Source: a virus
Length of the DNA stretch: 39,079 bases
IMG/VR virus record: IMGVR_UViG_3300045988_151092
Strand: one strand, 5' to 3'
Part shown: positions 1-39,079 of the stretch, one piece after another
How the letters are laid out: each line of letters begins with the position of its first letter
Numbering within the stretch: the stretch's first letter is position 1
Notes under the pieces: generated by a model
Databases searched by the model: none
Told to the model about the DNA's origin: nothing
What the model saw: the letters and a program-made list of their open reading frames with translations, nothing else
Program-made: the position numbers and the translations under genes

Positions 1-55
1 AAAAGATAAGAAGCTTAAGACAAATGCTATGAGAATATTGGATTCTAAAAAGGTT
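1..55. repeat. Terminal direct repeat, copy 1 (identical to 39025-39079)
   Basis: Base-by-base comparison shows aaaagataagaagcttaagacaaatgctatgagaatattggattctaaaaaggtt at both window ends. Confidence 0.95.
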
Positions 56-481
56 CCTTATGAAATGTTAAGTTATGAAAGTGAAGATGGAAAGATAGAT
101 GGAATATCTGTAGCGCATAAAATTGGAGTAGATGAAAAGAATGTATTTAAAACATTAGTAGCTCAAGGGACAAGTAAAGAGTTATATGTTTTTGTTATAC
201 CAGTAGCAGAAGAATTAGATTTAAAGAATGCTGCTAAGATAGCTGAAGAAAAGAAGGTTGAAATGATAGCAGTTAAGGATATATTAAAATACACTGGCTA
301 CATTCGCGGTGGATGTTCCCCTATCGGTTTAAAACGTGATTACAGAACATTTATACATGAGAGTGCTAAAGGCTTAGATTTCATGATAGTAAGTGCAGGA
401 AAGATAGGACATCAAATAAAATTAAATCCCAATGACTTAGTAGAAGTAGTATCTGGTAAATTTGAAAATCTAATAAAATAG
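2..481 (+). CDS. ybaK: YbaK/EbsC-type Cys-tRNA(Pro) deacylase (trans-editing), 5' end cut by the window edge and continued from 39020
   Basis: By eye the protein aligns with E. coli YbaK (VFKTLV, ELDLKNAAK..KKVEM, TGYIRGGCSPIG). The frame stays open back to base 2 (KDKKLKTNA before the tracked Met at 29). Stop TAG is at 479-481. Confidence 0.8.
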   Translation, partial: KDKKLKTNAMRILDSKKVPYEMLSYESEDGKIDGISVAHKIGVDEKNVFKTLVAQGTSKELYVFVIPVAEELDLKNAAKIAEEKKVEMIAVKDILKYTGYIRGGCSPIGLKRDYRTFIHESAKGLDFMIVSAGKIGHQIKLNPNDLVEVVSGKFENLIK

Positions 482-533
482 TTTTGTCTAAATAAACATA
501 GGTGGATGTTCACCACAGTTTATTTAGACAAAA
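482..533. repeat. 52-bp dyad: perfect 16-bp arms (482-497 / 518-533) plus an inner GGTG/CACC pair. Candidate attP for the adjacent serine recombinase
   Basis: ttttgtctaaataaac ... gtttatttagacaaaa are exact reverse complements. The dyad fills almost the whole gap between the convergent ybaK and int genes. Confidence 0.4.
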
Positions 534-538
534 AGATG

Positions 539-2047
539 TCACATAAAGGTAACATCTAAATCATTTGTTTCAGGGTCATAAACAATCTTTTTAAATATAC
601 TCATAGTAATTTTTCTTTTGTCATCAACACTTAAATTATTATTAAAAGCTTTTATATTATTATATATAAGAGCTTTATCTGTTTTTATCTTTGAATTTAA
701 TTCTTGTAACTCTAATTCTACAATATTACTCTTGATAGATGACTTTTCTTTTATTAAATTTTCAATTTTATCTATAAATATTAATGAAGCATCATTACTT
801 AATAATGCTATTTTATCAGTAAGATTAGAAATTGTTTTATCAATTTCAATTACTTTTTTATTTAAGCTAGCTATTTTAAAAGAGTTATCAACTTTATTTA
901 TAGAGTATGATGAATTAAATATTTTTTCATCTTTTAAAGAATATATTAAAGCTGAAACTTTAGCTTCTAATACATCTTGTTTAACTCTTTTAGTATTAGT
1001 ACAAGTTTTTAGCTTACCACGAACAGCATCTCTACAAGAGTAATAACTATAGGTTGATACATATATTTTTTCTTCACCTTTTTTATTATAGTACTTAGTT
1101 TTAGTGGTTTTAGTTTGTCCGCAATATGTTTGTCCACAGCATTTACACCTAATAGTTTTAGTAAGCCAAAACTTCTCACTAAATCTATTACCTTCTCTTG
1201 AAATATTTTTATCCATATCTTTATTTACAGAAATCCAAATAGAAGGTTCTATTAATCCAACTATATTACTAACAATAGCATATTTAGTGTCCTTATCTGT
1301 ATAGGTTAAATATGAATGTATATTATCTTCAGTTCCTTGAACTATATATCCTTTAGACTTTAAATAAAGGGATACTGAAGAGGAGCTCTTAACATAAATA
1401 GGTTTTCTTAAAGTTGTTGCTAATGTACCTCCTAAAAATTTATGGTTATACTTGTGTTGTATAAACTGAATAAGGTCAGTATTTTTACTTTTTTCATATT
1501 TCATATTGAATACATCTAAAATCATATCTTTATTATCCCATTCAATACCACCATTTGGATTATTTTTAAATCCTGTAGGAGGAGAGCCACCTGTCCATTT
1601 ACCTTTTTTAGCTATAGATAGTAAATTATCTTTTACTCTTTGCTGAATATTACTTCTTTCCATTTCAGCAAAACTTGCTAGTAGTGTAAGCATTACTTTA
1701 CCCATTTGAGTATTGGGGTCAAAACCTTCTGTTATAGATATAAGCTCAACATTATTTTCTTTAAACATTTCTAGTATATTTAGAAAGTCTAGTGTATTTC
1801 TTGCTATTCTATCTATTTTATAGCAAACAACTATATCTATTTGTTTTAACTCAGCTAATCTAAGCAACTTTTGAAATGCAGGTCTATTAGTATTACCACC
1901 AGAAAAACCTTCATCTTCAAAAACTTCAAAAGTAGAGTTAGTAAATTTTTTTAATATATATTCTTTACACATGTTTATTTGAGTTTCTATTGAAACAGAA
2001 CCTTCTATATAAACAGATTTTCTACTGTAAATTGCTACTTTTTTCAT
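539..2047 (-). CDS. Large serine recombinase (phage integrase)
   Basis: Has an N-terminal resolvase-type catalytic domain (VAIYSRKSV...), a recombinase domain, a Cys-rich zinc ribbon (RCKCCG...C..C) and a C-terminal coiled coil. Length is 502 aa and it sits at the edge of the lysogeny module. Confidence 0.9.
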   Translation of the reverse strand: MKKVAIYSRKSVYIEGSVSIETQINMCKEYILKKFTNSTFEVFEDEGFSGGNTNRPAFQKLLRLAELKQIDIVVCYKIDRIARNTLDFLNILEMFKENNVELISITEGFDPNTQMGKVMLTLLASFAEMERSNIQQRVKDNLLSIAKKGKWTGGSPPTGFKNNPNGGIEWDNKDMILDVFNMKYEKSKNTDLIQFIQHKYNHKFLGGTLATTLRKPIYVKSSSSVSLYLKSKGYIVQGTEDNIHSYLTYTDKDTKYAIVSNIVGLIEPSIWISVNKDMDKNISREGNRFSEKFWLTKTIRCKCCGQTYCGQTKTTKTKYYNKKGEEKIYVSTYSYYSCRDAVRGKLKTCTNTKRVKQDVLEAKVSALIYSLKDEKIFNSSYSINKVDNSFKIASLNKKVIEIDKTISNLTDKIALLSNDASLIFIDKIENLIKEKSSIKSNIVELELQELNSKIKTDKALIYNNIKAFNNNLSVDDKRKITMSIFKKIVYDPETNDLDVTFM

Positions 2048-2104
2048 GTTAATCCCTCCTTATTAAAAAATCTCTTAGTCAAAATTGCCTAAGAGACTTT
2101 AATT

Positions 2105-2569
2105 TTAAAAGAACTTACCAATCATTAAGTTAGGAATAAATCTAACTTCATAATTATCTATTTTGCAAGAAACACCGTATTTACATCTATAATAATCTAT
2201 TGCATCTTCTAAATAACTTTCAGTAACCCCTAAAAAATCAGCAATTTCTTTAGAGGTTTTACATCCATTTTCAAATGATCTTATTAGACCAAGTATTCCA
2301 ACATTTTGATTATAACCCCATTTTCTTGCTAAAAGTTCTTGCTTAACGTTTCTAACATCTTGCAGATTTGTAATATTACCAACAGTTAATTTATAATGCC
2401 CCAGCTCTTCGGCTAACACACAGTATTTTTCTTTAGTGCTCACATTACCATTTATATATATTTTATTTCCATGGCATTTAGCACAGGGTAAATTGTTTCT
2501 AAAATCAACCTCGACTACAGAAACACCTTCTTTTTCAGCCTTAGTTAATAATTTTTCATAGTTGTTCAT
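2105..2569 (-). CDS. ImmA/IrrE-like (DUF955) protein with a degenerate metal motif
   Basis: The size and the position directly downstream of the XRE repressor fit ImmA. The motif region reads LAEELGHYKL, so EELGH stands where HEXXH is expected. Confidence 0.6.
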   Translation of the reverse strand: MNNYEKLLTKAEKEGVSVVEVDFRNNLPCAKCHGNKIYINGNVSTKEKYCVLAEELGHYKLTVGNITNLQDVRNVKQELLARKWGYNQNVGILGLIRSFENGCKTSKEIADFLGVTESYLEDAIDYYRCKYGVSCKIDNYEVRFIPNLMIGKFF

Positions 2570-2596
2570 TGTAAATGTTCCCCCATTTAGAAGCGT

Positions 2597-3109
2597 TTAC
2601 TTTTTATGCTTTTTCTCATACTCAGCAATAACTTCGTCCATGATATTTTTTTGTTCTTCTGTAAGACCATCATCATGACAAGCAATAGGCATAAGATATT
2701 CTTTACCTGGTTCTTCCCATATTTCTTTTTCTCTTTTAGGAAGTTGAGTTATTTTACTTTCATTTTGATACTTAGGCATTTCCATTAAATCTTTAGTATA
2801 AGTAATAACTTTATCTTTACCTTCAGTATTTAATTTTCTTAAATCTTCTATATGTTGTTGTTCTTCTTTAGAATAATTAGAAGTAACATCTGTTTTTTTT
2901 ACTTCATCAAAATCCCATCCCATTAATATAGCTGGAGATATATTAAGTGCTTTTGAGAGAGCAATTATATTATCTCTTCGCATATTTTCAATCATTCCAG
3001 TTTCCCATTTTCTTACGGTACTTTTTCCAACACCTACTAATTCACCTAACTGTTCATACGTTAGGCCTAATTCTTGTCTCTTTTCTCGAATTAAATCTTT
3101 TATCTCCAT
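2597..3109 (-). CDS. XRE-family HTH repressor (CI/ImmR-like)
   Basis: The N-terminal HTH reads LGLTYEQLGELVGVGKSTVRKWETG. The gene is divergent from the cro-like gene, and its C-terminal half shows no obvious S24 peptidase motif. Confidence 0.85.
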   Translation of the reverse strand: MEIKDLIREKRQELGLTYEQLGELVGVGKSTVRKWETGMIENMRRDNIIALSKALNISPAILMGWDFDEVKKTDVTSNYSKEEQQHIEDLRKLNTEGKDKVITYTKDLMEMPKYQNESKITQLPKREKEIWEEPGKEYLMPIACHDDGLTEEQKNIMDEVIAEYEKKHKK

Positions 3110-3147
3110 AATTTTCCCCTTTCTGTATTTGTTTCAATTATATTACT

Positions 3148-3252
3148 ATTGTGTCTTTTATGCAACTTTTTATTCTTTTTTTGAGAAAAAGTGTCTTAAA
3201 GTGTTGACAAGTTTTGAAAAAGAGATTAGACTAAAAGTGTCTTAAATGACAC
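3148..3252. promoter_or_regulatory. Divergent immunity promoter/operator region with three GTGTCTT operator half-site copies and a TTGACA(3204-3209)-17-TAGACT(3227-3232) promoter facing cro
   Basis: GTGTCTT begins at 3151, 3191 and 3237. The stretch 3237-3252 (gtgtcttaaatgacac) is a near-palindrome. Confidence 0.6.
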
Positions 3253-3274
3253 TAAGTGAAAAGGAGGTAATAAG

Positions 3275-3484
3275 ATGGGAAATATTTTAAAGTCATTAAT
3301 TGTTCTTAAAGGAAAAACTATTCCAGAGGTTGCCAAAGAAATGCATATTGGTAAATCAACTCTTTACAAGAAAATTTATGGAGAGTCAGAATTTACAAGA
3401 AAAGAAATTTCAGAATTAATGTCTATATTAGAAATAGAGCCATATAGAGCTATGGAAATTTTTTTTAATGTAAAAGTGTCTTAA
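3275..3484 (+). CDS. Cro-like small HTH regulator
   Basis: HTH reads IPEVAKEMHIGKSTLYKKIYG. RBS is AAGGAGG. It is the first gene of the rightward early operon. Confidence 0.8.
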   Translation: MGNILKSLIVLKGKTIPEVAKEMHIGKSTLYKKIYGESEFTRKEISELMSILEIEPYRAMEIFFNVKVS

Positions 3485-3491
3485 AAGACAC
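3476..3491. promoter_or_regulatory. Fourth operator copy, a perfect 16-bp palindrome gtgtcttaaaagacac overlapping the cro stop codon
   Basis: It is an exact palindrome and shares the AAAGTGTCTTAAA motif with the sites at 3187-3252. Confidence 0.55.
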
Positions 3492-3571
3492 GAAGGTTGA
3501 GTTTAGTTTTTTACGTTTTAAAACTTTAATTCGTATAGTTATTTAGATATTTAAAAAAGGAGATTTAAAAG

Positions 3572-4297
3572 ATGAATAATTTAATGATTTTTGAAAACAA
3601 AGAATTAGGAATGGATGTAAGAGCAATAAAAAATAAAGATGGAAGTATTTCTATTAACGCAGAAGATACAGCAAGAGGCTTTGGATTTACGCAGATTAAG
3701 AATAAAAAAGAATATGTAAGATGGGAAACTTTAAACACCTATTGTAAAGAATTTGGATTTTCCCAACAAGTTGGGAAAGATGATTTCATTCCTGAAAGCT
3801 TATTCTATTTGTTAGGAATGAAGGCAAATAATGATGTTGCCAGAAAGTTTCAAACTTGGTTAGCTATTGATGTTATTCCGGCTGTAAGAAAAACAGGACA
3901 ATACAAGACCCAGAATAAAGAATTGCTATCCAGTATTGATATGTTTGAACTACAAGTTAAAGCTTTAAGAGAAGTTGAAGAGAAAGTAAATGAAGTAGAT
4001 AAAAAATTTGATGATTTACCACTATTTGAAATTGACAGTAAGGATTTAAAAAAGAAAGTTAATAGAGTTGTAGTTTCATTACTAGGTGGTAAGAAGTCTA
4101 ATGCATATAAACCACTAAGTAAAAAAGTATTTTCAGATTTATATGGACAAATTCATAGGGAGTTTGGAGTTAATACTTGTGCAGCTATAAAAAGAAGGGA
4201 TTTAGATTTAGCTAAAGAGATAGTTGATAACTATACACTACCAAGAGCATTAAAAGAAGAAATAGAACTTGCTAATAGTCAATTAGCATTTGCTTGA
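3572..4297 (+). CDS. Antirepressor-like protein (Bro-N/ORF6N-type N-terminus)
   Basis: The N-terminus MIFENKELGMDVRAI..INAEDTARGFGF is typical of phage antirepressors. It sits just after cro. Confidence 0.65.
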   Translation: MNNLMIFENKELGMDVRAIKNKDGSISINAEDTARGFGFTQIKNKKEYVRWETLNTYCKEFGFSQQVGKDDFIPESLFYLLGMKANNDVARKFQTWLAIDVIPAVRKTGQYKTQNKELLSSIDMFELQVKALREVEEKVNEVDKKFDDLPLFEIDSKDLKKKVNRVVVSLLGGKKSNAYKPLSKKVFSDLYGQIHREFGVNTCAAIKRRDLDLAKEIVDNYTLPRALKEEIELANSQLAFA

Positions 4298-4424
4298 AAT
4301 AATTGTTTGCTAGACAAGCATTAATTAAACAGCATATCTCACTAATGCTAAGGGAATATATAGTACAAGCTTTAATTAGAAGCCAATTAAAGCTAAGGGG
4401 AAATAAAACAAGGAGGATATTAGG

Positions 4425-4658
4425 ATGGCTAAAAGAAAAAAAGAAAATCCAAATGATTGGGATGAAAGTTTATTCCCAAAGTTAATTATAAAGGATGGTA
4501 AACCATTTGTTACAGATGGTTATATAGGATCATCTAAAGTCACTATTGTAAGACAACCATCTATGGAAACAGTAGAAAGGTTTAATAAATTTCTAGCTAA
4601 AAAAGAAATTGAAGCTAGAACTGAATTACAGAAATTAAGGAGTGTAGAAGAATGTTAA
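4425..4658 (+). CDS. Hypothetical early protein
   Basis: AGGAGG RBS precedes the ATG. The ORF lies within the co-oriented early operon. Confidence 0.6.
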   Translation: MAKRKKENPNDWDESLFPKLIIKDGKPFVTDGYIGSSKVTIVRQPSMETVERFNKFLAKKEIEARTELQKLRSVEEC

Positions 4659-4831
4659 CTCCAAAAGGAAGAATCATCTTAGGAATAATATCAACAGTTA
4701 CAGCTTTATATCTAAGTGTACATTTTATGATTAAAAGCCTAGATGAAAAAGAGCCAAAGCAAAGTTTTAAATACTTAATACTAAGTGCATGCAATATGTT
4801 AGCTTTAATATTTTCAATAAATGTAATTTAA
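4652..4831 (+). CDS. Small membrane protein (59 aa, two hydrophobic segments), below the ORF-track cutoff
   Basis: Hand translation gives MLTPKGRIILGIISTVTALYLSVHFMIKSLDEKEPKQSFKYLILSACNMLALIFSINVI. AGGAG lies 10 nt upstream, and the ATG overlaps the preceding stop. Confidence 0.5.
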   Translation: MLTPKGRIILGIISTVTALYLSVHFMIKSLDEKEPKQSFKYLILSACNMLALIFSINVI

Positions 4832-4845
4832 GGAGGAATTTTATA

Positions 4846-5130
4846 ATGGAAAATAATAAATATGTATTCGTAAAGGATTTTGATACAGCTTTAGTTCAAT
4901 TAGGAGAGATTCTTGATAACTTTAACGATAATAGAAATTTTGAGGTTACAGATGATGATATAAGAGCTTTAGAATTAATTATTAAAGCACATAGGAACGG
5001 ATTAAGTACTAAAGATTTAGTTAGTCTATTATCACAAAGAGAAGGGGTAGAATTAATAAGTGTAGATCCACATACTGAAAAAAATATAACAATATGTGGA
5101 CCAGCAATAGTTTTAAATATAATTGATTAG
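4846..5130 (+). CDS. Hypothetical protein (start moved to the RBS-backed ATG)
   Basis: AGGAGG at 4831-4836 precedes the ATG at 4846 (MENNKYVF...). The tracked upstream start overlaps the previous gene. Confidence 0.6.
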   Translation: MENNKYVFVKDFDTALVQLGEILDNFNDNRNFEVTDDDIRALELIIKAHRNGLSTKDLVSLLSQREGVELISVDPHTEKNITICGPAIVLNIID

Positions 5131-5336
5131 CGAACCTTACTGTATCTATAAGAATTCTTTATAAAAGCATGATGATATTTGCCTTTAGATGAAGCGTTTA
5201 AAAGCCCTTCAAATATATTCTGTGGAACATTGTAGTAATCATAAACTCCAGAATGAAAGGCAATTCTTAAGGTAGCAGTACTTGAATCATAACCAACCGC
5301 AACTAAGTTGCTTGATGATACAGGTATCATATTCAT
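5127..5336 (-). CDS. KTSC-domain small protein, the only minus-strand gene inside the early operon
   Basis: SSNLVAVGYDSSTATLRIAFHSGVYDYYNVP..F..L matches the KTSC domain pattern. AGGAGG lies 8 nt upstream of the ATG at 5336. Confidence 0.6.
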   Translation of the reverse strand: MNMIPVSSSNLVAVGYDSSTATLRIAFHSGVYDYYNVPQNIFEGLLNASSKGKYHHAFIKNSYRYSKVR

Positions 5337-5428
5337 AAAAAACACCTCCTCTCAATATAAGTGTACAACCTTTAAATTAAAAAGTTTGTAGAAATGTGTT
5401 GAATGGAGAAGAGGAAAGGAGAAAAATA

Positions 5429-5593
5429 ATGAAACAATTAAAAAGATTAACTCAAAAACAAAAGAAATTATTTAAAGAATTATATGGAGTGAAGGAACCT
5501 TCCAAGAGATTTGGAGTTCATAGAGTTACTAAGGATGGCATTATATTTTGGGATAAGCTAGAAAATAAAGCTATGGATCCAATAAGAATTTAG
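5429..5593 (+). CDS. Hypothetical small basic protein
   Basis: RBS GGAAAGGAG precedes the ATG at 5429 (MKQLKRLTQKQKK...). Confidence 0.5.
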   Translation: MKQLKRLTQKQKKLFKELYGVKEPSKRFGVHRVTKDGIIFWDKLENKAMDPIRI

Positions 5594-5608
5594 TTAGGAG
5601 TAGTAGAA

Positions 5609-5719
5609 ATGAGAAAAGTTAATACAGGTTGCTTAGTAATTTTAATTGTACTAATTGTAATTTGGAGCATTATCTATTATGTAGTTTATAAAATATTAGG
5701 TTGGTTAGTTTTATGTTAG
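5609..5719 (+). CDS. 36-aa hydrophobic peptide (single TM)
   Basis: Hand translation gives MRKVNTGCLVILIVLIVIWSIIYYVVYKILGWLVLC. AGGAG lies 8 nt upstream. Confidence 0.4.
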   Translation: MRKVNTGCLVILIVLIVIWSIIYYVVYKILGWLVLC

Positions 5720-5956
5720 AACTAGCTAAGAAGATTACAAAAAATGTACAAGAAAGACTAAGCAAACTAACAATAGACGAAACTATAAATGTTTTAATAG
5801 AGGAAGAAATAAAAAAGAGAGTACCAAGGCACCGACCAAAGTAGCCAAGGCACTCAAGAAATAAATCTCAAGGATATATTACCACTAGGAATGGATTTAG
5901 ACAATGGTGAAATTTATGATATTGAAACTGGAGAAACAGTAAAGGAGCTGTAACTT

Positions 5957-6145
5957 ATGGGCAATTTACCAGATTGTTGTTATGAGTATAGATTCAATAG
6001 AGAAGAGCCAAGAGCTGTAGAAACTTGTACTGAATGTGGTTATAGCATATATGCAGGTGAAAGCTATTACTCTATTGGAGATAAGATAATATGCTGTGAA
6101 TGTATAGAGGATTTTAAGGAAGAAGCTAAAGATACTAAATTTTAA
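5957..6145 (+). CDS. Small Cys-rich zinc-ribbon protein
   Basis: Contains the CxxC pairs TCTECG ... CCECI. An RBS is present. Confidence 0.55.
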   Translation: MGNLPDCCYEYRFNREEPRAVETCTECGYSIYAGESYYSIGDKIICCECIEDFKEEAKDTKF

Positions 6146-6162
6146 AATAGGAGGAAAAAGTT

Positions 6163-6816
6163 ATGCCAGAAACAAAGAAGCTTAACATATATCAGAAAAT
6201 ACAAAAGGCTAGGGTAGATTTACAAAATAAAGATTTAAAGAAAACAGGATATAACAAGTATTCAAATTATAAATATTTTGAATTAGGAGATTTCTTACCA
6301 CATATCAATGATATTTGTAATGAGATTGGATTATATACAGAGTTTAGTTATGAAGAGAAGTTAGCAACTTTAACAATATATAATACAGAAAATTTAGAAG
6401 AAAAAAGAATATGGACAACACCAGTTGAGGTAGCCACATTAAAAGGATGCAGTACTATTCAAAATATAGGTGGTACTCAAAGTTTTGCAAGAAGATATTT
6501 ATATATGATGGCTTTTGAAATTGCTGAAACTGATGTAATAGATGGTGGAGCAGTTGATGAAGATGCGGAATTAGGAAAGCAGAAAATAGGACAGGCTCAT
6601 GTATTAACAATTAATAGTTTAATACAAGAAACTGAAACAGACAAAAAAGAGTTTTTAGCTTGGGCAGGAGTTAATAGAGTGGAAGATATAAAAAATGAAG
6701 CGGTAGGAACTTGTCTAACTATGCTTAATAAAAAGAAAATATTAAAAGAAAAAAGAGAGCAAGAGGAATTAAAGCAAATAGAAGCAGAGCAACAACAAAG
6801 AGATTTTGATTTTTAG
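6163..6816 (+). CDS. erf: Erf-family single-strand annealing recombinase
   Basis: By eye it aligns with P22 Erf (YNKYSNYKYFELGDFL ; GGTQSFARRYLYMMAFEI). Confidence 0.8.
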   Translation: MPETKKLNIYQKIQKARVDLQNKDLKKTGYNKYSNYKYFELGDFLPHINDICNEIGLYTEFSYEEKLATLTIYNTENLEEKRIWTTPVEVATLKGCSTIQNIGGTQSFARRYLYMMAFEIAETDVIDGGAVDEDAELGKQKIGQAHVLTINSLIQETETDKKEFLAWAGVNRVEDIKNEAVGTCLTMLNKKKILKEKREQEELKQIEAEQQQRDFDF

Positions 6817-6828
6817 GAGAGTTGAGAA

Positions 6829-7740
6829 ATGAAAGAGATACAAATAAATAAAGAATTACCAGTAATAAAAATGAACTTTGAAGAAGTTAAAGGATCACTA
6901 CAAGAAACTATGAAAAAGTTTGAGGGAATTATAGTTACAGAAGAAAGTTTAAAAGACTGTAAAGCAACTCAAAAAGATTTGGCAGGCCTTAGAAATAAGA
7001 TAGATACCTATAGAAAAGATGTTAAAAGAGAGATGTTAACTCCTATCGATATATTTGAATATCAATGTAAAGAGCTAATATACCTTATAGCGGATGTAGA
7101 AAAACCAATAAAAGAAGGAATAAAAGTATTTGATGATAAGCGCAGGGAAGAGAAAAGACAAAAAGCATTGGAGCTTATTAAAGAAAGTATAACTAAGCAT
7201 AATCTAAGCAAAGAATATGCTTCAAAGCTTACTGTAAAAAATGAATATTTAAACCTAAGTAAAAGCTTAAAAAGTGTTAGGGAAGATATAGAATCAAGAG
7301 CTTTATTATTAGAAAGAGAGCAGGAAGATGAAAAGCAAAGAAAAGAAATGCTTAGAGTTTCAATAGAAAATGCTATAAGTGTAGCTAATGAAGGTATTAA
7401 TACTAAGTTAAAATTTGAGAACTTTACTAAGTATATAGAATTTGGATGGTCTTTAGATAGAATTTTAAAAGAAATTAATGATAAGGCAACTATGATAAAG
7501 GAAGCTGAAAAACCAAAGGAGCAACCTAAAGTTGAAGTTAAAGAACCAGTTCAAACACCTTTAGATATCTCTAAACCACTTGAAAATGTTAAAAAAGAGG
7601 TCGAAGAAGAAATTAGGCAAGATAAATTCTTTGTGGATGTTTATGTAGAACATAATTTTGAAATGATCCAGGCTTTAAGTAAATTCTTAAAAGATAATGG
7701 ATATAACTATGAGGTTCATAAAAAAGGAAAAGTTAAATAG
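6829..7740 (+). CDS. DUF1351-like recombination/replication-associated protein
   Basis: The N-terminal pattern (LPVIKMNFEEVKGSL...TEESLKDCKATQKDLAGLRNKID) and the position after erf both fit. Confidence 0.55.
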   Translation: MKEIQINKELPVIKMNFEEVKGSLQETMKKFEGIIVTEESLKDCKATQKDLAGLRNKIDTYRKDVKREMLTPIDIFEYQCKELIYLIADVEKPIKEGIKVFDDKRREEKRQKALELIKESITKHNLSKEYASKLTVKNEYLNLSKSLKSVREDIESRALLLEREQEDEKQRKEMLRVSIENAISVANEGINTKLKFENFTKYIEFGWSLDRILKEINDKATMIKEAEKPKEQPKVEVKEPVQTPLDISKPLENVKKEVEEEIRQDKFFVDVYVEHNFEMIQALSKFLKDNGYNYEVHKKGKVK

Positions 7741-7753
7741 GAAAGCTTAGGAG

Positions 7754-7951
7754 GTGCTTAAGTTGGAAATAAAGTTAGAGGAAGTTAAGAAGTACGGAAA
7801 AGAGGAGAACTTCTTTATAGATATAAGAGATACTGAAAGGGTTGTATTAAGCATAAAGGATAGGGATGACATTATAGTACCAATGGATGAAGCTTCTTTT
7901 AATGAGCTAAGAGAAAAGATAAATGAAGCTTACGAGTTAAGACAGATGTAA
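7754..7951 (+). CDS. Hypothetical protein (the start may be TTG at 7763)
   Basis: The AGGAGG at 7749-7754 is better spaced for the TTG at 7763. Confidence 0.5.
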   Translation: MLKLEIKLEEVKKYGKEENFFIDIRDTERVVLSIKDRDDIIVPMDEASFNELREKINEAYELRQM

Positions 7952-7963
7952 GGAGTGTAAGGA

Positions 7964-8701
7964 TTGAAAAACTTAGTAGAAGGTTGGTTAAAACTTTATA
8001 GAAGTATTCAGAATCATTGGTTATGGGAAGATAAGCCATTTAGTAGAGGACAAGCCTTTGTAGACCTTCTACTAATGGCAAACCATAAAGACAATAAGAT
8101 ATTATTTAACGGTGAGTTGATAGAGGTGAAAAGAGGCTCAAGAATTACATCATTAAGGCAACTAAGTGAGGCATGGGGATGGAGCACTAAAAAGACCAAA
8201 AAGTTTTTAGAACTTCTTGAAAAAGATAACATGATAACTGTAAAAAGTGACAATAAGAAAACACTTGTAACCATTGAAAACTATGGGGTTTACCAAGAAG
8301 TAGGAAACACAGAAGAAACACAGGAGAAACACCAAGGAAACAGTGAGGAAACGCAGAGGAAAAACAAAAGAAATTCAAAAGAAATTCAAAAAAAAACAAA
8401 CAAGAATGATAAAGAAAGATATAAGAATGATAAAGAAAGATATAAGAATGATAAAGAAAGAAAAGAAGAGGAATCCCAACCAGCCTCTCCTCGATTCTAT
8501 CCTTCTCCTATTCATGAGTTATTAGCTAATTCAGATTCTTTATCACCAGTAAGTTACAAAACATTTTTTGAAAATGCTGATATTAGAGAAGAGGTTGGAG
8601 TTATACAAATTAAACCAGAGAATGAGTTTTATAAAGGAGCTATTAAAAAGTATATTCCAACATTAGAGATTGAAACTCATAAAAAAATAGAGGTGATTTA
8701 A
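7964..8701 (+). CDS. Replisome organizer / DnaD-like replication initiator with a low-complexity repeat linker
   Basis: N-terminal winged-helix pattern WLKLYRSI..HWLW..KPFSRGQAFVDLLLMAN. The KNDKERY x3 repeat is encoded by DNA iterons. Confidence 0.6.
   Translation: MKNLVEGWLKLYRSIQNHWLWEDKPFSRGQAFVDLLLMANHKDNKILFNGELIEVKRGSRITSLRQLSEAWGWSTKKTKKFLELLEKDNMITVKSDNKKTLVTIENYGVYQEVGNTEETQEKHQGNSEETQRKNKRNSKEIQKKTNKNDKERYKNDKERYKNDKERKEEESQPASPRFYPSPIHELLANSDSLSPVSYKTFFENADIREEVGVIQIKPENEFYKGAIKKYIPTLEIETHKKIEVI
8402..8461. repeat. About 2.9 tandem copies of the 21-bp unit aagaatgataaagaaagatat (candidate origin iterons), preceded by an 11-bp x2 repeat at 8368-8389
   Basis: Copies at 8402-8422 and 8423-8443 are identical. 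The third copy at 8444-8461 is truncated. Confidence 0.85.
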
Positions 8702-8875
8702 GTGAAAGTTAATTTACTAGAAGTTTATTCAGTACATGAACTAGCATTAAAGACTTATAGAGATTTAGCTAAAAGAAAAATAGAAAGAAATAGAGAAGTA
8801 GCTGCTTATTTAAAAATTAGAGAAATAAGTGGAAGAAAGAAATGGAATGTTAGATTTGGAGGATATAGGTGGTAG
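8702..8875 (+). CDS. Hypothetical 57-aa protein (GTG start)
   Basis: Translated by hand. AGAGGTG RBS lies upstream, and the ORF is translationally coupled between the rep and rusA genes. Confidence 0.35.
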   Translation: MKVNLLEVYSVHELALKTYRDLAKRKIERNREVAAYLKIREISGRKKWNVRFGGYRW

Positions 8876-9251
8876 TAGTTACAGGAAAAATAAGAGGAAA
8901 GGCTAGACCTAGGGTATGTAGGGGTCATGCCTTTACCCCTAAAGATACAGTTCAATATGAAAAGTTATTAAGAGATTGTTATAAGCAACAAGATGGGAGA
9001 TACCTAGAAGGCTCTATAAAAGCTTTAATAATTGCTTACTATAAAAAAATCGTAAGTCATATAGTAAAAAACGTGTACAAGCCATAAGGGATGGGTTAGA
9101 AAAGCCAACAAAGAAACCAGATTCGGATAACATAGGAAAGATTATATTAGATAGCTTAAATGGTGTTGATTATAAAGGTGATAGTCAGATTATAGAGTTT
9201 AGTTTTATTAAGAGATATACGGAAGAACTTGAAAGAGTTGAATTAAGGTAA
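8869..9251 (+). pseudogene. rusA: RusA-family Holliday junction resolvase split by a 1-nt frame change in an A7 run (9043-9049)
   Basis: Frame A carries GKIRGKARPR..TPKDT..YE and stops at 9085-9087. The -1 frame, open from 9045, carries KSYSKKKRVQAIRDGLEKPTKKPDSDNIGKIILDSLNG..GDSQI and stops at 9249-9251. Confidence 0.7.
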
Positions 9252-9371
9252 ATAGAAATTGTTCTTTTAAAATTTAATAATATGGTGTTTAAATAATATA
9301 AAAATTGTATTGAAGATATTTATTGGATATAATTATACAGTAATATTAGTTTTATGAATAGGAGGTTAATT

Positions 9372-10067
9372 ATGGAAATTAGAATTATATATAATTATGT
9401 AATACAATCTTGTAGTAAAGGATATCCAGTTATAACTGAAGATATAATAAAGATAAATAATGAAACCACATTAGAAGATATATTTAAATATTCAAATCAA
9501 GAAAATGCTGATGTCTCTAAATATTATAAGATAAGTGGTGGATATTATTTTAATAGAAAGATATTACCATATATAAAAAATAAAAATAATGAAGTTATAT
9601 GGGAACCAGAATATAAAAATATTAAAGTATTGGATTTTATTTTCACTCATGATATTCAAGATAATACAATATATGCTGATACAGAGATAACTCAAGCTGG
9701 AGGACCGGAATTAAATGATGTTTCACAGTTATGGAATCATTGTTATCCAATTATTGATCAAATTGTAACAGTAGTATGTTTTTATGAGTTAAGTATTAAA
9801 TTAAGTAATTTTATAAAAGGTTTATTCAAGGGAAAAAAGATTGAACAAGTACCACCAAATTCATTTATAGAATTTATTCTAAGTAAGGATAAATGGAATC
9901 ATTATGAATTAGCAGAATATATGGAAATAACTCCAGAAGAAAGTAAAAATCTTTTAAAAGGATTTGGTTATAAGTGGGATAATTCTAAAAAGATATATAT
10001 AAATAGAAATAATCTTAAAGAAATCTTAGAAAAATTTTCAAAAATATCAATTTATAAAAATTTATAA
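9372..10067 (+). CDS. Orphan moron protein A (about 231 aa), no recognisable domain
   Basis: Has its own TTGTAT(9305)-17-TATAAT(9328) promoter, a GGAGG RBS at 9361 and its own terminator. Confidence 0.7.
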   Translation: MEIRIIYNYVIQSCSKGYPVITEDIIKINNETTLEDIFKYSNQENADVSKYYKISGGYYFNRKILPYIKNKNNEVIWEPEYKNIKVLDFIFTHDIQDNTIYADTEITQAGGPELNDVSQLWNHCYPIIDQIVTVVCFYELSIKLSNFIKGLFKGKKIEQVPPNSFIEFILSKDKWNHYELAEYMEITPEESKNLLKGFGYKWDNSKKIYINRNNLKEILEKFSKISIYKNL

Positions 10068-10084
10068 GATTTTATAAAAAAATG

Positions 10085-10118
10085 CCGTATTATTCAAAAA
10101 GAATATACGGTATTTTTT
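10085..10118 (+). terminator. Intrinsic terminator of moron A
   Basis: The hairpin ccgtattattc-aaaaa-gaatatacgg is followed by tatttttt. Confidence 0.8.
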
Positions 10119-10495
10119 ATCTAATTTTATAGAACAAGAGAAGTGATATATATTATAAAGAATCAAATAAGTTTCTTTGATAAACCAAGAGTTATTTTAT
10201 TGGATGATTGGCGAGGCTCCATCCTCTATTAACTAAAAATAGAGTGTGGGAGGTTTGTTTAGATAAACAGGAATATTACATTAGATATTTATATGAAGTA
10301 TTTTATGGGATATATAAGTATAAGGCAGAAAAGATTAAATAGTTATATTCTGGCTAGGTAAGAACTTTAAATATGAAAGGATGTGATGTACCTATATCAC
10401 ACAATAGGGTTTAGCTAGTTTAAAATATTCTTTTAAAATTGAATAGAAATATTTTGCAATAAATTATATAATTTAGATATAACTTATTGTAAAGG

Positions 10496-11104
10496 ATGAT
10501 GAATTTTATGGATAATTTATTTACTATTTATAAGACGGATGATGATTTTGAAAAATCTATAAAGGAAGAATTAAACAATATAAAGTTGGAACTAAATTCA
10601 GATATAAAATTTAAATTAGAAAAAGACCATTGTCCAGCTGTATCTGGCGAACTTGCTGGACAAGTTATACACATATTAAATTCTGATCCTGTTGGAGCTT
10701 TTATTAATTTATGTGAATTGGGTGCAATAGCTTATAATGTTATTAAATTTTTAAAAAGTAAAAATAAAGAATATAGAATTAGTAAAAAGTTATGCAAAGC
10801 TCTAGCTTTATTTAAATTAAAGAATGAAAATAAAGAATCAACTGAAGGGTGTAATTTAGATAAAGCTATAGTATATGGTCCAATGAAAATAGATAATATT
10901 AATGGAATAATATCTATGGAAGATTTTGCTATAGTTAATGACGCAACAGGAGAAATAGGGTATTTGATAGCTTATGCTTTTCAAAAAGGAGAAAAAAGAA
11001 CAAGAACAATATGGAATTTAATTAATACAAAAGGAGAAATTATTGTTTCATGGACTACTCAAACTTTAACAGAAAATCTTCCAGAGTTTTTTAAAAATAA
11101 TTAA
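10496..11104 (+). CDS. Orphan moron protein B (202 aa), no recognisable domain
   Basis: AAAGGA RBS. The upstream motif and the terminator are both shared with moron A. Confidence 0.7.
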   Translation: MMNFMDNLFTIYKTDDDFEKSIKEELNNIKLELNSDIKFKLEKDHCPAVSGELAGQVIHILNSDPVGAFINLCELGAIAYNVIKFLKSKNKEYRISKKLCKALALFKLKNENKESTEGCNLDKAIVYGPMKIDNINGIISMEDFAIVNDATGEIGYLIAYAFQKGEKRTRTIWNLINTKGEIIVSWTTQTLTENLPEFFKNN

Positions 11105-11116
11105 TAAAATTAATTG

Positions 11117-11150
11117 CCGTATCATTCATATGAATATACGGTATTTTTTT
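11117..11150 (+). terminator. Intrinsic terminator of moron B, a near copy of the one at 10085-10118
   Basis: The hairpin ccgtatcattca-ta-tgaatatacgg is followed by tattttttt. Confidence 0.8.
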
Positions 11151-11185
11151 ATTCAAATTTACAAGTGAATATTAGAGGTGATTAG

Positions 11186-11662
11186 ATGATAGATAAAAAC
11201 ATATTTAGAGAAACAGAAGTATTACTTAAGAACTACAGTAAGTTAGAATCAGAGATAGAGTTAATAAAATTAGAGATTAAAGATATACAGGAATCTTATA
11301 CTGGATGTGGAGCAATAGTATATAGTGAGAAAAGTGGTCCGACAAATAAGTTTAGTAGCATGGTTGAAGATGAAGTAATAAGGAAAGAGAAAGATCTATT
11401 CTATCTTAAGAGAGATTTAGATTATAAGGTTAGATTAAAGAGAAGAATAGATTTAGCTATACAAACTCTTGGAACAAAAGAAGAGAGAGATTTAATTAGA
11501 TTAAGATATATAAATCAACCTAAAGTTAGTTGGGGAACAGTTGCTAGACATTTAAAATATAATAAAGATTATTGCAGGAAGGAATTAAGACCTAAGGTTA
11601 TAAAGCAAATTGCAGATTTTGTATTCTATAATCCAGGAGTTCAAGAAAGGTTTATTATATAA
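11186..11662 (+). CDS. ArpU/RinA-like late-gene transcriptional activator
   Basis: The size, the N-terminal pattern (TEVLLKNY..LE.EI) and the C-terminal EERDLIRLRYI...W..VA..L HTH-like segment fit this family. Classically this gene lies just before terS. Confidence 0.65.
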   Translation: MIDKNIFRETEVLLKNYSKLESEIELIKLEIKDIQESYTGCGAIVYSEKSGPTNKFSSMVEDEVIRKEKDLFYLKRDLDYKVRLKRRIDLAIQTLGTKEERDLIRLRYINQPKVSWGTVARHLKYNKDYCRKELRPKVIKQIADFVFYNPGVQERFII

Positions 11663-11663
11663 A

Positions 11664-11705
11664 TATACCCCCTATTTATACCCGTTTAATACCCCACGTA
11701 TACCC
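11664..11705 (+). repeat. Four phased direct repeats of (T/A)ATACCC
   Basis: Copies start at 11664, 11677, 11688 and 11699 (spacing 13, 11, 11), immediately after the late-activator stop codon. Confidence 0.85.
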
Positions 11706-11820
11706 ACTTTTATGTGTTATTATGTAATTGTGGATAGGGTAAAGCGTTCATTGATGACCTCCTGGATGTAAATTAAAACTTAACTAACGGAAAAGCAAGG
11801 TGTAAAAGCCTTGCTAACAT

Positions 11821-11874
11821 GGAAGGTCACTAGCTGGAGATGCTTAAAGATGGTTCGAATCCATTGCCTTCCCC
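11821..11874 (+). ncRNA. tRNA-like element 1: acceptor stem, short GG-loop hairpin and T-arm, with no anticodon arm
   Basis: GGAAGGT (11821-27) pairs with GCCTTCC (11866-72). The T-arm is GATGG-TTCGAAT-CCATT (11849-65). The hairpin is AGC-TGGAGAT-GCT (11832-44). Confidence 0.4.
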
Positions 11875-11967
11875 TTTTATAAATTTTTAATCACAATTGA
11901 TAATTTAAAAGTTCTTATTTAAAAATCTTATTTCCCTTACATTGCAGGATTAAGTTCTTGCTTTTAT

Positions 11968-12056
11968 GGAGATATATCTCAATAGGTAGAGTATCGCTTT
12001 AGTAATGTTATAGGTTACTAGGGCGAAGGTTAGAGGTTCAAATTCTTTTATCCCCA
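11968..12056 (+). tRNA. tRNA-like element 2 (89 nt) with a 13-bp anticodon-type arm. Possibly a pseudo or atypical tRNA; the loop centre is TAT
   Basis: Acceptor GGAGATA/TATCCCC has one A-C mismatch. The D-arm carries A14, G18, G19 and A21. The arm pairs 11994-12006 with 12014-12026 around the loop GTTATAG. The variable loop is AGGTT, the T-arm is AGAGG-TTCAAAT-TCTTT, and the discriminator is A. Confidence 0.4.
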
Positions 12057-12187
12057 ATATTAAAACTTAATAAAATATCTCTTTGGACTTTAGGGGTTAC
12101 AGAGAGAAAAAGAATCTAGTTCTAGGTACTGGATTATTTTGTATTTAATAGTTAAATAAATATAAATTTACTATACATAGATATATT

Positions 12188-12196
12188 TGTTATAAT
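12188..12196 (+). promoter_or_regulatory. Extended -10 promoter element (TGtTATAAT) for the NACHT gene
   Basis: tgttataat lies 29 nt upstream of the ATG, with an AAGGGGG RBS at 12211-12217. Confidence 0.5.
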
Positions 12197-12224
12197 ATGA
12201 ATATATATTTAAGGGGGAATAGAA

Positions 12225-14243
12225 ATGGAAGAACTATTGAATAAAGGAATAACTTTGATAGCGACTACTTGTGTAGGTGAAATTATAAAATCAACTGTAA
12301 AAGAGTATGTTTCTCCACGATTAAAAACATTAAGTGACAATTCACTTTTAGATAAAGATAGAGTAAAAGTAGAAGAGAATATTTTGGATTATTTAGAAAG
12401 ATCTTATAAAAATAATAAATATATAAATACTATAGTGTTTAAAAATCAACAAAAAAAATTAGAAGATTTATATATACCATTAAAGGTAGTTAAATATATA
12501 GGTAAAAATGAAAAAAATAATTTTGAACTTTGTATAGATAAATATGATGAAAAGTTCATTCCATTACATAATAAAGTTTTGTTAGTAGATAATGCAGGTA
12601 TGGGAAAATCAACTATAATGAAATTTTTATATTTAAGTACGATTAAAGAAAATAAAGGGATACCAATATTAATAGAATTAAGAAAGTTAGATAAAAATAC
12701 ATCAATATTAGATTTTATAGTTAAAGAAATTAATGGAATTGATACTGAGTGTAATAAAAAGGTTATAGCTGAATTAATAAGAGGAGGTGATTTTATATTT
12801 TTCTTTGATGGATATGATGAAATAACATTAGAAAATAAAGATATTATTACAAAAAATATTCAAGAATTCATAGATAAAGCTCATAATAATAAATTTATAA
12901 TTTCATCTAGAGATGAGGATGAACTTACATCTTTTGGGGATTTTCAAAGATTTTATATAAAAGCACTTGCTAAAGAAGAAGCATATCAATTAATTAGCAA
13001 ATATGACGAAAATGGAGATTTATCAAAAGAATTAATAGATAATCTTGAAAATGAAGAAAATCTAAAAATATTGAAAGAATTTTTAGAAAATCCGCTTATG
13101 GTTTCTCTTTTATATAAAGCATTTGAATATAATAAAAGTATACCATACAAAAAGCACATATTTTATAAACAAGTATACGATGCATTGTTTGAGCAACATG
13201 ATTTATCAAAAGGTGGTGCATATAAACATATAAAAAGAAGTGGATTGGATATAGATGATTTTCATAAAATATTACGATGCTTAGCTTTTACTACATTGTC
13301 AAAGGGAATAGAATATTCAAAAGAAGATTTAATCAAATATATAGATTTTGTAAAAGAAAAAAATTCAGAAATAGAATTTAAAACGAGCTTTTTTATTTGG
13401 GACATAGTTCATTCAATACCATTATTCATAAAGGATGGATTGGAATATAAGTGGATACACAAATCATTTCAGGAGTATTTTGCTGCAGCTTATATATGCA
13501 ATGATTCTAAAAAGCAATCGGATAAATTTCTAAAAAAAATATCAAGTGAAGTTAAAATAGATAAATATTATAATATATTAGACTTTTGTTATGATATGGA
13601 TTACAAGAGTTTTTCTAGAAGTATATTATATCCTGTTATTGAAGAATTTATAAAATATTATAATGCTAGCTACAATAATCAATATTATTCTAATATTGAT
13701 GAAAAACATATTAATATTAGAAAAAGTCTAGAATTTAGTTATGAAAAAATATTTATAAAAAGATTAAATGAAAACACTAGGCATTTACGAATTAAAAAAG
13801 ACGTTAATGATACATTTAGTTATACATTTAGTGATGTAAATTTTGATGGAGCAGTTAAGTTTATAATAACTAGCAAAGATTCGCTAGGTAATTTAAAGGA
13901 AGTTGCAGCAAATATAGGTAGTAAAAGAAAAACATCATTAATGAAGTTGTTATACAATAAAAGGAATAGTATTGTAAGTGAAATAGAAGAAGTTAAGAAT
14001 ATGAAAGGAGATATTACAGAAATAGTTCAAAATTATGAATGGAATTTACTAAATGATGATGTAGAAAATATATTTAATAGAAAAGATAAATTTCTTATCA
14101 TACATAATTGGTTTCAAAAATATGCTTCAAATGATCTTGATGAAATACCTGCAATAATTTTTAACTATAGTGAGTGCATTAAATTAAAAAATAATATAGA
14201 TAAAGAAATTATTGAAGAAGAAAGTGACTTAGACTTTTTGTAG
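12225..14243 (+). CDS. NACHT-family STAND P-loop NTPase (bacterial NLR-like, candidate anti-phage sensor)
   Basis: Motifs seen: Walker A VDNAGMGKST (aa 121-130), ILIELRKL, Walker B DFIFFFDGYDE (aa 189-199), FIISSRDE, ENPLMVSLLY and HKSFQEYFAAAY. The N-terminal region (about 110 aa) and C-terminal region (about 240 aa) show no recognisable domain or repeats. Confidence 0.8.
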   Translation: MEELLNKGITLIATTCVGEIIKSTVKEYVSPRLKTLSDNSLLDKDRVKVEENILDYLERSYKNNKYINTIVFKNQQKKLEDLYIPLKVVKYIGKNEKNNFELCIDKYDEKFIPLHNKVLLVDNAGMGKSTIMKFLYLSTIKENKGIPILIELRKLDKNTSILDFIVKEINGIDTECNKKVIAELIRGGDFIFFFDGYDEITLENKDIITKNIQEFIDKAHNNKFIISSRDEDELTSFGDFQRFYIKALAKEEAYQLISKYDENGDLSKELIDNLENEENLKILKEFLENPLMVSLLYKAFEYNKSIPYKKHIFYKQVYDALFEQHDLSKGGAYKHIKRSGLDIDDFHKILRCLAFTTLSKGIEYSKEDLIKYIDFVKEKNSEIEFKTSFFIWDIVHSIPLFIKDGLEYKWIHKSFQEYFAAAYICNDSKKQSDKFLKKISSEVKIDKYYNILDFCYDMDYKSFSRSILYPVIEEFIKYYNASYNNQYYSNIDEKHINIRKSLEFSYEKIFIKRLNENTRHLRIKKDVNDTFSYTFSDVNFDGAVKFIITSKDSLGNLKEVAANIGSKRKTSLMKLLYNKRNSIVSEIEEVKNMKGDITEIVQNYEWNLLNDDVENIFNRKDKFLIIHNWFQKYASNDLDEIPAIIFNYSECIKLKNNIDKEIIEEESDLDFL

Positions 14244-14268
14244 AACTCTCATTTGAGAGTTCTTTTTA
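14242..14268 (+). terminator. Intrinsic terminator after the NACHT gene
   Basis: The hairpin agaactctc-attt-gagagttct is followed by a T-run. Confidence 0.8.
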
Positions 14269-14302
14269 TTTTACAAAACAAACGAATAGGTGAGGTGGTG
14301 AT

Positions 14303-15067
14303 ATGGCTAGAGCAAGAAGTCCAAACCGAGATAAAGCATTTGAGATATACAAGAATCACAATGGAAATATTGCTAATAGAGAAATTGCGAGAACTTTGGG
14401 CATATCAGAAAAAACTATATCTGGATGGAAAGCTAAAGATAATTGGAGTGATAAATTAAATGGAGTACTCCAAACAGATTTACGGAGTACTCCAAAAGAA
14501 AAGAGAAAAAAGGGAGGTCAACCTAATAATAAAAATTCAGTTGGTTGTGGAGCACCTAAAGAAAATAAAAATGCAGAAAAACACGGATTCTTTTCTAAAT
14601 ATCTTCCAGATGAAACTAAAGAGATTATTGAAGATGTTAAAGAATTAGATCCGATAGAAATCTTATGGGGAAATATACAAATTCAATATGCAGCAATAAT
14701 AAGAGCTCAAAGAATTATGTATGTAGAATCTAAAGAGGAAATGATAAAGGAGCTTAAGAAAAAGAAAGAACATACTGATGACTATGGCGAAAGTACAGAG
14801 GTAGAATATGAGTTCCAATTTGCTTGGGATAGACAAGCTACATTCTTGCAAGCGCAATCAAGAGCAATGAAAACTCTTGAAAGTATGATAAATAGCTATG
14901 ATGAAATGATTCATAAGAATTGGGATAGTGTTACTGAAGAACAAAAAACTAGAATTGAAGTGTTGAAATCAAGAATAGTTAAAGATAATTCTAAGAATAA
15001 TACTAACTCTACAGCTAAGTTAGATTTTATATTAGGACAAATTAAGGAAAGAAATAAAAATGAGTAA
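14303..15067 (+). CDS. terS: Terminase small subunit
   Basis: N-terminal HTH reads NREIARTLGISEKTISGWKAKDNW, and the GAPKENKNAEKHGFFSK motif is present. It lies immediately upstream of TerL. Confidence 0.85.
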   Translation: MARARSPNRDKAFEIYKNHNGNIANREIARTLGISEKTISGWKAKDNWSDKLNGVLQTDLRSTPKEKRKKGGQPNNKNSVGCGAPKENKNAEKHGFFSKYLPDETKEIIEDVKELDPIEILWGNIQIQYAAIIRAQRIMYVESKEEMIKELKKKKEHTDDYGESTEVEYEFQFAWDRQATFLQAQSRAMKTLESMINSYDEMIHKNWDSVTEEQKTRIEVLKSRIVKDNSKNNTNSTAKLDFILGQIKERNKNE

Positions 15068-16427
15068 TGAATATAAGTTATCAGATAAGTATTTAGACTT
15101 TTTAGAACATAGAGCACCAGTAGAGGCATTGGAGGGAACAACCGCGGCAGGAAAAACTACAGTAGGAATACTAAAGTTTATGTTAATGGTTGCAGAATCT
15201 CCCAAGAAAATGCATGTTATTGCTGCTAAAACAACTGGAGTTGCTGAAAAGAACTTAATACAAAAGGAATATGGGATTACTGATGTATTTGGTGATTTAG
15301 TCAAGTATAACGGTAATGGTGATAAAGATAATAAAATACCTCATATAAGATATATAACTCCTAATGGTGAGAAAATAATATACATACTAGGTTATGATAA
15401 CGTAGATAAGTGGAAAATGGCCTTAGGTTCTCAATTTGGATGTGTACTAATAGATGAGGTTAACACAGCTAGTATTGAATTTGTTAGGGAGATATGTACA
15501 AGAAATGATTATCTTATGATGACACTTAATCCGGATGATCCTAACTTACCTATATATTCAGAGTTTATTAATTGTTGTAGACCATTAGAAAAATATAAGA
15601 AAGATGTACCAGTAGAAATATTAGGGCAACTCAATTCAGAAGAGAAACCTAATTGGACCTACTGGTTTTTTACTTTCTATGATAATGCATCTTTAGATGA
15701 AGAAGCTATTGAAAAGAAAAAGACGAGTGCTCCTAAAGGTACTAAGCTATATAAAAATAAGATACTAGGGTTAAGAGGAAGAGCAACAGGATTAATATTC
15801 TCTAATTTTGAAAGAAAGAATAATGTATTATCTAAAGAACAGTTTATTAAACAAATAAAAGATAAGAAATTAAAGTTTGTTCAATTTACAGCAGGGTTAG
15901 ATACAGCATATTCTCAAAATAGTCCTGATACCTTTGCATTTACTTTCTTAGGTATTACAGATAAGAAAGAATTAATTGTATTAGATGAAGAGGTATATAA
16001 CAATAAAGACTTAGAAACTCCATTAGCTCCTAGTGATATAGCTCCTAAATATTTTAAGTTCTTAGAAAAGAATAGAAAGGAATGGGGATTTGTTAGAGAT
16101 GTATTTGTAGATTCAGCAGACCAAGCAACTATAATGGAGCTTAAGAAGTTTAAGAGAACTAATCCATGTATGTATAACTTTATTAACTCTTATAAGAAAG
16201 TAACTATACTAGATAGAATACATTTAGCTTTAGGTTGGATTAATACCAATGGTAAAGTATTTTATTATGTTTTAGATACTTGTAAAGAGCATATAAGAGA
16301 GTTAGAGTGTTATAGTTGGAAAGAAGATAAATACGAGCCAGAGGATGCAAACGACCATACAATCAACTCTAGTCAGTATGCGTGGATACCTTTTAGAAAA
16401 TTGATAGGAGATTATAAGGAGGAATAG
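15060..16427 (+). CDS. terL: Terminase large subunit (PBSX-type)
   Basis: Shows Walker A GTTAAGKTT, the Walker B-like CVLIDEV, and a C-terminal nuclease-like DSADQA / DANDH. Confidence 0.9.
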   Translation: MSNEYKLSDKYLDFLEHRAPVEALEGTTAAGKTTVGILKFMLMVAESPKKMHVIAAKTTGVAEKNLIQKEYGITDVFGDLVKYNGNGDKDNKIPHIRYITPNGEKIIYILGYDNVDKWKMALGSQFGCVLIDEVNTASIEFVREICTRNDYLMMTLNPDDPNLPIYSEFINCCRPLEKYKKDVPVEILGQLNSEEKPNWTYWFFTFYDNASLDEEAIEKKKTSAPKGTKLYKNKILGLRGRATGLIFSNFERKNNVLSKEQFIKQIKDKKLKFVQFTAGLDTAYSQNSPDTFAFTFLGITDKKELIVLDEEVYNNKDLETPLAPSDIAPKYFKFLEKNRKEWGFVRDVFVDSADQATIMELKKFKRTNPCMYNFINSYKKVTILDRIHLALGWINTNGKVFYYVLDTCKEHIRELECYSWKEDKYEPEDANDHTINSSQYAWIPFRKLIGDYKEE

Positions 16428-16429
16428 AA

Positions 16430-17950
16430 ATGGGGTGGTTTAAGAGTATGTTAACTAAAGCAGCAATTAAATATTTAAATGTTCAACCAGCATTAACTAA
16501 TCCTATTACTATACAAGAAGCTTATACATTTGAAACTAATGTAATTAGAAATAAGCTTTGGTATAGGGGAGAACCATACGAACTGGACCAATTCTTTAAA
16601 AATATATCAAGTGATCCAGTAAATAAAGCTAGGTTTTGGAGTGCTGTTCCAAGTGAAGATTTAAGTATAAGAAAAATACATAGTGGATTACCTGCAATGA
16701 TAGCTGATAAGTTAAGTGATATAGTTGTAGCTGACTTAGATAGTATAGAGGTTACTGGAGAGACTGATAATACATTATGGGAAGAAATAAGAAAAGATAA
16801 TAAGTTTGATGATATGCTAGGTGATATAATTGCTACTACATTAGTTAGTGGTGATGGGGCTTTTAAACTATCTATAGATACAGAGATAAGCAAATATCCA
16901 ATAATAGAGTTTTTCGATGGTGATAAGGTTGAATATATAACTCAAAGAGGAAGATTAAAAGAAATAAAGTTCTATACTTTTTATACTAAAAATAATAGAC
17001 AATATAAATTAAGTGAAACTTATGGAAAAGGATATATCAACTATAATTTATATGATAGTAATGGAAATGAAGTTTCTTTAAATACACTTAATGAAACTAG
17101 AGAACTTGCAGATGTAACATATAAAGATTATTTCATAATGGCAATACCATTAATGTTCTTTAAATCTCCTAAGTTTGAGGGAAGAGGTAAAAGTATATTT
17201 GATAATAAATCAGATGCCTTTGATGCATTAGATGAAGTTATATCTCAATGGATAGATGCTATTCGTGATGGAAGAGTTCAAAAGTATATACCAGAGGATT
17301 TAGTTCCAAAAGATATTAATGGTAACTTAATGAAACCTAATCCATTTGATAATAGATTCTTAAAAGTAGGTTCTAGCCTTGCAGAAGATACAAAAAATGA
17401 GATAGATATGAAGCAAGCTAATATAAATTATGAGGCTTATGTTGAGAGTTATTCAAATGCTATTGATATGTGTCTACAAGGTATAATAAGTCCTAGCACT
17501 TTAGGAATAGACCTTAAAAAAACAGATAATGCAGAAGCTCAAAGAGAGAAAGAAAAAACTACTTTATATACTAGAGGAAAAATGGTTGATATATTAACAG
17601 AGGTTATACCAGAGTTAGTTAATATAATCTTAAAGACTAATAATGTATTAAATAAAAAGAATACTGGAGAATATGAAGTAAGCATTGTATTTGGAGAATA
17701 TGCAAGTCCTAGTTTTGATTCAGTAGTAGAAACTGTAGGAAAAGCTAAAACATATGGAGTAATGTCCATAGAGCAATGTATTGAGGAAATGTATGGAGAT
17801 ACATGGACAGATGAAGAAAAGGAAGAAGAGATACAAAGAATAAAGAAACAGAATGGCTATCTTGTGGCTGAAGAACCTAAGACAGTAGATAATTATGATA
17901 TGTTATATACTTATGATAATGAGGTTGAAACAGATGGACAAGAGGGATAA
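16430..17950 (+). CDS. Portal protein (SPP1 gp6-like)
   Basis: 506 aa, directly after TerL, with an acidic C-terminus. Confidence 0.85.
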   Translation: MGWFKSMLTKAAIKYLNVQPALTNPITIQEAYTFETNVIRNKLWYRGEPYELDQFFKNISSDPVNKARFWSAVPSEDLSIRKIHSGLPAMIADKLSDIVVADLDSIEVTGETDNTLWEEIRKDNKFDDMLGDIIATTLVSGDGAFKLSIDTEISKYPIIEFFDGDKVEYITQRGRLKEIKFYTFYTKNNRQYKLSETYGKGYINYNLYDSNGNEVSLNTLNETRELADVTYKDYFIMAIPLMFFKSPKFEGRGKSIFDNKSDAFDALDEVISQWIDAIRDGRVQKYIPEDLVPKDINGNLMKPNPFDNRFLKVGSSLAEDTKNEIDMKQANINYEAYVESYSNAIDMCLQGIISPSTLGIDLKKTDNAEAQREKEKTTLYTRGKMVDILTEVIPELVNIILKTNNVLNKKNTGEYEVSIVFGEYASPSFDSVVETVGKAKTYGVMSIEQCIEEMYGDTWTDEEKEEEIQRIKKQNGYLVAEEPKTVDNYDMLYTYDNEVETDGQEG

Positions 17951-18893
17951 GGATATACAATTATTAGCTGATATACTTAGAGGAATTACTGAAAATAAAA
18001 TAAAAGAAAATGCTAAAAAGGAAAGAGATAAGTCTTATGATATTAGAAATATATTCGAGCAAATGGAGCTTGATTTAATTTCTAGTATGCATAGGGCTTT
18101 TTATTTTCACCAAGCTGAGCAGAGTAAAGAAGGATTTCAATGGGAACAATGGCAAAGGACTAAGCTTAGAGAAATTGAAAAGTATAGAAAGAGAAATAAG
18201 AAACTAGTTGAGGAATATAACAAGCCTATCCAAGAAGCTATAAACAGAGAGATTCAAGGGAATTTTACTAAAGGTCAAGAAAATACAGAAAAGTTAATAG
18301 ATGAAGTAAAGATAAAGTTTCCAGAGAATATAAAAGAACCTCAAACAGTTAGAGAGTATATTGCTAAAGAACTAGGGAAAAAGGCTACTCCACAAGTTGA
18401 AGAAAACTTCTTTGGTATTAACGAAAAGAAACTTAATGCATTACAAGAAACTATTACAAATGATTTAAAAAAGGCTCAAATGTCAGTTTTAAGAAAGATG
18501 GATGATGTATATAGGCAAATAATATTTAAAACTCATGTATATTTGCAAAGTGGTACTAAGACTATTAATCAAGCTATAGATATGGCTACTAAGGATTTTC
18601 TTGAGAAAGGTATAAATAGTATAACTTATAAGAATGGTAAACAAGTTAATATTGCTAGTTATGCAGAGATGTGTTTAAGAACAGCAAGTCAAAGAGCTAC
18701 ATTTTTAGGTGAAGGAAAGAAAAGAGATGAATATGGAATACATTTAATAGTTGTTACGGCTCATGCTAATACTTGTAAAATGTGTGAACCATGGCAAGGA
18801 AAAGTATTGATTGATGATATATTTTCTCATGGTACTAAAGAGGATGGAGATTATCCATTATTAAGTGAGGCTGTAGGAAAGGGATTGCTCCAT
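17934..18893 (+). CDS. Head morphogenesis protein (SPP1 gp7 / Mu F-like), exon 1
   Basis: GAGG RBS precedes the ATG at 17934. The frame ends ...GKGLLH, and the stop at 18894 is the first triplet of the intron. The hallmark continuation PNCRH is found at 19758. Confidence 0.8.
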
Positions 18894-19757
18894 TGAATTA
18901 GAAGTTTGGGTGGAGCAAGTAAAAATAAACGTTGTGAACCTCATTACAAAGAGGGTGTATCAAGTATTGATGCTAACGGTGAAAGGTGGGAAACCCAATA
19001 CCGTGCTAAGTATTGTAAATATGTCTACACTCATGATATAATCCGTATAAGGAGATGAATTATATGGAAATTTGGAAAGATGTCATAGGTTACGAAAAGA
19101 TTTATCAAGTAAGTAATACTGGTAAAGTTAAAAGAATTGGTACTTATAAAAATCAATCTAATAAGGAGTGGATTAGTAATAGAATATTAAAACCTGCTAT
19201 TAAGAAGAATCGTTATATGTTTGTAGGTCTTAGCAAGGACGGCAAAGTTTCTAGTAAGCATATACACAGACTTGTTGCAGAAGCATTCATTCCTAATCCT
19301 TTTAATAAATCTACTGTAAATCACAAAGATGGTAATAGAAGTAATAATACAGTAGAAAATCTTGAATGGGCAACATATTTAGAAAATAATATCCATTCAA
19401 TAAAGGTGTTAAAGAGAGATACAAAAAATAGTTCTGATTCAAGACCAGTGTTACAATTTGATAAACAAGGAAACTTTATAAAAGAATATCCATCTATGAG
19501 AGAAGCACAAAGACAAACGGGTATAGATGCAATAGATAAGGTGTGTAATCATGTTAAGTATAGAAAGACAGCAGGTGGGTATAAGTGGGAATACAAAGAC
19601 AATTACAATAAAAGTGTAGAGACTATCGAAACCACATCAGATGATGGAAGGGAGTAGAGTAGGTTGGAGATGTACCAATCGAAGCGCAACGGATATAAAA
19701 AGAGATTAACCTTTATGGTTAGTCTCTTTTTATATTATGAGATAGTCCAATTAAAAG
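18894..19757 (+). mobile_element. Group I self-splicing intron (864 nt) carrying an HNH homing endonuclease ORF
   Basis: Exon 1 ends in T (18893) and the intron ends in G (19757). The internal guide agtttgg-gtggagca (18903-18917) pairs with exon 1 tgctccat (P1, with a terminal U.G) and with exon 2 ccaaact (P10). Confidence 0.85.
19064..19657 (+). CDS. HNH homing endonuclease (NUMOD4 + HNH_3 type), intron-encoded
   Basis: Shows MEIWKDVIGYEKIYQVSNTGKVKR and NHKDGNRSNNTVENLEW. The GGAG at 19051 is best spaced for the ATG at 19064. Confidence 0.9.
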   Translation: MEIWKDVIGYEKIYQVSNTGKVKRIGTYKNQSNKEWISNRILKPAIKKNRYMFVGLSKDGKVSSKHIHRLVAEAFIPNPFNKSTVNHKDGNRSNNTVENLEWATYLENNIHSIKVLKRDTKNSSDSRPVLQFDKQGNFIKEYPSMREAQRQTGIDAIDKVCNHVKYRKTAGGYKWEYKDNYNKSVETIETTSDDGRE

Positions 19758-20033
19758 CCAAACTGTAGGCATACATTAGCAACTTACTTCCTAGGTATAA
19801 CTAGAATACAAACAATACCAGATGGTGAAGATGCTATTAAACTTTATGAGGCTGAACAGAAACAGAGATATTATGAAAGACAATTGAGAAAGTGGAAGAG
19901 ACTCAAAGCTGGTACTTGTGATGAAGAAAATAAAGAGATAGCAAGTAAAAAGGTTAAAGGGTTAGAAAAAGTTTTAAAGGATCATTTGGAAATTAATAAA
20001 GAGCTTAGAAGGAATCATTATAGAGAAAAATAG
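19758..20033 (+). CDS. Head morphogenesis protein, exon 2 (PNCRHTLATYFLG...REK)
   Basis: Exon 2 joins exon 1 in frame (999 nt + 276 nt) and restores the conserved GLLHPNCRH motif of the gp7/MuF family. Confidence 0.8.
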   Translation, partial: PNCRHTLATYFLGITRIQTIPDGEDAIKLYEAEQKQRYYERQLRKWKRLKAGTCDEENKEIASKKVKGLEKVLKDHLEINKELRRNHYREK

Positions 20034-20143
20034 TTAGTATTTAAATATTTTCAACAATTTTGTTATGTATAAAGTATTTAAAGAAATTTAAATTAAATGA
20101 TATAATGAATTATGAAAATAAAAGAATTGGAGGTATTATTTGT

Positions 20144-20410
20144 ATGTATGAAATAAAGAAAGCTATCTTAAAGAGTGTATTAGATGAAAAGGAAAGTACA
20201 AAAACTTTAGCACGTTATGATGCTGTTTATTATGATGTTTTTGGAGAAATGGATAAAGAGAATATAGAAAAATTTAATGAGGCTTTGAGAAGTCTAGAGA
20301 AAGAAAATAGAATAATAATAGATGGGGATAGAATTGATCTTAAAAATAGTGATATATTAATAGCAAATGATATTAGTGTAATCTGTGATTTAGAGAAAGA
20401 AGATATTTAA
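20144..20410 (+). CDS. Hypothetical 88-aa protein (possibly a small winged-helix protein), first gene of a structural-module moron
   Basis: GGAGG RBS at 20130. An extended -10 tgatataat lies upstream, at about 20097-20105. Confidence 0.55.
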   Translation: MYEIKKAILKSVLDEKESTKTLARYDAVYYDVFGEMDKENIEKFNEALRSLEKENRIIIDGDRIDLKNSDILIANDISVICDLEKEDI

Positions 20411-20475
20411 TTTAAAACTATAGAATGTGATATCGGGCATGGATGTAATATCCTTTCAACTGGTATTGAATTTTA

Positions 20476-20937
20476 TTGATATGCAAAGGATCTTATACAT
20501 GGACTTTCAATAGTAATTGCAACCGGAGTAGCTATAAAAGAAATAAAGATGCCATTGAAGGATTTAATTTTCTCTTTAATAAAGTTAAAGAGAAAATTAA
20601 TAAAGATGAAACTATATATTATAATGAGGATTTTCTTCAAGTTATTGTACTTGAGAAAATACTAGAGCATTATCCAAGTTTAAGAGAGTTTAAGTTGATT
20701 AAAAAAGTAAAAGTTAACTTAGGTGCTAGAGGATTGTTTGCTAGACAAAACTCTATGTTTAGTAAAGATAGTTTAGAGGGTTCTCCAGAATACATAGAAT
20801 ATTTTGTTTTTCAAGTAATTACTGATGATAATGAGTTTGATAATAGCATAGTTAGAAGTGAAATTTTATCAACCGGTAAAATTCTTAATTTTTCTATAAA
20901 TAATATGATGGCAGGTGAATTCATTCAAGCATTTTAA
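20476..20937 (+). CDS. Hypothetical protein with an uncertain start (no in-frame ATG in the first 95 codons)
   Basis: The ORF is long but only TTG or other non-ATG starts are available. A terminator follows it. Confidence 0.4.
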   Translation: MICKGSYTWTFNSNCNRSSYKRNKDAIEGFNFLFNKVKEKINKDETIYYNEDFLQVIVLEKILEHYPSLREFKLIKKVKVNLGARGLFARQNSMFSKDSLEGSPEYIEYFVFQVITDDNEFDNSIVRSEILSTGKILNFSINNMMAGEFIQAF

Positions 20938-20983
20938 GTTTTTATAATATTATGAATAGAGTTGAATAGCTTAATTAATTAAA

Positions 20984-21008
20984 AAAGTCTTAGAAATAAG
21001 GCTTTTTT
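20984..21008 (+). terminator. Intrinsic terminator closing the structural-module moron
   Basis: The hairpin aaagtctta-gaaa-taaggcttt is followed by a T-run. Confidence 0.7.
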
Positions 21009-21084
21009 ATTTTGTCCAAAACTTGCTTAAGACCTTAAACTGTGCATGGAATTAACAGCCGACAGGCTATAAATGGAGGTATTT

Positions 21085-21693
21085 ATGTCTATATCAAATT
21101 TTAATTTAAGAAAAAGATTAGGTATGAAACTAGCACAAGATGATGGAGCAGGTAATGGAGGTGCAGGTTCAGAACCTAATTCAACTAATAATTTAGATGG
21201 AGAAGGTGATGGAACAGAAGAAACTAATCCAAAAGAAGAAAAAACTTTTACTCAAGGGGAAGTAAATAAGATGATTAAGGATAGGGTGGCAAGAGAAAAG
21301 AAAGGCCAACTATCTAAAGAAGAACTTAAAGCTTATCAAGATTGGAAAGAAAGCCAAAAGACAGAGGCTCAAAAGCAAAGTGAAGCTTTAACTAATGCAG
21401 AAAAGGCCAAACAGGATGCAGAAGAGAGAGCTAATACTCTTGAAGCTAAAGTAACTTGCTTATCTAAAGGAGTTTTAGCTGATAGTGTTGACGATGTTGT
21501 TATATTAGCTAAGGCTATGGTAAGTGATGATGTTACTATGGATCAAGCAGTAGATAAAGTTTTAGAAAAATATCCAAGCTTTAAAGGAGTGCAGCAACAA
21601 GATGAAAACAAAGGCTTTAAAATAGGTGCTGATGGCGGAAAACAAAAAGGAAATGTTGAAGATGCACTAGCAAGAGCCTTTGGAAATAAATAA
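21085..21693 (+). CDS. Scaffolding protein (DUF4355-like)
   Basis: Gly-rich N-terminus, a charged coiled coil (FTQGEVNKMIKDRVAREKK), and a position directly before the capsid gene. Confidence 0.75.
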   Translation: MSISNFNLRKRLGMKLAQDDGAGNGGAGSEPNSTNNLDGEGDGTEETNPKEEKTFTQGEVNKMIKDRVAREKKGQLSKEELKAYQDWKESQKTEAQKQSEALTNAEKAKQDAEERANTLEAKVTCLSKGVLADSVDDVVILAKAMVSDDVTMDQAVDKVLEKYPSFKGVQQQDENKGFKIGADGGKQKGNVEDALARAFGNK

Positions 21694-21716
21694 TAAAAAG
21701 ATTAGGAGTGATATAA

Positions 21717-22622
21717 ATGGCAGTATATAGTTATGCTGAACAATTTGAAAGAGAATTACAACAAAAGTATGCTAGAGAATTAACTTCTTATGATTTAGAG
21801 CAATCTAATCCACAAGTTAAATTCATTAATGCACAAACTATTAAATTACCTAATATAACAGTAAGTGGATACAAGGATCACAATAGAGGTAATATGGGTT
21901 TCAATACAGGAACAATATCTAATGAATGGGAACCAAAAAAATTAGCTCATGACAGAGATATAGAATTTGCTTTAGATCCTATGGATATAGATGAAACTAA
22001 TTTAACTTTAGAAGTGGCAAATGTTCAAAATGTATTTGAAACAGAACAAGCTATTCCAGAGAGAGATTCTTATAGATACTCTAAGCTTTATGCAGAGGCT
22101 AAAACATATAAATCAAATGGAGCTGTTATAGACAATACAACTTTAACTACAGAAAATGTATTAGATTGGTTTGATGAAAAGATGGAGAAAATGGATGATG
22201 AGGGAGTACCATCAGAAGGAAGAATACTTTATGTTACACCAGCAGTGAACAAAATAATTAAGAATGCACAAAATATCCAAAGAAGCTTAGATGTTAATAG
22301 TAATAATGGAAAGATAGATAGAAGAGTATATTCTTTAGATGATGTTACAATCAAAAAAGTACCATCATCAAGAATGAAAACAAAGTATGATTTCACTAAT
22401 GGATGTGTTCCAGCAGGTGATGCAAAACAAATAAATATGATCCTTATACATCCATCTTGCCAAGTAACTAGAAGTAAATATGCTTATATGAAGTTGTTTA
22501 CTCCTGGTACTGATTCAAGAACAGCTGATAAATATGTGTATCAGACTAGGGAGTATGGAGATACTTTCTTAATAAAAAATAAAGCATGTGGTATAGCTAT
22601 TAATGCAGAGGTAGAGGGCTAG
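21717..22622 (+). CDS. Major capsid protein
   Basis: 301 aa, directly after the scaffold gene, with a strong RBS. Confidence 0.75.
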   Translation: MAVYSYAEQFERELQQKYARELTSYDLEQSNPQVKFINAQTIKLPNITVSGYKDHNRGNMGFNTGTISNEWEPKKLAHDRDIEFALDPMDIDETNLTLEVANVQNVFETEQAIPERDSYRYSKLYAEAKTYKSNGAVIDNTTLTTENVLDWFDEKMEKMDDEGVPSEGRILYVTPAVNKIIKNAQNIQRSLDVNSNNGKIDRRVYSLDDVTIKKVPSSRMKTKYDFTNGCVPAGDAKQINMILIHPSCQVTRSKYAYMKLFTPGTDSRTADKYVYQTREYGDTFLIKNKACGIAINAEVEG

Positions 22623-22638
22623 AAAGGAGTAATAACAT

Positions 22639-22908
22639 ATGAAGGCTATTAAAGAAAATAAAGTTTATACAATAACTGAATCTGAACAGAACTTTTATAA
22701 ACAACAAGGATATGACATAGTTAATGATGAAGGGGAAGTTATAGAACGTGGAGCAGGGAAATCTATTTCTTATGAGGAATATATAAAGTTAAAAGATGAA
22801 TTAGATCCATTAAAAGATGAAAACTATACTTTAAAGCAAGAAAATGAGAAATTAAAAGAAGAAAATAAAAAGCTTAAAGCAGAAAATAAAGAGTTAAAGA
22901 AGTCTTAG
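22639..22908 (+). CDS. Hypothetical head-module protein with a C-terminal heptad coiled coil
   Basis: Contains LKDENYTLKQENEKLKEENKKLKAENKELKK. The terminator hairpin at 22899-22925 overlaps the stop codon. Confidence 0.6.
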   Translation: MKAIKENKVYTITESEQNFYKQQGYDIVNDEGEVIERGAGKSISYEEYIKLKDELDPLKDENYTLKQENEKLKEENKKLKAENKELKKS

Positions 22909-22943
22909 TTAAGGCTTCTTTTTCTTTATAAGGATGTGAGTAT

Positions 22944-23306
22944 ATGTCTTATGTAGATATTTCATATTATAAAGATAATTTCAAAGGTGATATCCTTAAT
23001 GATGATACTTTAGAAAATAGATTAGAAAGAGCATCAGATCAAATTGATAAATTGACATATAACAGAATAATAGGAATAGAATTTAAAAATTTATCTCCAT
23101 TTCAACAAGATAAAATTAAAAAAGCAGTTTGTTTACAGGCTGAATTTATAGAGCAATATGGTGAGTTTATTAATATGCCTTTAAGTGGATTTTCAGCTGG
23201 TAGTACTTCGGTATCTTTTAATGGAAGTATTGTAAATGGAATAACAACCACACAGGAAGTTATTAATTATATATATCAAACTGGTTTAAATAGTAGGAGG
23301 CTCTAA
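22944..23306 (+). CDS. Head-tail connector (gp6-like adaptor)
   Basis: Called from position, size and the typical N-terminus (YVDISYYKDNF...). Confidence 0.6.
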   Translation: MSYVDISYYKDNFKGDILNDDTLENRLERASDQIDKLTYNRIIGIEFKNLSPFQQDKIKKAVCLQAEFIEQYGEFINMPLSGFSAGSTSVSFNGSIVNGITTTQEVINYIYQTGLNSRRL

Positions 23307-23309
23307 ACT

Positions 23310-23636
23310 ATGGGAATTAAATTACCATTTCCTAAATGGCTTTTAAAAACACCAGTAGAGGTTTACCATACTTATATGGATGAGGATGGCGAACCAGTAG
23401 AGGACTTAATTTATAAAGGATTAAGTATATATAATGAGAAGGGAAAGAATACTCTAGATGCAGAGCGTAGACTTGTAACTTTAAGTGGTAACGTAATAAT
23501 TGAAGGTGATATTAATCCAGGTAAGTTGATAGAAGGATATATTAAAATTGGAGAACTTAAAAAGGATATTTATAAATCTTCAAGACCACGTAATCCAGAT
23601 GGTTCTGTTTTTAGTACTGAATTGGAGCTAATATAA
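23310..23636 (+). CDS. Head-closure / head-tail joining protein
   Basis: Called from position and size only. Confidence 0.5.
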   Translation: MGIKLPFPKWLLKTPVEVYHTYMDEDGEPVEDLIYKGLSIYNEKGKNTLDAERRLVTLSGNVIIEGDINPGKLIEGYIKIGELKKDIYKSSRPRNPDGSVFSTELELI

Positions 23637-24019
23637 TGAAAGCTAAAGTAACAATAAAATTAGATAGAGCTAAGATAAATACATTAATAAGTGCTAGAAA
23701 TAAAGCTTTAGAGGAAACTACAGAGGCCATATTAAGTGATATTAAGACAAGTGCTGTAGTTCCTAAGGATACTGGAGAACTTGAAAGAAGTGGTTTTGTT
23801 GATTTATCGAAGTTAGATGATGGAATAGCATCTATAATTTTTGATACACCATATGCTAGAAGATTATATTGGCATCCAGAGTATAATTTTAGGCAAGACA
23901 AAAACATAAATGCACAAGGTAAATGGATGCAATCTTATATTGATGGAGATAATAAAGAATTTGTAACAGAGACTTATTTTAAATTCTTAAAAATATTTAG
24001 CAAAGGATTGATTAAATAA
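23636..24019 (+). CDS. Head-tail joining protein (HK97 gp10 / minor capsid-like)
   Basis: Contains the motif DTPYARRLYWHPEYNF. The start overlaps the preceding stop (ATGA). Confidence 0.6.
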   Translation: MKAKVTIKLDRAKINTLISARNKALEETTEAILSDIKTSAVVPKDTGELERSGFVDLSKLDDGIASIIFDTPYARRLYWHPEYNFRQDKNINAQGKWMQSYIDGDNKEFVTETYFKFLKIFSKGLIK

Positions 24020-24405
24020 TGTTGCTAAGTGAAGTAAGAGAATATTTAAAAACTAAAATAGAATGTCCTCAATGGTATATAGGAAAGATAGATGCAACTA
24101 AAGAGCAATGTATAGGTATCTATAGCATAAGAGGGCCAAGAAATCATATAGCATTAGGTGGATTAGAAAATACAAGCTATTCTACTAAGGCTATTTCTAT
24201 ATTAATACATTGGGGAAAGAACGCTAATATAGCAGAACAAAAAGCTCAAGAAGTATTTAATGTTTTATTTGGACAAGATGCTGTTATAGGTGGGAAAAGA
24301 GTTATAGATTTTAAAATGATAACTACTGAACCTATAGGAGTTGGAACAGATAAAAATAACATATATGAATATGTAATAGAAGTAAATATAATACATGAAA
24401 GGTAG
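24019..24405 (+). CDS. Tail completion protein
   Basis: Called from position and size, with overlapping start and stop codons. Confidence 0.5.
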   Translation: MLLSEVREYLKTKIECPQWYIGKIDATKEQCIGIYSIRGPRNHIALGGLENTSYSTKAISILIHWGKNANIAEQKAQEVFNVLFGQDAVIGGKRVIDFKMITTEPIGVGTDKNNIYEYVIEVNIIHER

Positions 24406-24414
24406 TGAATAATT

Positions 24415-24873
24415 ATGGCATTTACAGGAGTTTTTCCAGTATACAATCTTAAATTTAAGATAGGAACAAAAGGAAAAGCAAGTCAATCTCAAGATATGCA
24501 GACTATAGCTGATATGGAGAACTTTGGTATAAAAATTGATGGTAAGGTAGAAGATTGGACACCAATGGATACAGCAGGTTGGGCAAGAAGTTTAATGACA
24601 GGAAAGAGTTTCTCTATATCTTTAAAAGGTAAAAGACATGTTGGCGATGCTGGAAATGATTATGTTGCAGCAACTGCATGGAAGGATGGATTAGATTGTA
24701 GTACAAAAGGAGAAATGGAGTTCCCAGATGGGTCTAAACTTACATTTAATTGTGTAATTGATATTAAAAATGTAGGTGGAGATGATAGTACAAAGGTTGC
24801 TCCGTTAGAATTTGACTTAAAAGGTGACGGAAAACCAGAATATACAGAAGCACCATCAAGCTTAGGACATTAG
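24415..24873 (+). CDS. Major tail (tube) protein
   Basis: 152 aa, directly before the chaperone pair and the tape measure gene. Confidence 0.7.
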   Translation: MAFTGVFPVYNLKFKIGTKGKASQSQDMQTIADMENFGIKIDGKVEDWTPMDTAGWARSLMTGKSFSISLKGKRHVGDAGNDYVAATAWKDGLDCSTKGEMEFPDGSKLTFNCVIDIKNVGGDDSTKVAPLEFDLKGDGKPEYTEAPSSLGH

Positions 24874-24885
24874 GAGGTATAAACA

Positions 24886-25254
24886 ATGGCAAAAGTATAT
24901 GACATAATGAATAAGTTAGTTAATGTAAAACCAACAGTAAAGATAGATGAAGATCACGAATATAAAATTAATAATACAAAGAATAATGCTATATATATTC
25001 AATCATTAGTTAAAGAAAATAAGAAAAAAGATGATAAAAAACAGGATGAGATGGAGCTTATTAATAAAATAATAAAAGCTTCCCTAGGTAAAGAAGCTTT
25101 TGAATATATAGATAGTAAAGGTGATGAGTGGAGCATGTCAGCATATAATGCAATAATAAATGTAATAATGGCTGCTATATCTAATGTTGAATTAGAAGAA
25201 ATTGAAGAAATGAGTGAGAAAGAGGCAAAGCGATTTCAAGAAAGTAAAGAATAA
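24886..25254 (+). CDS. Tail assembly chaperone (gpG analogue)
   Basis: An acidic protein directly upstream of the tape measure gene, overlapped by a second ORF. Confidence 0.7.
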   Translation: MAKVYDIMNKLVNVKPTVKIDEDHEYKINNTKNNAIYIQSLVKENKKKDDKKQDEMELINKIIKASLGKEAFEYIDSKGDEWSMSAYNAIINVIMAAISNVELEEIEEMSEKEAKRFQESKE

Positions 25255-25576
25255 TCAATGGTATGATTTATTTGAAGATTGGGAGCTTATAGAAGCTTCT
25301 TTTACAGCTCAATATGGAATTAGATTAAGAACTGAAACTGATATGACTTGGGATGAATTTTGTACATTACTTAGTGGAATAATGCCTAAAACACCACTAG
25401 GTCAAATTGTTTCAATAAGAAGTGAAGAAGATGAAAATATACTTAAGAACTTTACTGAAGAACAACATAAGATTCGCAATGAATGGAGAGGTAGACAAGT
25501 AGAGCAAATGACAGATGAAGAAAAAGAGGAACAAATAAAAGAAATACAAGAAATTCTTAAAAAGGCGTTTAGTTAA
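25214..25576 (+). CDS. Tail assembly chaperone extension (gpT analogue), probably made only as a frameshift fusion
   Basis: There is no ATG and no good RBS. The frame opens at 25214 after a TGA and lies in the +1 frame relative to 24886-25254. Confidence 0.55.
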   Translation: MRKRQSDFKKVKNNQWYDLFEDWELIEASFTAQYGIRLRTETDMTWDEFCTLLSGIMPKTPLGQIVSIRSEEDENILKNFTEEQHKIRNEWRGRQVEQMTDEEKEEQIKEIQEILKKAFS

Positions 25577-25616
25577 AACTAAATGTCTTTTTTATTTTAA
25601 GAAAGGTGGTGAGGTA

Positions 25617-28600
25617 ATGGCAGATGCAGATTCAGTAGGGAAAATTGGTCTTGATTTAGAGATACAAGATGGTGATATAGGAAAACAAATAGAAAAGATG
25701 GCTAGTGCTATAGGTAGTCAAATAAGTAAGTCACTAGAAGGAATAACAGGAAAATTTGATTTTAATTCAATAACGAAAGGAATTTCTGAATCTTTAAATA
25801 AAGGAATGAATAATATTGATGAAACTATAAAATCTAGTGTTGAGAAAAGTAAAGCTAATATTCTTAAGACAATAGAAGAAATAAAATCAAAAGCTTTAGA
25901 TGCTATAAGAAGTATAATAGCTAAATCTAAAGAAATAAAAATTCCTATTCAGTTTTCTCCAGTTAGTAATATTGCAATACCTAGTAGCAAGGTAGCAACG
26001 CAACCAATAAGTAGAAGAGGACCACCAAAAAGTAATGTTGGAGATTTAGAATCTATAAAATCTAAGATTGAAAATCTTTCTAATAGTTTAGAGATAACTA
26101 ATAGATCAATAGAGCAGCAACAAGAAAAATTATCAGGATTGAAGGCTGCTTATAATTCTACGTTTAATCAAGCTAGAAAAAACAAATTACAAGAGCAAAT
26201 ATTAAAAACAGAAGCTGTTATAAATAAACTTATAGCTAAATCTGATGCAACAGGGTTTAAATTAGCTGATTTAGATAGGCAGTTTGAGAAATTAGGTAAT
26301 TCAGCTAAGAATTCTACTTTAGGATTAAATGAAGCAAGTAATAGTATGAAGAGGCTTGAAAATACTACAAGTAGAACAAATAGAAATTTAAGAAATGCTA
26401 ATAACTCTACTAGACGATATAGAGAAAATATGAATGGTGCTAGAAGTGCAACAGGGATGTTTATTGATAGTATGTTTAGGTGGGGAATAGTATTCCCTTT
26501 AGTAATGAAGGGGATAAACACTGTTGCTAGTTATATAGGAAGTGCTTTAATGACTAATGCTCAGTTTGCAAACAGTTTAGCACAAATTAGAACTAATCTT
26601 ATGGTTGCTTTTATGCCTATTTATCAAGCGGTTTTACCTGCATTAAATGCTTTAATGAGTGCTTTAGCAACTGTAACTGCATATATTGCAGCTTTTATAA
26701 GTGCTATATTTGGTAAAACATATCAAGCTAGTTTTGGTGCTGCTAAAAGTATGAATGCTTCTATAGCTTCAATGAAGAATATGGAGAAGCAAGGTAAGAA
26801 AACATCAGGAGCAGTAGATAAAATAGGAGATTCAGCAGAAAAGACTAAGAGAAAAATACAAAATTCTCTAGCTGGATTTGATGAAATAAATAAATTAAGT
26901 ATCCCAGATGATTCCGATAAAGCTCCAAAGGCTCCAAAAGGAGGAGGCGGTGGTGGAGGAATAGATCCAATACCAATGGTTGCACCTAATGTGGATTTAA
27001 GTCCAACAAGTGTAGCAATGCAAAAAATAAATGCCATGGTAGAGAAGTTAAAAGATATTATATCTAAAATATTTCAACCTTTTAAAGCAGCGTGGGCAAG
27101 AGAAGGAGTTGCAACAATTGCAAGTATTAAATATGCATTACATGGAATTGGGGAACTTATAAAAGCTATAGGTAGTAGTTTCTTAGAGGTATGGACTAAT
27201 GGAACTGGAGAAGAAATACTTGTAGTTATTCTACAAATTTTACAAAACATATTTAATATAGTTGGAGATATAGCAATTACATTTGCAGATGCTTGGAATG
27301 CTGGAGGAATAGGAACAGCTATAGTTAAATCTTTAGCAAATGCTCTTTTAAATGCACTTACATTAATTAAGCATATGGGAGATTCTTTAAGGCAAGTTTG
27401 GGGAGAAATTGGTCCTGGATTAGCAACTACATTCATGCAAATATTAAATGCAACATCAGGAGTATTAGAAAATTTAACTCAAAAATTAATTTATGTTTGG
27501 GATAATGGAGGTAGTCATTTATTCCAGGGATTTATAAGGCTAGGAGCAAAAATATTTGAATTAGCTGGGTATATTTATACTAATTTTGTTGCTCCTATGG
27601 TTAATTGGTTTGTAAACATGATAGCTCCAGTTCTAGCTAAATTAGCAGATATATTAGGAATTGTTTTAGATGCGTTTAGCAACTTAATAAATTGGTTAAT
27701 GGGTAGTGGAAAGCCAGTATTAGATACAATTATTATTGTTTTAGGAAGTCTTGGTGCTTCTATACTAATAGTTAAAGGAGCATTAACTTTATGGACAATA
27801 GCTCAAACAATTTGGACAACTGTAGCAAAAATAAGTACTATAGCAACAACATTACTAGGTGGAGCAATAGCATTTTTAACAAGTCCAATAGGAATTGCAA
27901 TAGTTGCTATAACAGCAATAATAGCTAGTGGAGTAGCTTTATATAAAAATTGGGACTTTGTAAAAGCTAAAGCTATAGAAATATGGGGAAAAATAAAAGA
28001 CATATTTAATAGCTTTAAAGAATGGTTAAGGAATGTTTTCCAAACAGATTGGTCAAATTGTTTTGGAGTATTAGGGAATCTATTAAATCTTTTCTTAAAA
28101 AATGTAGATAATGTTTTTCAATCTATCAAAAAAATATTTGGTGGAATAATAGACTTTGTAACCGGAGTATTTACTGGAAACTGGAGCAGAGCTTGGCATG
28201 GCGTTGTAGATATTTTCAAAGGTATAATGAGTGGATTAGGTTCTGTAATTAAAGCGCCTCTAAACTCCGTTATTGGGCTAATTAATATGGCTATAGATGG
28301 TTTAAACAAAATTAGTTTTACTACTCCAGATTGGATTCCTGGTATTGGTGGTAAGCACTTTGGAGTTAACATAGCTAAAATGCCTTATTTGGCTAAAGGC
28401 GGTATAGTAGATAAACCAACACAAGCCGTAATAGGAGAGGCTGGAACAGAGGCAGTAGTACCACTAGAAAATAATACTGGTGGATTAAATTTACTTGCTA
28501 TTAAACTTTCAGAAAGAATTAATAATATGTTATTACTTTCTAATAATGCATTAAAACAACCTGATTTAACAATGTTAGGTCAAAATATTAATAGTAATGA

Positions 28601-28829
28601 AAAGAAGAGTATTAATGATCCAGAGTTCATAGAAAAAATAAAAGAAGTTATAATAGAAGCTATTTTAGAAGCGATGAAGAATAAAAAAGATAATAGCTAT
28701 AATAATTCAGGGCCTCAAGAGAGTGGTGATTTAATATTAAGAATAAAAGATACTGATTTAGGTAGAATTGCAATAGAAGCTATAAATAAAGTGAATAGAC
28801 AAGCTGGAGAGCAATTATTAAATCTTTAG
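25617..28829 (+). CDS. Tape measure protein
   Basis: 1070 aa with a coiled-coil N-terminal half, hydrophobic central helices and a Gly run (GGGGGG). Confidence 0.9.
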   Translation: MADADSVGKIGLDLEIQDGDIGKQIEKMASAIGSQISKSLEGITGKFDFNSITKGISESLNKGMNNIDETIKSSVEKSKANILKTIEEIKSKALDAIRSIIAKSKEIKIPIQFSPVSNIAIPSSKVATQPISRRGPPKSNVGDLESIKSKIENLSNSLEITNRSIEQQQEKLSGLKAAYNSTFNQARKNKLQEQILKTEAVINKLIAKSDATGFKLADLDRQFEKLGNSAKNSTLGLNEASNSMKRLENTTSRTNRNLRNANNSTRRYRENMNGARSATGMFIDSMFRWGIVFPLVMKGINTVASYIGSALMTNAQFANSLAQIRTNLMVAFMPIYQAVLPALNALMSALATVTAYIAAFISAIFGKTYQASFGAAKSMNASIASMKNMEKQGKKTSGAVDKIGDSAEKTKRKIQNSLAGFDEINKLSIPDDSDKAPKAPKGGGGGGGIDPIPMVAPNVDLSPTSVAMQKINAMVEKLKDIISKIFQPFKAAWAREGVATIASIKYALHGIGELIKAIGSSFLEVWTNGTGEEILVVILQILQNIFNIVGDIAITFADAWNAGGIGTAIVKSLANALLNALTLIKHMGDSLRQVWGEIGPGLATTFMQILNATSGVLENLTQKLIYVWDNGGSHLFQGFIRLGAKIFELAGYIYTNFVAPMVNWFVNMIAPVLAKLADILGIVLDAFSNLINWLMGSGKPVLDTIIIVLGSLGASILIVKGALTLWTIAQTIWTTVAKISTIATTLLGGAIAFLTSPIGIAIVAITAIIASGVALYKNWDFVKAKAIEIWGKIKDIFNSFKEWLRNVFQTDWSNCFGVLGNLLNLFLKNVDNVFQSIKKIFGGIIDFVTGVFTGNWSRAWHGVVDIFKGIMSGLGSVIKAPLNSVIGLINMAIDGLNKISFTTPDWIPGIGGKHFGVNIAKMPYLAKGGIVDKPTQAVIGEAGTEAVVPLENNTGGLNLLAIKLSERINNMLLLSNNALKQPDLTMLGQNINSNEKKSINDPEFIEKIKEVIIEAILEAMKNKKDNSYNNSGPQESGDLILRIKDTDLGRIAIEAINKVNRQAGEQLLNL

Positions 28830-28832
28830 GAG

Positions 28833-29186
28833 GTGGCAACTATAGGAATTAGTATAAATGGAGTAGCAGTTGCTTCTCCAAAGAGTTTTAAGGTTAACAT
28901 AATGGATTTAGATGGAGAAAATACAGGAAGAAATTTATTAGGTGTAATGCTTAGAGATAGGATAAGAGTTACTAGAAAACTTGAGTGTGAATGGGGGCCT
29001 TTAACATCTAATGAGATTAAAACAATATTACAATCTGTAAGTGGAACAGAGTTTCAAGTTACTTATCCTGATCCAATGGAAGGAGTTACAACTAAAAATT
29101 TTTATGTAGGAGATAGAAGTACACCTGCTGTTGATTTTAATAAAAATTTATGGAAAGGGTTGTCTATGAATTTAATAGAAATATAA
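28833..29186 (+). CDS. Tail-module protein (at the distal-tail position), GTG start
   Basis: Placed immediately after the tape measure gene, with a GGAGG RBS. Confidence 0.5.
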   Translation: MATIGISINGVAVASPKSFKVNIMDLDGENTGRNLLGVMLRDRIRVTRKLECEWGPLTSNEIKTILQSVSGTEFQVTYPDPMEGVTTKNFYVGDRSTPAVDFNKNLWKGLSMNLIEI

Positions 29187-29209
29187 ATAAAGGAAAGAAG
29201 GAATATAAA

Positions 29210-29503
29210 ATGGCAGAATTAGAAAATAAAATTACACCTGTAGAATCTACAGCAAAAGTAACAAGTACAATAACAGAATCTACAAATCTTAATGGAACAG
29301 TAGATATAGAAAAGGATGGAATGAAGCAAACAGCATTAACAATGAGTTGTAGCTTAACTCAAAATACAGTTGCTAACATTCAAACATATGTAGTTAATAT
29401 GGATTTATTCTTATCAAACTCTCAGTTAGTTCAAGCTGAAGTTCAAAAATTTAGAGATAAAGCAACACAAGTAGGAAAAAGCTTAAATTGTTTTGTATTT
29501 TAG
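29210..29503 (+). CDS. Hypothetical tail-module protein
   Basis: The ATG at 29210 is RBS-backed. A terminator follows at 29507-29536. Confidence 0.5.
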   Translation: MAELENKITPVESTAKVTSTITESTNLNGTVDIEKDGMKQTALTMSCSLTQNTVANIQTYVVNMDLFLSNSQLVQAEVQKFRDKATQVGKSLNCFVF

Positions 29504-29506
29504 TAT

Positions 29507-29536
29507 AAGAGCTTACAGTTAGTAAGCTCTTTTTTA
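29507..29536 (+). terminator. Intrinsic terminator inside the tail module
   Basis: The hairpin aagagcttac-agtta-gtaagctctt is followed by tttt. Confidence 0.75.
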
Positions 29537-29564
29537 ATAGAATTTAAAAAAAGAGGTATTCAAA

Positions 29565-29945
29565 ATGGTTAAAATGACAAATAAAGAAATATTAGAAAAA
29601 GTTAATGTATTAGGAGAAATAAGTTCAAGAAAGTTACCAGTTAAAGTTTCTTATGCTATAGGCAAGAATATATCTAAAGTTGAAAGAGAATTAAAACACT
29701 ATAATAAAGAAAGGCAAAAATTAATAGAAGAATATTGTTTAAAAGAAGATGATGGAACTCTAAAAATAACAGAGGGAAATTATGATATTGATCCAGAAAG
29801 ATTAGAGTATTTTAATAAAGAAATTAATGAATTACAAGAAATTGAAGTTGAAATGGATATACATAAATTTAATATTGAATTATTAAATGGTTATGAAATG
29901 AGTCCAGGAGAGTTAATGTGTATTGACTTTATGATAGAGGAATAA
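29565..29945 (+). CDS. Hypothetical protein preceding the fibre gene
   Basis: RBS AAGAGG. Co-oriented with the fibre gene. Confidence 0.55.
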   Translation: MVKMTNKEILEKVNVLGEISSRKLPVKVSYAIGKNISKVERELKHYNKERQKLIEEYCLKEDDGTLKITEGNYDIDPERLEYFNKEINELQEIEVEMDIHKFNIELLNGYEMSPGELMCIDFMIEE

Positions 29946-29980
29946 TATAAATATTAATCTTTAGGAAAGGGGGTTAGTAT

Positions 29981-32900
29981 TTGTTTAAAGTATCAGAAGC
30001 ATTTAATAAAGAAATAAATAAGTTACAAGGAAGAAAATTTAATGCTAAGGTTATTATAAGAGATAAAGAATATAGTGGAAATCAAATATATGAAATGAAT
30101 TTAGAGGAATCAGTTAATCCTAGTGATAGTTTTTCTATAGGATCAATTTGTTCTAACAGTTTCGATATAAAACTAATTAATACAGGAGATATATTTGATA
30201 ATGCTATTGTAAAACCATATGTAGGATTGTATATAGGAGATGATATAGAATATATACCTTTAGGTGTATTTACTGTAATTAAGACTAGTGTAAAAGGAAA
30301 ATTTATAAATCTTGAGTGTGTAGATAATATGCTAGGGTTAGAAAAAGTATATTTTTCAGATTTATCTTATCCAGCAGATATAAACGATATTGCTAAAGAA
30401 ATATGTAAAAAGGCAGGCGTTAATTTAGCCAGTAAATTACCTAATTATAGAGTTAATAAAATAGAGGGATATTCATTAAGGGAAGCTATAGGATTTATAG
30501 CTTCCCTTTGTGGTTCATTTGCTAGATTTAATAGGATAGGTGACTTAGAAGTTAGAGATTATGAGGTAGTAAAGCAGGAAATGACACCTCATAATTTATT
30601 TAAATTAGATATTGAAGCTAATGAGTGTATTATAAAAAAAGTAATAGCAAAAAAAGGTGAAGAAGAATTAAGTACTGGTACAGATGATGGAAATAAAATT
30701 GTATTCAATAATCCAATAATAACTAAAGAAATTTTAAGTGATATATATACTAAATATAATGGGTTTAAATATATACCATATACAGCTAAGTGGAAAGGTA
30801 ACCCAGCTATAATGGCTGGAGATATATTAAATTTAACTGATTTAAATGGGAATAAATATAATACTTTAATAATGGAGCAAAAGTTTACCTATAAGAATGG
30901 TATTTCATCAGAAGTAAAGGCTAAAGGAAAAACTAGACAAGATTCTAGCTTTGATAATAAAGGATCAGTTACTCAATCAATGGAGAGATATTCTATTGAA
31001 CAAGCAAATATAAAAAAGGCTTTAATAGATAAGGCTAGTATAAATGATTTAACAGCTGTTGATGCTAAAATACAGAGGTTATATACAGATGATTTAACAG
31101 CGATAAGAGCTGATATAGTTACTTTAAATTCTCAAAAAGCTAATATTGTAGAATTAAACTCGATAAAAGCAGATTTACAACAAGCTATAATTGGTAAAGC
31201 TAATATAACAGATTTAAACGCAGCAGTTGGAAAAATAAATGTATTAGAATCTAAAACAGCTAGTATAGAAAATGCACTTAATAAAAATCTTACAGCAGAA
31301 AATATAGCGACAGGAGCAATAACAGCTGGTTCGGGAATAATAGCAGAGGGAGCTATAGGAGATGCAGAAATAAGTTCTTTATCTGTAAATAAGTTAAAAG
31401 TTGGAGATATAACAACTAGCAAACATAGAATTGTTAGTGCAGATGGAACCATAGAAATTGTAGGAAATCAAATTCTTATTAATAGAAATAATGTTAATAG
31501 AGTTATATTAGGAGAGTATAGGAAAACAGATAGTACTACAGATTATGGACTACTTATCAGAGGTAAAGATGGTAAAACCATAATGATTGATTCAGATGGA
31601 GTTCATAATGCAGGGATAACTAATGGAGCTATAGATAATAATAAAGTAGCTGACAACGCTAATATAAGTGGTAATAAGCTAGATATAAATAGTGTTATTA
31701 GAGAAGTAAACAATAATGGTACTGAAACTATTAAGGGTACTAAGGTTACTGTAGGTGATAGAACTTTAGATGTAGAATTATCTACACAAAATAATACTAT
31801 TACAGAGCATAGCAAAGAACTATCTAGTCAAAAAGCTTCCTTAACCGCTTTAGATAATGCATTAAAGTTTAAAGTAGATTCACAAACTTTTACTCAGAGT
31901 ACAACTACTATAAATAATAATATTAATAGAGCTAAGGAAGAAGCTATAAATAGTTCTAATTCTCACGCTGATAGTAAAGCTAATGAAGCTCTTAATAATG
32001 CTAAAGCTTTTGTTAATTCAGAAATTACTAATGTTAATACTCATTTGAATAAAAACACTAGCGAGATAAATATTCTAAAAGATCAGATAGAAAGTAAAGT
32101 ATCTCAATCAGATATAGATAAATCTATTCAAAATATTGAGTTTGGTGGAAGAAATCTATTTTTAAAAAGTAAAGGTCCATTTAAAAGCTCTAATGAATAT
32201 GTAGGAATTTCAATAACTTCTGTTGTAGAAAAATATTTAAATAAAAAAATTACAATATCAGCAGATGTAAAAGCTAATAAAGTTGGGAAAATTAGATTTT
32301 ATTCTCTAGGTGGATATTCTGTAGGATTTTGGGTTGAGAGAGATGTAACTACAGAATGGACAAGAATAAAAGCTACTGGAAAGTTTACACTTAATGATGA
32401 AAAACAAAAGTGGTGTGATTTAAGTTTTTATGGTACTTATGGAAGTGGACTATTTACTGAAGTTAGAAATGTAAAAATAGAATTAGGAGAATTGGCTAGT
32501 GATTATACAGAGGCTCCAGAAGATACTGACAAGCTAATTATAGACAATATAAAAACAGTAACAGATAAAATATCTACAGTAGAAAGTAAACTTACACAAG
32601 AAAATAATAGTATAAAAGCTAGTGTTCAAGATTTAAATTCTACAACTCAAAGTATTACAACTAATGTAAGTAATATAAATAGAGATTTAATAAGTAAAAT
32701 AAATTCTAATTTAGCTGTAGCTAAAAGTTTTGCTACAGATATAGCTATAGCAAAAGCTAATCTTGCAAGAGAACAAGCTATAGCTTCAGCTGATGGCAAG
32801 ATTACAGAAGAAGAAAGAAAGAGAATACAACAAGCACAGGAAAATCTTGATACGGCTATAGCAAGAGCAGATAAAGCTAAACAAGATGCAATTAATGCAG

Positions 32901-35086
32901 CAAGTACAGATGCAACTAATAAAGCTAATAATGCTTTAAATAGTGCTAAAGCTTTTGTTAATGCAGAAATAACAACAGTTAATAATAAAGTGCATAACGT
33001 AGAAAGTAATATTGATATATTAAAAAATAAAATTGCTCTTAAAGTTGAACAATCAGACATAGATAAAACAAAAACAGAGTTAATTAATAAGATAAATGTT
33101 GTAGATAATTTAGCTAATAACGCTAAAGATTTAGCTAGTGCCATGAGCTTAGGTAAAATGTTATTTAGTGATCCTACATTTAAAAATAGTTCTAACAATA
33201 TTAAAACTTACAATAACAATGGAAATGGAACAGTAACAACTTCAAGAATTTCTAAAATAAATGGATGTCCAACTGATTCACAATATTGTATAGAAGTAAA
33301 AACTGTTGGAAGTGCAAGTCCTAACCATGGTGGATTTTATTTTGGAAATATGACTAGAGCAAATGCAATATTTGTAACGAAAATTATTGCTAAAATTCCA
33401 GTTGGATTAAGAATAGGGTGGTATTCAAATTCAACAGGGAATAATGGGAGTTCTAAATGGTTAACATCAGTAAATGGAACAGGTAAGTGGGAAGAGTATA
33501 TACATTTATTAAAATGTGGTGATACAGGAAGTTTTTCTAGTACCAGTTTCTTTGCATTAGATGGAGGGGGAACTCCAACATCTAGCAATCCAATAATTTG
33601 GCATATAGCTTATGCAACTGTTTTTGATATAACTGAAAATGATGAATCAGTTAATATATTAAAAACTGAAATGTCAACAGCTAAGAATAAGGTGGCAACA
33701 ATAGAAACTAATTTAGATAGTATAACTCAAAGAATAAGTTCTACAGAAAGCAAAACACGTTCTATAGAAACTACATTAGGTGGGAAAGCATCTAAGCAAG
33801 AGGTAACAGAAGTTAATAATAGAGTTGCAACTATAAAAGCTAGTTTAGATTCAATAACTCAAAGAGTAAGCTCTACAGAAAGTAAAGCACAAACTTTAGA
33901 AAGTAATATTAATGATAAAGCTAGTAAGCAGGAAGTAGTTAATATTAATGGTAGAGTTACTAATGTAGAAACTAACTTAAATGGGATAACTAATAGAGTT
34001 AGTGCTACAGAGAGTAGAATAAACACACTAGATGGAAGAGTTGCTAGTGCTGTAACTATACAGCAGTTTACAGAGTATAAACAATCTAATAGAGATTTTC
34101 AACTTAGAGTTGCACAGACAACTAATCTACACAACTTAGTACCTAATGGAACTTTTGCAGGTGGATTAAGAGAGTGGATATGTGGAGGAGAGTTCTGGAG
34201 TGGTCCTTATACTGGATATGGATTTAGTGGGAAGGTATGTGGAGCTGTAAAAAATAAAAGTACATCAGAAAAGTTTTTAACTTCTTATAAATCTTTTAAA
34301 GTAGAAAAAAATACAACATATACACTAAATTTTCACTACAAAGTAGAACAGAATATACAAAGCATGGAAGCATTTGTAATGCTAAGTAATACAGAATCTG
34401 GTGATTATGGACAAGTAATAAGAGTTATGCAAGCTTTAGGGGGAGAAAGAAGCGATTTAACCAATGACATTCCATATAGCTTTACGTTTAATACTGGTAA
34501 TTTCGAGTGGGTATGGCTACGTTTCGATAATAATGGAATGAAGCCCAATACTAATTTAGATGAATATTGTTGGCTTTATATAAGTGAAGTAGCTGTCTAT
34601 AAAGGAAATGTAGGAGCAGTAAAATATTTGCCTAAGGGTGGCGAAACATACGATACAACATTTAAATTAGATGGAATGGGCTATAACTGTAAATTTGCTA
34701 GTGGTGCATGGAATCAAATTGGAGAAGAAGGTAATATGTGGTATGCTCCAGGGATGAAATATCCATATCGTTCTTTAAGTTATCATGAAGCTGTATCAAT
34801 AAATACAGATGGAAGTAATAATTATATTTATAGAGATGTTCAGTTGCCAGCTAGATTTGACTATGTAGATCCACAATATATTGATATAACAGCATCACTA
34901 AAAGGTTGGTATAAATATACTGGAAAGCCGTTTAGTTCAGAAAATATTACTGTTTCTACTGGTAGAGTATATAGAGCAAATGGACATACCTATGCACAAG
35001 TTGCTTGTAGAGGATGTATAAGAGATAATGATACATTTACAACAGAAGGACTACAGGTAGTAGCAACTTTACATGTAACAGCTTAG
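29981..35086 (+). CDS. Tail-associated / receptor-binding fibre protein (1701 aa). It has an N-terminal prophage-tail-like domain, coiled coils and three beta-rich carbohydrate-binding-like modules
   Basis: TTG start after AAAGGGGG. Internal duplications are visible, and its position is after the tape measure gene and before the lysis genes. Confidence 0.8.
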   Translation: MFKVSEAFNKEINKLQGRKFNAKVIIRDKEYSGNQIYEMNLEESVNPSDSFSIGSICSNSFDIKLINTGDIFDNAIVKPYVGLYIGDDIEYIPLGVFTVIKTSVKGKFINLECVDNMLGLEKVYFSDLSYPADINDIAKEICKKAGVNLASKLPNYRVNKIEGYSLREAIGFIASLCGSFARFNRIGDLEVRDYEVVKQEMTPHNLFKLDIEANECIIKKVIAKKGEEELSTGTDDGNKIVFNNPIITKEILSDIYTKYNGFKYIPYTAKWKGNPAIMAGDILNLTDLNGNKYNTLIMEQKFTYKNGISSEVKAKGKTRQDSSFDNKGSVTQSMERYSIEQANIKKALIDKASINDLTAVDAKIQRLYTDDLTAIRADIVTLNSQKANIVELNSIKADLQQAIIGKANITDLNAAVGKINVLESKTASIENALNKNLTAENIATGAITAGSGIIAEGAIGDAEISSLSVNKLKVGDITTSKHRIVSADGTIEIVGNQILINRNNVNRVILGEYRKTDSTTDYGLLIRGKDGKTIMIDSDGVHNAGITNGAIDNNKVADNANISGNKLDINSVIREVNNNGTETIKGTKVTVGDRTLDVELSTQNNTITEHSKELSSQKASLTALDNALKFKVDSQTFTQSTTTINNNINRAKEEAINSSNSHADSKANEALNNAKAFVNSEITNVNTHLNKNTSEINILKDQIESKVSQSDIDKSIQNIEFGGRNLFLKSKGPFKSSNEYVGISITSVVEKYLNKKITISADVKANKVGKIRFYSLGGYSVGFWVERDVTTEWTRIKATGKFTLNDEKQKWCDLSFYGTYGSGLFTEVRNVKIELGELASDYTEAPEDTDKLIIDNIKTVTDKISTVESKLTQENNSIKASVQDLNSTTQSITTNVSNINRDLISKINSNLAVAKSFATDIAIAKANLAREQAIASADGKITEEERKRIQQAQENLDTAIARADKAKQDAINAASTDATNKANNALNSAKAFVNAEITTVNNKVHNVESNIDILKNKIALKVEQSDIDKTKTELINKINVVDNLANNAKDLASAMSLGKMLFSDPTFKNSSNNIKTYNNNGNGTVTTSRISKINGCPTDSQYCIEVKTVGSASPNHGGFYFGNMTRANAIFVTKIIAKIPVGLRIGWYSNSTGNNGSSKWLTSVNGTGKWEEYIHLLKCGDTGSFSSTSFFALDGGGTPTSSNPIIWHIAYATVFDITENDESVNILKTEMSTAKNKVATIETNLDSITQRISSTESKTRSIETTLGGKASKQEVTEVNNRVATIKASLDSITQRVSSTESKAQTLESNINDKASKQEVVNINGRVTNVETNLNGITNRVSATESRINTLDGRVASAVTIQQFTEYKQSNRDFQLRVAQTTNLHNLVPNGTFAGGLREWICGGEFWSGPYTGYGFSGKVCGAVKNKSTSEKFLTSYKSFKVEKNTTYTLNFHYKVEQNIQSMEAFVMLSNTESGDYGQVIRVMQALGGERSDLTNDIPYSFTFNTGNFEWVWLRFDNNGMKPNTNLDEYCWLYISEVAVYKGNVGAVKYLPKGGETYDTTFKLDGMGYNCKFASGAWNQIGEEGNMWYAPGMKYPYRSLSYHEAVSINTDGSNNYIYRDVQLPARFDYVDPQYIDITASLKGWYKYTGKPFSSENITVSTGRVYRANGHTYAQVACRGCIRDNDTFTTEGLQVVATLHVTA
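33692..34045 (+). repeat. About 2.7 tandem copies of a 132-nt (44-aa) coiled-coil repeat inside the fibre gene
   Basis: Units start at 33692, 33824 and 33956 (VATIETNLDSITQRISSTESK... / VATIKASLDSITQRVSSTESK... / VTNVETNLNGITNRVSATESR...). Confidence 0.85.

Positions 35087-39079: not shown

Follow-up and report, generated by a model that had tools for sequence, protein, structure and literature searches.

ORF-A and ORF-B, two genes of a temperate phage of Clostridium perfringens, are separate single-gene cassettes with standard ends, and these ends flank more than 100 unrelated accessory genes in phages, plasmids and chromosomes of Clostridium. The phage is the source of the window, the 39,079-nt stretch of DNA analysed here. 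We name the 5' module of these cassettes E5 (..TGTTCTTTGAAAATTGAATARTACGGTATT..) and the 3' hairpin HP (ATACCGTATTATTC-loop-GAATATRCGGTATTTTTT), and we think it probable that the cassettes are portable promoter/terminator units, morons stacked in a variable slot and shuffled by recombination at their conserved ends. On this reading, E5 would lie just upstream of a sigma-A-type promoter or overlap its -35 side, HP would act as an intrinsic terminator through a bulged RNA hairpin and a U-tract, and the scaffold would turn any cargo gene into a self-contained, insulated transcription unit; the two cassettes would form a stack with the early genes (replication, RusA) on one side and the late activator on the other. 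The features concerned are as follows.

7964-8701: DnaD-like loader, on the early side of the cassette slot
8869-9250, + strand: RusA resolvase gene, the last backbone gene 5' of cassette A (Pfam RusA, phrog_140)
9251-9299, + strand: 5' module of cassette A (E5), with the core GTTCTTTTAAAATTTAATAATATGGTGTT at 9261-9289, which includes the 13-mer discussed below
9305-9333, + strand: putative sigma-A promoter of ORF-A (TTGTAT, 17 nt spacer, TATAAT), read from sequence
9372-10067, + strand: ORF-A, 231 aa, with AGGAGG at 9360-9365
10077-10129, + strand: 3' module of cassette A (HP, T1), with the hairpin at 10084-10118 and a T-run at 10113-10118
10144-10342, + strand: remnant of a decayed small backbone gene (61 aa in phiCp-B)
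10367-10495, + strand: 5' region of cassette B, from 10367 onward homologous to the ORF-B cassette of L012, an unrelated phage
10444-10472, + strand: putative ORF-B promoter, TAGAAA-17-TATAAT, from a promoter scan
10491-10496, + strand: Shine-Dalgarno sequence of ORF-B, AAAGGA
10508-11104, + strand: ORF-B, 198 aa (202 aa if the start is 10496)
11108-11161, + strand: 3' module of cassette B (HP, T2), with the hairpin at 11116-11149/50 and a T-run at 11144-11150
11186-11662, + strand: late activator, RinA/DUF722-like (phrog_36 at 1.4e-24)

The first-pass annotation had set two unrelated-looking orphan genes between the replication module and the late activator, and the placement holds, with the DnaD-like loader and RusA on one side and the RinA/DUF722-type activator on the other. 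The window copy of RusA is broken by a +2 frameshift at an A-run near 9046-9052: it has two extra bases relative to the RusA of L008, and its C-terminal half is in frame 3. In the backbone remnant between the cassettes the ATG is gone and one base has been deleted. Matches of the late activator to TIGR01636 and DUF722 are weak, and its annotation in phiCp-A is 'sigma factor'; it starts 36 nt after T2, with no promoter in the interval.

Two of the signals shared by the two cassettes, the 13-mer and the hairpin, are far in excess of chance. The 13-mer TTCTTTTAAAATT is found, as first reported, at 9262-9274 and 10428-10440, and two additional copies lie on the minus strand (2101-2113 and 7461-7473), so that the window holds four exact copies against 0.05 expected, a number reached in none of 100 shuffles. 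The near-identical hairpin terminators at 10084-10118 and 11116-11149/50 are likewise real, the hairpin pattern occurring twice in the window against 0.00 expected. For the 9-mer AATAGAAAT, the reported positions (9251-9259 and 10442-10450) are correct, but alignment of relatives identifies the two copies as non-homologous: the copy at 9251 is spacer upstream of the 13-mer, and that at 10442 is degenerate GAATAGTACGG. Because these sites differ in origin, the 'swapped order' of 9-mer and 13-mer carries no meaning. The 9-mer occurs 10 times in the window against 4.0 expected; one copy is inside ORF-A (10002) and another where the next cargo gene begins (12218).

An AT-rich genome and a non-specific 9-mer might invite the view that all of the shared signals are chance products, or else traces of a recent local duplication in this phage. 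The shuffles and the pattern searches of viral and genome sequences refute both: hundreds of copies exist in other genomes, and the two cassettes are found apart from each other (ORF-A without ORF-B in L003-L007, L014 and L015; ORF-B without ORF-A in L012 and L013, between SSB and RusA of another phage). We accord this view practically no likelihood, and the cassettes are not 'twins' in the sense of a local duplication.

Kinship of the encoded proteins is rejected too (hhalign probability 0.6%). ORF-A is a real gene, with a Shine-Dalgarno sequence, and is justly called an orphan, its 11 homologues all coming from Clostridium or metagenome contigs. ORF-B is also real, but its likely start is 10508 (198 aa in databases) rather than 10496 (202 aa), and 'orphan' here means a family that lacks annotation, comprises 47 or more clusters at the 50% identity level and has the conserved motifs PAVxGELAG, VWGPM and SWxTQTL. 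Searches of Pfam, PHROG, NCBIfam and PADLOC (E up to 1) gave no match for either protein, nor did PDB searches, including profile searches with the family alignments. When 37 ORF-B relatives were compared with Pfam and PADLOC nothing useful emerged; one of the 37 matches AbiTi (PADLOC, E = 8.6e-4), and the genes adjoining distant ORF-B relatives include DUF3800, DUF2726 and Mrr_cat. The AlphaFold2 model of ORF-A is of moderate quality (pLDDT 72) and predicts three parts: an alpha/beta domain at the N-terminus, a long hydrophobic helix in the middle (117-152) and, at the C-terminus, a domain resembling a winged helix. Foldseek of this model against PDB and BFVD returned nothing below E = 0.03 (best 0.03-0.05), and the resemblances to ubiquitin-like and HTH/winged-helix folds were per-domain and not significant. 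The model of ORF-B, built from 4 sequences, was unusable (pLDDT 42). Other cassettes with the same scaffold carry Abi_alpha, GmrSD, RES and PADLOC candidates, and equally GNAT, NUDIX and CAT; a defence role for ORF-A and ORF-B is only weakly suggested.

The proposal that both genes are independently transcribed insertions, that is, morons, agrees with the predicted equipment of each cassette: a sigma-A-like promoter, a Shine-Dalgarno sequence and a strong intrinsic-terminator hairpin. It is also backed by the lower G+C content over the cassettes (21-25% at 9100-11100 vs 30-33% in the backbone on either side) and by their absence from related phages, many RusA-bearing relatives passing straight into the next gene, cassette-free. 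The putative promoters (9305-9333 and 10444-10472) are consensus-like sites conserved in homologous cassettes: that of ORF-A is kept in L008 and, as TTGATT-16-TATAAT, in L003, and the TAGAAA-17-TATAAT of ORF-B is kept in L012, where TTGCAA is not. The T1 stem (CCGTATTATTC/GAATATACGG, T bulged, loop AAAAA, conserved tail ATCTAATTTTA) has an RNA fold of -17.6 kcal/mol (z = -8.9 vs shuffles) and the T2 stem (CCGTATCATTC/GAATATACGG, C bulged, loop ATAT, tail ATTCAAATTTA) one of -11.9 kcal/mol (z = -4.0). Such hairpins with a U-tract are stable in silico, and their pairing is conserved in 28 variants. In the alignment of these 28 HP sequences 13 base pairs form, U.G wobbles among them, and 11 of the sequences have U.G at pair 8-29; since U.G corresponds to a C.A mismatch on the other strand, the hairpin is conserved as RNA. 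Promoter and terminator activity of the cassettes is thus a prediction from these sites and folds.

The idea of a duplicated cassette scaffold proved correct and far more general than had been proposed. The exact hairpin pattern occurs at 15 viral loci and the E5 pattern at at least 80, and the first 108 sources yielded 111 E5 and 80 HP, invariably on one strand with E5 before HP, forming 64 cassettes. A scan of one genome per species found at least 120 stretches, drawn from well over 30 species of Clostridium plus isolates and MAGs; the 120 genome stretches listed contain 163 HP and 140 E5, with an E5 upstream of 94 HP. Over about 230 loci the polarity is strict, the order being E5, gene, HP on the same strand, with a single exception. 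The 137 distinct cassettes have a median interior of 692 nt, 103 of them with exactly one ORF of at least 50 aa, and encode 167 proteins that fall into 141 unrelated families. Absolute frequencies are biased, the loci having been retrieved mostly through the E5/HP pattern itself; polarity and cargo diversity are unaffected. Cargo-less units were not found among these cassettes, the shortest interiors (189-300 nt) all encoding mini-proteins. Some cassettes form tandem arrays of co-oriented single-gene units, six of them in L249. In arrays HP is 50-70 nt from the next E5, and the conserved junction of about 130 nt (35 aligned examples) runs HP, a second palindrome beside E5 (TTCGCAAT..ATTGCGAA), E5 and TRTGnTATAAT. 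In Rfam searches of the window (both thresholds) and of one array locus, neither E5 nor HP nor the junction matched a family, and literature searches by motif string and keyword found no description of these Clostridium repeats.

How E5 relates to transcription bears on whether the cassettes form a regulon. A TRTGnTAYAAT box follows E5 in 78 of 220 copies, at an offset of 9-10 nt in 71 of the 78, and TATAAT lies within 40 nt of E5 in 114 of the 220. E5 might serve as an operator for one shared regulator, be it a DNA-binding protein of phage or host or an alternative sigma factor, with ORF-A and ORF-B co-regulated; about a third of E5 copies do stand at a -35 or upstream position at fixed offset from an extended -10 box, and E5 is strongly conserved, asymmetric and, in arrays, adjoined by the palindrome. 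Yet its distance from the promoter is variable, about 40 nt in cassette A, which counts against a wholly standard scaffold as well. In cassette B, whose 5' region also holds the palindrome GTGAT-N8-ATCAC (10384-10401), the half-site is degenerate (ATTCTTTTAAAATTGAATAGAAATA, 10427-10451), and L008-L011 keep ORF-B with the 13-mer before it deleted; E5 is therefore dispensable for ORF-B expression. A regulator would leave unexplained the equally conserved terminator and the inverted relation of E5 and HP described below, and no candidate regulator co-occurs at the 120 genome loci listed. To our knowledge, none of the CodY-box, alternative-sigma and attC readings of E5 fits. That the cassettes are a regulon is thus a decidedly improbable account, although protein binding could lie behind E5 conservation and coexist with portable cassettes. 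The shared motif is no ground for the co-regulation first suggested, since more than 100 unrelated genes have it upstream.

The breakpoints between related phages would place the exchange of cassettes at these ends. Four different cargo genes alternate in the slot bounded by the same RusA and, downstream, the same small gene: ORF-A in the window, a 291-aa gene in phiCp-A, a 178-aa gene in L020/L123 and a 215-aa gene in L111. In the phages with alternative cargo, similarity spans E5, ends at about 9299 and returns at the hairpin, at about 10041-10081 (at 10081 in phiCp-A). The ORF-A unit 9251-10129 recurs after DnaB in a C. baratii prophage, with homology beginning at 9251 and ending at 10129, and the ORF-B unit 10367-11161 recurs in L012 between SSB and RusA, with homology ending at 11161; the right ends of cassettes are sharply defined regardless of the sequence that follows. 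Breakpoints of insertion, deletion and replacement among relatives fall within the E5/HP motifs, and one whole E5-cargo-HP unit, placed between two copies of E5, is all that separates L083 from L098, as recombination between repeats would be expected to produce. Hundreds of copies have almost the same ends, which would therefore offer short homology for the swap, loss, gain and stacking of cassettes by host RecA or by phage ERF-type annealing proteins. Related phages encode ERF-family annealing proteins, a class described as recombining short, diverged sequences (PMC8093625). We infer homologous recombination to be the mode of cassette movement.

Homologous recombination does not explain everything about the ends. 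It leaves unaccounted for the near-identity of a 28-nt E5 and a 35-nt HP across species, and an inverted copy of an HP arm inside E5. Within E5, TTGAATAATACGGTAT matches the reverse complement of the HP 5' arm exactly, bulged base included, and both variants, GAATAGTACGG and CCGTACTATTC, occur on both sides. This inner inverted repeat of 14-16 nt is general in the family; outer inverted repeats, TTGCGAAC/GTTCGCAA, are present at 54 of 228 left ends and 55 of 216 right ends (inverse controls, 12 and 6), about a quarter of cassettes, and are equally unexplained. Together these relations look like transposon ends.

The cassettes might, then, be mobile elements moved in trans by a transposase, an HUH enzyme or a tyrosine recombinase that recognises E5 and HP, as a Clostridium counterpart of integron cassettes or of cargo-carrying MITE-like elements. 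The long imperfect inverted repeats, the excess of outer repeats over inverse controls, the sharp right ends and the conservation of sequence over many species and replicon types all speak for it. So do the co-oriented arrays with one gene per unit and a cargo reminiscent of integrons, with GNAT, NUDIX, CAT and Cass2-type proteins. Integron arrays are alike, too, in that an imperfect palindrome of some 60-130 nt is conserved between units that mostly hold a single gene, and in that their cargo is hyper-diverse and largely uncharacterised. Against it, clustering of all ORFs of at least 90 aa within the 8-kb neighbourhood of each of the 120 genome loci listed disclosed no recurrent recombinase or transposase family (the sole integrase-like family is at 7 of the 120) and no integron integrase (intI) or attI nearby. 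The R''-L''/L'-R' boxes of attC (RYYYAAC / GTTRRRY) are absent, E5 beginning GTTCTTT (GTTYYYY) and having no inverse core; HP has a U-tract and G.U pairs, as an RNA terminator would, unlike a recombination site of folded single-stranded DNA; and these cassettes have putative promoters of their own, whereas integron cassettes are promoterless and expressed from Pc. The single clean gain/loss event has a direct copy of E5 on either side, which is what homologous recombination predicts, and no target-site duplication was recognisable in the few filled/empty comparisons. We therefore regard movement in trans as unlikely, and would put the chances slightly lower still for its stronger form, a dedicated Clostridium gene-cassette system in which a trans-acting enzyme moves E5-gene-HP units, each equipped with a promoter and a terminator, among phage, plasmid and chromosome by their inverted-repeat ends, inner and outer. 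We know of no report of classical integrons in this phylum. A MITE in which the HP-to-E5 junction is the mobile unit is improbable, solitary E5-gene-HP units (158) outnumbering HP-E5 junctions (60).

The complementarity of E5 and HP admits one further reading, which touches on a difficulty of position. Two strong predicted terminators precede the essential late activator, which has no promoter after T2, and read-through or antitermination is therefore required; the cassette model leaves read-through into the activator unexplained. If E5 were a long-range anti-terminator pairing with the HP 5' arm, transcripts from the upstream operon would read through, while own-promoter transcripts, which lack E5, would terminate, making the insertion non-polar in lytic growth and insulated in the lysogen. 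The position of E5 upstream of the -10 box suits this, as does the 14-16 nt complementarity, with a mean duplex of -17.1 kcal/mol vs about -12 for the hairpin; cognate E5/HP pairs beat permuted ones in all of 1000 permutations, and the variable position has 2 A.C mismatches where about 10 were expected (Fisher p = 4e-5). This signal vanishes under a neighbour control: among 21 HP(n-1), E5(n), HP(n) triplets, E5 matched its own hairpin better in 8 cases and the upstream one in 6 (p = 0.76), and since the match to the own hairpin is no better than to the neighbour's, the E5/HP correlation is explained by local homogenisation. Moreover, 200-2300 nt and a translated ORF separate the partners, a kinetically unfavourable arrangement, and the E5 of cassette B is unable to pair with T2. 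Very little likelihood is left for an anti-terminator.

Read as portable cassettes, the E5/HP units are best compared with the PeSLs (promoter-early stem-loops) of T4-like myoviruses, a precedent for terminator/promoter motifs (Arbiol et al. 2010, PMC2839356; Comeau et al. 2014, PMC4122927), to which they are analogous without belonging to them. Both are small, conserved composite terminator/promoter motifs flanking single non-essential ORFans in variable regions, with breakpoints between related phages in the motifs, cassettes whose transcription is insulated (here by prediction) and homologous recombination as the proposed driver. They have no sequence relation: PeSL stems are GGGG..CCCC beside T4 early promoters, whereas E5/HP cassettes belong to temperate siphoviruses of Gram-positive hosts and also to plasmids and chromosomes genus-wide, with an inverted copy of one terminator arm in E5 and outer inverted repeats in part of the family. 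With the morons of lambdoid/HK97-type phages (the concept is reviewed in PMC3594210) they share a promoter and terminator of their own (predicted ones in the cassettes), insertion between otherwise adjacent genes, divergent base composition and presumed expression in the prophage, but classical morons have individual, unrelated promoters and terminators and here hundreds share one standard pair of ends. Intergenic repeats (Correia/NEMIS, ERIC, REP/BIME; 'putative mobile promoters', PMC3575422) carry promoters or terminators; they are similarly short, abundant and lineage-wide, with hairpins transcribed together with adjacent genes, and one promoter sequence is re-used before unrelated genes. 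Those repeats insert between resident genes, whereas here the moving unit appears to be the gene with both ends.

If the scaffold is real, E5 and HP are tags that mark horizontally exchanged accessory genes on phages, plasmids and chromosomes of Clostridium, including those of C. perfringens and C. botulinum, and they would give access, in the hundreds, to candidate genes for lysogenic conversion, defence and resistance. The natural promoter/terminator pair might also serve, ready-made, in Clostridium genetics. For Gram-positive temperate phages more generally, the cassettes would offer a model of how cargo is gained and shuffled while the phage's own operons stay undisturbed.

The window represents a temperate phage, or prophage, of Clostridium perfringens; its nearest deposited relative, phage phiCp-A, is 89% identical to it across 10081-11694. 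As the first-pass annotation had proposed, the two genes under study, ORF-A and ORF-B, occupy a slot between the replication/recombination genes and the late activator:

7964-8701, DnaD-like loader, upstream of the cassettes
8869-9250, RusA, upstream of the cassettes
9372-10067, ORF-A, 231 aa
10508-11104, ORF-B, most likely 198 aa
11186-11662, late activator, RinA/DUF722-like, downstream of the cassettes (annotated 'sigma factor' in phiCp-A)

The size first given for ORF-A stands, while database calls favour the shorter form of ORF-B listed here over 202 aa.

The signals reported around the two cassettes all proved to have correct coordinates when checked on the sequence. The 13-mer upstream of both ORFs recurs significantly (four exact copies against 0.05 expected in the window), as does the pair of hairpins behind them, T1 and T2 (two against 0.00 expected). 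The 9-mer AATAGAAAT that had been paired with the 13-mer drops out, having 10 copies in the window, with the two paired copies not homologous. In phiCp-A another gene, of 291 aa, fills the same slot between the same 5' motif and hairpin, as do a 178-aa gene in locus L020 and a 215-aa gene in L111; the similarity of these slot relatives to the window ends at 9299 and returns at ~10041-10081. The extended motifs read ..AAAATG(T/A)TCTTTGAAAAYTGAATA(A/G)TACGGTATT.. for the 5' module, E5, and AATACCGTATTATTC, an A-rich loop of 3-9 nt, GAATAT(A/G)CGGTATTTTTT and the tail TATTnAAATTTA for the 3' hairpin, HP.

These ends belong to a scaffold found throughout the genus. On viral contigs the exact HP pattern was present at 15 loci and the E5 pattern at at least 80; 108 sources contain 111 E5 and 80 HP, which always share a strand, with E5 ahead of HP, and make up 64 cassettes whose interiors span 309-3931 nt. 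When one genome per species was scanned, at least 120 stretches matched, from well over 30 Clostridium species plus isolates and MAGs, with C. perfringens, C. botulinum, C. paraputrificum, C. tertium, C. disporicum, C. sardiniense, C. gasigenes and C. cavendishii among the listed matches. The listed stretches contain 163 HP, 94 of them with an E5 upstream, and 140 E5; among them arrays reach six cassettes (L249), and only one locus has E5 and HP on opposite strands. Twenty-four Clostridium plasmids carry the junction sequence as well, every time in unannotated intergenic DNA. Searches with E5 or HP as query supplied most of the loci.

All sources together gave at least 137 distinct cassettes, whose interiors have a median length of 692 nt. 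Among the matches listed, 103 of 137 contain exactly one ORF of at least 50 aa, and the 167 cargo proteins group into 141 families. The shortest units, too, code for mini-proteins, and many small cargos are hydrophobic mini-proteins. Peptides of 35-50 aa that are Gly/Phe-rich and then Cys/Arg-rich (e.g. MCFGFDVFNFGCNRCCRRCRCCRRCRRCRRCRRFIF), seen in L196, L218 and L305, are a recurrent cargo in several of the smallest cassettes. When 38 phage-borne cargo families were scanned, Pfam returned GNAT (3), NUDIX (2), CAT, Abi_alpha, GmrSD_N, RES, Barstar, PadR, AraC/GyrI/Cass2, 2'-5' RNA ligase and DUF1697, and PADLOC returned PDC-S47, PDC-S07, NsnA and others. Judged by these matches the cargo is a mix of defence-like and metabolic/resistance-type accessory genes, so that scaffold membership is not informative on the role of ORF-A or ORF-B. 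At C. perfringens prophage edges (L022-L024, L029, L031) the same hairpin ends a gene for a 397-aa protein, by eye resembling an M20-type amidohydrolase, with its E5 ~3-4 kb upstream; HP is thus also used by apparent host DNA or multi-gene units.

The proteins themselves had been described as unrelated-looking and without recognisable motif. They are unrelated, and neither matches Pfam, PHROGs, NCBIfam or PADLOC, nor did PDB profile searches return a match. ORF-A has only 11 homologues, from C. perfringens, C. baratii and metagenome contigs. Its AlphaFold2 model (moderate, pLDDT 72) starts with an alpha/beta domain at the N-terminus, continues with a long hydrophobic helix in the centre and closes with a small helical/hairpin domain at the C-terminus. 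Foldseek gave no significant match; its best ones (E >= 0.03) pair the N-terminal part with ubiquitin-like folds and the C-terminal part with winged-helix proteins. ORF-B has four close homologues within an unannotated family of ~200-aa proteins (47 clusters at 50% identity) that keeps the motifs PAVxGELAG, VWGPM and SWxTQTL. Distant relatives adjoin DUF3800, DUF2726 and Mrr_cat genes, and one of 37 relatives weakly matches AbiTi, at most a faint defence-island flavour. Between the late activator and terminase genes lies a third low-G+C cargo gene (12225-14243). Its product is a NACHT/NB-ARC ATPase of 672 aa whose C-terminal domain is SNaCT5 (Pfam 1.2e-25; phrog_18297); it is likely an antiphage protein of the NLR type, and PADLOC 2.0 gave no match to it. 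The gene's own promoter-like site (12167-12196) and different terminator (14242-14263) place it outside the scaffold.

On the coding strand HP folds as an RNA hairpin whose 13 pairs are conserved; one pair is U.G in 11 of the 28 variants, and compensatory changes appear at a few. T1 and T2 fold at -17.6 and -11.9 kcal/mol, both far below shuffles, and with the U-tract HP is predicted to be a classical intrinsic terminator. E5, for which RNA folding gave no structure, lies at the -35 position or upstream of it. An extended -10 box, TRTGnTAYAAT, follows 78 of 220 copies (offset 9-10 nt in 71 of the 78), and TATAAT lies within 40 nt of 114 of the 220. The best putative promoter of cassette A, TTGTAT-17-TATAAT (9305-9333), is farther downstream of E5; that of cassette B, TAGAAA-17-TATAAT (10444-10472), takes TAGAAA from the degenerate E5 3' half and is kept in L012. 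In arrays, HP, a second palindrome (TTCGCAATTCAAA..TTTGAAnTTATTGCGAACTAA), E5 and the -10 box follow one another in a conserved stretch of ~130 nt, with 50-70 nt from HP to the next E5. A quarter of units have outer inverted 8-mers.

Within E5, TTGAATAATACGGTAT matches the reverse complement of the HP 5' arm exactly, the hairpin-bulged base included, and both sequence variants are found on both sides; this makes E5 resemble an inverted copy of HP that lacks the outer part of one arm. Such complementarity could also make E5 a long-range anti-terminator that pairs with HP. Cognate pairs are more complementary than permuted ones (1000/1000 permutations), with A.C mismatches depleted (p = 4e-5), but E5 fits its own hairpin and the neighbouring upstream one equally well (8 vs 6, p = 0.76), so that local homogenisation accounts for the cognate signal. 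E5 may also serve as a regulator site, a reading that the main model can accommodate, although E5 is dispensable upstream of ORF-B, being deleted in the close relatives L008-L011.

Cassettes A and B are independent of each other. ORF-A occurs without ORF-B after RusA (L003-L007), after DnaB in a C. baratii prophage (L014) and on a phage contig with terminase and portal genes (L015), where the Kiwa genes KwaB and KwaA follow ~2 kb downstream; ORF-B stands alone between SSB and RusA of an unrelated phage (L012, L013), and both occur together in L008-L011. Homology with other backbones sets the unit limits at 9251-10129 (A) and 10367-11161 (B). Near-identical ends would supply homology for cassette exchange, and recombination at the ends, most likely the route of movement, fits the patterns: one slot with identical flanks holds four different cargos, one site has three alternative alleles, the same cargo is present in different backbones, the difference between L083 and L098 is exactly one unit, lying between two E5 copies, and the cassette is absent in many relatives. 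The A+T content of the cassettes exceeds that of the backbone. ERF-family annealing proteins, reported to recombine short diverged sequences (PMC8093625), are encoded by related phages. Homologous recombination alone accounts for neither the transposon-like inverted ends nor the cross-species conservation. A dedicated recombination system moving the cassettes is nonetheless rather unlikely, as no recombinase recurs near arrays among the genome loci listed, attC-type core sites are absent, and the cassettes carry predicted promoters. A small tyrosine-recombinase-like gene (~180-280 aa) recurs near the late-regulator region of several phages (L014, 8667-9215; phiCp-B, L002, 7236-7784; seven of the genome loci listed).

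The two further exact 13-mer copies are on the minus strand: one (2096-2114, GTTCTTTTAAAATTAAAG) begins in the stop codon of ORF 2105-2569 (-) and precedes another hairpin (CTCTTAG..CTAAGAG plus T-run) upstream of a 502-aa ORF (539-2047, -), and the other (7461-7473) is antisense within ORF 6829-7740. In L008-L011 the 13-mer before ORF-B is lost exactly between two TTAAAAT repeats and the motif before ORF-A is in tandem duplicate (GATTAAAAATATTCTTTTAAAA, then GATTAAAAATGTTCTTTTAAAAC); the motif is slippage-prone. RusA is split at 9040-9060 by a +2 insertion in an A-run (TATAAAAAAATCG vs TATAAAATACC in L008), its C-terminal half running on in another frame to 9250, which could be a pseudogene, a homopolymer sequencing error or a programmed frameshift. 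A small gene remnant (10144-10342) has lost its start codon and one base; in relatives this gene 3' of the hairpin encodes 61 aa (phiCp-B) and has an intact ATG (L003, phiCp-A). The frameshift and the lost start codon hint at decay of this prophage part. At 8340-8440 a direct DNA repeat in the DnaD-like gene encodes NDKERYK three times in tandem and could be iteron-like origin DNA within a replication-initiator gene. Rfam assigns a tRNA to 11968-12056 (44.6 bits), and phiCp-A has tRNA-Ser annotated at the equivalent place; ARAGORN found none in the whole window, this stretch included.

The closest described system is PeSL of T4-like phages, composite promoter plus stem-loop motifs around ORFans that mediate modular shuffling and give mini-circles (PMC2839356, PMC4122927). 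The E5/HP scaffold is an analogue of it, not a homologue: in contrast to PeSL, its carriers are temperate phages of Gram-positive hosts as well as plasmids and chromosomes throughout a genus. The cassette concept is already known from morons and PeSLs, while this scaffold, spread over a genus and bounded by inverted repeats, is apparently new; we found no description of the motifs, their literal sequences in none of the searchable papers, and no Rfam family. Such a scaffold would make any gene an insulated transcription unit able to sit within a phage operon. The start codon of the late activator lies 36 nt beyond the end of T2, with T1 farther upstream; no promoter separates T2 from this gene, so lytic development would need read-through or antitermination.

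What the first reader, a model, noticed from the sequence alone, without database searches (positions are those of the whole stretch)
11663..14302. A 2.6-kb cargo island splits the normally tight late-activator / terS junction and may be one RNA-plus-NLR unit
In RinA/ArpU-type phages the activator gene is normally followed almost directly by terS. Here that gap contains, in one orientation:
- The phased TATACCC array.
- A hairpin plus an anticodon-less tRNA-like element.
- A long-armed tRNA-like element.
- The NACHT gene.
- A terminator.

The two tRNA-like RNAs end 350 and 170 nt upstream of the NACHT start. No other protein gene lies in the island.

My hypothesis, which is inference only, is that the RNAs and the NLR-like ATPase act together. 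The RNAs might be decoys, ligands, guards of tRNA integrity, or counter-measures to anticodon nucleases. Alternatively the RNAs may be phage tRNA relics unrelated to the NACHT gene.
Basis: inference. Interest (0 to 1): 0.7.

Follow-up and report, generated by a model that had tools for sequence, protein, structure and literature searches.

The report
Phage tRNA-like leader plus NACHT moron

Summary
Observation confirmed; the main interpretation is not supported.

**What is there.** The window is a Clostridium perfringens prophage. Between the late-activator gene and terS lie three independent layers.

1. **Phage backbone.** Four phased ATACCC repeats match the proven binding-site format of RinA/ArpU/LtrC activators. 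A promoter-like -10 box follows, then two "hairpin + short spacer + tRNA-like" modules.
2. **A NACHT moron, about 12152-14270.** It is a short bacterial NACHT protein with an SNaCT5 C-terminus and its own conserved promoter.
3. **A terminator before terS.** It is conserved upstream of terS in related phages whatever lies in front of it.

**Why this is not one unit.**
- A hairpin + tRNA-like module follows the activator in 59 of 74 related viral loci. Only 3 of those carry NACHT.
- The same slot holds other cargo elsewhere: KAP NTPase, PIN_8, an RmrA-like gene, recombinases, HNH.
- Four C. perfringens NACHT alleles have four different second-position RNAs: none, tRNA-Ser, a tRNA-Trp-like gene, and the long-armed element.
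- Fifteen of 22 viral NACHT loci have no plausible module upstream.

**What remains interesting.** These anticodon-defective tRNA "top halves", each preceded by a hairpin, appear undescribed, and their function is untested.

The parts
11186..11662 (+). Late transcriptional activator gene (a remote RinA/ArpU/DUF722-type 'Ltr' relative). It is context for the finding, not part of the island.
   Evidence: phrog_36 at 1.4e-24 and phrog_248 at 2.3e-7. TIGR01636 RinA scores 17.1 bits, below its cut-off of 31.9. DUF722 scores 14.6 bits, below its gathering score of 29.8. The precomputed Pfam label on the identical gene in other contigs is DUF722. The phiSM101 homologue is annotated 'probable sigma factor' through TIGR01636.
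11664..11711 (+). Four phased (T)ATACCC repeats, inferred to be the activator's binding sites at the late promoter.
   Evidence: Searches give the positions. Each related lineage has its own phased repeats at the same place: TGAAAT in phi3626 and phiCp-B, TTTGTNACAA in phiSM101, TTCCCCA in CDMH1. Seven-nt direct repeats immediately after the activator stop codon are the proven binding sites in RinA/LtrC/ArpU phages (PMC3753634).
11715..11723 (+). Extended -10-like box TGtTATTAT with no -35. The last repeat occupies the -35 position. Inferred late promoter.
   Evidence: Read directly from the sequence. Similar TGn-TAnnAT boxes sit at the same relative position in phi3626, CDMH1, L031, L034 and L093. 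This is inference; no transcript data exist.
11794..11815 (+). Hairpin 1, separated by a 5-nt spacer (AACAU) from tRNA-like element #1.
   Evidence: It is conserved, with compensatory changes, in the 13 variants aligned from C. perfringens phages (20 unique variants were collected). Hairpins of unrelated sequence occupy the same position in C. difficile-type phages.
11821..11873 (+). tRNA-like element #1: acceptor stem, 3-bp central hairpin with a GG-containing loop, and T arm. It has no anticodon arm and no encoded CCA.
   Evidence: for the structure. On 13 variants, 98.8% of cells pair, 4 pairs change on both sides, and 0 of 500 shuffles reach the observed covariation score. It is 80-90% identical in PhiS63, phi3626, phiSM101 and phiCp-B, none of which has a NACHT gene.
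11944..11961 (+). Hairpin 2 (GCAGGA-UUAAGU-UCUUGC), separated by the spacer UUUUAU from tRNA-like element #2.
   Evidence: The same hairpin precedes tRNA-Asn in L052 and L055, a tRNA-Trp-like gene in L136, and tRNA-Ser in CP51 and L135.
11968..12056 (+). tRNA-like element #2: a cloverleaf with a 13-bp anticodon stem. It is a chimeric and partly decayed copy of the phage tRNA that occupies array position 2.
   Evidence: Rfam tRNA at 44.6 bits. Flaws: A3·C70 mismatch, U10·U25 mismatch, two G·U pairs in the T stem, no CCA; the cloverleaf costs -22.4 kcal/mol against -24.3 for the minimum-energy fold. The 5' third is homologous to the L052/L055 tRNA-Asn; homology breaks at 11990. The 3' part matches nothing among the fetched loci.
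12113..12142 (+). Degenerate copy of the terminator that closes the tRNA array in relatives.
   Evidence: Intact versions (AGAATCTAG...CTAGGTTCTTTTT) follow the array in phiCp-A, L017, L135 and L136. The window copy folds weakly, with z = -0.3.
12167..12196 (+). The NACHT gene's own promoter (TTTACT-18-TATAAT with an upstream TG).
   Evidence: It scores 10 of 12, the top score in the region, shared with one minus-strand site. A TGnTATAAT box at the same place is seen in the upstream sequence of the L132, L135 and L136 NACHT alleles; homology with L132 begins at 12177 and with L135 at 12152.
12225..14243 (+). Short bacterial NACHT protein: about 65 helical N-terminal residues, a NACHT NTPase module, and an SNaCT5 C-terminal domain.
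   Evidence: Pfam SNaCT5 at 1.2e-25; NB-ARC 24.7 bits; NACHT 24.1 bits, just under its gathering score of 26.7. phrog_18297 at 7e-172. AlphaFold2 mean pLDDT 84.1. Foldseek matches NLRC4 at E = 1.4e-13, then NOD2 and NLRP3. 1735 homologues at E <= 1e-10.
14242..14263 (+). Intrinsic terminator about 40 nt upstream of terS, followed by a CAAAAC box and the ribosome-binding site.
   Evidence: The same arrangement, AGAACYC-loop-GRGTTCT then a T-run, CAAAACRA and GTGAGGTGGTGA, lies upstream of terS in most related phages with or without NACHT. L132 also carries it between NACHT and an integrase-like gene.
14303..15067 (+). terS, the terminase small subunit and first gene of the packaging and morphogenesis operon. 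It is context for the finding.
   Evidence: PF10668 at 1.2e-16. NF040601 at 268 bits against a cut-off of 120.

Best explanation
The island is a composite of three independent layers, not one system.

**1. Phage backbone: late promoter and RNA array.** The activator binds the four ATACCC repeats and drives a promoter that lacks a -35 box. Its transcript begins with an array of 'hairpin, 3-6 nt spacer ending in U, then G+1 tRNA or tRNA-like' modules.
- In relatives, array positions hold true tRNAs (Asn-GUU, Ser-GCU, Glu-UUC, a Trp-CCA-like gene) or reduced forms.
- The reduced forms keep only the tRNA 'top half': acceptor stem, T arm, and a GG-containing D-loop remnant.
- Window element #1 is such a conserved armless form.
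- Window element #2 is a chimeric, partly decayed copy of the tRNA at array position 2, with a 16-nt extension of its anticodon stem.

*Inferred mechanism:* because only the parts recognised by tRNA-processing enzymes are conserved, the modules are cut by RNase P at the U(-1)/G(+1) junction. The CCA-less forms are also cut by RNase Z at the 3' side. They would then act as processing punctuation for the late-operon leader, much like plant-mitochondrial t-elements or the mascRNA at the MALAT1 3' end. The upstream hairpin would be left as a protected 3' end.

**2. A moron of about 2.1 kb (roughly 12152-14270).** It has its own sigma-A-type promoter and a single gene for a short bacterial NACHT protein with an SNaCT5 domain.

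*Inferred mechanism, by analogy with bNACHT01 and bNACHT11:* the lysogen expresses the protein. Its SNaCT domain senses proteins of a superinfecting phage. The NACHT module oligomerises, and the short N-terminal segment triggers abortive-infection cell death. No RNA partner is needed.

**3. A terminator just before terS.** It is conserved upstream of terS in this phage group. It probably insulates the packaging genes from cargo transcription in the lysogen.

The RNAs and the NACHT gene are adjacent because the stretch between the tRNA array and terS is the cargo (defence) hotspot of these phages.
For: **Shown**
- The array format matches proven Ltr binding sites: 7-nt direct repeats immediately after the activator stop codon (PMC3753634). 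Each lineage has its own repeats at that place.
- Hairpin + element #1 occurs in PhiS63, phi3626, phiSM101, phiCp-B, CP51, 13 IMG/VR contigs and a Clostridium plasmid, with no NACHT annotated or detected there. In phiCp-A a true tRNA-Ser takes its exact place.
- In a survey anchored on the activator gene, 59 of 74 loci have a module 50-1500 nt downstream on the same strand; about 2.6 are expected by chance. NACHT is present in 3 of the 74.
- The scanner finds 125 hairpin-preceded modules in 1.17 Mb, against 7-10 in shuffled sequence.
- Among 58 unique module bodies, the base at -1 is U in 45. None of the 31 bodies of 60 nt or less encodes CCA, against 12 of 18 bodies of 61-78 nt.
- Element #1 shows compensatory changes. 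C. difficile-type phages keep the same architecture with unrelated sequence.
- NACHT homology blocks exclude the RNAs: L132 matches 12177-14267 and L135 matches 12152-14388.
- The RNA next to NACHT differs between alleles: none after #1 (L132), tRNA-Ser (L135), a tRNA-Trp-like gene (L136), the long-armed element (window).
- Fifteen of 22 IMG/VR NACHT loci have no plausible module within 3 kb upstream.
- Other cargo occupies the same slot: KAP NTPase/PDC-S20, PIN_8, RmrA-like, Bro-N, recombinases, HNH.
- The protein is a NACHT + SNaCT5 protein.
- In bNACHT11 the SNaCT domain binds phage proteins, and the protein was tested as a single expressed gene (10.1101/2024.12.17.629029 and 10.1101/2022.07.19.500537).
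- The terminator before terS is conserved with or without NACHT.

**Inferred**
- Processing by RNase P and RNase Z.
- The abortive-infection mechanism.
- The insulating role of the terminator.
Against: - No transcript or cleavage data exist for any of these RNAs. The processing role rests on shape and conservation only.
- NACHT alleles do recur directly downstream of the array in three phage lineages: C. perfringens, the L031/L034 type, and the CDMH1 type. A hotspot explains this, but a loose functional link is not formally excluded.
- The 13-bp anticodon stem of #2 pairs perfectly (three of the pairs are G·U). Random decay would not be expected to produce that.
- The window and L136 align continuously from the activator through two-thirds of NACHT. 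In that lineage the whole island has been inherited together.
- PADLOC 2.0 has no model that hits this NACHT protein, and its defence activity is untested.
- The activator's family assignment fails the curated thresholds.
- The terminator also travels with NACHT in L132, so assigning it to the backbone is not clear-cut.
Confidence: 0.8

Rival explanations
1. RNA-plus-NLR unit. The two tRNA-like RNAs are ligands, guards, decoys or co-factors of the NACHT protein, and the island moves and works as one system.
For: - The features are adjacent and on the same strand.
- NACHT alleles lie 150-350 nt downstream of a tRNA(-like) array in the window, L132, L135, L136, L031 and L034.
- All three activator loci that carry NACHT also carry a module.
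Against: - With a module frequency of 59/74, three out of three is expected about half the time ((59/74)^3 = 0.51).
- The partner RNA differs in every allele, and L132 has no second RNA.
- NACHT homology blocks start downstream of the RNAs.
- Fifteen of 22 viral NACHT loci lack any plausible module.
- In CDMH1 two genes separate the array from NACHT.
- The RNAs occur with many other cargos, or with none.
- bNACHT11, a characterised SNaCT-type NACHT protein, senses phage proteins.
Confidence: 0.04
2. Pure relics. Both RNAs are decaying phage tRNA pseudogenes with no present function.
For: - Element #2 has an A3·C70 mismatch, a U10·U25 mismatch, two G·U pairs in the T stem and no CCA.
- It is known from one prophage lineage only.
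- ARAGORN at relaxed thresholds gives it inconsistent identities.
- True tRNAs sit at the same array positions in relatives.
Against: - Element #1 is 80-90% identical across phages whose flanks are unrelated, and it shows compensatory pair changes.
- Damage is confined to the anticodon domain (deleted, shortened or lengthened), while the acceptor stem, T arm, U(-1) and leader hairpin stay intact in many independent lineages. That is the opposite of random decay.
Confidence: 0.12
3. Anti-defence or translational role. The array supplies tRNAs (Asn, Ser, Glu, Trp) to replace host tRNAs destroyed by anticodon nucleases, and the anticodon-less forms act as decoys for enzymes that target the tRNA body or the CCA end.
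For: - True tRNAs with CCA occur in the array.
- Phage tRNAs are known to counter tRNA-targeting defences (general knowledge; no paper was read for this here).
- The forms that keep only the top half would still be bound by enzymes that recognise the acceptor stem and T arm.
Against: - The 42-53-nt forms cannot decode and lack CCA.
- No tRNA-targeting gene is consistently linked to the array.
- The position at the very start of the late leader, with a conserved leader hairpin, suggests a cis role.
- There is no experimental support either way.
Confidence: 0.15
4. Cis-acting antitermination leader, comparable to HK022 put RNA or to the lambda PR'/6S RNA/tR' arrangement. The structured leader, or the activator loaded at the repeats, makes RNA polymerase resistant to terminators. 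Late transcription can then cross the array terminator, the cargo slot and the terminator before terS.
For: - A terminator with plus-strand-specific G·U pairs sits 35-65 nt upstream of terS in most relatives, leaving no room for a promoter after it.
- The only activator repeats in the window are 2.6 kb upstream of terS.
- No promoter-like site lies between 14264 and 14302.
Against: - RinA/ArpU-family proteins are described as activators, and in the S. aureus phages the terS promoter follows a terminator.
- True tRNAs can replace the tRNA-like element, which argues against a specific RNA-polymerase contact.
- Terminator read-through may simply be leaky.
Confidence: 0.1

Closest known systems
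Short bacterial NACHT proteins with SNaCT domains (bNACHT01, bNACHT11; Kibby et al., 10.1101/2022.07.19.500537 and 10.1101/2024.12.17.629029)
   Same: - Same three-part plan: a short N-terminal segment, a NACHT NTPase, and a C-terminal SNaCT domain (SNaCT5 here).
- Genes of this kind work alone.
- The SNaCT part diverges fastest. Between the window and L136 the NACHT part aligns at 76% nucleotide identity while the SNaCT part does not align.
   Different: - No detectable sequence match to any PDB chain or to PADLOC models.
- Encoded by a Clostridium prophage at the activator-terS hotspot.
- Activity, trigger and effector are untested.
Ltr late activators (RinA, LtrC, ArpU) and their direct-repeat binding sites upstream of terS (PMC3753634, PMC3152322)
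   Same: - A small activator gene lies upstream of terS.
- Two to four direct repeats of about 7 nt begin immediately after its stop codon.
- The repeats are lineage-specific.
   Different: - The protein is only a remote relative: TIGR01636 and DUF722 score below their cut-offs.
- The promoter is followed by a tRNA(-like) array and 1-3 kb of cargo before terS.
- A conserved terminator lies directly upstream of terS.
tRNA-like processing signals: plant-mitochondrial t-elements (PMC1920247) and mascRNA at the MALAT1 3' end (the latter from general knowledge)
   Same: - Acceptor stem and T arm are kept while the anticodon domain is dispensable.
- They are embedded in a longer transcript next to protein-coding genes.
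- An upstream structure is left at the new 3' end.
   Different: - These are phage elements, and no cleavage has been shown.
- True tRNAs alternate with reduced forms at the same position.
- Every module has its own leader hairpin.
Phage morons and prophage defence hotspots (for example the P2/P4 hotspots, PMC9122126)
   Same: - A promoter + gene unit sits between conserved late-region landmarks.
- The slot holds different defence-type genes in different relatives.
   Different: The hotspot is bounded on the left by a tRNA(-like) array and on the right by a conserved terminator + terS. Mosaic breakpoints fall inside the tRNA-like sequences.
Canonical tRNA (Rfam RF00005)
   Same: Element #2 passes the Rfam gathering score. 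Elements #1 and #2 both have a 7-bp acceptor stem and a T arm with a TTCRAAT loop.
   Different: - #1 has no anticodon arm and no D stem.
- #2 has a 13-bp anticodon stem, an acceptor mismatch, and is not called by ARAGORN at default settings.
- Neither encodes CCA.

Membership tests
Bacterial NACHT (bNACHT), short SNaCT clade | NACHT-type STAND NTPase module with Walker A and Walker B motifs | tested here: met
   The motifs GMGKST and FFFDGYDE are present. Pfam NB-ARC scores 24.7 bits (gathering score 23.5). Pfam NACHT scores 24.1 bits, just under its gathering score of 26.7. The AlphaFold2 model (pLDDT 84) matches NLRC4 (E = 1.4e-13), NOD2 and NLRP3.
Bacterial NACHT (bNACHT), short SNaCT clade | C-terminal SNaCT domain | tested here: met
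   PF22711 SNaCT5: 91.3 bits against a gathering score of 27, residues 458-662, full model length.
Bacterial NACHT (bNACHT), short SNaCT clade | Stand-alone gene with no conserved partner gene or RNA | tested here: met
   Neighbours differ across the window, L132, L135, L136, L030, L032 and CDMH1. Homology blocks cover the promoter and the gene only, plus the terminator.
Bacterial NACHT (bNACHT), short SNaCT clade | Protects against phage by abortive infection | not testable with these tools
   This needs phage-challenge assays.
tRNA (RF00005), element #2 | Scores above the Rfam gathering threshold with a cloverleaf | tested here: met
   44.6 bits against 29.
tRNA (RF00005), element #2 | 5-bp anticodon stem with a 7-nt loop and a readable anticodon; intact acceptor stem; usable in decoding | tested here: not met
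   The anticodon stem has 13 bp. There are A3·C70 and U10·U25 mismatches and no CCA. ARAGORN at default settings finds nothing, and relaxed runs give conflicting identities.
tRNA (RF00005), element #1 | Cloverleaf with D and anticodon arms; Rfam gathering score reached | tested here: not met
   The best match is tRNA-Sec at 16.4 bits (gathering score 47, E = 4.3). Only the acceptor stem, a 3-bp hairpin and the T arm are present.
Ltr (RinA/ArpU/LtrC) late-activator system | Activator protein belongs to the family by curated model | tested here: inconclusive
   TIGR01636 scores 17.1 bits against a cut-off of 31.9. DUF722 scores 14.6 bits against 29.8. PHROG phrog_36 gives 1.4e-24. The precomputed label on the identical gene is DUF722.
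Ltr (RinA/ArpU/LtrC) late-activator system | Two to four direct repeats of about 7 nt immediately after the activator stop codon, upstream of terS | tested here: met
   Four ATACCC copies at 11665-11705 begin 3 nt after the stop codon. The format is as described in PMC3753634.
Moron (autonomous promoter + gene + terminator in a late region) | Own promoter and terminator; present or absent independently of the flanking genes | tested here: met
   The promoter is at 12167-12196 and the terminator at 14242-14263. The unit is absent in L052, phiCp-A and CP51, which share the flanks. The terminator is also a backbone feature.
t-element / mascRNA-type tRNA-like processing signal | Acceptor stem + T arm mimic embedded in a longer transcript | tested here: met
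t-element / mascRNA-type tRNA-like processing signal | Cleaved by RNase P and/or RNase Z in vivo | not testable with these tools
   This needs end mapping or in-vitro cleavage.

The most novel reading that the evidence does not exclude
The 'hairpin, U(-1), tRNA top half' modules may be a previously undescribed class of cis-acting leader RNA in the late operon of clostridial Ltr-type phages. Anticodon-less tRNA mimics would be kept for recognition by RNase P, RNase Z or the tRNA elbow. They would set the ends and stability of the late transcript. Together with the activator, they might also let late transcription cross the cargo slot and the conserved terminator just before terS, giving a lambda-Q-like logic in Gram-positive phages. 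The array would also serve as the left-hand recombination anchor of a defence-gene hotspot.
Probability: 0.25. Interest if true: 0.65.

Novelty: new variant of a known kind. Interest (0 to 1): 0.4.

Why it matters
**For the NACHT gene.** It adds a Clostridium prophage example of a short bacterial NLR-related defence gene. It also marks the stretch between the tRNA array and terS as a defence hotspot in C. perfringens and C. difficile phages. That is useful for mining new defence genes and for choosing therapeutic phages.

**For the RNAs.**
- They show that gene finders and published annotations miss a conserved set of anticodon-defective tRNA mimics at the head of the late operon.
- One published record, CP51, even annotates an ORF over a tRNA-Ser.
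- If these mimics are processing or antitermination signals, they would change how late-gene control is understood in RinA/ArpU-type phages.

**For the screen.** Adjacency inside a phage cargo hotspot is weak evidence for a functional unit.

Tried and rejected
**Searches that found nothing or did not help**
- ARAGORN at default settings on the window: no tRNA. Relaxed or intron modes give inconsistent calls for #2 and a spurious call spanning hairpin 1 and #1.
- Rfam at E <= 10 on 11100-12300: nothing credible besides tRNA for #2.
- PADLOC on the NACHT protein: no hit.
- PDB sequence search with the NACHT protein: no hit. The bNACHT11 structure did not appear among the top fold-search hits.
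- Pattern search for other long-armed versions of #2: 0 viral contigs and 2 genome contigs, neither called a tRNA by ARAGORN and not examined further.
- BLAST of the region downstream of #2's D arm against phage records found only weak Listeria matches (E = 0.1). BLAST of the 3' part of #2 against all fetched loci found only short matches (15-19 nt, E 0.01-0.16).
- An eight-sequence activator alignment was too divergent to seed a locus search. It was replaced by a five-sequence alignment.
- The CP51 gp45 gene, first taken for an activator, does not align with the activators and was dropped.
- Literature searches for a prior description of these tRNA-like modules in Clostridium phages found none.

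**Ideas considered and rejected**
- *Hairpin 1 as the activator gene's terminator.* No U-tract follows it on the plus strand.
- *The inverted repeat before terS as a DNA operator.* Its stems contain G·U pairs that work only in plus-strand RNA.
- *#2 as an intron-containing tRNA.* The extra 16 nt simply extend the helix, and no consistent anticodon results.

Full report
**1. What the window is**

The window is a complete-looking temperate siphovirus genome or prophage of Clostridium perfringens.
- Its structural module is about 94-96% identical to phages vB_CpeS-CP51 and phiCp-A.
- The exact NACHT protein is indexed in 36 blocks of the assembly collection. The six places returned show the same surrounding genes, two of them on contigs of more than 1 Mb, i.e. 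within bacterial chromosomes.
- A truncated homologue 99% identical over its length carries the NCBI label Clostridium perfringens.

**2.

- The activator ORF (11186-11662) is followed 3 nt later by four ATACCC copies at 11665, 11678, 11689 and 11700.
  - The hexamer is not over-represented in the window as a whole: 10 found, 10.4 expected.
  - These four are the only plus-strand copies, and they lie within 41 nt.
- Hairpin 1 (11794-11815) lies 5 nt upstream of a 52-nt element (11821-11872). The minimum-energy fold of that element is a 7-bp acceptor stem, a 3-bp hairpin and a T arm with a TTCGAAT loop.
  - ARAGORN and Rfam do not recognise it.
- Element #2 (11968-12056) passes the Rfam tRNA threshold at 44.6 bits. 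Its anticodon arm is a continuous 13-bp helix with loop GUUAUAG.
- The NACHT ORF (12225-14243) and the terminator (14242-14263) are as described.

**3. The repeats are almost certainly the activator's binding sites**

- Quiles-Puchalt et al. showed this for RinA, LtrC and ArpU phages. Two to four direct repeats of about 7 nt lie immediately after the activator's stop codon. They are necessary and sufficient for specific activator binding and for terS transcription (PMC3753634).
- The window array has that format.
- Related phages carry different phased repeats at the same place, matching their different activators:
  - TGAAAT in phi3626 and phiCp-B;
  - TTTGTNACAA in phiSM101;
  - TTCCCCA in CDMH1.
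- The protein itself is only a remote family member: phrog_36 at 1.4e-24, with TIGR01636 and DUF722 below their cut-offs.

**4. The RNAs belong to the phage backbone, not to the NACHT gene**

*Published phages*
- The 80-nt block 'hairpin 1 + element #1' is 80-90% identical in PhiS63, phi3626, phiSM101 and phiCp-B. It lies about 130-180 nt after their activator genes. None of them has a NACHT gene.
- In phiCp-A, which is 91% identical through the activator, repeats and hairpin, a true tRNA-Ser(GCU) sits exactly where element #1 sits in the window.

*Wider collections*
- An exact-pattern scan found the block in 13 IMG/VR contigs and one Clostridium plasmid.
- A purpose-written scanner looks for a 7-bp acceptor stem, a T arm, and a hairpin ending 2-8 nt upstream. 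It finds 125 modules in the 1.17 Mb fetched, against 7-10 in shuffled sequence.

*Survey anchored on the activator*
- I fetched 80 viral loci with an alignment of five activators.
- With a relaxed scanner, 59 of the 74 loci with enough downstream sequence have a module 50-1500 nt downstream on the same strand. About 2.6 are expected by chance. The strict scanner gives 38 of 74.
- Only 3 of the 74 carry a NACHT homologue.
- In L093 nothing but the module and a terminator separates the activator from terS.

**5. What the modules look like**

- Each module is a hairpin, a spacer of 2-8 nt in the scan (most often 3-6), and then a tRNA or tRNA-like body.
- Among 58 unique bodies, the base at -1 is U in 45 and the base at +1 is G in 40.
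- The bodies form a series:
  - true tRNAs: Asn-GUU, Ser-GCU, Glu-UUC, and a Trp-CCA-like gene read by eye. Twelve of 18 bodies of 61-78 nt encode CCA;
  - cloverleaves with a shortened anticodon loop, called 'tRNA-???' by ARAGORN (phiCp-B, CP51, L031, L064);
  - forms with lengthened anticodon arms: window #2, and L066 with an insert of about 80 nt;
  - armless forms of 48-53 nt (window #1; the C. difficile 'GAACAGA' type);
  - minihelices of 42-43 nt.
- None of the 31 bodies of 60 nt or less encodes CCA.
- Damage is thus confined to the anticodon domain. The acceptor stem, T arm, U(-1) and leader hairpin are preserved.
- On 13 variants of element #1, 98.8% of cells pair, four pairs show changes on both sides, and 0 of 500 shuffles reach the observed covariation score. 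The sequences are closely related, so this is modest support.
- Stronger support comes from C. difficile-type phages, which keep the same architecture with unrelated sequence.

**6. Element #2 is a chimeric, partly decayed copy of the second tRNA in the array**

- Against L052, whose activator is 87% identical, homology runs 11181-11826. It resumes at 11944-11990, which covers hairpin 2 and the acceptor 5' strand and D arm, matching the L052 tRNA-Asn. It then stops until 14290.
- The 3' two-thirds match nothing among the fetched loci.
- The element has an A3·C70 mismatch, a U10·U25 mismatch, two G·U pairs in the T stem and no CCA.
- It is known only from this prophage lineage.
- The perfectly paired 16-nt stem extension remains unexplained.

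**7. The NACHT gene is an autonomous moron**

*Homology boundaries*
- DNA shared with other C. perfringens NACHT alleles begins downstream of both RNAs.
  - L132 (72% amino-acid identity) matches window 12177-14267.
  - L135 (70%) matches 12152-14388.
- All alleles keep a TGnTATAAT box about 35-45 nt upstream of the start codon.

*Upstream RNA differs in each allele*
- L132: element #1 only, then a terminator.
- L135, a chromosomal prophage remnant: a true tRNA-Ser.
- L136: element #1 plus a tRNA-Trp-like gene.
- The window: element #1 plus the long-armed element.

*NACHT loci in viral contigs*
- Six of 22 have a plausible module within 3 kb upstream. Five of them also have the activator there; in the sixth (L040) the activator was not detected.
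- One further hit, in L047, which has a distant 28%-identical homologue, is probably chance.
- The other 15 have none.
- Examples: L030, flanked by a recombinase and a membrane protein, and L032.
- In CDMH1 two genes lie between the array and NACHT.

*The protein*
- Pfam SNaCT5 at 1.2e-25 and borderline NACHT/NB-ARC hits.
- The AlphaFold2 model has mean pLDDT 84 and matches NLRC4, NOD2 and NLRP3 at E down to 1e-13.
- The N-terminal segment is short and helical.

*Comparison with known bNACHT proteins*
- This is the plan of the SNaCT clade of bacterial NACHT proteins. In bNACHT11 the SNaCT domain binds phage proteins directly and a short N-terminal effector causes cell death.
- These proteins were tested as single expressed genes.
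- Between the window and L136 the NACHT module aligns at 76% nucleotide identity but the SNaCT region does not. This fits the reported rapid diversification of SNaCT.

**8. The slot is a cargo and defence hotspot**

Between the array and terS, relatives carry:
- a KAP NTPase (PADLOC PDC-S20 at 2.4e-95);
- PIN_8 proteins (L068, phiCp-A);
- an RmrA-like M78+HTH protein (7.9e-161);
- a Bro-N protein;
- small recombinases and HNH endonucleases.

Mosaic breakpoints between phages fall inside the tRNA-like sequences. This suggests the array also serves as a recombination anchor.

**9. The terminator is a conserved feature upstream of terS**

- In most relatives, terS is preceded at -35 to -65 by this sequence of elements: a hairpin AGAACYC-loop-GRGTTCT, a T-run, a CAAAACRA box, and the ribosome-binding site GTGAGGTGGTGA.
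- This holds regardless of what lies upstream.
- Several stems contain G·U pairs that work only in plus-strand RNA, so the hairpin is an RNA-level terminator rather than a DNA operator.
- There is no room for a promoter after it. The only activator repeats lie 2.6 kb upstream.
- Late transcription therefore apparently has to read through the terminator. Whether that is leakiness or active antitermination is open.

**10. Mechanism, and what is shown versus inferred**

*Shown*
- The anatomy of the island.
- The distribution of the modules and of NACHT, and their independence from each other.
- The protein's family and fold.
- The fit of the repeats to known activator sites.

*Inferred*
- The late promoter at 11715-11723.
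- RNase P and RNase Z processing of the modules, with a t-element-like punctuation or end-protection role (analogy: PMC1920247).
- Abortive-infection defence by the NACHT protein.
- Insulation by the terminator.

**11. Verdict**

- Its fallback, that the RNAs are unrelated to NACHT, is right, except that element #1 is conserved rather than a relic.
- The NACHT gene is a new member of a known kind.
- The hairpin-preceded, anticodon-defective tRNA mimics at the head of the late operon are, as far as the searched literature and Rfam show, undescribed. They are the part worth following up.

Noticed in passing
window 14242-14302; L093 5270-5345; many loci: An intrinsic terminator (AGAACYC...GRGTTCT plus a T-run), a CAAAACRA box and the RBS GTGAGGTGGTGA lie 35-65 nt upstream of terS in most phages of this group, whatever lies upstream. 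G·U pairs show the pairing is at the RNA level. Late transcription must read through it, which hints at antitermination.
   Followed up: partly
L063 5543-6988; L068 5298-6653; L001 4841-5977; L118 3596-4756; L086 5466-6227: The same slot between the tRNA array and terS holds other defence-type cargo: a KAP NTPase (PADLOC PDC-S20), PIN_8 proteins, an RmrA-like M78+HTH protein, and a Bro-N protein. Several cargo ORFs of 269-360 aa (L065, L092, L114, L066, L052) have no Pfam or PADLOC hit and could be new defence candidates.
   Followed up: partly
L004 (CP51) 1703-1834: The annotated CDS phiCP51_0046 ('hypothetical protein') overlaps, on the same strand, a tRNA-Ser(GCU) found by ARAGORN at 1705-1796. 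This is probably a misannotation. The hairpin + element #1 blocks in PhiS63, phi3626 and phiCp-B carry no annotation at all.
   Followed up: yes
L007 3151-3239; L010, L015, L017 (same sequence): A tRNA-Ser-like gene shares its acceptor stem and T arm with the phiCp-A tRNA-Ser, but its anticodon arm is replaced by AUGAC-GGCG-GUCAU (a 4-nt loop). It is conserved in several C. perfringens phages and still encodes CCA in three of the four (L010 reads ACAA). SerRS does not read the anticodon (general knowledge), so it might still be charged.
   Followed up: no
L066 5129-5265: Another long-armed tRNA-like element. It has a normal acceptor stem, D arm and T arm, with an insert of about 80 nt where the anticodon arm should be, and it is preceded by the usual hairpin.
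   Followed up: no
L031 3650-3720; L034 3655-3720; L066, L068, L074, L076, L093 (about 5205-5262): A conserved 50-nt motif, ACUUUACGGCUCUUAAGAGCACUCUGUAGAGGUAYGGAGUAUAAACUA, follows the tRNA-like element in the C. difficile-type lineages. It contains two small hairpins and may be a further structured RNA or a protein-binding site.
   Followed up: no
window 11826-11831 and 11990; L052, L001: Homology breakpoints between the window and its closest relatives fall 5-10 nt into element #1 and right after the D arm of element #2. The mosaic junctions thus sit inside the tRNA-like sequences, as expected if they act as recombination linkers or attachment-like sites. Small recombinase genes are frequent in the adjacent cargo.
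   Followed up: partly
window 11724-11737 and equivalents in CDMH1 (L002 about 2531-2545) and L017: The motif (A/T)ATTGTGGA is conserved just downstream of the -10-like box in otherwise divergent C. perfringens and C. difficile phages. It may be an initial-transcribed-region signal.
   Followed up: no
window 13640-14164 against L136 4913-5425: Between two syntenic prophages the NACHT module aligns at 76% nucleotide identity, but the SNaCT-coding part does not align at all. This is consistent with arms-race diversification of the sensor domain.
   Followed up: partly
L135 2872-5848: A chromosomal prophage remnant in C. perfringens lies between a Peptidase_C11 gene and an ABC transporter. It retains only an activator fragment, hairpin + tRNA-Ser, the NACHT gene and a terS stub. 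The defence gene and the tRNA appear to have been kept after the phage decayed.
   Followed up: no

What the first reader, a model, noticed from the sequence alone, without database searches (positions are those of the whole stretch)
11968..12056. tRNA-like element 2 has a cloverleaf whose anticodon arm is extended to 13 bp
The 89-nt fold has these parts:
- Acceptor GGAGATA/TATCCCC, with one A-C mismatch.
- A D-arm carrying A14, G18, G19 and A21.
- A 5-nt variable loop, AGGTT.
- A T-arm, AGAGG-TTCAAAT-TCTTT.
- Discriminator A.

The anticodon arm is a continuous 13-bp helix (11994-12006 with 12014-12026, including 3 G.U pairs). It caps a 7-nt loop GTTATAG, which has T at position 33, A at position 37, and TAT at its centre.

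Removing the 8 extra base pairs gives exactly 73 nt, the length of a canonical tRNA. No standard type-I or type-II tRNA fold fits. I know of no described bacterial or phage tRNA class with this geometry.

It could be a degenerate tRNA-Ile(UAU)-like gene, a tRNA with a novel 8+8-nt helical insertion, or a deliberate tRNA mimic.
Basis: seen in the sequence. Interest (0 to 1): 0.7.

Follow-up and report, generated by a model that had tools for sequence, protein, structure and literature searches.

The report
Prophage tRNA-like gene, rod-shaped anticodon arm
This is a real tRNA-derived gene in a Clostridium perfringens prophage whose anticodon loop has been replaced by a 16-base-longer insert, so it almost certainly cannot read codons; it is one allele of a small, apparently undescribed family of such tRNA look-alikes.

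Summary
Bases 11968-12056 (+) match the Rfam tRNA model at 44.6 bits (threshold 29), with 16 extra bases in the anticodon loop. They fold into a 13-bp arm capped by GUUAUAG. ARAGORN in its default mode calls no tRNA.

It is not a tRNA-Ile. It sits in a tRNA cassette slot downstream of the rinA late-regulator gene of C. perfringens temperate phages. Most relatives carry a normal tRNA-Ser(GCU), tRNA-Asn(GUU) or tRNA-Trp(CCA) there.

Four other alleles share its body and also have 22-23 bases in place of the 7-base loop. In those alleles the insert is not Watson-Crick paired, so the 8-bp extension is specific to this allele. It arose by fast, pairing-directed change of the insert.

The four normal tRNA helices are kept across the family by compensatory and wobble changes. 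No anticodon or intron reading is consistent between alleles.

This copy also lacks the encoded CCA and has U10•U25 and G53•U61.

Best reading: a non-decoding tRNA-shaped RNA that acts through its tRNA body. A decaying copy remains a serious rival. The function is inferred, not shown.

The parts
11968..12056 (+). Element 2, a tRNA-derived gene of 89 nt ending at discriminator A. No CCA is encoded; AUA follows.
   Evidence: RF00005 scores 44.6 bits, model positions 1-71 of 71. It aligns with 4 related alleles.
11968..11974 (+). Acceptor stem, 5' strand GGAGAUA. It pairs with 12049-12055 (UAUCCCC) and has an A3•C70 mismatch.
   Evidence: Six of the 7 pairs are invariant in 5 alleles. A•C occurs at 3:70 in 3 of 5 alleles and A-U in the other 2.
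11977..11992 (+). D arm UCUC-AAUAGGUA-GAGU. G18 and G19 are present. The 10:25 pair is U•U in this copy only.
11994..11998 (+). Canonical 5-bp anticodon stem, 5' strand UCGCU. It pairs with 12022-12026 (GGCGA).
   Evidence: 96% paired across the family, and 3 of the 5 pairs show changes on both sides.
11999..12021 (+). The 23-nt insert that replaces the 7-nt anticodon loop. 11999-12006 (UUAGUAAU) pairs with 12014-12021 (GUUACUAG), and the apical loop is GUUAUAG (12007-12013).
   Evidence: Searches give the fold. Searches show that the insert length (22-23 nt) is conserved but the 8 pairs exist only in this allele. The apical loop GYUN(C)UAG is similar in all alleles.
12027..12031 (+). Variable loop AGGUU.
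   Evidence: Invariant in the 5 alleles.
12032..12048 (+). T arm AGAGG-UUCAAAU-UCUUU. G53•U61 is specific to this copy; the other alleles have G53-C61.
   Evidence: The helix is 100% paired across the family.
11944..11961 (+). Leader hairpin GCAGGAUUAAGUUCUUGC, ending 6 nt upstream of the element.
   Evidence: It is present 4-6 nt upstream of the slot-2 tRNA or tRNA-like gene in nearly all related loci. It folds at -7.6 kcal/mol, z = -3.1. L018 has the compensatory variant GUAGGA...UCCUAC.
11821..11872 (+). Element 1, a 52-nt mini tRNA-like unit in the first cassette slot: a 7-bp acceptor-like stem and a T arm with GGUUCGAAUCC, but no anticodon arm.
   Evidence: Conserved at 78-90% identity in 5 isolated C. 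perfringens phages. The acceptor plus T-arm structure is 98.8% paired in 7 variants, with 2 pairs changed on both sides.
11795..11814 (+). Leader hairpin GCAAGGUGUAAAAGCCUUGC, 6 nt upstream of element 1.
12079..12141 (+). Trailer of the small-RNA unit: a hairpin with a GGGGUUAC loop (12079-12106), then a terminator-like hairpin plus U run (about 12113-12141).
   Evidence: -19.3 kcal/mol, z = -2.6. Equivalent hairpins and the terminator AGAAUCUAGUUUAGGCUAGGUUCUUUUU occur in the relatives.

Best explanation
Element 2 is a tRNA-derived gene that no longer decodes.

It is this prophage's allele of a small family of tRNA-like RNAs. The family sits in the second slot of a two-slot small-RNA cassette array: rinA, leader hairpin, element 1, spacer, leader hairpin, tRNA or tRNA-like gene, hairpin, terminator. 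The array belongs to Clostridium perfringens temperate siphophages.

The family keeps a complete tRNA 'top half' (acceptor stem, D arm with G18G19, T arm and T loop) and a 5-6-bp anticodon stem. It carries 22-23 nt where the 7-nt anticodon loop should be. In this allele the insert has been converted into 8 further Watson-Crick/G•U pairs, so the arm is a rigid 13-bp rod with a 7-nt loop.

Inferred mechanism:
- The RNA is transcribed with element 1 as a short unit that ends at the terminator near 12141.
- RNase P cuts it at the 5' end. Because this copy has no encoded CCA, RNase Z cuts at the 3' end and the CCA-adding enzyme completes it.
- It accumulates as a stable tRNA-shaped RNA, as engineered 'tRNA scaffolds' with a helix in place of the anticodon arm are known to do.
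- Eight extra A-form pairs move the loop about 22 Å further from the elbow and rotate it by about 260°. It therefore cannot place an anticodon in the ribosomal decoding centre or in anticodon-reading synthetases.
- It acts through its tRNA body in trans, as a competitor or decoy for a factor that recognises the acceptor/elbow of tRNAs. A tRNA-targeting host toxin or defence nuclease is the most attractive candidate.

My estimates: tRNA-derived member of this family, about 0.9. Non-decoding, about 0.9. Maintained by selection rather than decaying, about 0.6. Trans-acting decoy specifically, about 0.3-0.35. The single confidence value given (0.5) is for the statement taken as a whole up to 'functional, non-decoding tRNA-shaped RNA acting through its tRNA body'.
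For: Shown:
- Rfam tRNA hit at 44.6 bits, with a 16-nt insertion confined to the anticodon loop.
- Four further distinct alleles were found: L006 (identical to L267), L008, L071 and L125. They have the same slot, leader hairpin, acceptor, D and T arms, and a 22-23-nt insert.
- Across the 5 alleles the four canonical helices are 91-100% paired. Three anticodon-stem pairs changed on both sides and 4 pairs changed G-C/A-U to G•U. Universal tRNA positions are kept, and sliding the partners drops pairing to 44-48%.
- A truly decayed tRNA-Asn at the same slot (L282) has lost G19, has a broken T loop and has stem mismatches. That shows what neutral decay looks like here.
- Compared with L125, which shares the upstream spacer at 91% identity, the body is 85-91% identical but the insert only about 48%. 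Every change in the eight paired positions favours pairing. 8/8 pairs occur in 0.4% of shuffles.
- The same 562-nt intergenic sequence is 100% identical in 4 other contigs, including two C. perfringens genome assemblies.
- Other lineages in the same array also keep the acceptor and T arm but lack a usable anticodon loop: element 1, the phiCp-B Ser-like gene with a 4-nt loop and L199.
- L006 and L125 fold into the cloverleaf as their MFE structure.

Inferred: processing, stability, the geometric argument and the decoy role.
Against: - There are no expression, processing or binding data.
- Only 5 alleles were found, so the statistics are thin.
- The extension helix has no comparative support, because it is unique to this allele.
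- This allele is the least tRNA-like of the family: no encoded CCA, U10•U25, G53•U61, and the lowest Rfam score (44.6 bits against 45.8 and 56.7 for L008 and L006).
- With its mismatches opened, the cloverleaf is 6.5 kcal/mol less stable than an alternative fold. This is compatible with a copy that is losing the tRNA-body function.
- No candidate partner is encoded nearby. The gene downstream lies behind a terminator and differs between relatives.
- Literature searches found no precedent.
Confidence: 0.5

Rival explanations
1. Decaying copy. The family may or may not be functional, but this allele is a pseudogene on its way out, and the long hairpin has no function.
For: - Relatives with the same flanking spacer carry a normal tRNA-Asn(GUU) in this position (L010, L256, L272, L294).
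- This copy alone has lost the encoded CCA, has U10•U25 and has G53•U61 at a near-universal G-C pair.
- It has the lowest Rfam score of the family.
- Its cloverleaf is not the predicted MFE fold.
- All sampled copies are identical, so there is no sign of ongoing selection.
Against: - The insert diverged far more than the flanks and the body, and did so in the one direction that gives 8/8 pairs. Changes fell on both strands and include G•U pairs, so this was not a single DNA template-switch event.
- One of the stem changes relative to L125 is a compensatory double change (C27-G43 to U-A) and two are wobble-preserving.
- A real decayed tRNA at this slot (L282) looks different.
- CCA-less tRNA genes are normal in Firmicutes (my own knowledge).
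Confidence: 0.3
2. Cis-acting processing module ('tRNA punctuation'). The tRNA body is kept only as an RNase P/RNase Z cleavage signal. Cleavage separates and end-matures the rinA transcript and the small RNAs, and the conserved hairpin just upstream becomes a protective 3' end. The anticodon arm is irrelevant and free to vary.
For: - A conserved hairpin lies 4-6 nt upstream of every tRNA or tRNA-like unit.
- Element 1 is reduced to an acceptor stem plus T arm, which is the minimal RNase P/Z substrate, yet it keeps compensatory changes.
- Anticodon arms in this array are deleted, shortened to a tetraloop, or expanded in different lineages, while the acceptor and T arms persist.
Against: - The insert keeps its length (22-23 nt) and an apical GYUN(C)UAG motif across 5 alleles, including one from another Clostridium species.
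- In this allele the insert was reshaped into a perfect helix. Neither feature is expected if the arm were unconstrained.
- A terminator follows directly, so there is nothing downstream to release.
Confidence: 0.2
3. A decoding tRNA after all. Either the 16 nt are a short intron removed to give a 73-nt tRNA, or the extended arm is used directly as tRNA-Ile(UAU) or tRNA-Asn(GUU).
For: - ARAGORN in intron mode at a lowered threshold models this copy as tRNA-Thr(AGU) with a 16-nt intron at the canonical 37/38 position, giving the loop UUAGUAG with U33 and A37.
- 89 - 16 = 73 nt.
- UGUUA, identical to U33-A37 of tRNA-Asn, is present at 12006-12010.
Against: - The same program gives Leu(AAG), Leu(AAG), Val(AAC) and Leu(AAG) for the relatives, with 13-14-nt 'introns' at a non-canonical 34/35 position and a pyrimidine at position 37. 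No isotype or splice position is conserved.
- The helix is continuous and has no bulge-helix-bulge motif.
- 16 nt cannot be a group I intron, and there is no Rfam intron hit.
- A34 anticodons other than ACG are not used in bacteria, bacteria lack the splicing endonuclease, and a 13-bp arm does not fit the ribosome (my own knowledge).
Confidence: 0.04

Closest known systems
Ordinary phage-encoded tRNAs at the same locus, e.g. tRNA-Asn(GUU) of phage phiSM101 (CPR_C0020) and tRNA-Ser(GCU) of phiCp-A (phiCpA_00059)
   Same: Same position downstream of the RinA-type regulator gene, with the same leader hairpin and trailer. The acceptor GGAGAUA/UAUCUCC is identical to several tRNA-Asn cassettes, and the D loop CAAUAGGUAGAG is the same as in L261/L262 tRNA-Asn.
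   Different: Those tRNAs have a 5-bp stem and a 7-nt loop with a conserved anticodon, and ARAGORN calls them. Element 2 has 16 extra bases, no conserved anticodon and no encoded CCA.
Engineered 'tRNA scaffold' RNAs, in which the anticodon arm is replaced or extended by a helix (Ponchon and Dardel; cited from my own knowledge, not checked here)
   Same: The same architecture: an intact acceptor, D and T arms with a long helix in place of the anticodon stem-loop. Such RNAs are processed by tRNA enzymes and accumulate stably.
   Different: Those are artificial. Here the architecture is natural and phage-encoded, and the inserted helix carries no obvious cargo.
tRNA-like domain of tmRNA
   Same: A tRNA-shaped acceptor/T-arm module whose anticodon arm is replaced by a long helix and which does not decode by an anticodon.
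   Different: tmRNA has G3•U70 alanine identity, a reduced D arm, pseudoknots and a tag reading frame, and its long helix is formed by the two halves of a much larger RNA. ARAGORN finds no tmRNA and Rfam gives no tmRNA hit. Element 2 has A3•C70 and a closed hairpin arm.
Bacterial Y RNA-like YrlA, which contains a tRNA-like module
   Same: A non-coding RNA that mimics the tRNA elbow and is joined to a long helix.
   Different: In YrlA the RNA ends lie in the long (Ro/Rsr-binding) helix and the acceptor-like stem is closed. Here the ends are in the acceptor stem. Rfam gives no Y-RNA hit even at E up to 10.
Intron-containing pre-tRNAs of archaea and eukaryotes (anticodon-intron helix)
   Same: A 14-60-nt insert next to the anticodon that pairs with it and lengthens the anticodon helix. 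The insert is 16 nt here, and a 37/38 placement is formally possible.
   Different: There is no bulge-helix-bulge motif and no conserved mature anticodon among the alleles. The host is a bacterium, which lacks the splicing endonuclease.
tRNA pseudogenes and 'pseudo-tRNAs' such as Bacillus cereus tRNA-Other (from my own knowledge)
   Same: A tRNA-derived gene with a non-standard anticodon region and an uncertain role in translation.
   Different: The lesion here is a conserved, length-constrained insertion, and the rest of the molecule is kept by compensatory changes. tRNA-Other has a normal-length arm.

Membership tests
Canonical elongator tRNA (Rfam RF00005, type I) | Scores above the curated gathering threshold of the tRNA covariance model | tested here: met
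   44.6 bits against 29, with the full model matched (1-71).
Canonical elongator tRNA (Rfam RF00005, type I) | A 7-bp acceptor stem, 4-bp D stem and 5-bp T stem, with conserved U8, A14, G18G19, A21, U54U55C56 and A58 | tested here: met
   All are present, with three weak points: A3•C70, U10•U25 and G53•U61.
Canonical elongator tRNA (Rfam RF00005, type I) | A 5-bp anticodon stem closed by a 7-nt loop with U33 and a purine at position 37 | tested here: not met
   23 nt follow the 5-bp stem, forming a 13-bp arm here. ARAGORN in default mode finds no tRNA.
Canonical elongator tRNA (Rfam RF00005, type I) | 3' CCA, aminoacylation and decoding | not testable with these tools
   CCA is not encoded here (AUA follows A73), but it is encoded in the other 4 alleles. 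Addition of CCA and charging need experiments.
tRNA-Ile(UAU) | A UAU anticodon conserved in homologues and an Ile-type body | tested here: not met
   The central loop triplet differs between alleles (loops GUUAUAG, GCUAUAG, GUUACUAG, GUUUCUAG, GUUCCUAG). The closest normal tRNAs are the phage Asn cassettes. Host tRNA-Ile genes were not available for comparison.
Intron-containing tRNA | A bulge-helix-bulge motif at the splice sites (archaeal/eukaryal type) or a group I intron core (bacterial type) | tested here: not met
   The helix is continuous and has no bulges. The insert is 16 nt, and there is no intron family hit in Rfam at E up to 10.
Intron-containing tRNA | The same mature anticodon and intron position in homologues | tested here: not met
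   ARAGORN -i gives Thr(AGU) with a 38/39 insertion point for the window, and Leu(AAG) or Val(AAC) with a 34/35 insertion point for the relatives.
tmRNA (tRNA-like domain) | G3•U70, a tag reading frame and pseudoknots; detected by ARAGORN or Rfam | tested here: not met
   The 3:70 pair is A•C, ARAGORN finds no tmRNA and there is no Rfam hit.
YrlA / bacterial Y RNA | RNA ends in a long Ro-binding helix, a closed acceptor-like stem, and a match to the Rfam model | tested here: not met
   The topology is opposite and there is no Rfam hit.
Neutral tRNA pseudogene | Lesions scattered over the whole molecule, including invariant positions, and no excess of pair-preserving changes | tested here: inconclusive
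   Family level: not met, because pair-preserving changes dominate (contrast L282). This allele: U10, U61 and the loss of CCA fit decay, whereas the perfectly paired insert does not.
C. perfringens prophage tRNA-like family with an expanded anticodon loop (defined here) | Second cassette slot after the rinA-type gene, preceded by the GCAGGAUUAAGUUCCUGC hairpin | tested here: met
C. perfringens prophage tRNA-like family with an expanded anticodon loop (defined here) | Shared body (GGAGAUAUAKCUCAAUA... AGGUURGAGGUUCRAAYYCUYUUAUCYCC) and 22-23 nt between the strands of the 5-bp anticodon stem | tested here: met
   mean column identity is 89%, and the insert is 23, 23, 23, 23 and 22 nt.
C. perfringens prophage tRNA-like family with an expanded anticodon loop (defined here) | An insert that is largely unpaired by Watson-Crick rules and purine-rich (UGAARAAG...GUAAGUAA) | tested here: not met
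   Here the insert forms 8 standard pairs. The relatives have 1-3 standard pairs at the same positions.

The most novel reading that the evidence does not exclude
Clostridium perfringens temperate phages deliberately maintain a set of non-decoding tRNA mimics next to their real tRNA cassettes. The set includes element 1, the expanded-loop family that contains this 13-bp-arm allele, the phiCp-B Ser-like gene with a tetraloop, and L199. These RNAs keep the acceptor/elbow surface but have a disabled or remodelled anticodon arm. They would act as decoys or sponges for host tRNA-targeting immunity or toxins, or as sensors of it. The rapid, structure-directed remodelling of the arm seen in this allele would then be a trace of an arms race.
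Probability: 0.2. Interest if true: 0.75.

Novelty: new variant of a known kind. Interest (0 to 1): 0.45.

Why it matters
Phage tRNAs are currently explained either as codon-usage helpers or as replacements for host tRNAs destroyed by anticodon nucleases. A conserved phage tRNA look-alike that keeps everything except the ability to decode would point to a third use of the tRNA shape, such as a decoy, a sponge or a processing handle. It would also be a natural counterpart of the engineered tRNA scaffold.

The case is easy to test, because natural allele series exist at one locus: normal tRNA-Asn, the large-loop allele, the rod-arm allele and a decayed copy.

On the practical side, gene finders miss or mislabel these genes. 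ARAGORN reports nothing or 'tRNA-???', so they are probably under-annotated in C. perfringens genomes.

Tried and rejected
- tRNA-Ile(UAU): rejected. The triplet is not conserved and the body is Asn-cassette-like.
- Short intron: rejected. There is no BHB motif, and the isotype and position are inconsistent among alleles. Manually removing 16 nt never gives U33/R37 in the relatives.
- attP or integration-site remnant: rejected. The phage integrase is a large serine recombinase encoded 10 kb away, and the element is a complete gene in a conserved cassette.
- Antisense or target-pairing role of the insert: no match to the reverse complement elsewhere in the window with up to 3 mismatches. In this allele only 7 nt are unpaired.
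- Copy of the insert from elsewhere: only chance 11-mers in 2 Mb of fetched loci.
- Single template-switch origin of the hairpin: unlikely. Both strands changed and G•U pairs are present.
- Kink-turn in the relatives' insert: the GA/AG positions do not fit.
- Loop-E/S-turn (GAA opposite AGUA with a 7/8-nt strand asymmetry): fits L006, L125 and L008 but not L071. Left as an idea only.
- Palindromic loop or kissing dimer: the palindromes are offset between alleles, so the evidence is weak.
- Link to the downstream defence gene: rejected. A terminator and a separate promoter intervene, and the downstream gene varies independently.
- Searches that found no further members:
  - exact and degenerate patterns in IMG/VR, GTDB genomes and JGI metagenomes
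  - blastn against isolated phages and plasmids
  - the 16-nt hairpin pattern, which was too unspecific and mostly wasted
  - eleven look-ups of RinA variants, which yielded only the same alleles.
- Six literature searches found no description.
Full report

Yes.

- The Rfam tRNA covariance model matches it end to end at 44.6 bits (gathering score 29, E = 1.8e-6). This is the only gathering-level Rfam hit in the whole 39-kb window.
- Infernal puts 21 bases where the model has 5. That is 16 extra bases, all inside the anticodon loop.
- RNAfold predicts the continuous 13-bp arm (11994-12006 with 12014-12026) and the 7-nt loop GUUAUAG. The arm alone is -15.2 kcal/mol.
- 13/13 pairs arise in 6 of 200,000 shuffles of the arm.
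- ARAGORN in default mode finds no tRNA in the window.
- No ORF of 60 aa or more overlaps the element.

- The 10:25 pair is U•U.
- The T stem has G53•U61 at a position that is almost always G-C.
- No CCA is encoded.

**2. Where is it?**

The window is a Clostridium perfringens-type temperate siphophage or prophage. Its genes include:
- a large serine recombinase (539-2047, minus strand);
- an ERF-family recombinase;
- a RinA-family (DUF722) late regulator (11186-11662);
- small and large terminase subunits from 14303.

Element 2 lies in the 562-nt gap between rinA and a 672-aa NACHT + SNaCT5 protein (12225-14243).

The gap is organised as a small-RNA unit:
- a leader hairpin (11795-11814);
- element 1, a 52-nt mini tRNA-like unit (11821-11872);
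- a spacer;
- a second leader hairpin (11944-11961);
- element 2;
- a hairpin with a GGGGUUAC loop (12079-12106);
- a terminator-like hairpin with a U run (to about 12141).

A separate promoter-like site (12167-12196, 10 of 12 consensus matches with an extended TG) precedes the NACHT gene.

**3. What do relatives have at this place?**

I collected the same region from three kinds of source:
- isolated phages: phiCp-A, PhiS63, phiSM101, phi3626 and phiCp-B;
- IMG/VR contigs;
- many C. perfringens assemblies, reached through variants of the RinA protein.

Among 41 distinct versions of the array, slot 2 holds:

| Occupant of slot 2 | Number of arrays |
|---|---|
| Normal tRNA-Ser(GCU) | 13 |
| Normal tRNA-Asn(GUU) | 10 |
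| Normal tRNA-Trp(CCA) | 7 |
| Relative of element 2 | 5 |
| Other aberrant tRNA-like gene | 3 |
| Nothing | 2 |
| Contig ends | 1 |

The sample is biased, because two of the five relatives were fetched with family-specific patterns.

Loci with the same spacer as the window carry either a normal tRNA-Asn (L010, L256, L272, L294) or a normal tRNA-Ser (L296, L301). One of them, L125, carries a relative of element 2.

**4. The family**

Pattern scans of IMG/VR, GTDB genomes and JGI metagenomes gave four further distinct alleles:
- L006 (the same as L025, L124 and L267, and common in assemblies);
- L008 (the same as L024 and L127);
- L071 (Clostridium sp. B9);
- L125.

All four are 92-93 nt including an encoded ACCA. 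All have GGAGAUA/UAUCYCC acceptors, the D arm GCUC-AAUAAGGRA-GAGY and the T arm RGAGG-UUCRAAY-CCUYU. All have 22-23 nt between the strands of a 5-bp anticodon stem.

Across the five alleles:
- The acceptor, D, anticodon and T helices are 91%, 95%, 96% and 100% paired.
- Three anticodon-stem pairs changed on both sides.
- Four pairs switch between Watson-Crick and G•U.
- Sliding the partners by 1-3 columns drops pairing to 44-48%.

By my count about ten substitutions preserve pairing and three break it. A genuinely decayed tRNA-Asn at the same slot (L282) has lost G19, has a disrupted T loop and carries stem mismatches. The family therefore looks like a structured RNA under selection for the tRNA body, not like debris.

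**5. The 13-bp arm is specific to this allele**

The eight extension pairs are 45% paired across the family. Only the first of them, effectively a sixth stem pair, is kept. The window is the only allele with all eight.

The relatives have purine-rich strands around a similar apical loop. For example, L125 has UGAAGAA...GUAAGUAA. The apical loops are:

| Allele | Apical loop |
|---|---|
| Window | GUUAUAG |
| L008 | GCUAUAG |
| L125 | GUUACUAG |
| L006 | GUUUCUAG |
| L071 | GUUCCUAG |

L006 and L125 fold as a cloverleaf with a 6-bp stem and a 21-nt loop. Their arms are worth only -4 to -7 kcal/mol.

I compared the window with L125, which shares the upstream spacer at 91% identity over 100 nt. 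The tRNA body is 85-91% identical, but the insert is only about 48% identical. The changes fall on both strands and all create pairs, including G•U pairs. This argues for selection on RNA pairing rather than drift or a single DNA template-switch event. 8/8 pairs occur in 0.4% of shuffles of the insert.

Whether the relatives form a non-Watson-Crick rod is unproven. A GAA/AGUA loop-E-like arrangement with a 7/8-nt strand asymmetry fits L006, L125 and L008 but not L071.

**6. Does it decode?**

Almost certainly not.

- No anticodon is conserved. This copy can be read as UAU (apical loop), GUU (UGUUA is identical to U33-A37 of tRNA-Asn, one base to the 5' side) or AGU (if a 37/38 intron is assumed).
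- ARAGORN in intron mode gives Thr(AGU) with a 16-nt intron for the window. For the relatives it gives Leu(AAG) or Val(AAC), with 13-14-nt 'introns' at a different, non-canonical position and a pyrimidine at position 37.
- The helix has no bulge-helix-bulge motif, and 16 nt cannot be a group I intron.
- From established A-form geometry (2.8 Å and about 33° per pair), eight extra pairs move the loop by about 22 Å and about 260°. That is incompatible with the fixed distance between the anticodon and the acceptor end that the ribosome and anticodon-reading synthetases use. This step is inference.

**7. How it most likely works**

Shown: it is a tRNA-derived gene, a member of a family whose tRNA body is conserved by compensatory change, with a remodelled anticodon arm, inside a terminator-bounded small-RNA unit.

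Inferred:
- It is cut out by RNase P and, being CCA-less, by RNase Z, and then receives CCA.
- It is stable, as engineered tRNA scaffolds of the same architecture are (my own knowledge).
- It acts through the acceptor/elbow surface.

I favour a trans-acting decoy or competitor for a tRNA-binding factor, with a probability of about 0.3-0.35. The argument is that several independent lineages in this array keep the acceptor and T arm while disabling the anticodon loop: element 1, the phiCp-B Ser-like gene with a 4-nt loop, L199 and this family. In addition, the insert's length and apical motif are constrained.

The rivals are:
- a cis-acting processing or 3'-end-forming module, supported by the conserved hairpins 4-6 nt upstream (about 0.2);
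- decay of this particular copy (about 0.3);
- a decoding tRNA (about 0.04).

Against a functional reading of this copy:
- It has no encoded CCA, and it has U10•U25 and G53•U61.
- It has the lowest Rfam score in the family.
- Its cloverleaf is 6.5 kcal/mol above an alternative fold.
- The five sampled copies are identical, so they carry no information on selection.

**8. Comparison with known things**

- It works like a tRNA scaffold or tRNA mimic.
- It is not a member of the canonical tRNAs, because the anticodon-arm criterion fails.
- It is not a tmRNA or a YrlA, because there are no hits and the topology is wrong.
- It is not an intron-containing tRNA.
- Rfam has no family for it other than tRNA.
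- Isolated-phage and plasmid collections contain no copy.
- Six full-text literature searches found no description.

I rate it a new variant of a known kind (phage tRNA-derived non-coding RNA). It is of moderate interest: a real and unusual architecture with a testable allele series, but with no functional evidence. The headline feature, the 13-bp helix, is confined to one allele.

Noticed in passing
window 11821-11872 (+): Element 1 is a 52-nt mini tRNA-like unit: a 7-bp acceptor-like stem GGAAGGU/GCCUUCC, a short hairpin and a T arm with GGUUCGAAUCC. It has no anticodon arm and no CCA. It looks like a tRNA-Ser(GCU) with the D and anticodon arms deleted, because it keeps the GCUUAAAG of the Ser variable arm. 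It is conserved in phi3626, PhiS63, phiSM101 and phiCp-B. A second 42-nt form (GGAAGGAAGAGUAUUAAUAAAGGUGCAACUCCUUUACCUUCC) occupies slot 1 in most prophages.
   Followed up: partly
window 11795-11814 and 11944-11961 (+): Conserved hairpins (GCAAGGUGUAAAAGCCUUGC and GCAGGAUUAAGUUCYUGC) end 4-6 nt upstream of the 5' end of every tRNA or tRNA-like unit in the array. L018 carries a compensatory variant (GUAGGA...UCCUAC). They may be processing or 3'-end-protection signals.
   Followed up: partly
window 12079-12141 (+): After the tRNA slot comes a hairpin whose loop carries a conserved GGGRUUAC motif. Its stem sequence differs between loci (CUCUUUG/CAGAGAG here, CCUUUG/CAAAGG elsewhere). A terminator follows (AGAAUCUAGUUUAGGCUAGGUUCUUUUU in relatives, altered here). 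There is no Rfam match.
   Followed up: partly
window 11663-11710 (+): Directly after the rinA stop codon there are four spaced copies of AUACCC (ATATACCCCCTATTTATACCCGTTTAATACCCCACGTATACCCAC). They are conserved in most related prophages and could be a regulator-binding array or part of the late promoter.
   Followed up: no
window 12225-14243 (+): A 672-aa NACHT/NB-ARC + SNaCT5 protein (bacterial NLR-like, probably antiphage) with its own promoter-like site at 12167-12196. It gave no PADLOC hit. In relatives the same position holds unrelated cargo (DUF4062, PIN_8/PIN_12, DUF4145 or DUF5677 proteins), so this is a variable accessory or defence slot between the tRNA array and the terminase genes. 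In L131 the gene is split in two.
   Followed up: partly
L005 1651-1739 (phage phiCp-B, MW478290.1): A tRNA-Ser-like gene with a long variable arm and an encoded CCA. Its anticodon arm is a perfect 5-bp stem closed by a 4-nt loop GGCG. ARAGORN reports 'tRNA-???', and the record has no annotation for it.
   Followed up: no
L199 about 1869-1938 (IMGVR_UViG_2718218460_000002): Another slot-2 tRNA-like gene (66 nt plus CCA). The acceptor, D and T arms are intact, but only 16 nt (AUCCACUACUAAAGAU) stand where the anticodon arm and variable loop should be.
   Followed up: no
L282 about 2265-2340: A clearly decayed tRNA-Asn(GUU) at the same slot: G19 changed to A, a disrupted T loop, and acceptor and anticodon-stem mismatches. 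It is a useful reference for what neutral decay looks like in this cassette.
   Followed up: partly
window 11968-12056 and alleles L008, L071: The 3:70 pair is A•C in three of the five alleles and A-U in the other two. With G1-C72, G2-C71, G4-C69 and A73, the acceptor end resembles tRNA-Ala with A•C in place of G3•U70. Whether this matters for any synthetase is unknown.
   Followed up: no

Follow-up and report, generated by a model that had tools for sequence, protein, structure and literature searches.

Clade 14 of the bacterial NACHT proteins is distinguished by short, non-repeat C-terminal extensions and is the exception in lacking fused effector domains; its hallmark is a SNaCT domain that diversifies much faster than the NACHT domain (Kibby et al., bioRxiv 10.1101/2022.07.19.500537). 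For two of its members, bNACHT01 and bNACHT11, a single gene suffices for protection (bioRxiv 10.1101/2022.07.19.500537; 10.1101/2024.12.17.629029). The SNaCT of bNACHT11 binds several phage proteins, and the protein forms a heptamer whose assembly depends on a tail (residues 633-639) that docks into the neighbouring SNaCT. Its N-terminal extension of about 45 residues is the effector, which kills by plasmolysis and requires no partner, and within its MDPIT N-terminus both D2 and P3 are essential (bioRxiv 10.1101/2024.12.17.629029). Plasmolysis as a phenotype comes from work in E. coli and may not carry over to a Gram-positive envelope.

Here we analysed a window of 39,079 nucleotides (IMG/VR record IMGVR_UViG_3300045988_151092) from a Clostridium perfringens prophage, in which a 672-residue NACHT protein is encoded at 12225..14243 on the plus strand. 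An earlier sequence-only reading had presented its minimal, effector-less layout as a new puzzle that called for either a new effector mechanism or a partner. That layout is, however, what defines bNACHT01-like clade 14 (Kibby et al.), and in bNACHT11 the short N-terminal extension has already been identified as the effector, working without a partner. By architecture and homology, the gene appears to be a real but ordinary member of the described bNACHT01-like clade 14 antiphage NLR family, and it opens no new category. The antiphage-sensor role that had been proposed remains the best reading of the evidence: with a probability of roughly 0.7, we take its product to be a bNACHT01-like (clade 14) protein that acts alone, from within a prophage, as an abortive-infection sensor and confers immunity to superinfecting phages. 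A literature search returned no experiment on this protein or on any SNaCT5 or Gram-positive member, and no paper linking NACHT proteins to C. perfringens prophages.

The NACHT core and the SNaCT5 domain

The open reading frame begins with ATG, and all six NACHT motifs that had been read from the sequence were found in place: Walker A GMGKST (aa 125-130, with K128), ILIELRKL (aa 148-155), Walker B FIFFFDGYDE (aa 190-199), ISSRDE (aa 226-231, with R229 as sensor-1), NPLMVSLL (aa 289-296) and HKSFQEYFAAAY (aa 412-423, beginning with the winged-helix His412). Most residues of these motifs are invariant among 40 homologs, including Walker A, Walker B, sensor-1 R229 (in SSR) and H412 (in HKSFQEYF). 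The NTPase core occupies aa 113-457 (12561..13595, plus strand) and consists of the NBD, with K128 of GMGKST, FFFDGYDE and R229, followed by helical and winged-helix domains. In the Pfam scan it scored 24.7 bits against NB-ARC (cut-off 23.5) and 24.1 bits against NACHT PF05729, slightly below the gathering cut-off of 26.7; precomputed PF05729 matches exist for most homologs.

Sequence comparison with the PDB was weak (no match with the single sequence and none at E<=0.01 with a profile). The AlphaFold2 (AF2) model has a pLDDT of 83.6 and a pTM of 0.75. Foldseek matched this model to NLRC4 (4kxf) at E 1e-12, as well as to NOD2, NLRP3 and NAIP5, with 86 matches at E<=1e-3. The same NLRs are the top fold matches of bNACHT11 (bioRxiv 10.1101/2024.12.17.629029), whose own PDB entry, 9ORF, is absent from the PDB sets used in our sequence and Foldseek searches. 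NLRC4 was also the top hit among the weak profile matches at E<=10, in which HKSFQEY aligns to FFHKSFQEY of NLRC4. A Foldseek search of the viral structures in BFVD was uninformative: apart from a single NLR-like protein of a siphovirus, it matched generic AAA+ clamp loaders. Judged from the predicted fold, the protein is a genuine NACHT/STAND NTPase, in agreement with the sequence-only reading.

A link to labelled antiphage proteins is provided by Vibrio XLL20330.1, which its record note marks as bNACHT01-like with a DefenseFinder model name, 'NLR_like_bNACHT01'. BLASTP aligned aa 1-470 of the prophage protein with XLL20330.1 at 24% identity (E 1e-32), and hhalign matched the families of the two proteins with a probability of 99.95% (E 4.9e-38). 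The SNaCT cores and N-terminal extensions of the SNaCT5 and SNaCT11 families were left unaligned by hhalign, and any N-terminal homology across the families is therefore putative. When XLL20330.1 was used as the query, only marine SNaCT11 proteins were recovered, none of them from Klebsiella or E. coli, and a megablast search of complete E. coli genomes with two SNaCT5 genes whose products start with MQPVT gave no match. PADLOC, which had been proposed as a check, yielded 0 matches at E<=1 and no Avs model. This null is uninformative and does not count against a role in defence, since XLL20330.1, despite its label, and three family members also lacked a relevant match; PADLOC-DB v2.0.0 appears to hold no bNACHT models.

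The C-terminal region of about 240 residues had been left without assignment. We found that aa 458-662 (13596..14210, plus strand) match Pfam PF22711 SNaCT5 over the full profile (positions 1-196 of 196) at E 1.2e-25, with 91 bits against a cut-off of 27. The Pfam scan of the whole protein detected no TPR, LRR or WD40 repeats, as the earlier reading had noted. SNaCT5 is a mixed alpha/beta domain, is hypervariable, and is the putative sensor. Mean column entropy is 2.57 bits across the SNaCT and 2.90 bits for aa 506-615, compared with 1.22-1.28 bits in the NACHT parts, and a beta-hairpin predicted by AF2 (aa 544-564) falls in the most variable stretch. One homolog (P0002) is 88% identical in the NBD and 43% identical in the SNaCT. 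A SNaCT far more variable than the NACHT matches the hallmark reported by Kibby et al. The protein closes with an acidic-hydrophobic tail, …EIIEEESDLDFL (14211..14240, plus strand). At least two acidic residues followed by a hydrophobic last residue end 92 of the 113 family members, DFL being the commonest ending, and acidic-hydrophobic tails also close other phage-borne SNaCT families. By analogy with residues 633-639 of bNACHT11, this tail may aid oligomerization.

The N-terminal extension as a candidate effector

The sequence-only reading had treated the approximately 110 residues before the P-loop as one N-terminal region without a recognisable effector, and scans of aa 1-112 against the domains of Pfam, NCBIfam and PADLOC likewise found none. 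About 70 of these residues (aa 41-112; 12345..12560, plus strand), however, belong to the NACHT module and are not an effector domain. They form a helix (aa 43-65) followed by beta-hairpins in the AF2 model, their invariant or nearly invariant positions among the 40 homologs include Y56, R59, Y61, the TIVFKNQQK stretch, Y83 and P85, and the hhalign match to the Vibrio family takes in this region from aa 65 onward. The ordered core of bNACHT11 begins at a comparable place, residue 43 (bioRxiv 10.1101/2024.12.17.629029). The extension proper is thus only about 40 residues long (aa 1-40; 12225..12344, plus strand) and is, by analogy with bNACHT11, the putative death effector. AF2 predicts helices at aa 2-28 and 30-37, with low pLDDT at the tip; small and hydrophobic residues are abundant, and the family consensus reads M-E-x-I-I-x-x-G-x-x-L-x-A-T-T-G-x-x-E-L-x-K...T-Y-I-K-P-K-L.

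The extension departs from bNACHT11 in its first residues. The protein starts with MEELL, with no proline at position 3, and so has no MDPIT/MEPIS-like motif. Residue 2 is E or D in 56 of the 113 family members, MDPV or MDPA starts occur in only a few, and SNaCT5 proteins with an MQPVT start exist; the MDPIT/MEPIS motif is a trait of the tested clade 14 subgroup and no formal criterion of the clade. These features bear on a different output for the same kind of sensor, in which the N-terminal helix, instead of attacking the membrane itself, would work through a host or prophage factor that it recruits or activates, or in which the '…T-Y-I-K-P-K-L' helix would be a distinct effector adapted to Gram-positive cells. 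Absence of MDPIT from this protein and most of its close relatives speaks for such an output, as do the failure of hhalign to align the extension with the SNaCT11 family and the modest hydrophobicity of the extension, which holds the most hydrophobic 19-residue window of the protein yet reaches a KD value of only 1.08, below the transmembrane threshold; moreover, the bNACHT11 authors themselves describe the way in which the extension perturbs membranes as unclear (bioRxiv 10.1101/2024.12.17.629029). We nevertheless regard a different output as unlikely. No neighbouring gene is conserved across contexts, and the N-terminus resembles those of bNACHT and Bell-type proteins in position, length (about 40 residues) and composition, with an acidic residue 2 in 50% of members and G, A, T and S abundant in the helix. 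In addition, BLASTP aligns the first 24 residues with Vibrio XLL20330.1.

A self-contained cassette upstream of terS

The gene was described earlier as an independent unit, and it is indeed a self-contained prophage cassette, lying between the early/regulatory genes and terS with a promoter-like site and a terminator of its own. The promoter-like site is of the sigma-70 type with an extended -10 (12167..12196, plus strand): TTTACT at 12167-12172 and, after 18 nt, TGnTATAAT, with TG at 12188-12189 and TATAAT at 12191-12196, about 28 nt upstream of the ATG. Scoring 10/12 plus the TG, it is the best site between 11000 and 15200, so the extended -10 promoter proposed at 12188 exists as a plausible site. 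It lacks statistical support against shuffled sequence, however: in this 23% GC DNA promoter-like hexamer pairs are no more common than in shuffles (20 found, 29 expected), and a promoter function can only be inferred. A ribosome-binding site, AGGGGGA (12212..12218, plus strand), places a GGGGG Shine-Dalgarno sequence 8 nt upstream of the ATG. Downstream, an intrinsic terminator-like hairpin with a 9-bp stem and the T-run TTTTATTTTA (14242..14263, plus strand) overlaps the stop codon and precedes terS by 40 nt. Such sites exceed the shuffle expectation (4 found, 0.7 expected), and the terminator called earlier at 14242 is present.

The terS gene starts at 14303 (NCBIfam TerS_not_xtmA, E 5.5e-80) and is followed by TerL and portal genes, confirming one of the two flanks given in the sequence-only reading. 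The other, a 'late activator' (ORF 11186-11662), takes its label from a precomputed DUF722 match and from a phiCp-A homolog annotated 'sigma factor', and our own Pfam and NCBIfam scans of this ORF gave no match. One upstream tRNA lies above the Rfam threshold, while ARAGORN reports none in the window; Rfam found no group I intron near the HNH gene. The GC content of the NACHT-SNaCT5 gene (20-26%) is like that of the early region and slightly below the approximately 30% of the structural genes, a difference too weak to serve as a signature of foreign origin.

The boundaries of the cassette bear on whether the NACHT protein could be the sensor half of a two-gene system with a separately encoded effector, the partner option of the earlier reading. 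No enzymatic effector domain was found in the protein, and some STAND systems are multi-gene, but the gene is bounded by its own promoter-like site and terminator, the genes around it are entirely different from one locus to the next, generic phage modules excepted, and bNACHT01 and bNACHT11 protect without a second gene. We consider a missing partner very unlikely.

The distribution of the gene identifies it as a mobile single-gene cassette. In the assembly collection the identical protein appears in 36 blocks, covering many C. perfringens assemblies, and at three checked places the gene is identical together with the upstream 562 bp. Homologs stand directly 5' of terminase genes in 13 of 20 close IMG/VR loci, in CDMH1 and in C. 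difficile, C. kluyveri and C. perfringens prophages; others adjoin integrases or sit in a chromosomal, non-prophage island. This recurrent slot would be explained if the protein served the phage's own cycle, for example by monitoring terminase or the state of packaging, by setting the time of lysis or by regulating late genes. We give that possibility a similarly small chance. The prophages with homologs just 5' of terS represent at least five terminase types, and these are unrelated (Phage_terminase, Terminase_2, GP3_package, Terminase_4 with HNH, and PBSX type), so that no specific partner is conserved. Furthermore, the close relatives CP51 and phiCp-A, whose terminase genes are 93-95% identical, lack the NACHT gene, the slot being occupied in phiCp-A by a PIN_8 (PIN-like) protein, and a hypervariable sensor fits an arms race. 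The C. perfringens phages phi3626, PhiS63 and phiSM101 lack the gene as well. The functional tie to the phage's own terminase that had been suggested is weakened by these adjacencies and by the copies beside integrases and in the island.

Least likely of all is interference with host NLR-like systems by an anti-defence decoy or an inactive remnant: immune mimics do occur among phage proteins and a frameshifted allele exists, but every catalytic motif is intact and invariant in the 40 homologs, intact identical copies are widespread, and the frameshift, found in an older assembly, lies in a homopolymer and may be an artefact. The tract in question is an A8 run (13532..13539, plus strand; codons about 436-439) directly 5' of the SNaCT boundary. 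In GCA_000255475.1 an otherwise near-identical allele carries A7 there, which splits the product into 444 and 215 residues. Either a sequencing artefact or slip-strand variation could account for the shorter run.

Proposed role and comparison with described systems

As an antiphage sensor, the protein would act as follows, with SNaCT ligand binding, oligomerization, the N-terminal effector function and the death of the cell extrapolated from the work on bNACHT01 and bNACHT11. In a lysogen, the gene would be expressed under its own promoter, with the terminator insulating it from the late operon, and the monomer would be kept inactive. Upon infection by a second phage, one or more of its proteins would bind the hypervariable SNaCT5, and the ATP-bound NACHT module (K128, D195/D198/E199, R229 and H412) would assemble into a ring, helped by docking of the acidic-hydrophobic tail on the neighbouring protomer. 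The ring would cluster the N-terminal helices of about 40 residues, and the resulting damage to the membrane or osmotic barrier would kill the cell before the invader finishes its cycle, protecting sister lysogens and with them the prophage. As a tentative variation, to which we assign a low probability, the clostridial SNaCT5 family may have a distinct N-terminal death effector, a helix of about 35 residues without MDPIT suited to a Gram-positive envelope, and the recurrent placement between regulator and terS in unrelated temperate phages may also be selected rather than reflect a neutral insertion hot spot. One way in which this could work is that the gene is silenced, or its product tolerated, when the phage's own late genes come on, and self-activation would then be avoided.

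An antiphage role would provide a likely function for PHROG 18297 ('unknown function') and for C. perfringens and C. difficile prophage genes annotated as 'NACHT domain-containing' or 'putative signalling/NTPase', including that of CDMH1. It also suggests that the junction between late regulator and terS is a hot spot for defence cargo in clostridial temperate phages, with NACHT-SNaCT5 here, the PIN-like protein in phiCp-A, and tRNA genes. Prophage abortive-infection sensors of this kind could hamper phage therapy or biocontrol of C. perfringens and C. difficile, and the SNaCT5 family makes it possible to ask, in Gram-positive cells, if the clade 14 N-terminal extension kills likewise outside E. 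coli.

Among described systems, the Avs/AVAST proteins (Avs1-5 and later families) share the STAND logic of a C-terminal sensor that binds a phage protein, oligomerization, and an N-terminal effector leading to abortive infection, and Avs2 reportedly has a 'MEPIS'-like N-terminal motif. They are much larger, however, usually carry enzymatic effectors and have large sensors, TPR-like or of other kinds, that wrap around terminase, portal or similar targets, whereas the NTPase here is of the NACHT clade and Pfam found no repeat, nuclease, protease, SIR2 or TIR domain, in line with the absence of PADLOC matches. The HeLo/Hell/Bell/'Babybell' proteins (HET-S, HELLP, Bab) resemble the prophage protein in a short helix at the extreme N-terminus that has an acidic residue 2 and is rich in small and hydrophobic residues thereafter; upon activation this helix presumably comes free or clusters and acts on the membrane (Ibarlosa et al., 10.1101/2024.11.07.622273). 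The likeness is compositional only: neither sequence nor profile homology is detectable, and no surrounding Bell-type helical bundle was identified here.

Closer relatives are found in phages. Gp84 of C. difficile phage CDMH1, a 'putative signalling/NTPase protein', is 44% identical over 95% of the length, matches SNaCT5 at E 3.7e-47 and occupies the same slot as the last gene 5' of terS, although the phage belongs to another genus with another terminase and the generic annotation assigns no defence role. Vibrio XLL20330.1 has the same architecture, an N-terminal helix that aligns (MLEQILGAAVTGGLSTLASKIIKS against MEELLNKGITLIATTCVGEIIKS) and a temperate phage element as its carrier, there a non-tailed one (Vibrio Vinavirales); it differs in being 76 residues shorter and in having SNaCT11 instead of SNaCT5, with a SNaCT core that is not alignable.

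The remaining comparison is with clade 14 itself (bNACHT01, 02, 11, 12 and 23). The tested members are enterobacterial, whereas the host here is a Gram-positive anaerobe; the gene is prophage-borne at an early/late junction, unlike the tested members; the protein begins with MEELL… and has a family-specific …TYIKPKL helix in place of MDPIT; and the SNaCT is Pfam family 5. In its layout, on the other hand, the protein is like clade 14: a single polypeptide of about 600-690 residues that starts with a short N-terminal extension and lacks a recognisable effector domain; a NACHT core that carries Walker A/B, the sensor-1 Arg and the winged-helix His and whose best fold match is NLRC4 and NAIP; a short non-repeat SNaCT whose variability far exceeds that of the NACHT; a short tail at the C-terminus; and a gene carried as a single-gene cassette on mobile elements.

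Domain architecture and signals of the NACHT gene

The ORF at 12225-14243 (+) encodes a protein of 672 aa, and all six NACHT motifs recognised by the sequence-only reading were found in it (aa 125-130, 148-155, 190-199, 226-231, 289-296 and 412-423). Across 40 aligned homologs, with identity down to 36%, the catalytic residues were invariant: G125-T130 including K128, D195, G196, D198, E199, S228, R229, P290 and H412-S414. A Pfam scan placed NB-ARC slightly over the cut-off and NACHT slightly under it. At the level of a predicted structure, the NACHT identity of the core is settled by the AlphaFold2 model (pLDDT 83.6, pTM 0.75) and its Foldseek matches in the PDB to NLRC4, NOD2, NAIP5 and NLRP3 (E 1e-12 to 1e-9). 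NLRC4 was also the top match of the family profile among PDB sequences, with HKSFQEY aligned to FFHKSFQEY of NLRC4. PHROGs places the protein in phrog_18297, labelled 'unknown function'. The C-terminal region, previously described as unassigned, is a named domain, SNaCT5. Column entropy was 1.22 bits in the NBD and 1.28 in the HD/WHD, compared with 2.57 in SNaCT and 2.90 over aa 506-615; P0002, a C. perfringens homolog, is 88% identical in the NBD and 43% in SNaCT. An acidic-hydrophobic C-terminal tail (…EEESDLDFL) is kept in 92 of 113 family members, and similar endings occur in other phage-borne SNaCT families.

Approximately 124 residues precede the P-loop. Residues 41-112 form a conserved helix and beta-hairpins in the homolog alignment and AlphaFold2 model (conserved Y56, R59, Y61, TIVFKNQQK and LYIPL), and lie partly within the profile-profile match between the SNaCT5 and SNaCT11 families. 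This segment belongs to the NACHT module; the true N-terminal extension comprises aa 1-40 only, with helices predicted by AlphaFold2 at 2-28 and 30-37. The family consensus of the extension is M-E-x-I-I-x-x-G-x-x-L-x-A-T-T-G-x-x-E-L-x-K-x-x-V-x-T-Y-I-K-P-K-L. Of all 19-residue windows in the protein, the most hydrophobic one falls in the extension, but its KD of 1.08 is well under transmembrane level. Position 2 is E or D in half of the family members; the start is MDPV or MDPA in a few, and MQPVT in SNaCT5 proteins that are more distant.

The gene had also been credited with its own promoter and terminator. A terminator with a 9-bp stem is present (14242-14263), and such sites were commoner in the sequence scan than in shuffles (4 versus 0.7 expected). 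The extended -10 site (12167-12196; TTTACT, 18 nt, TGnTATAAT) is present, but promoter-like sites did not exceed shuffles (20 seen versus 29 expected), and the promoter is therefore plausible rather than demonstrated. A GGGGG ribosome-binding site can be read just 5' of the ATG. In locus L004 (GCA_000255475.1), a near-identical allele has A7 in place of the A8 run that the window has inside the coding sequence (13532-13539). The break falls precisely on the domain border and leaves a NACHT-only ORF of 444 aa and a SNaCT-only ORF of 215 aa; the cause is a sequencing error in the homopolymer or else slip-strand on/off variation.

Surroundings in the prophage

The window represents a C. perfringens prophage whose integration is by a large serine recombinase. 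Directly 3' of the NACHT gene lies terS (NCBIfam TerS_not_xtmA, E 5.5e-80), with PBSX-type TerL and portal also downstream. The upstream ORF (11186-11662) had a precomputed DUF722 match, and its homolog in phage phiCp-A is annotated 'sigma factor'; our Pfam and NCBIfam scans returned no match for it. Two ORFs upstream of this regulator gene, 9354-10067 (+, 237 aa) and 10496-11104 (+, 202 aa), had no Pfam, NCBIfam or PADLOC match.

Within the 562-bp spacer 5' of the NACHT gene is a tRNA-like element (11968-12056, +; Rfam 44.6 bits against a gathering score of 29, E 2.7e-8) that ARAGORN did not call as a tRNA. A 21-nt insertion in its anticodon region is able to lengthen the anticodon stem (TAGTAA…TTACTA), and the element is possibly a phage tRNA that is aberrant or has decayed, or a tRNA-like RNA. 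A tRNA-like remnant at 11789-11873 (+), 80-90% conserved in the C. perfringens phages PhiS63, phi3626, phiCp-B and phiSM101, is missing about 24 nt from its 5' part in the window, as well as some of the variable arm; at the corresponding place phiCp-A has a complete tRNA-Ser(GCT). Another NACHT-bearing prophage (L008) has tRNA-Trp directly 5' of the NACHT gene.

Farther downstream, the minor capsid protein 2 gene looks as though it was split by homing-endonuclease insertion. In this region (17895-20033), a NUMOD4/HNH_3/NUMOD1 endonuclease gene (19055-19657) lies 3' of the capsid gene (Phage_min_cap2, profile positions 12-261 of 366), and after it comes a short ORF that carries a Phage_min_cap2 tag in an identical prophage. 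In a related prophage the gene is uninterrupted and encodes 418 aa. Rfam detected no group I intron around the HNH gene.

Distribution and the terS-proximal slot

In the assembly collection, 36 blocks list a protein identical to this one, and the gene plus 562 bp upstream was identical in all three places checked. Homologs lie directly 5' of terS in another C. perfringens prophage (Terminase_2 terS), in C. difficile prophages (GP3_package, Terminase_3) and in C. kluyveri; gp84 of Clostridium phage CDMH1 is the last gene before terS, and one homolog is one ORF further away from an HNH/Terminase_4/TerL_ATPase module. Among close-family IMG/VR loci, TerL was within three ORFs downstream in 13 of 20 and an integrase was found in 5 of 20. 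A distant member is located at a prophage end, and the P0002 gene sits in a non-prophage chromosomal island. The closely related phages CP51 and phiCp-A have terminase genes 93-95% identical to those of the window but carry no NACHT gene. This distribution suits a mobile, single-gene defence cassette at an accessory hot spot; it weakens the implied link to the phage's own terminase and speaks against a specific partnership with it. Family NACHT proteins occur in 228 GTDB species representatives from many phyla and in 67 IMG/VR viral contigs, but among 50,697 records a single genome of an isolated phage has one.

The slot in phiCp-A reads sigma factor, tRNA-Ser, PIN_8 protein, terS. This 378-aa PIN-like nuclease (L084 2915-4051, equal to MW478289.1 39414-40550; no PADLOC match) stands where the window has the NACHT gene, which suggests that the regulator/tRNA-terS junction is a variable hot spot for defence or accessory genes. 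Locus L032 (IMGVR_UViG_3300029466_000091, 5001-9058) has tandem NACHT genes, a family member and then a second, 661-aa NACHT protein with no SNaCT Pfam match.

Proposed mechanism and known NACHT proteins

We assign a probability of about 0.7 to the best-supported explanation, in which the protein is an abortive-infection sensor expressed in the lysogen. A foreign phage protein would bind SNaCT5, NACHT would then form an ATP-dependent ring with help from the C-terminal tail, and the clustered N-terminal helices would cause lethal membrane or osmotic damage. Of the inferred links in this proposal, the effector step is the weakest. Less likely alternatives are a different effector mode, a separate partner, a function in the phage's own cycle and, least favoured, a decoy or remnant. 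The gene itself is real, well formed and probably functional. For the sensor, the simplest expectation on self-triggering is that the hypervariable SNaCT was selected against binding resident proteins.

SNaCT was defined on bNACHT01, a tested member of clade 14 of the bacterial NLR-related antiphage proteins, and diversifies faster than NACHT; this monophyletic clade comprises NACHT proteins whose C-terminal extensions are short and not made of repeats, and is the exception without fused N-terminal effector domains (Kibby et al., bioRxiv 10.1101/2022.07.19.500537). Its member bNACHT11 is reported to form an ATP-bound heptamer, and its SNaCT to engage several unrelated phage proteins through beta-augmentation and hydrophobic contacts; its last seven residues are required and dock into the SNaCT of the adjacent protomer, and its N-terminal extension (~45 aa, motif MDPIT, not resolved) is needed for plasmolysis-like cell death (preprint 10.1101/2024.12.17.629029). 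The 'minimal, effector-less' layout, earlier seen as a puzzle that called for a new mechanism or a partner, is therefore the defining layout of an already described and partly solved family, to which the window protein belongs.

A tblastn search of phage records retrieved a Vibrio protein from a Vinavirales element, with the record note 'NLR_like_bNACHT01' (a DefenseFinder model name), which carries SNaCT11 and aligned with the window protein over residues 1 to 470 (E 1e-32). The SNaCT5 and SNaCT11 families matched profile to profile over aa 65-488, that is, NACHT and the first SNaCT helix (probability 99.95%, E 4.9e-38). The Vibrio protein is encoded near the end of its element, which is 14.8 kb long, non-tailed and temperate (L016; Vibrio phage 10N.286.49.B11_PE003, PQ189336.1 12520-14310). 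NACHT-SNaCT cassettes thus occur in very different kinds of temperate virus. The fast-varying SNaCT and the C-terminal tail also match the bNACHT01-like family. By hhalign, the N-terminal extensions of SNaCT5 proteins did not align with those of SNaCT11 proteins; the resemblance to N-terminal helices of the MDPIT/MEPIS and Bell/HeLo kinds is therefore one of position and composition rather than of demonstrated homology. The window protein begins MEELL and has no proline at position 3, a residue essential to bNACHT11. What it adds to the known family is a Gram-positive prophage setting, a recurrent terS-proximal slot and an N-terminus without MDPIT.
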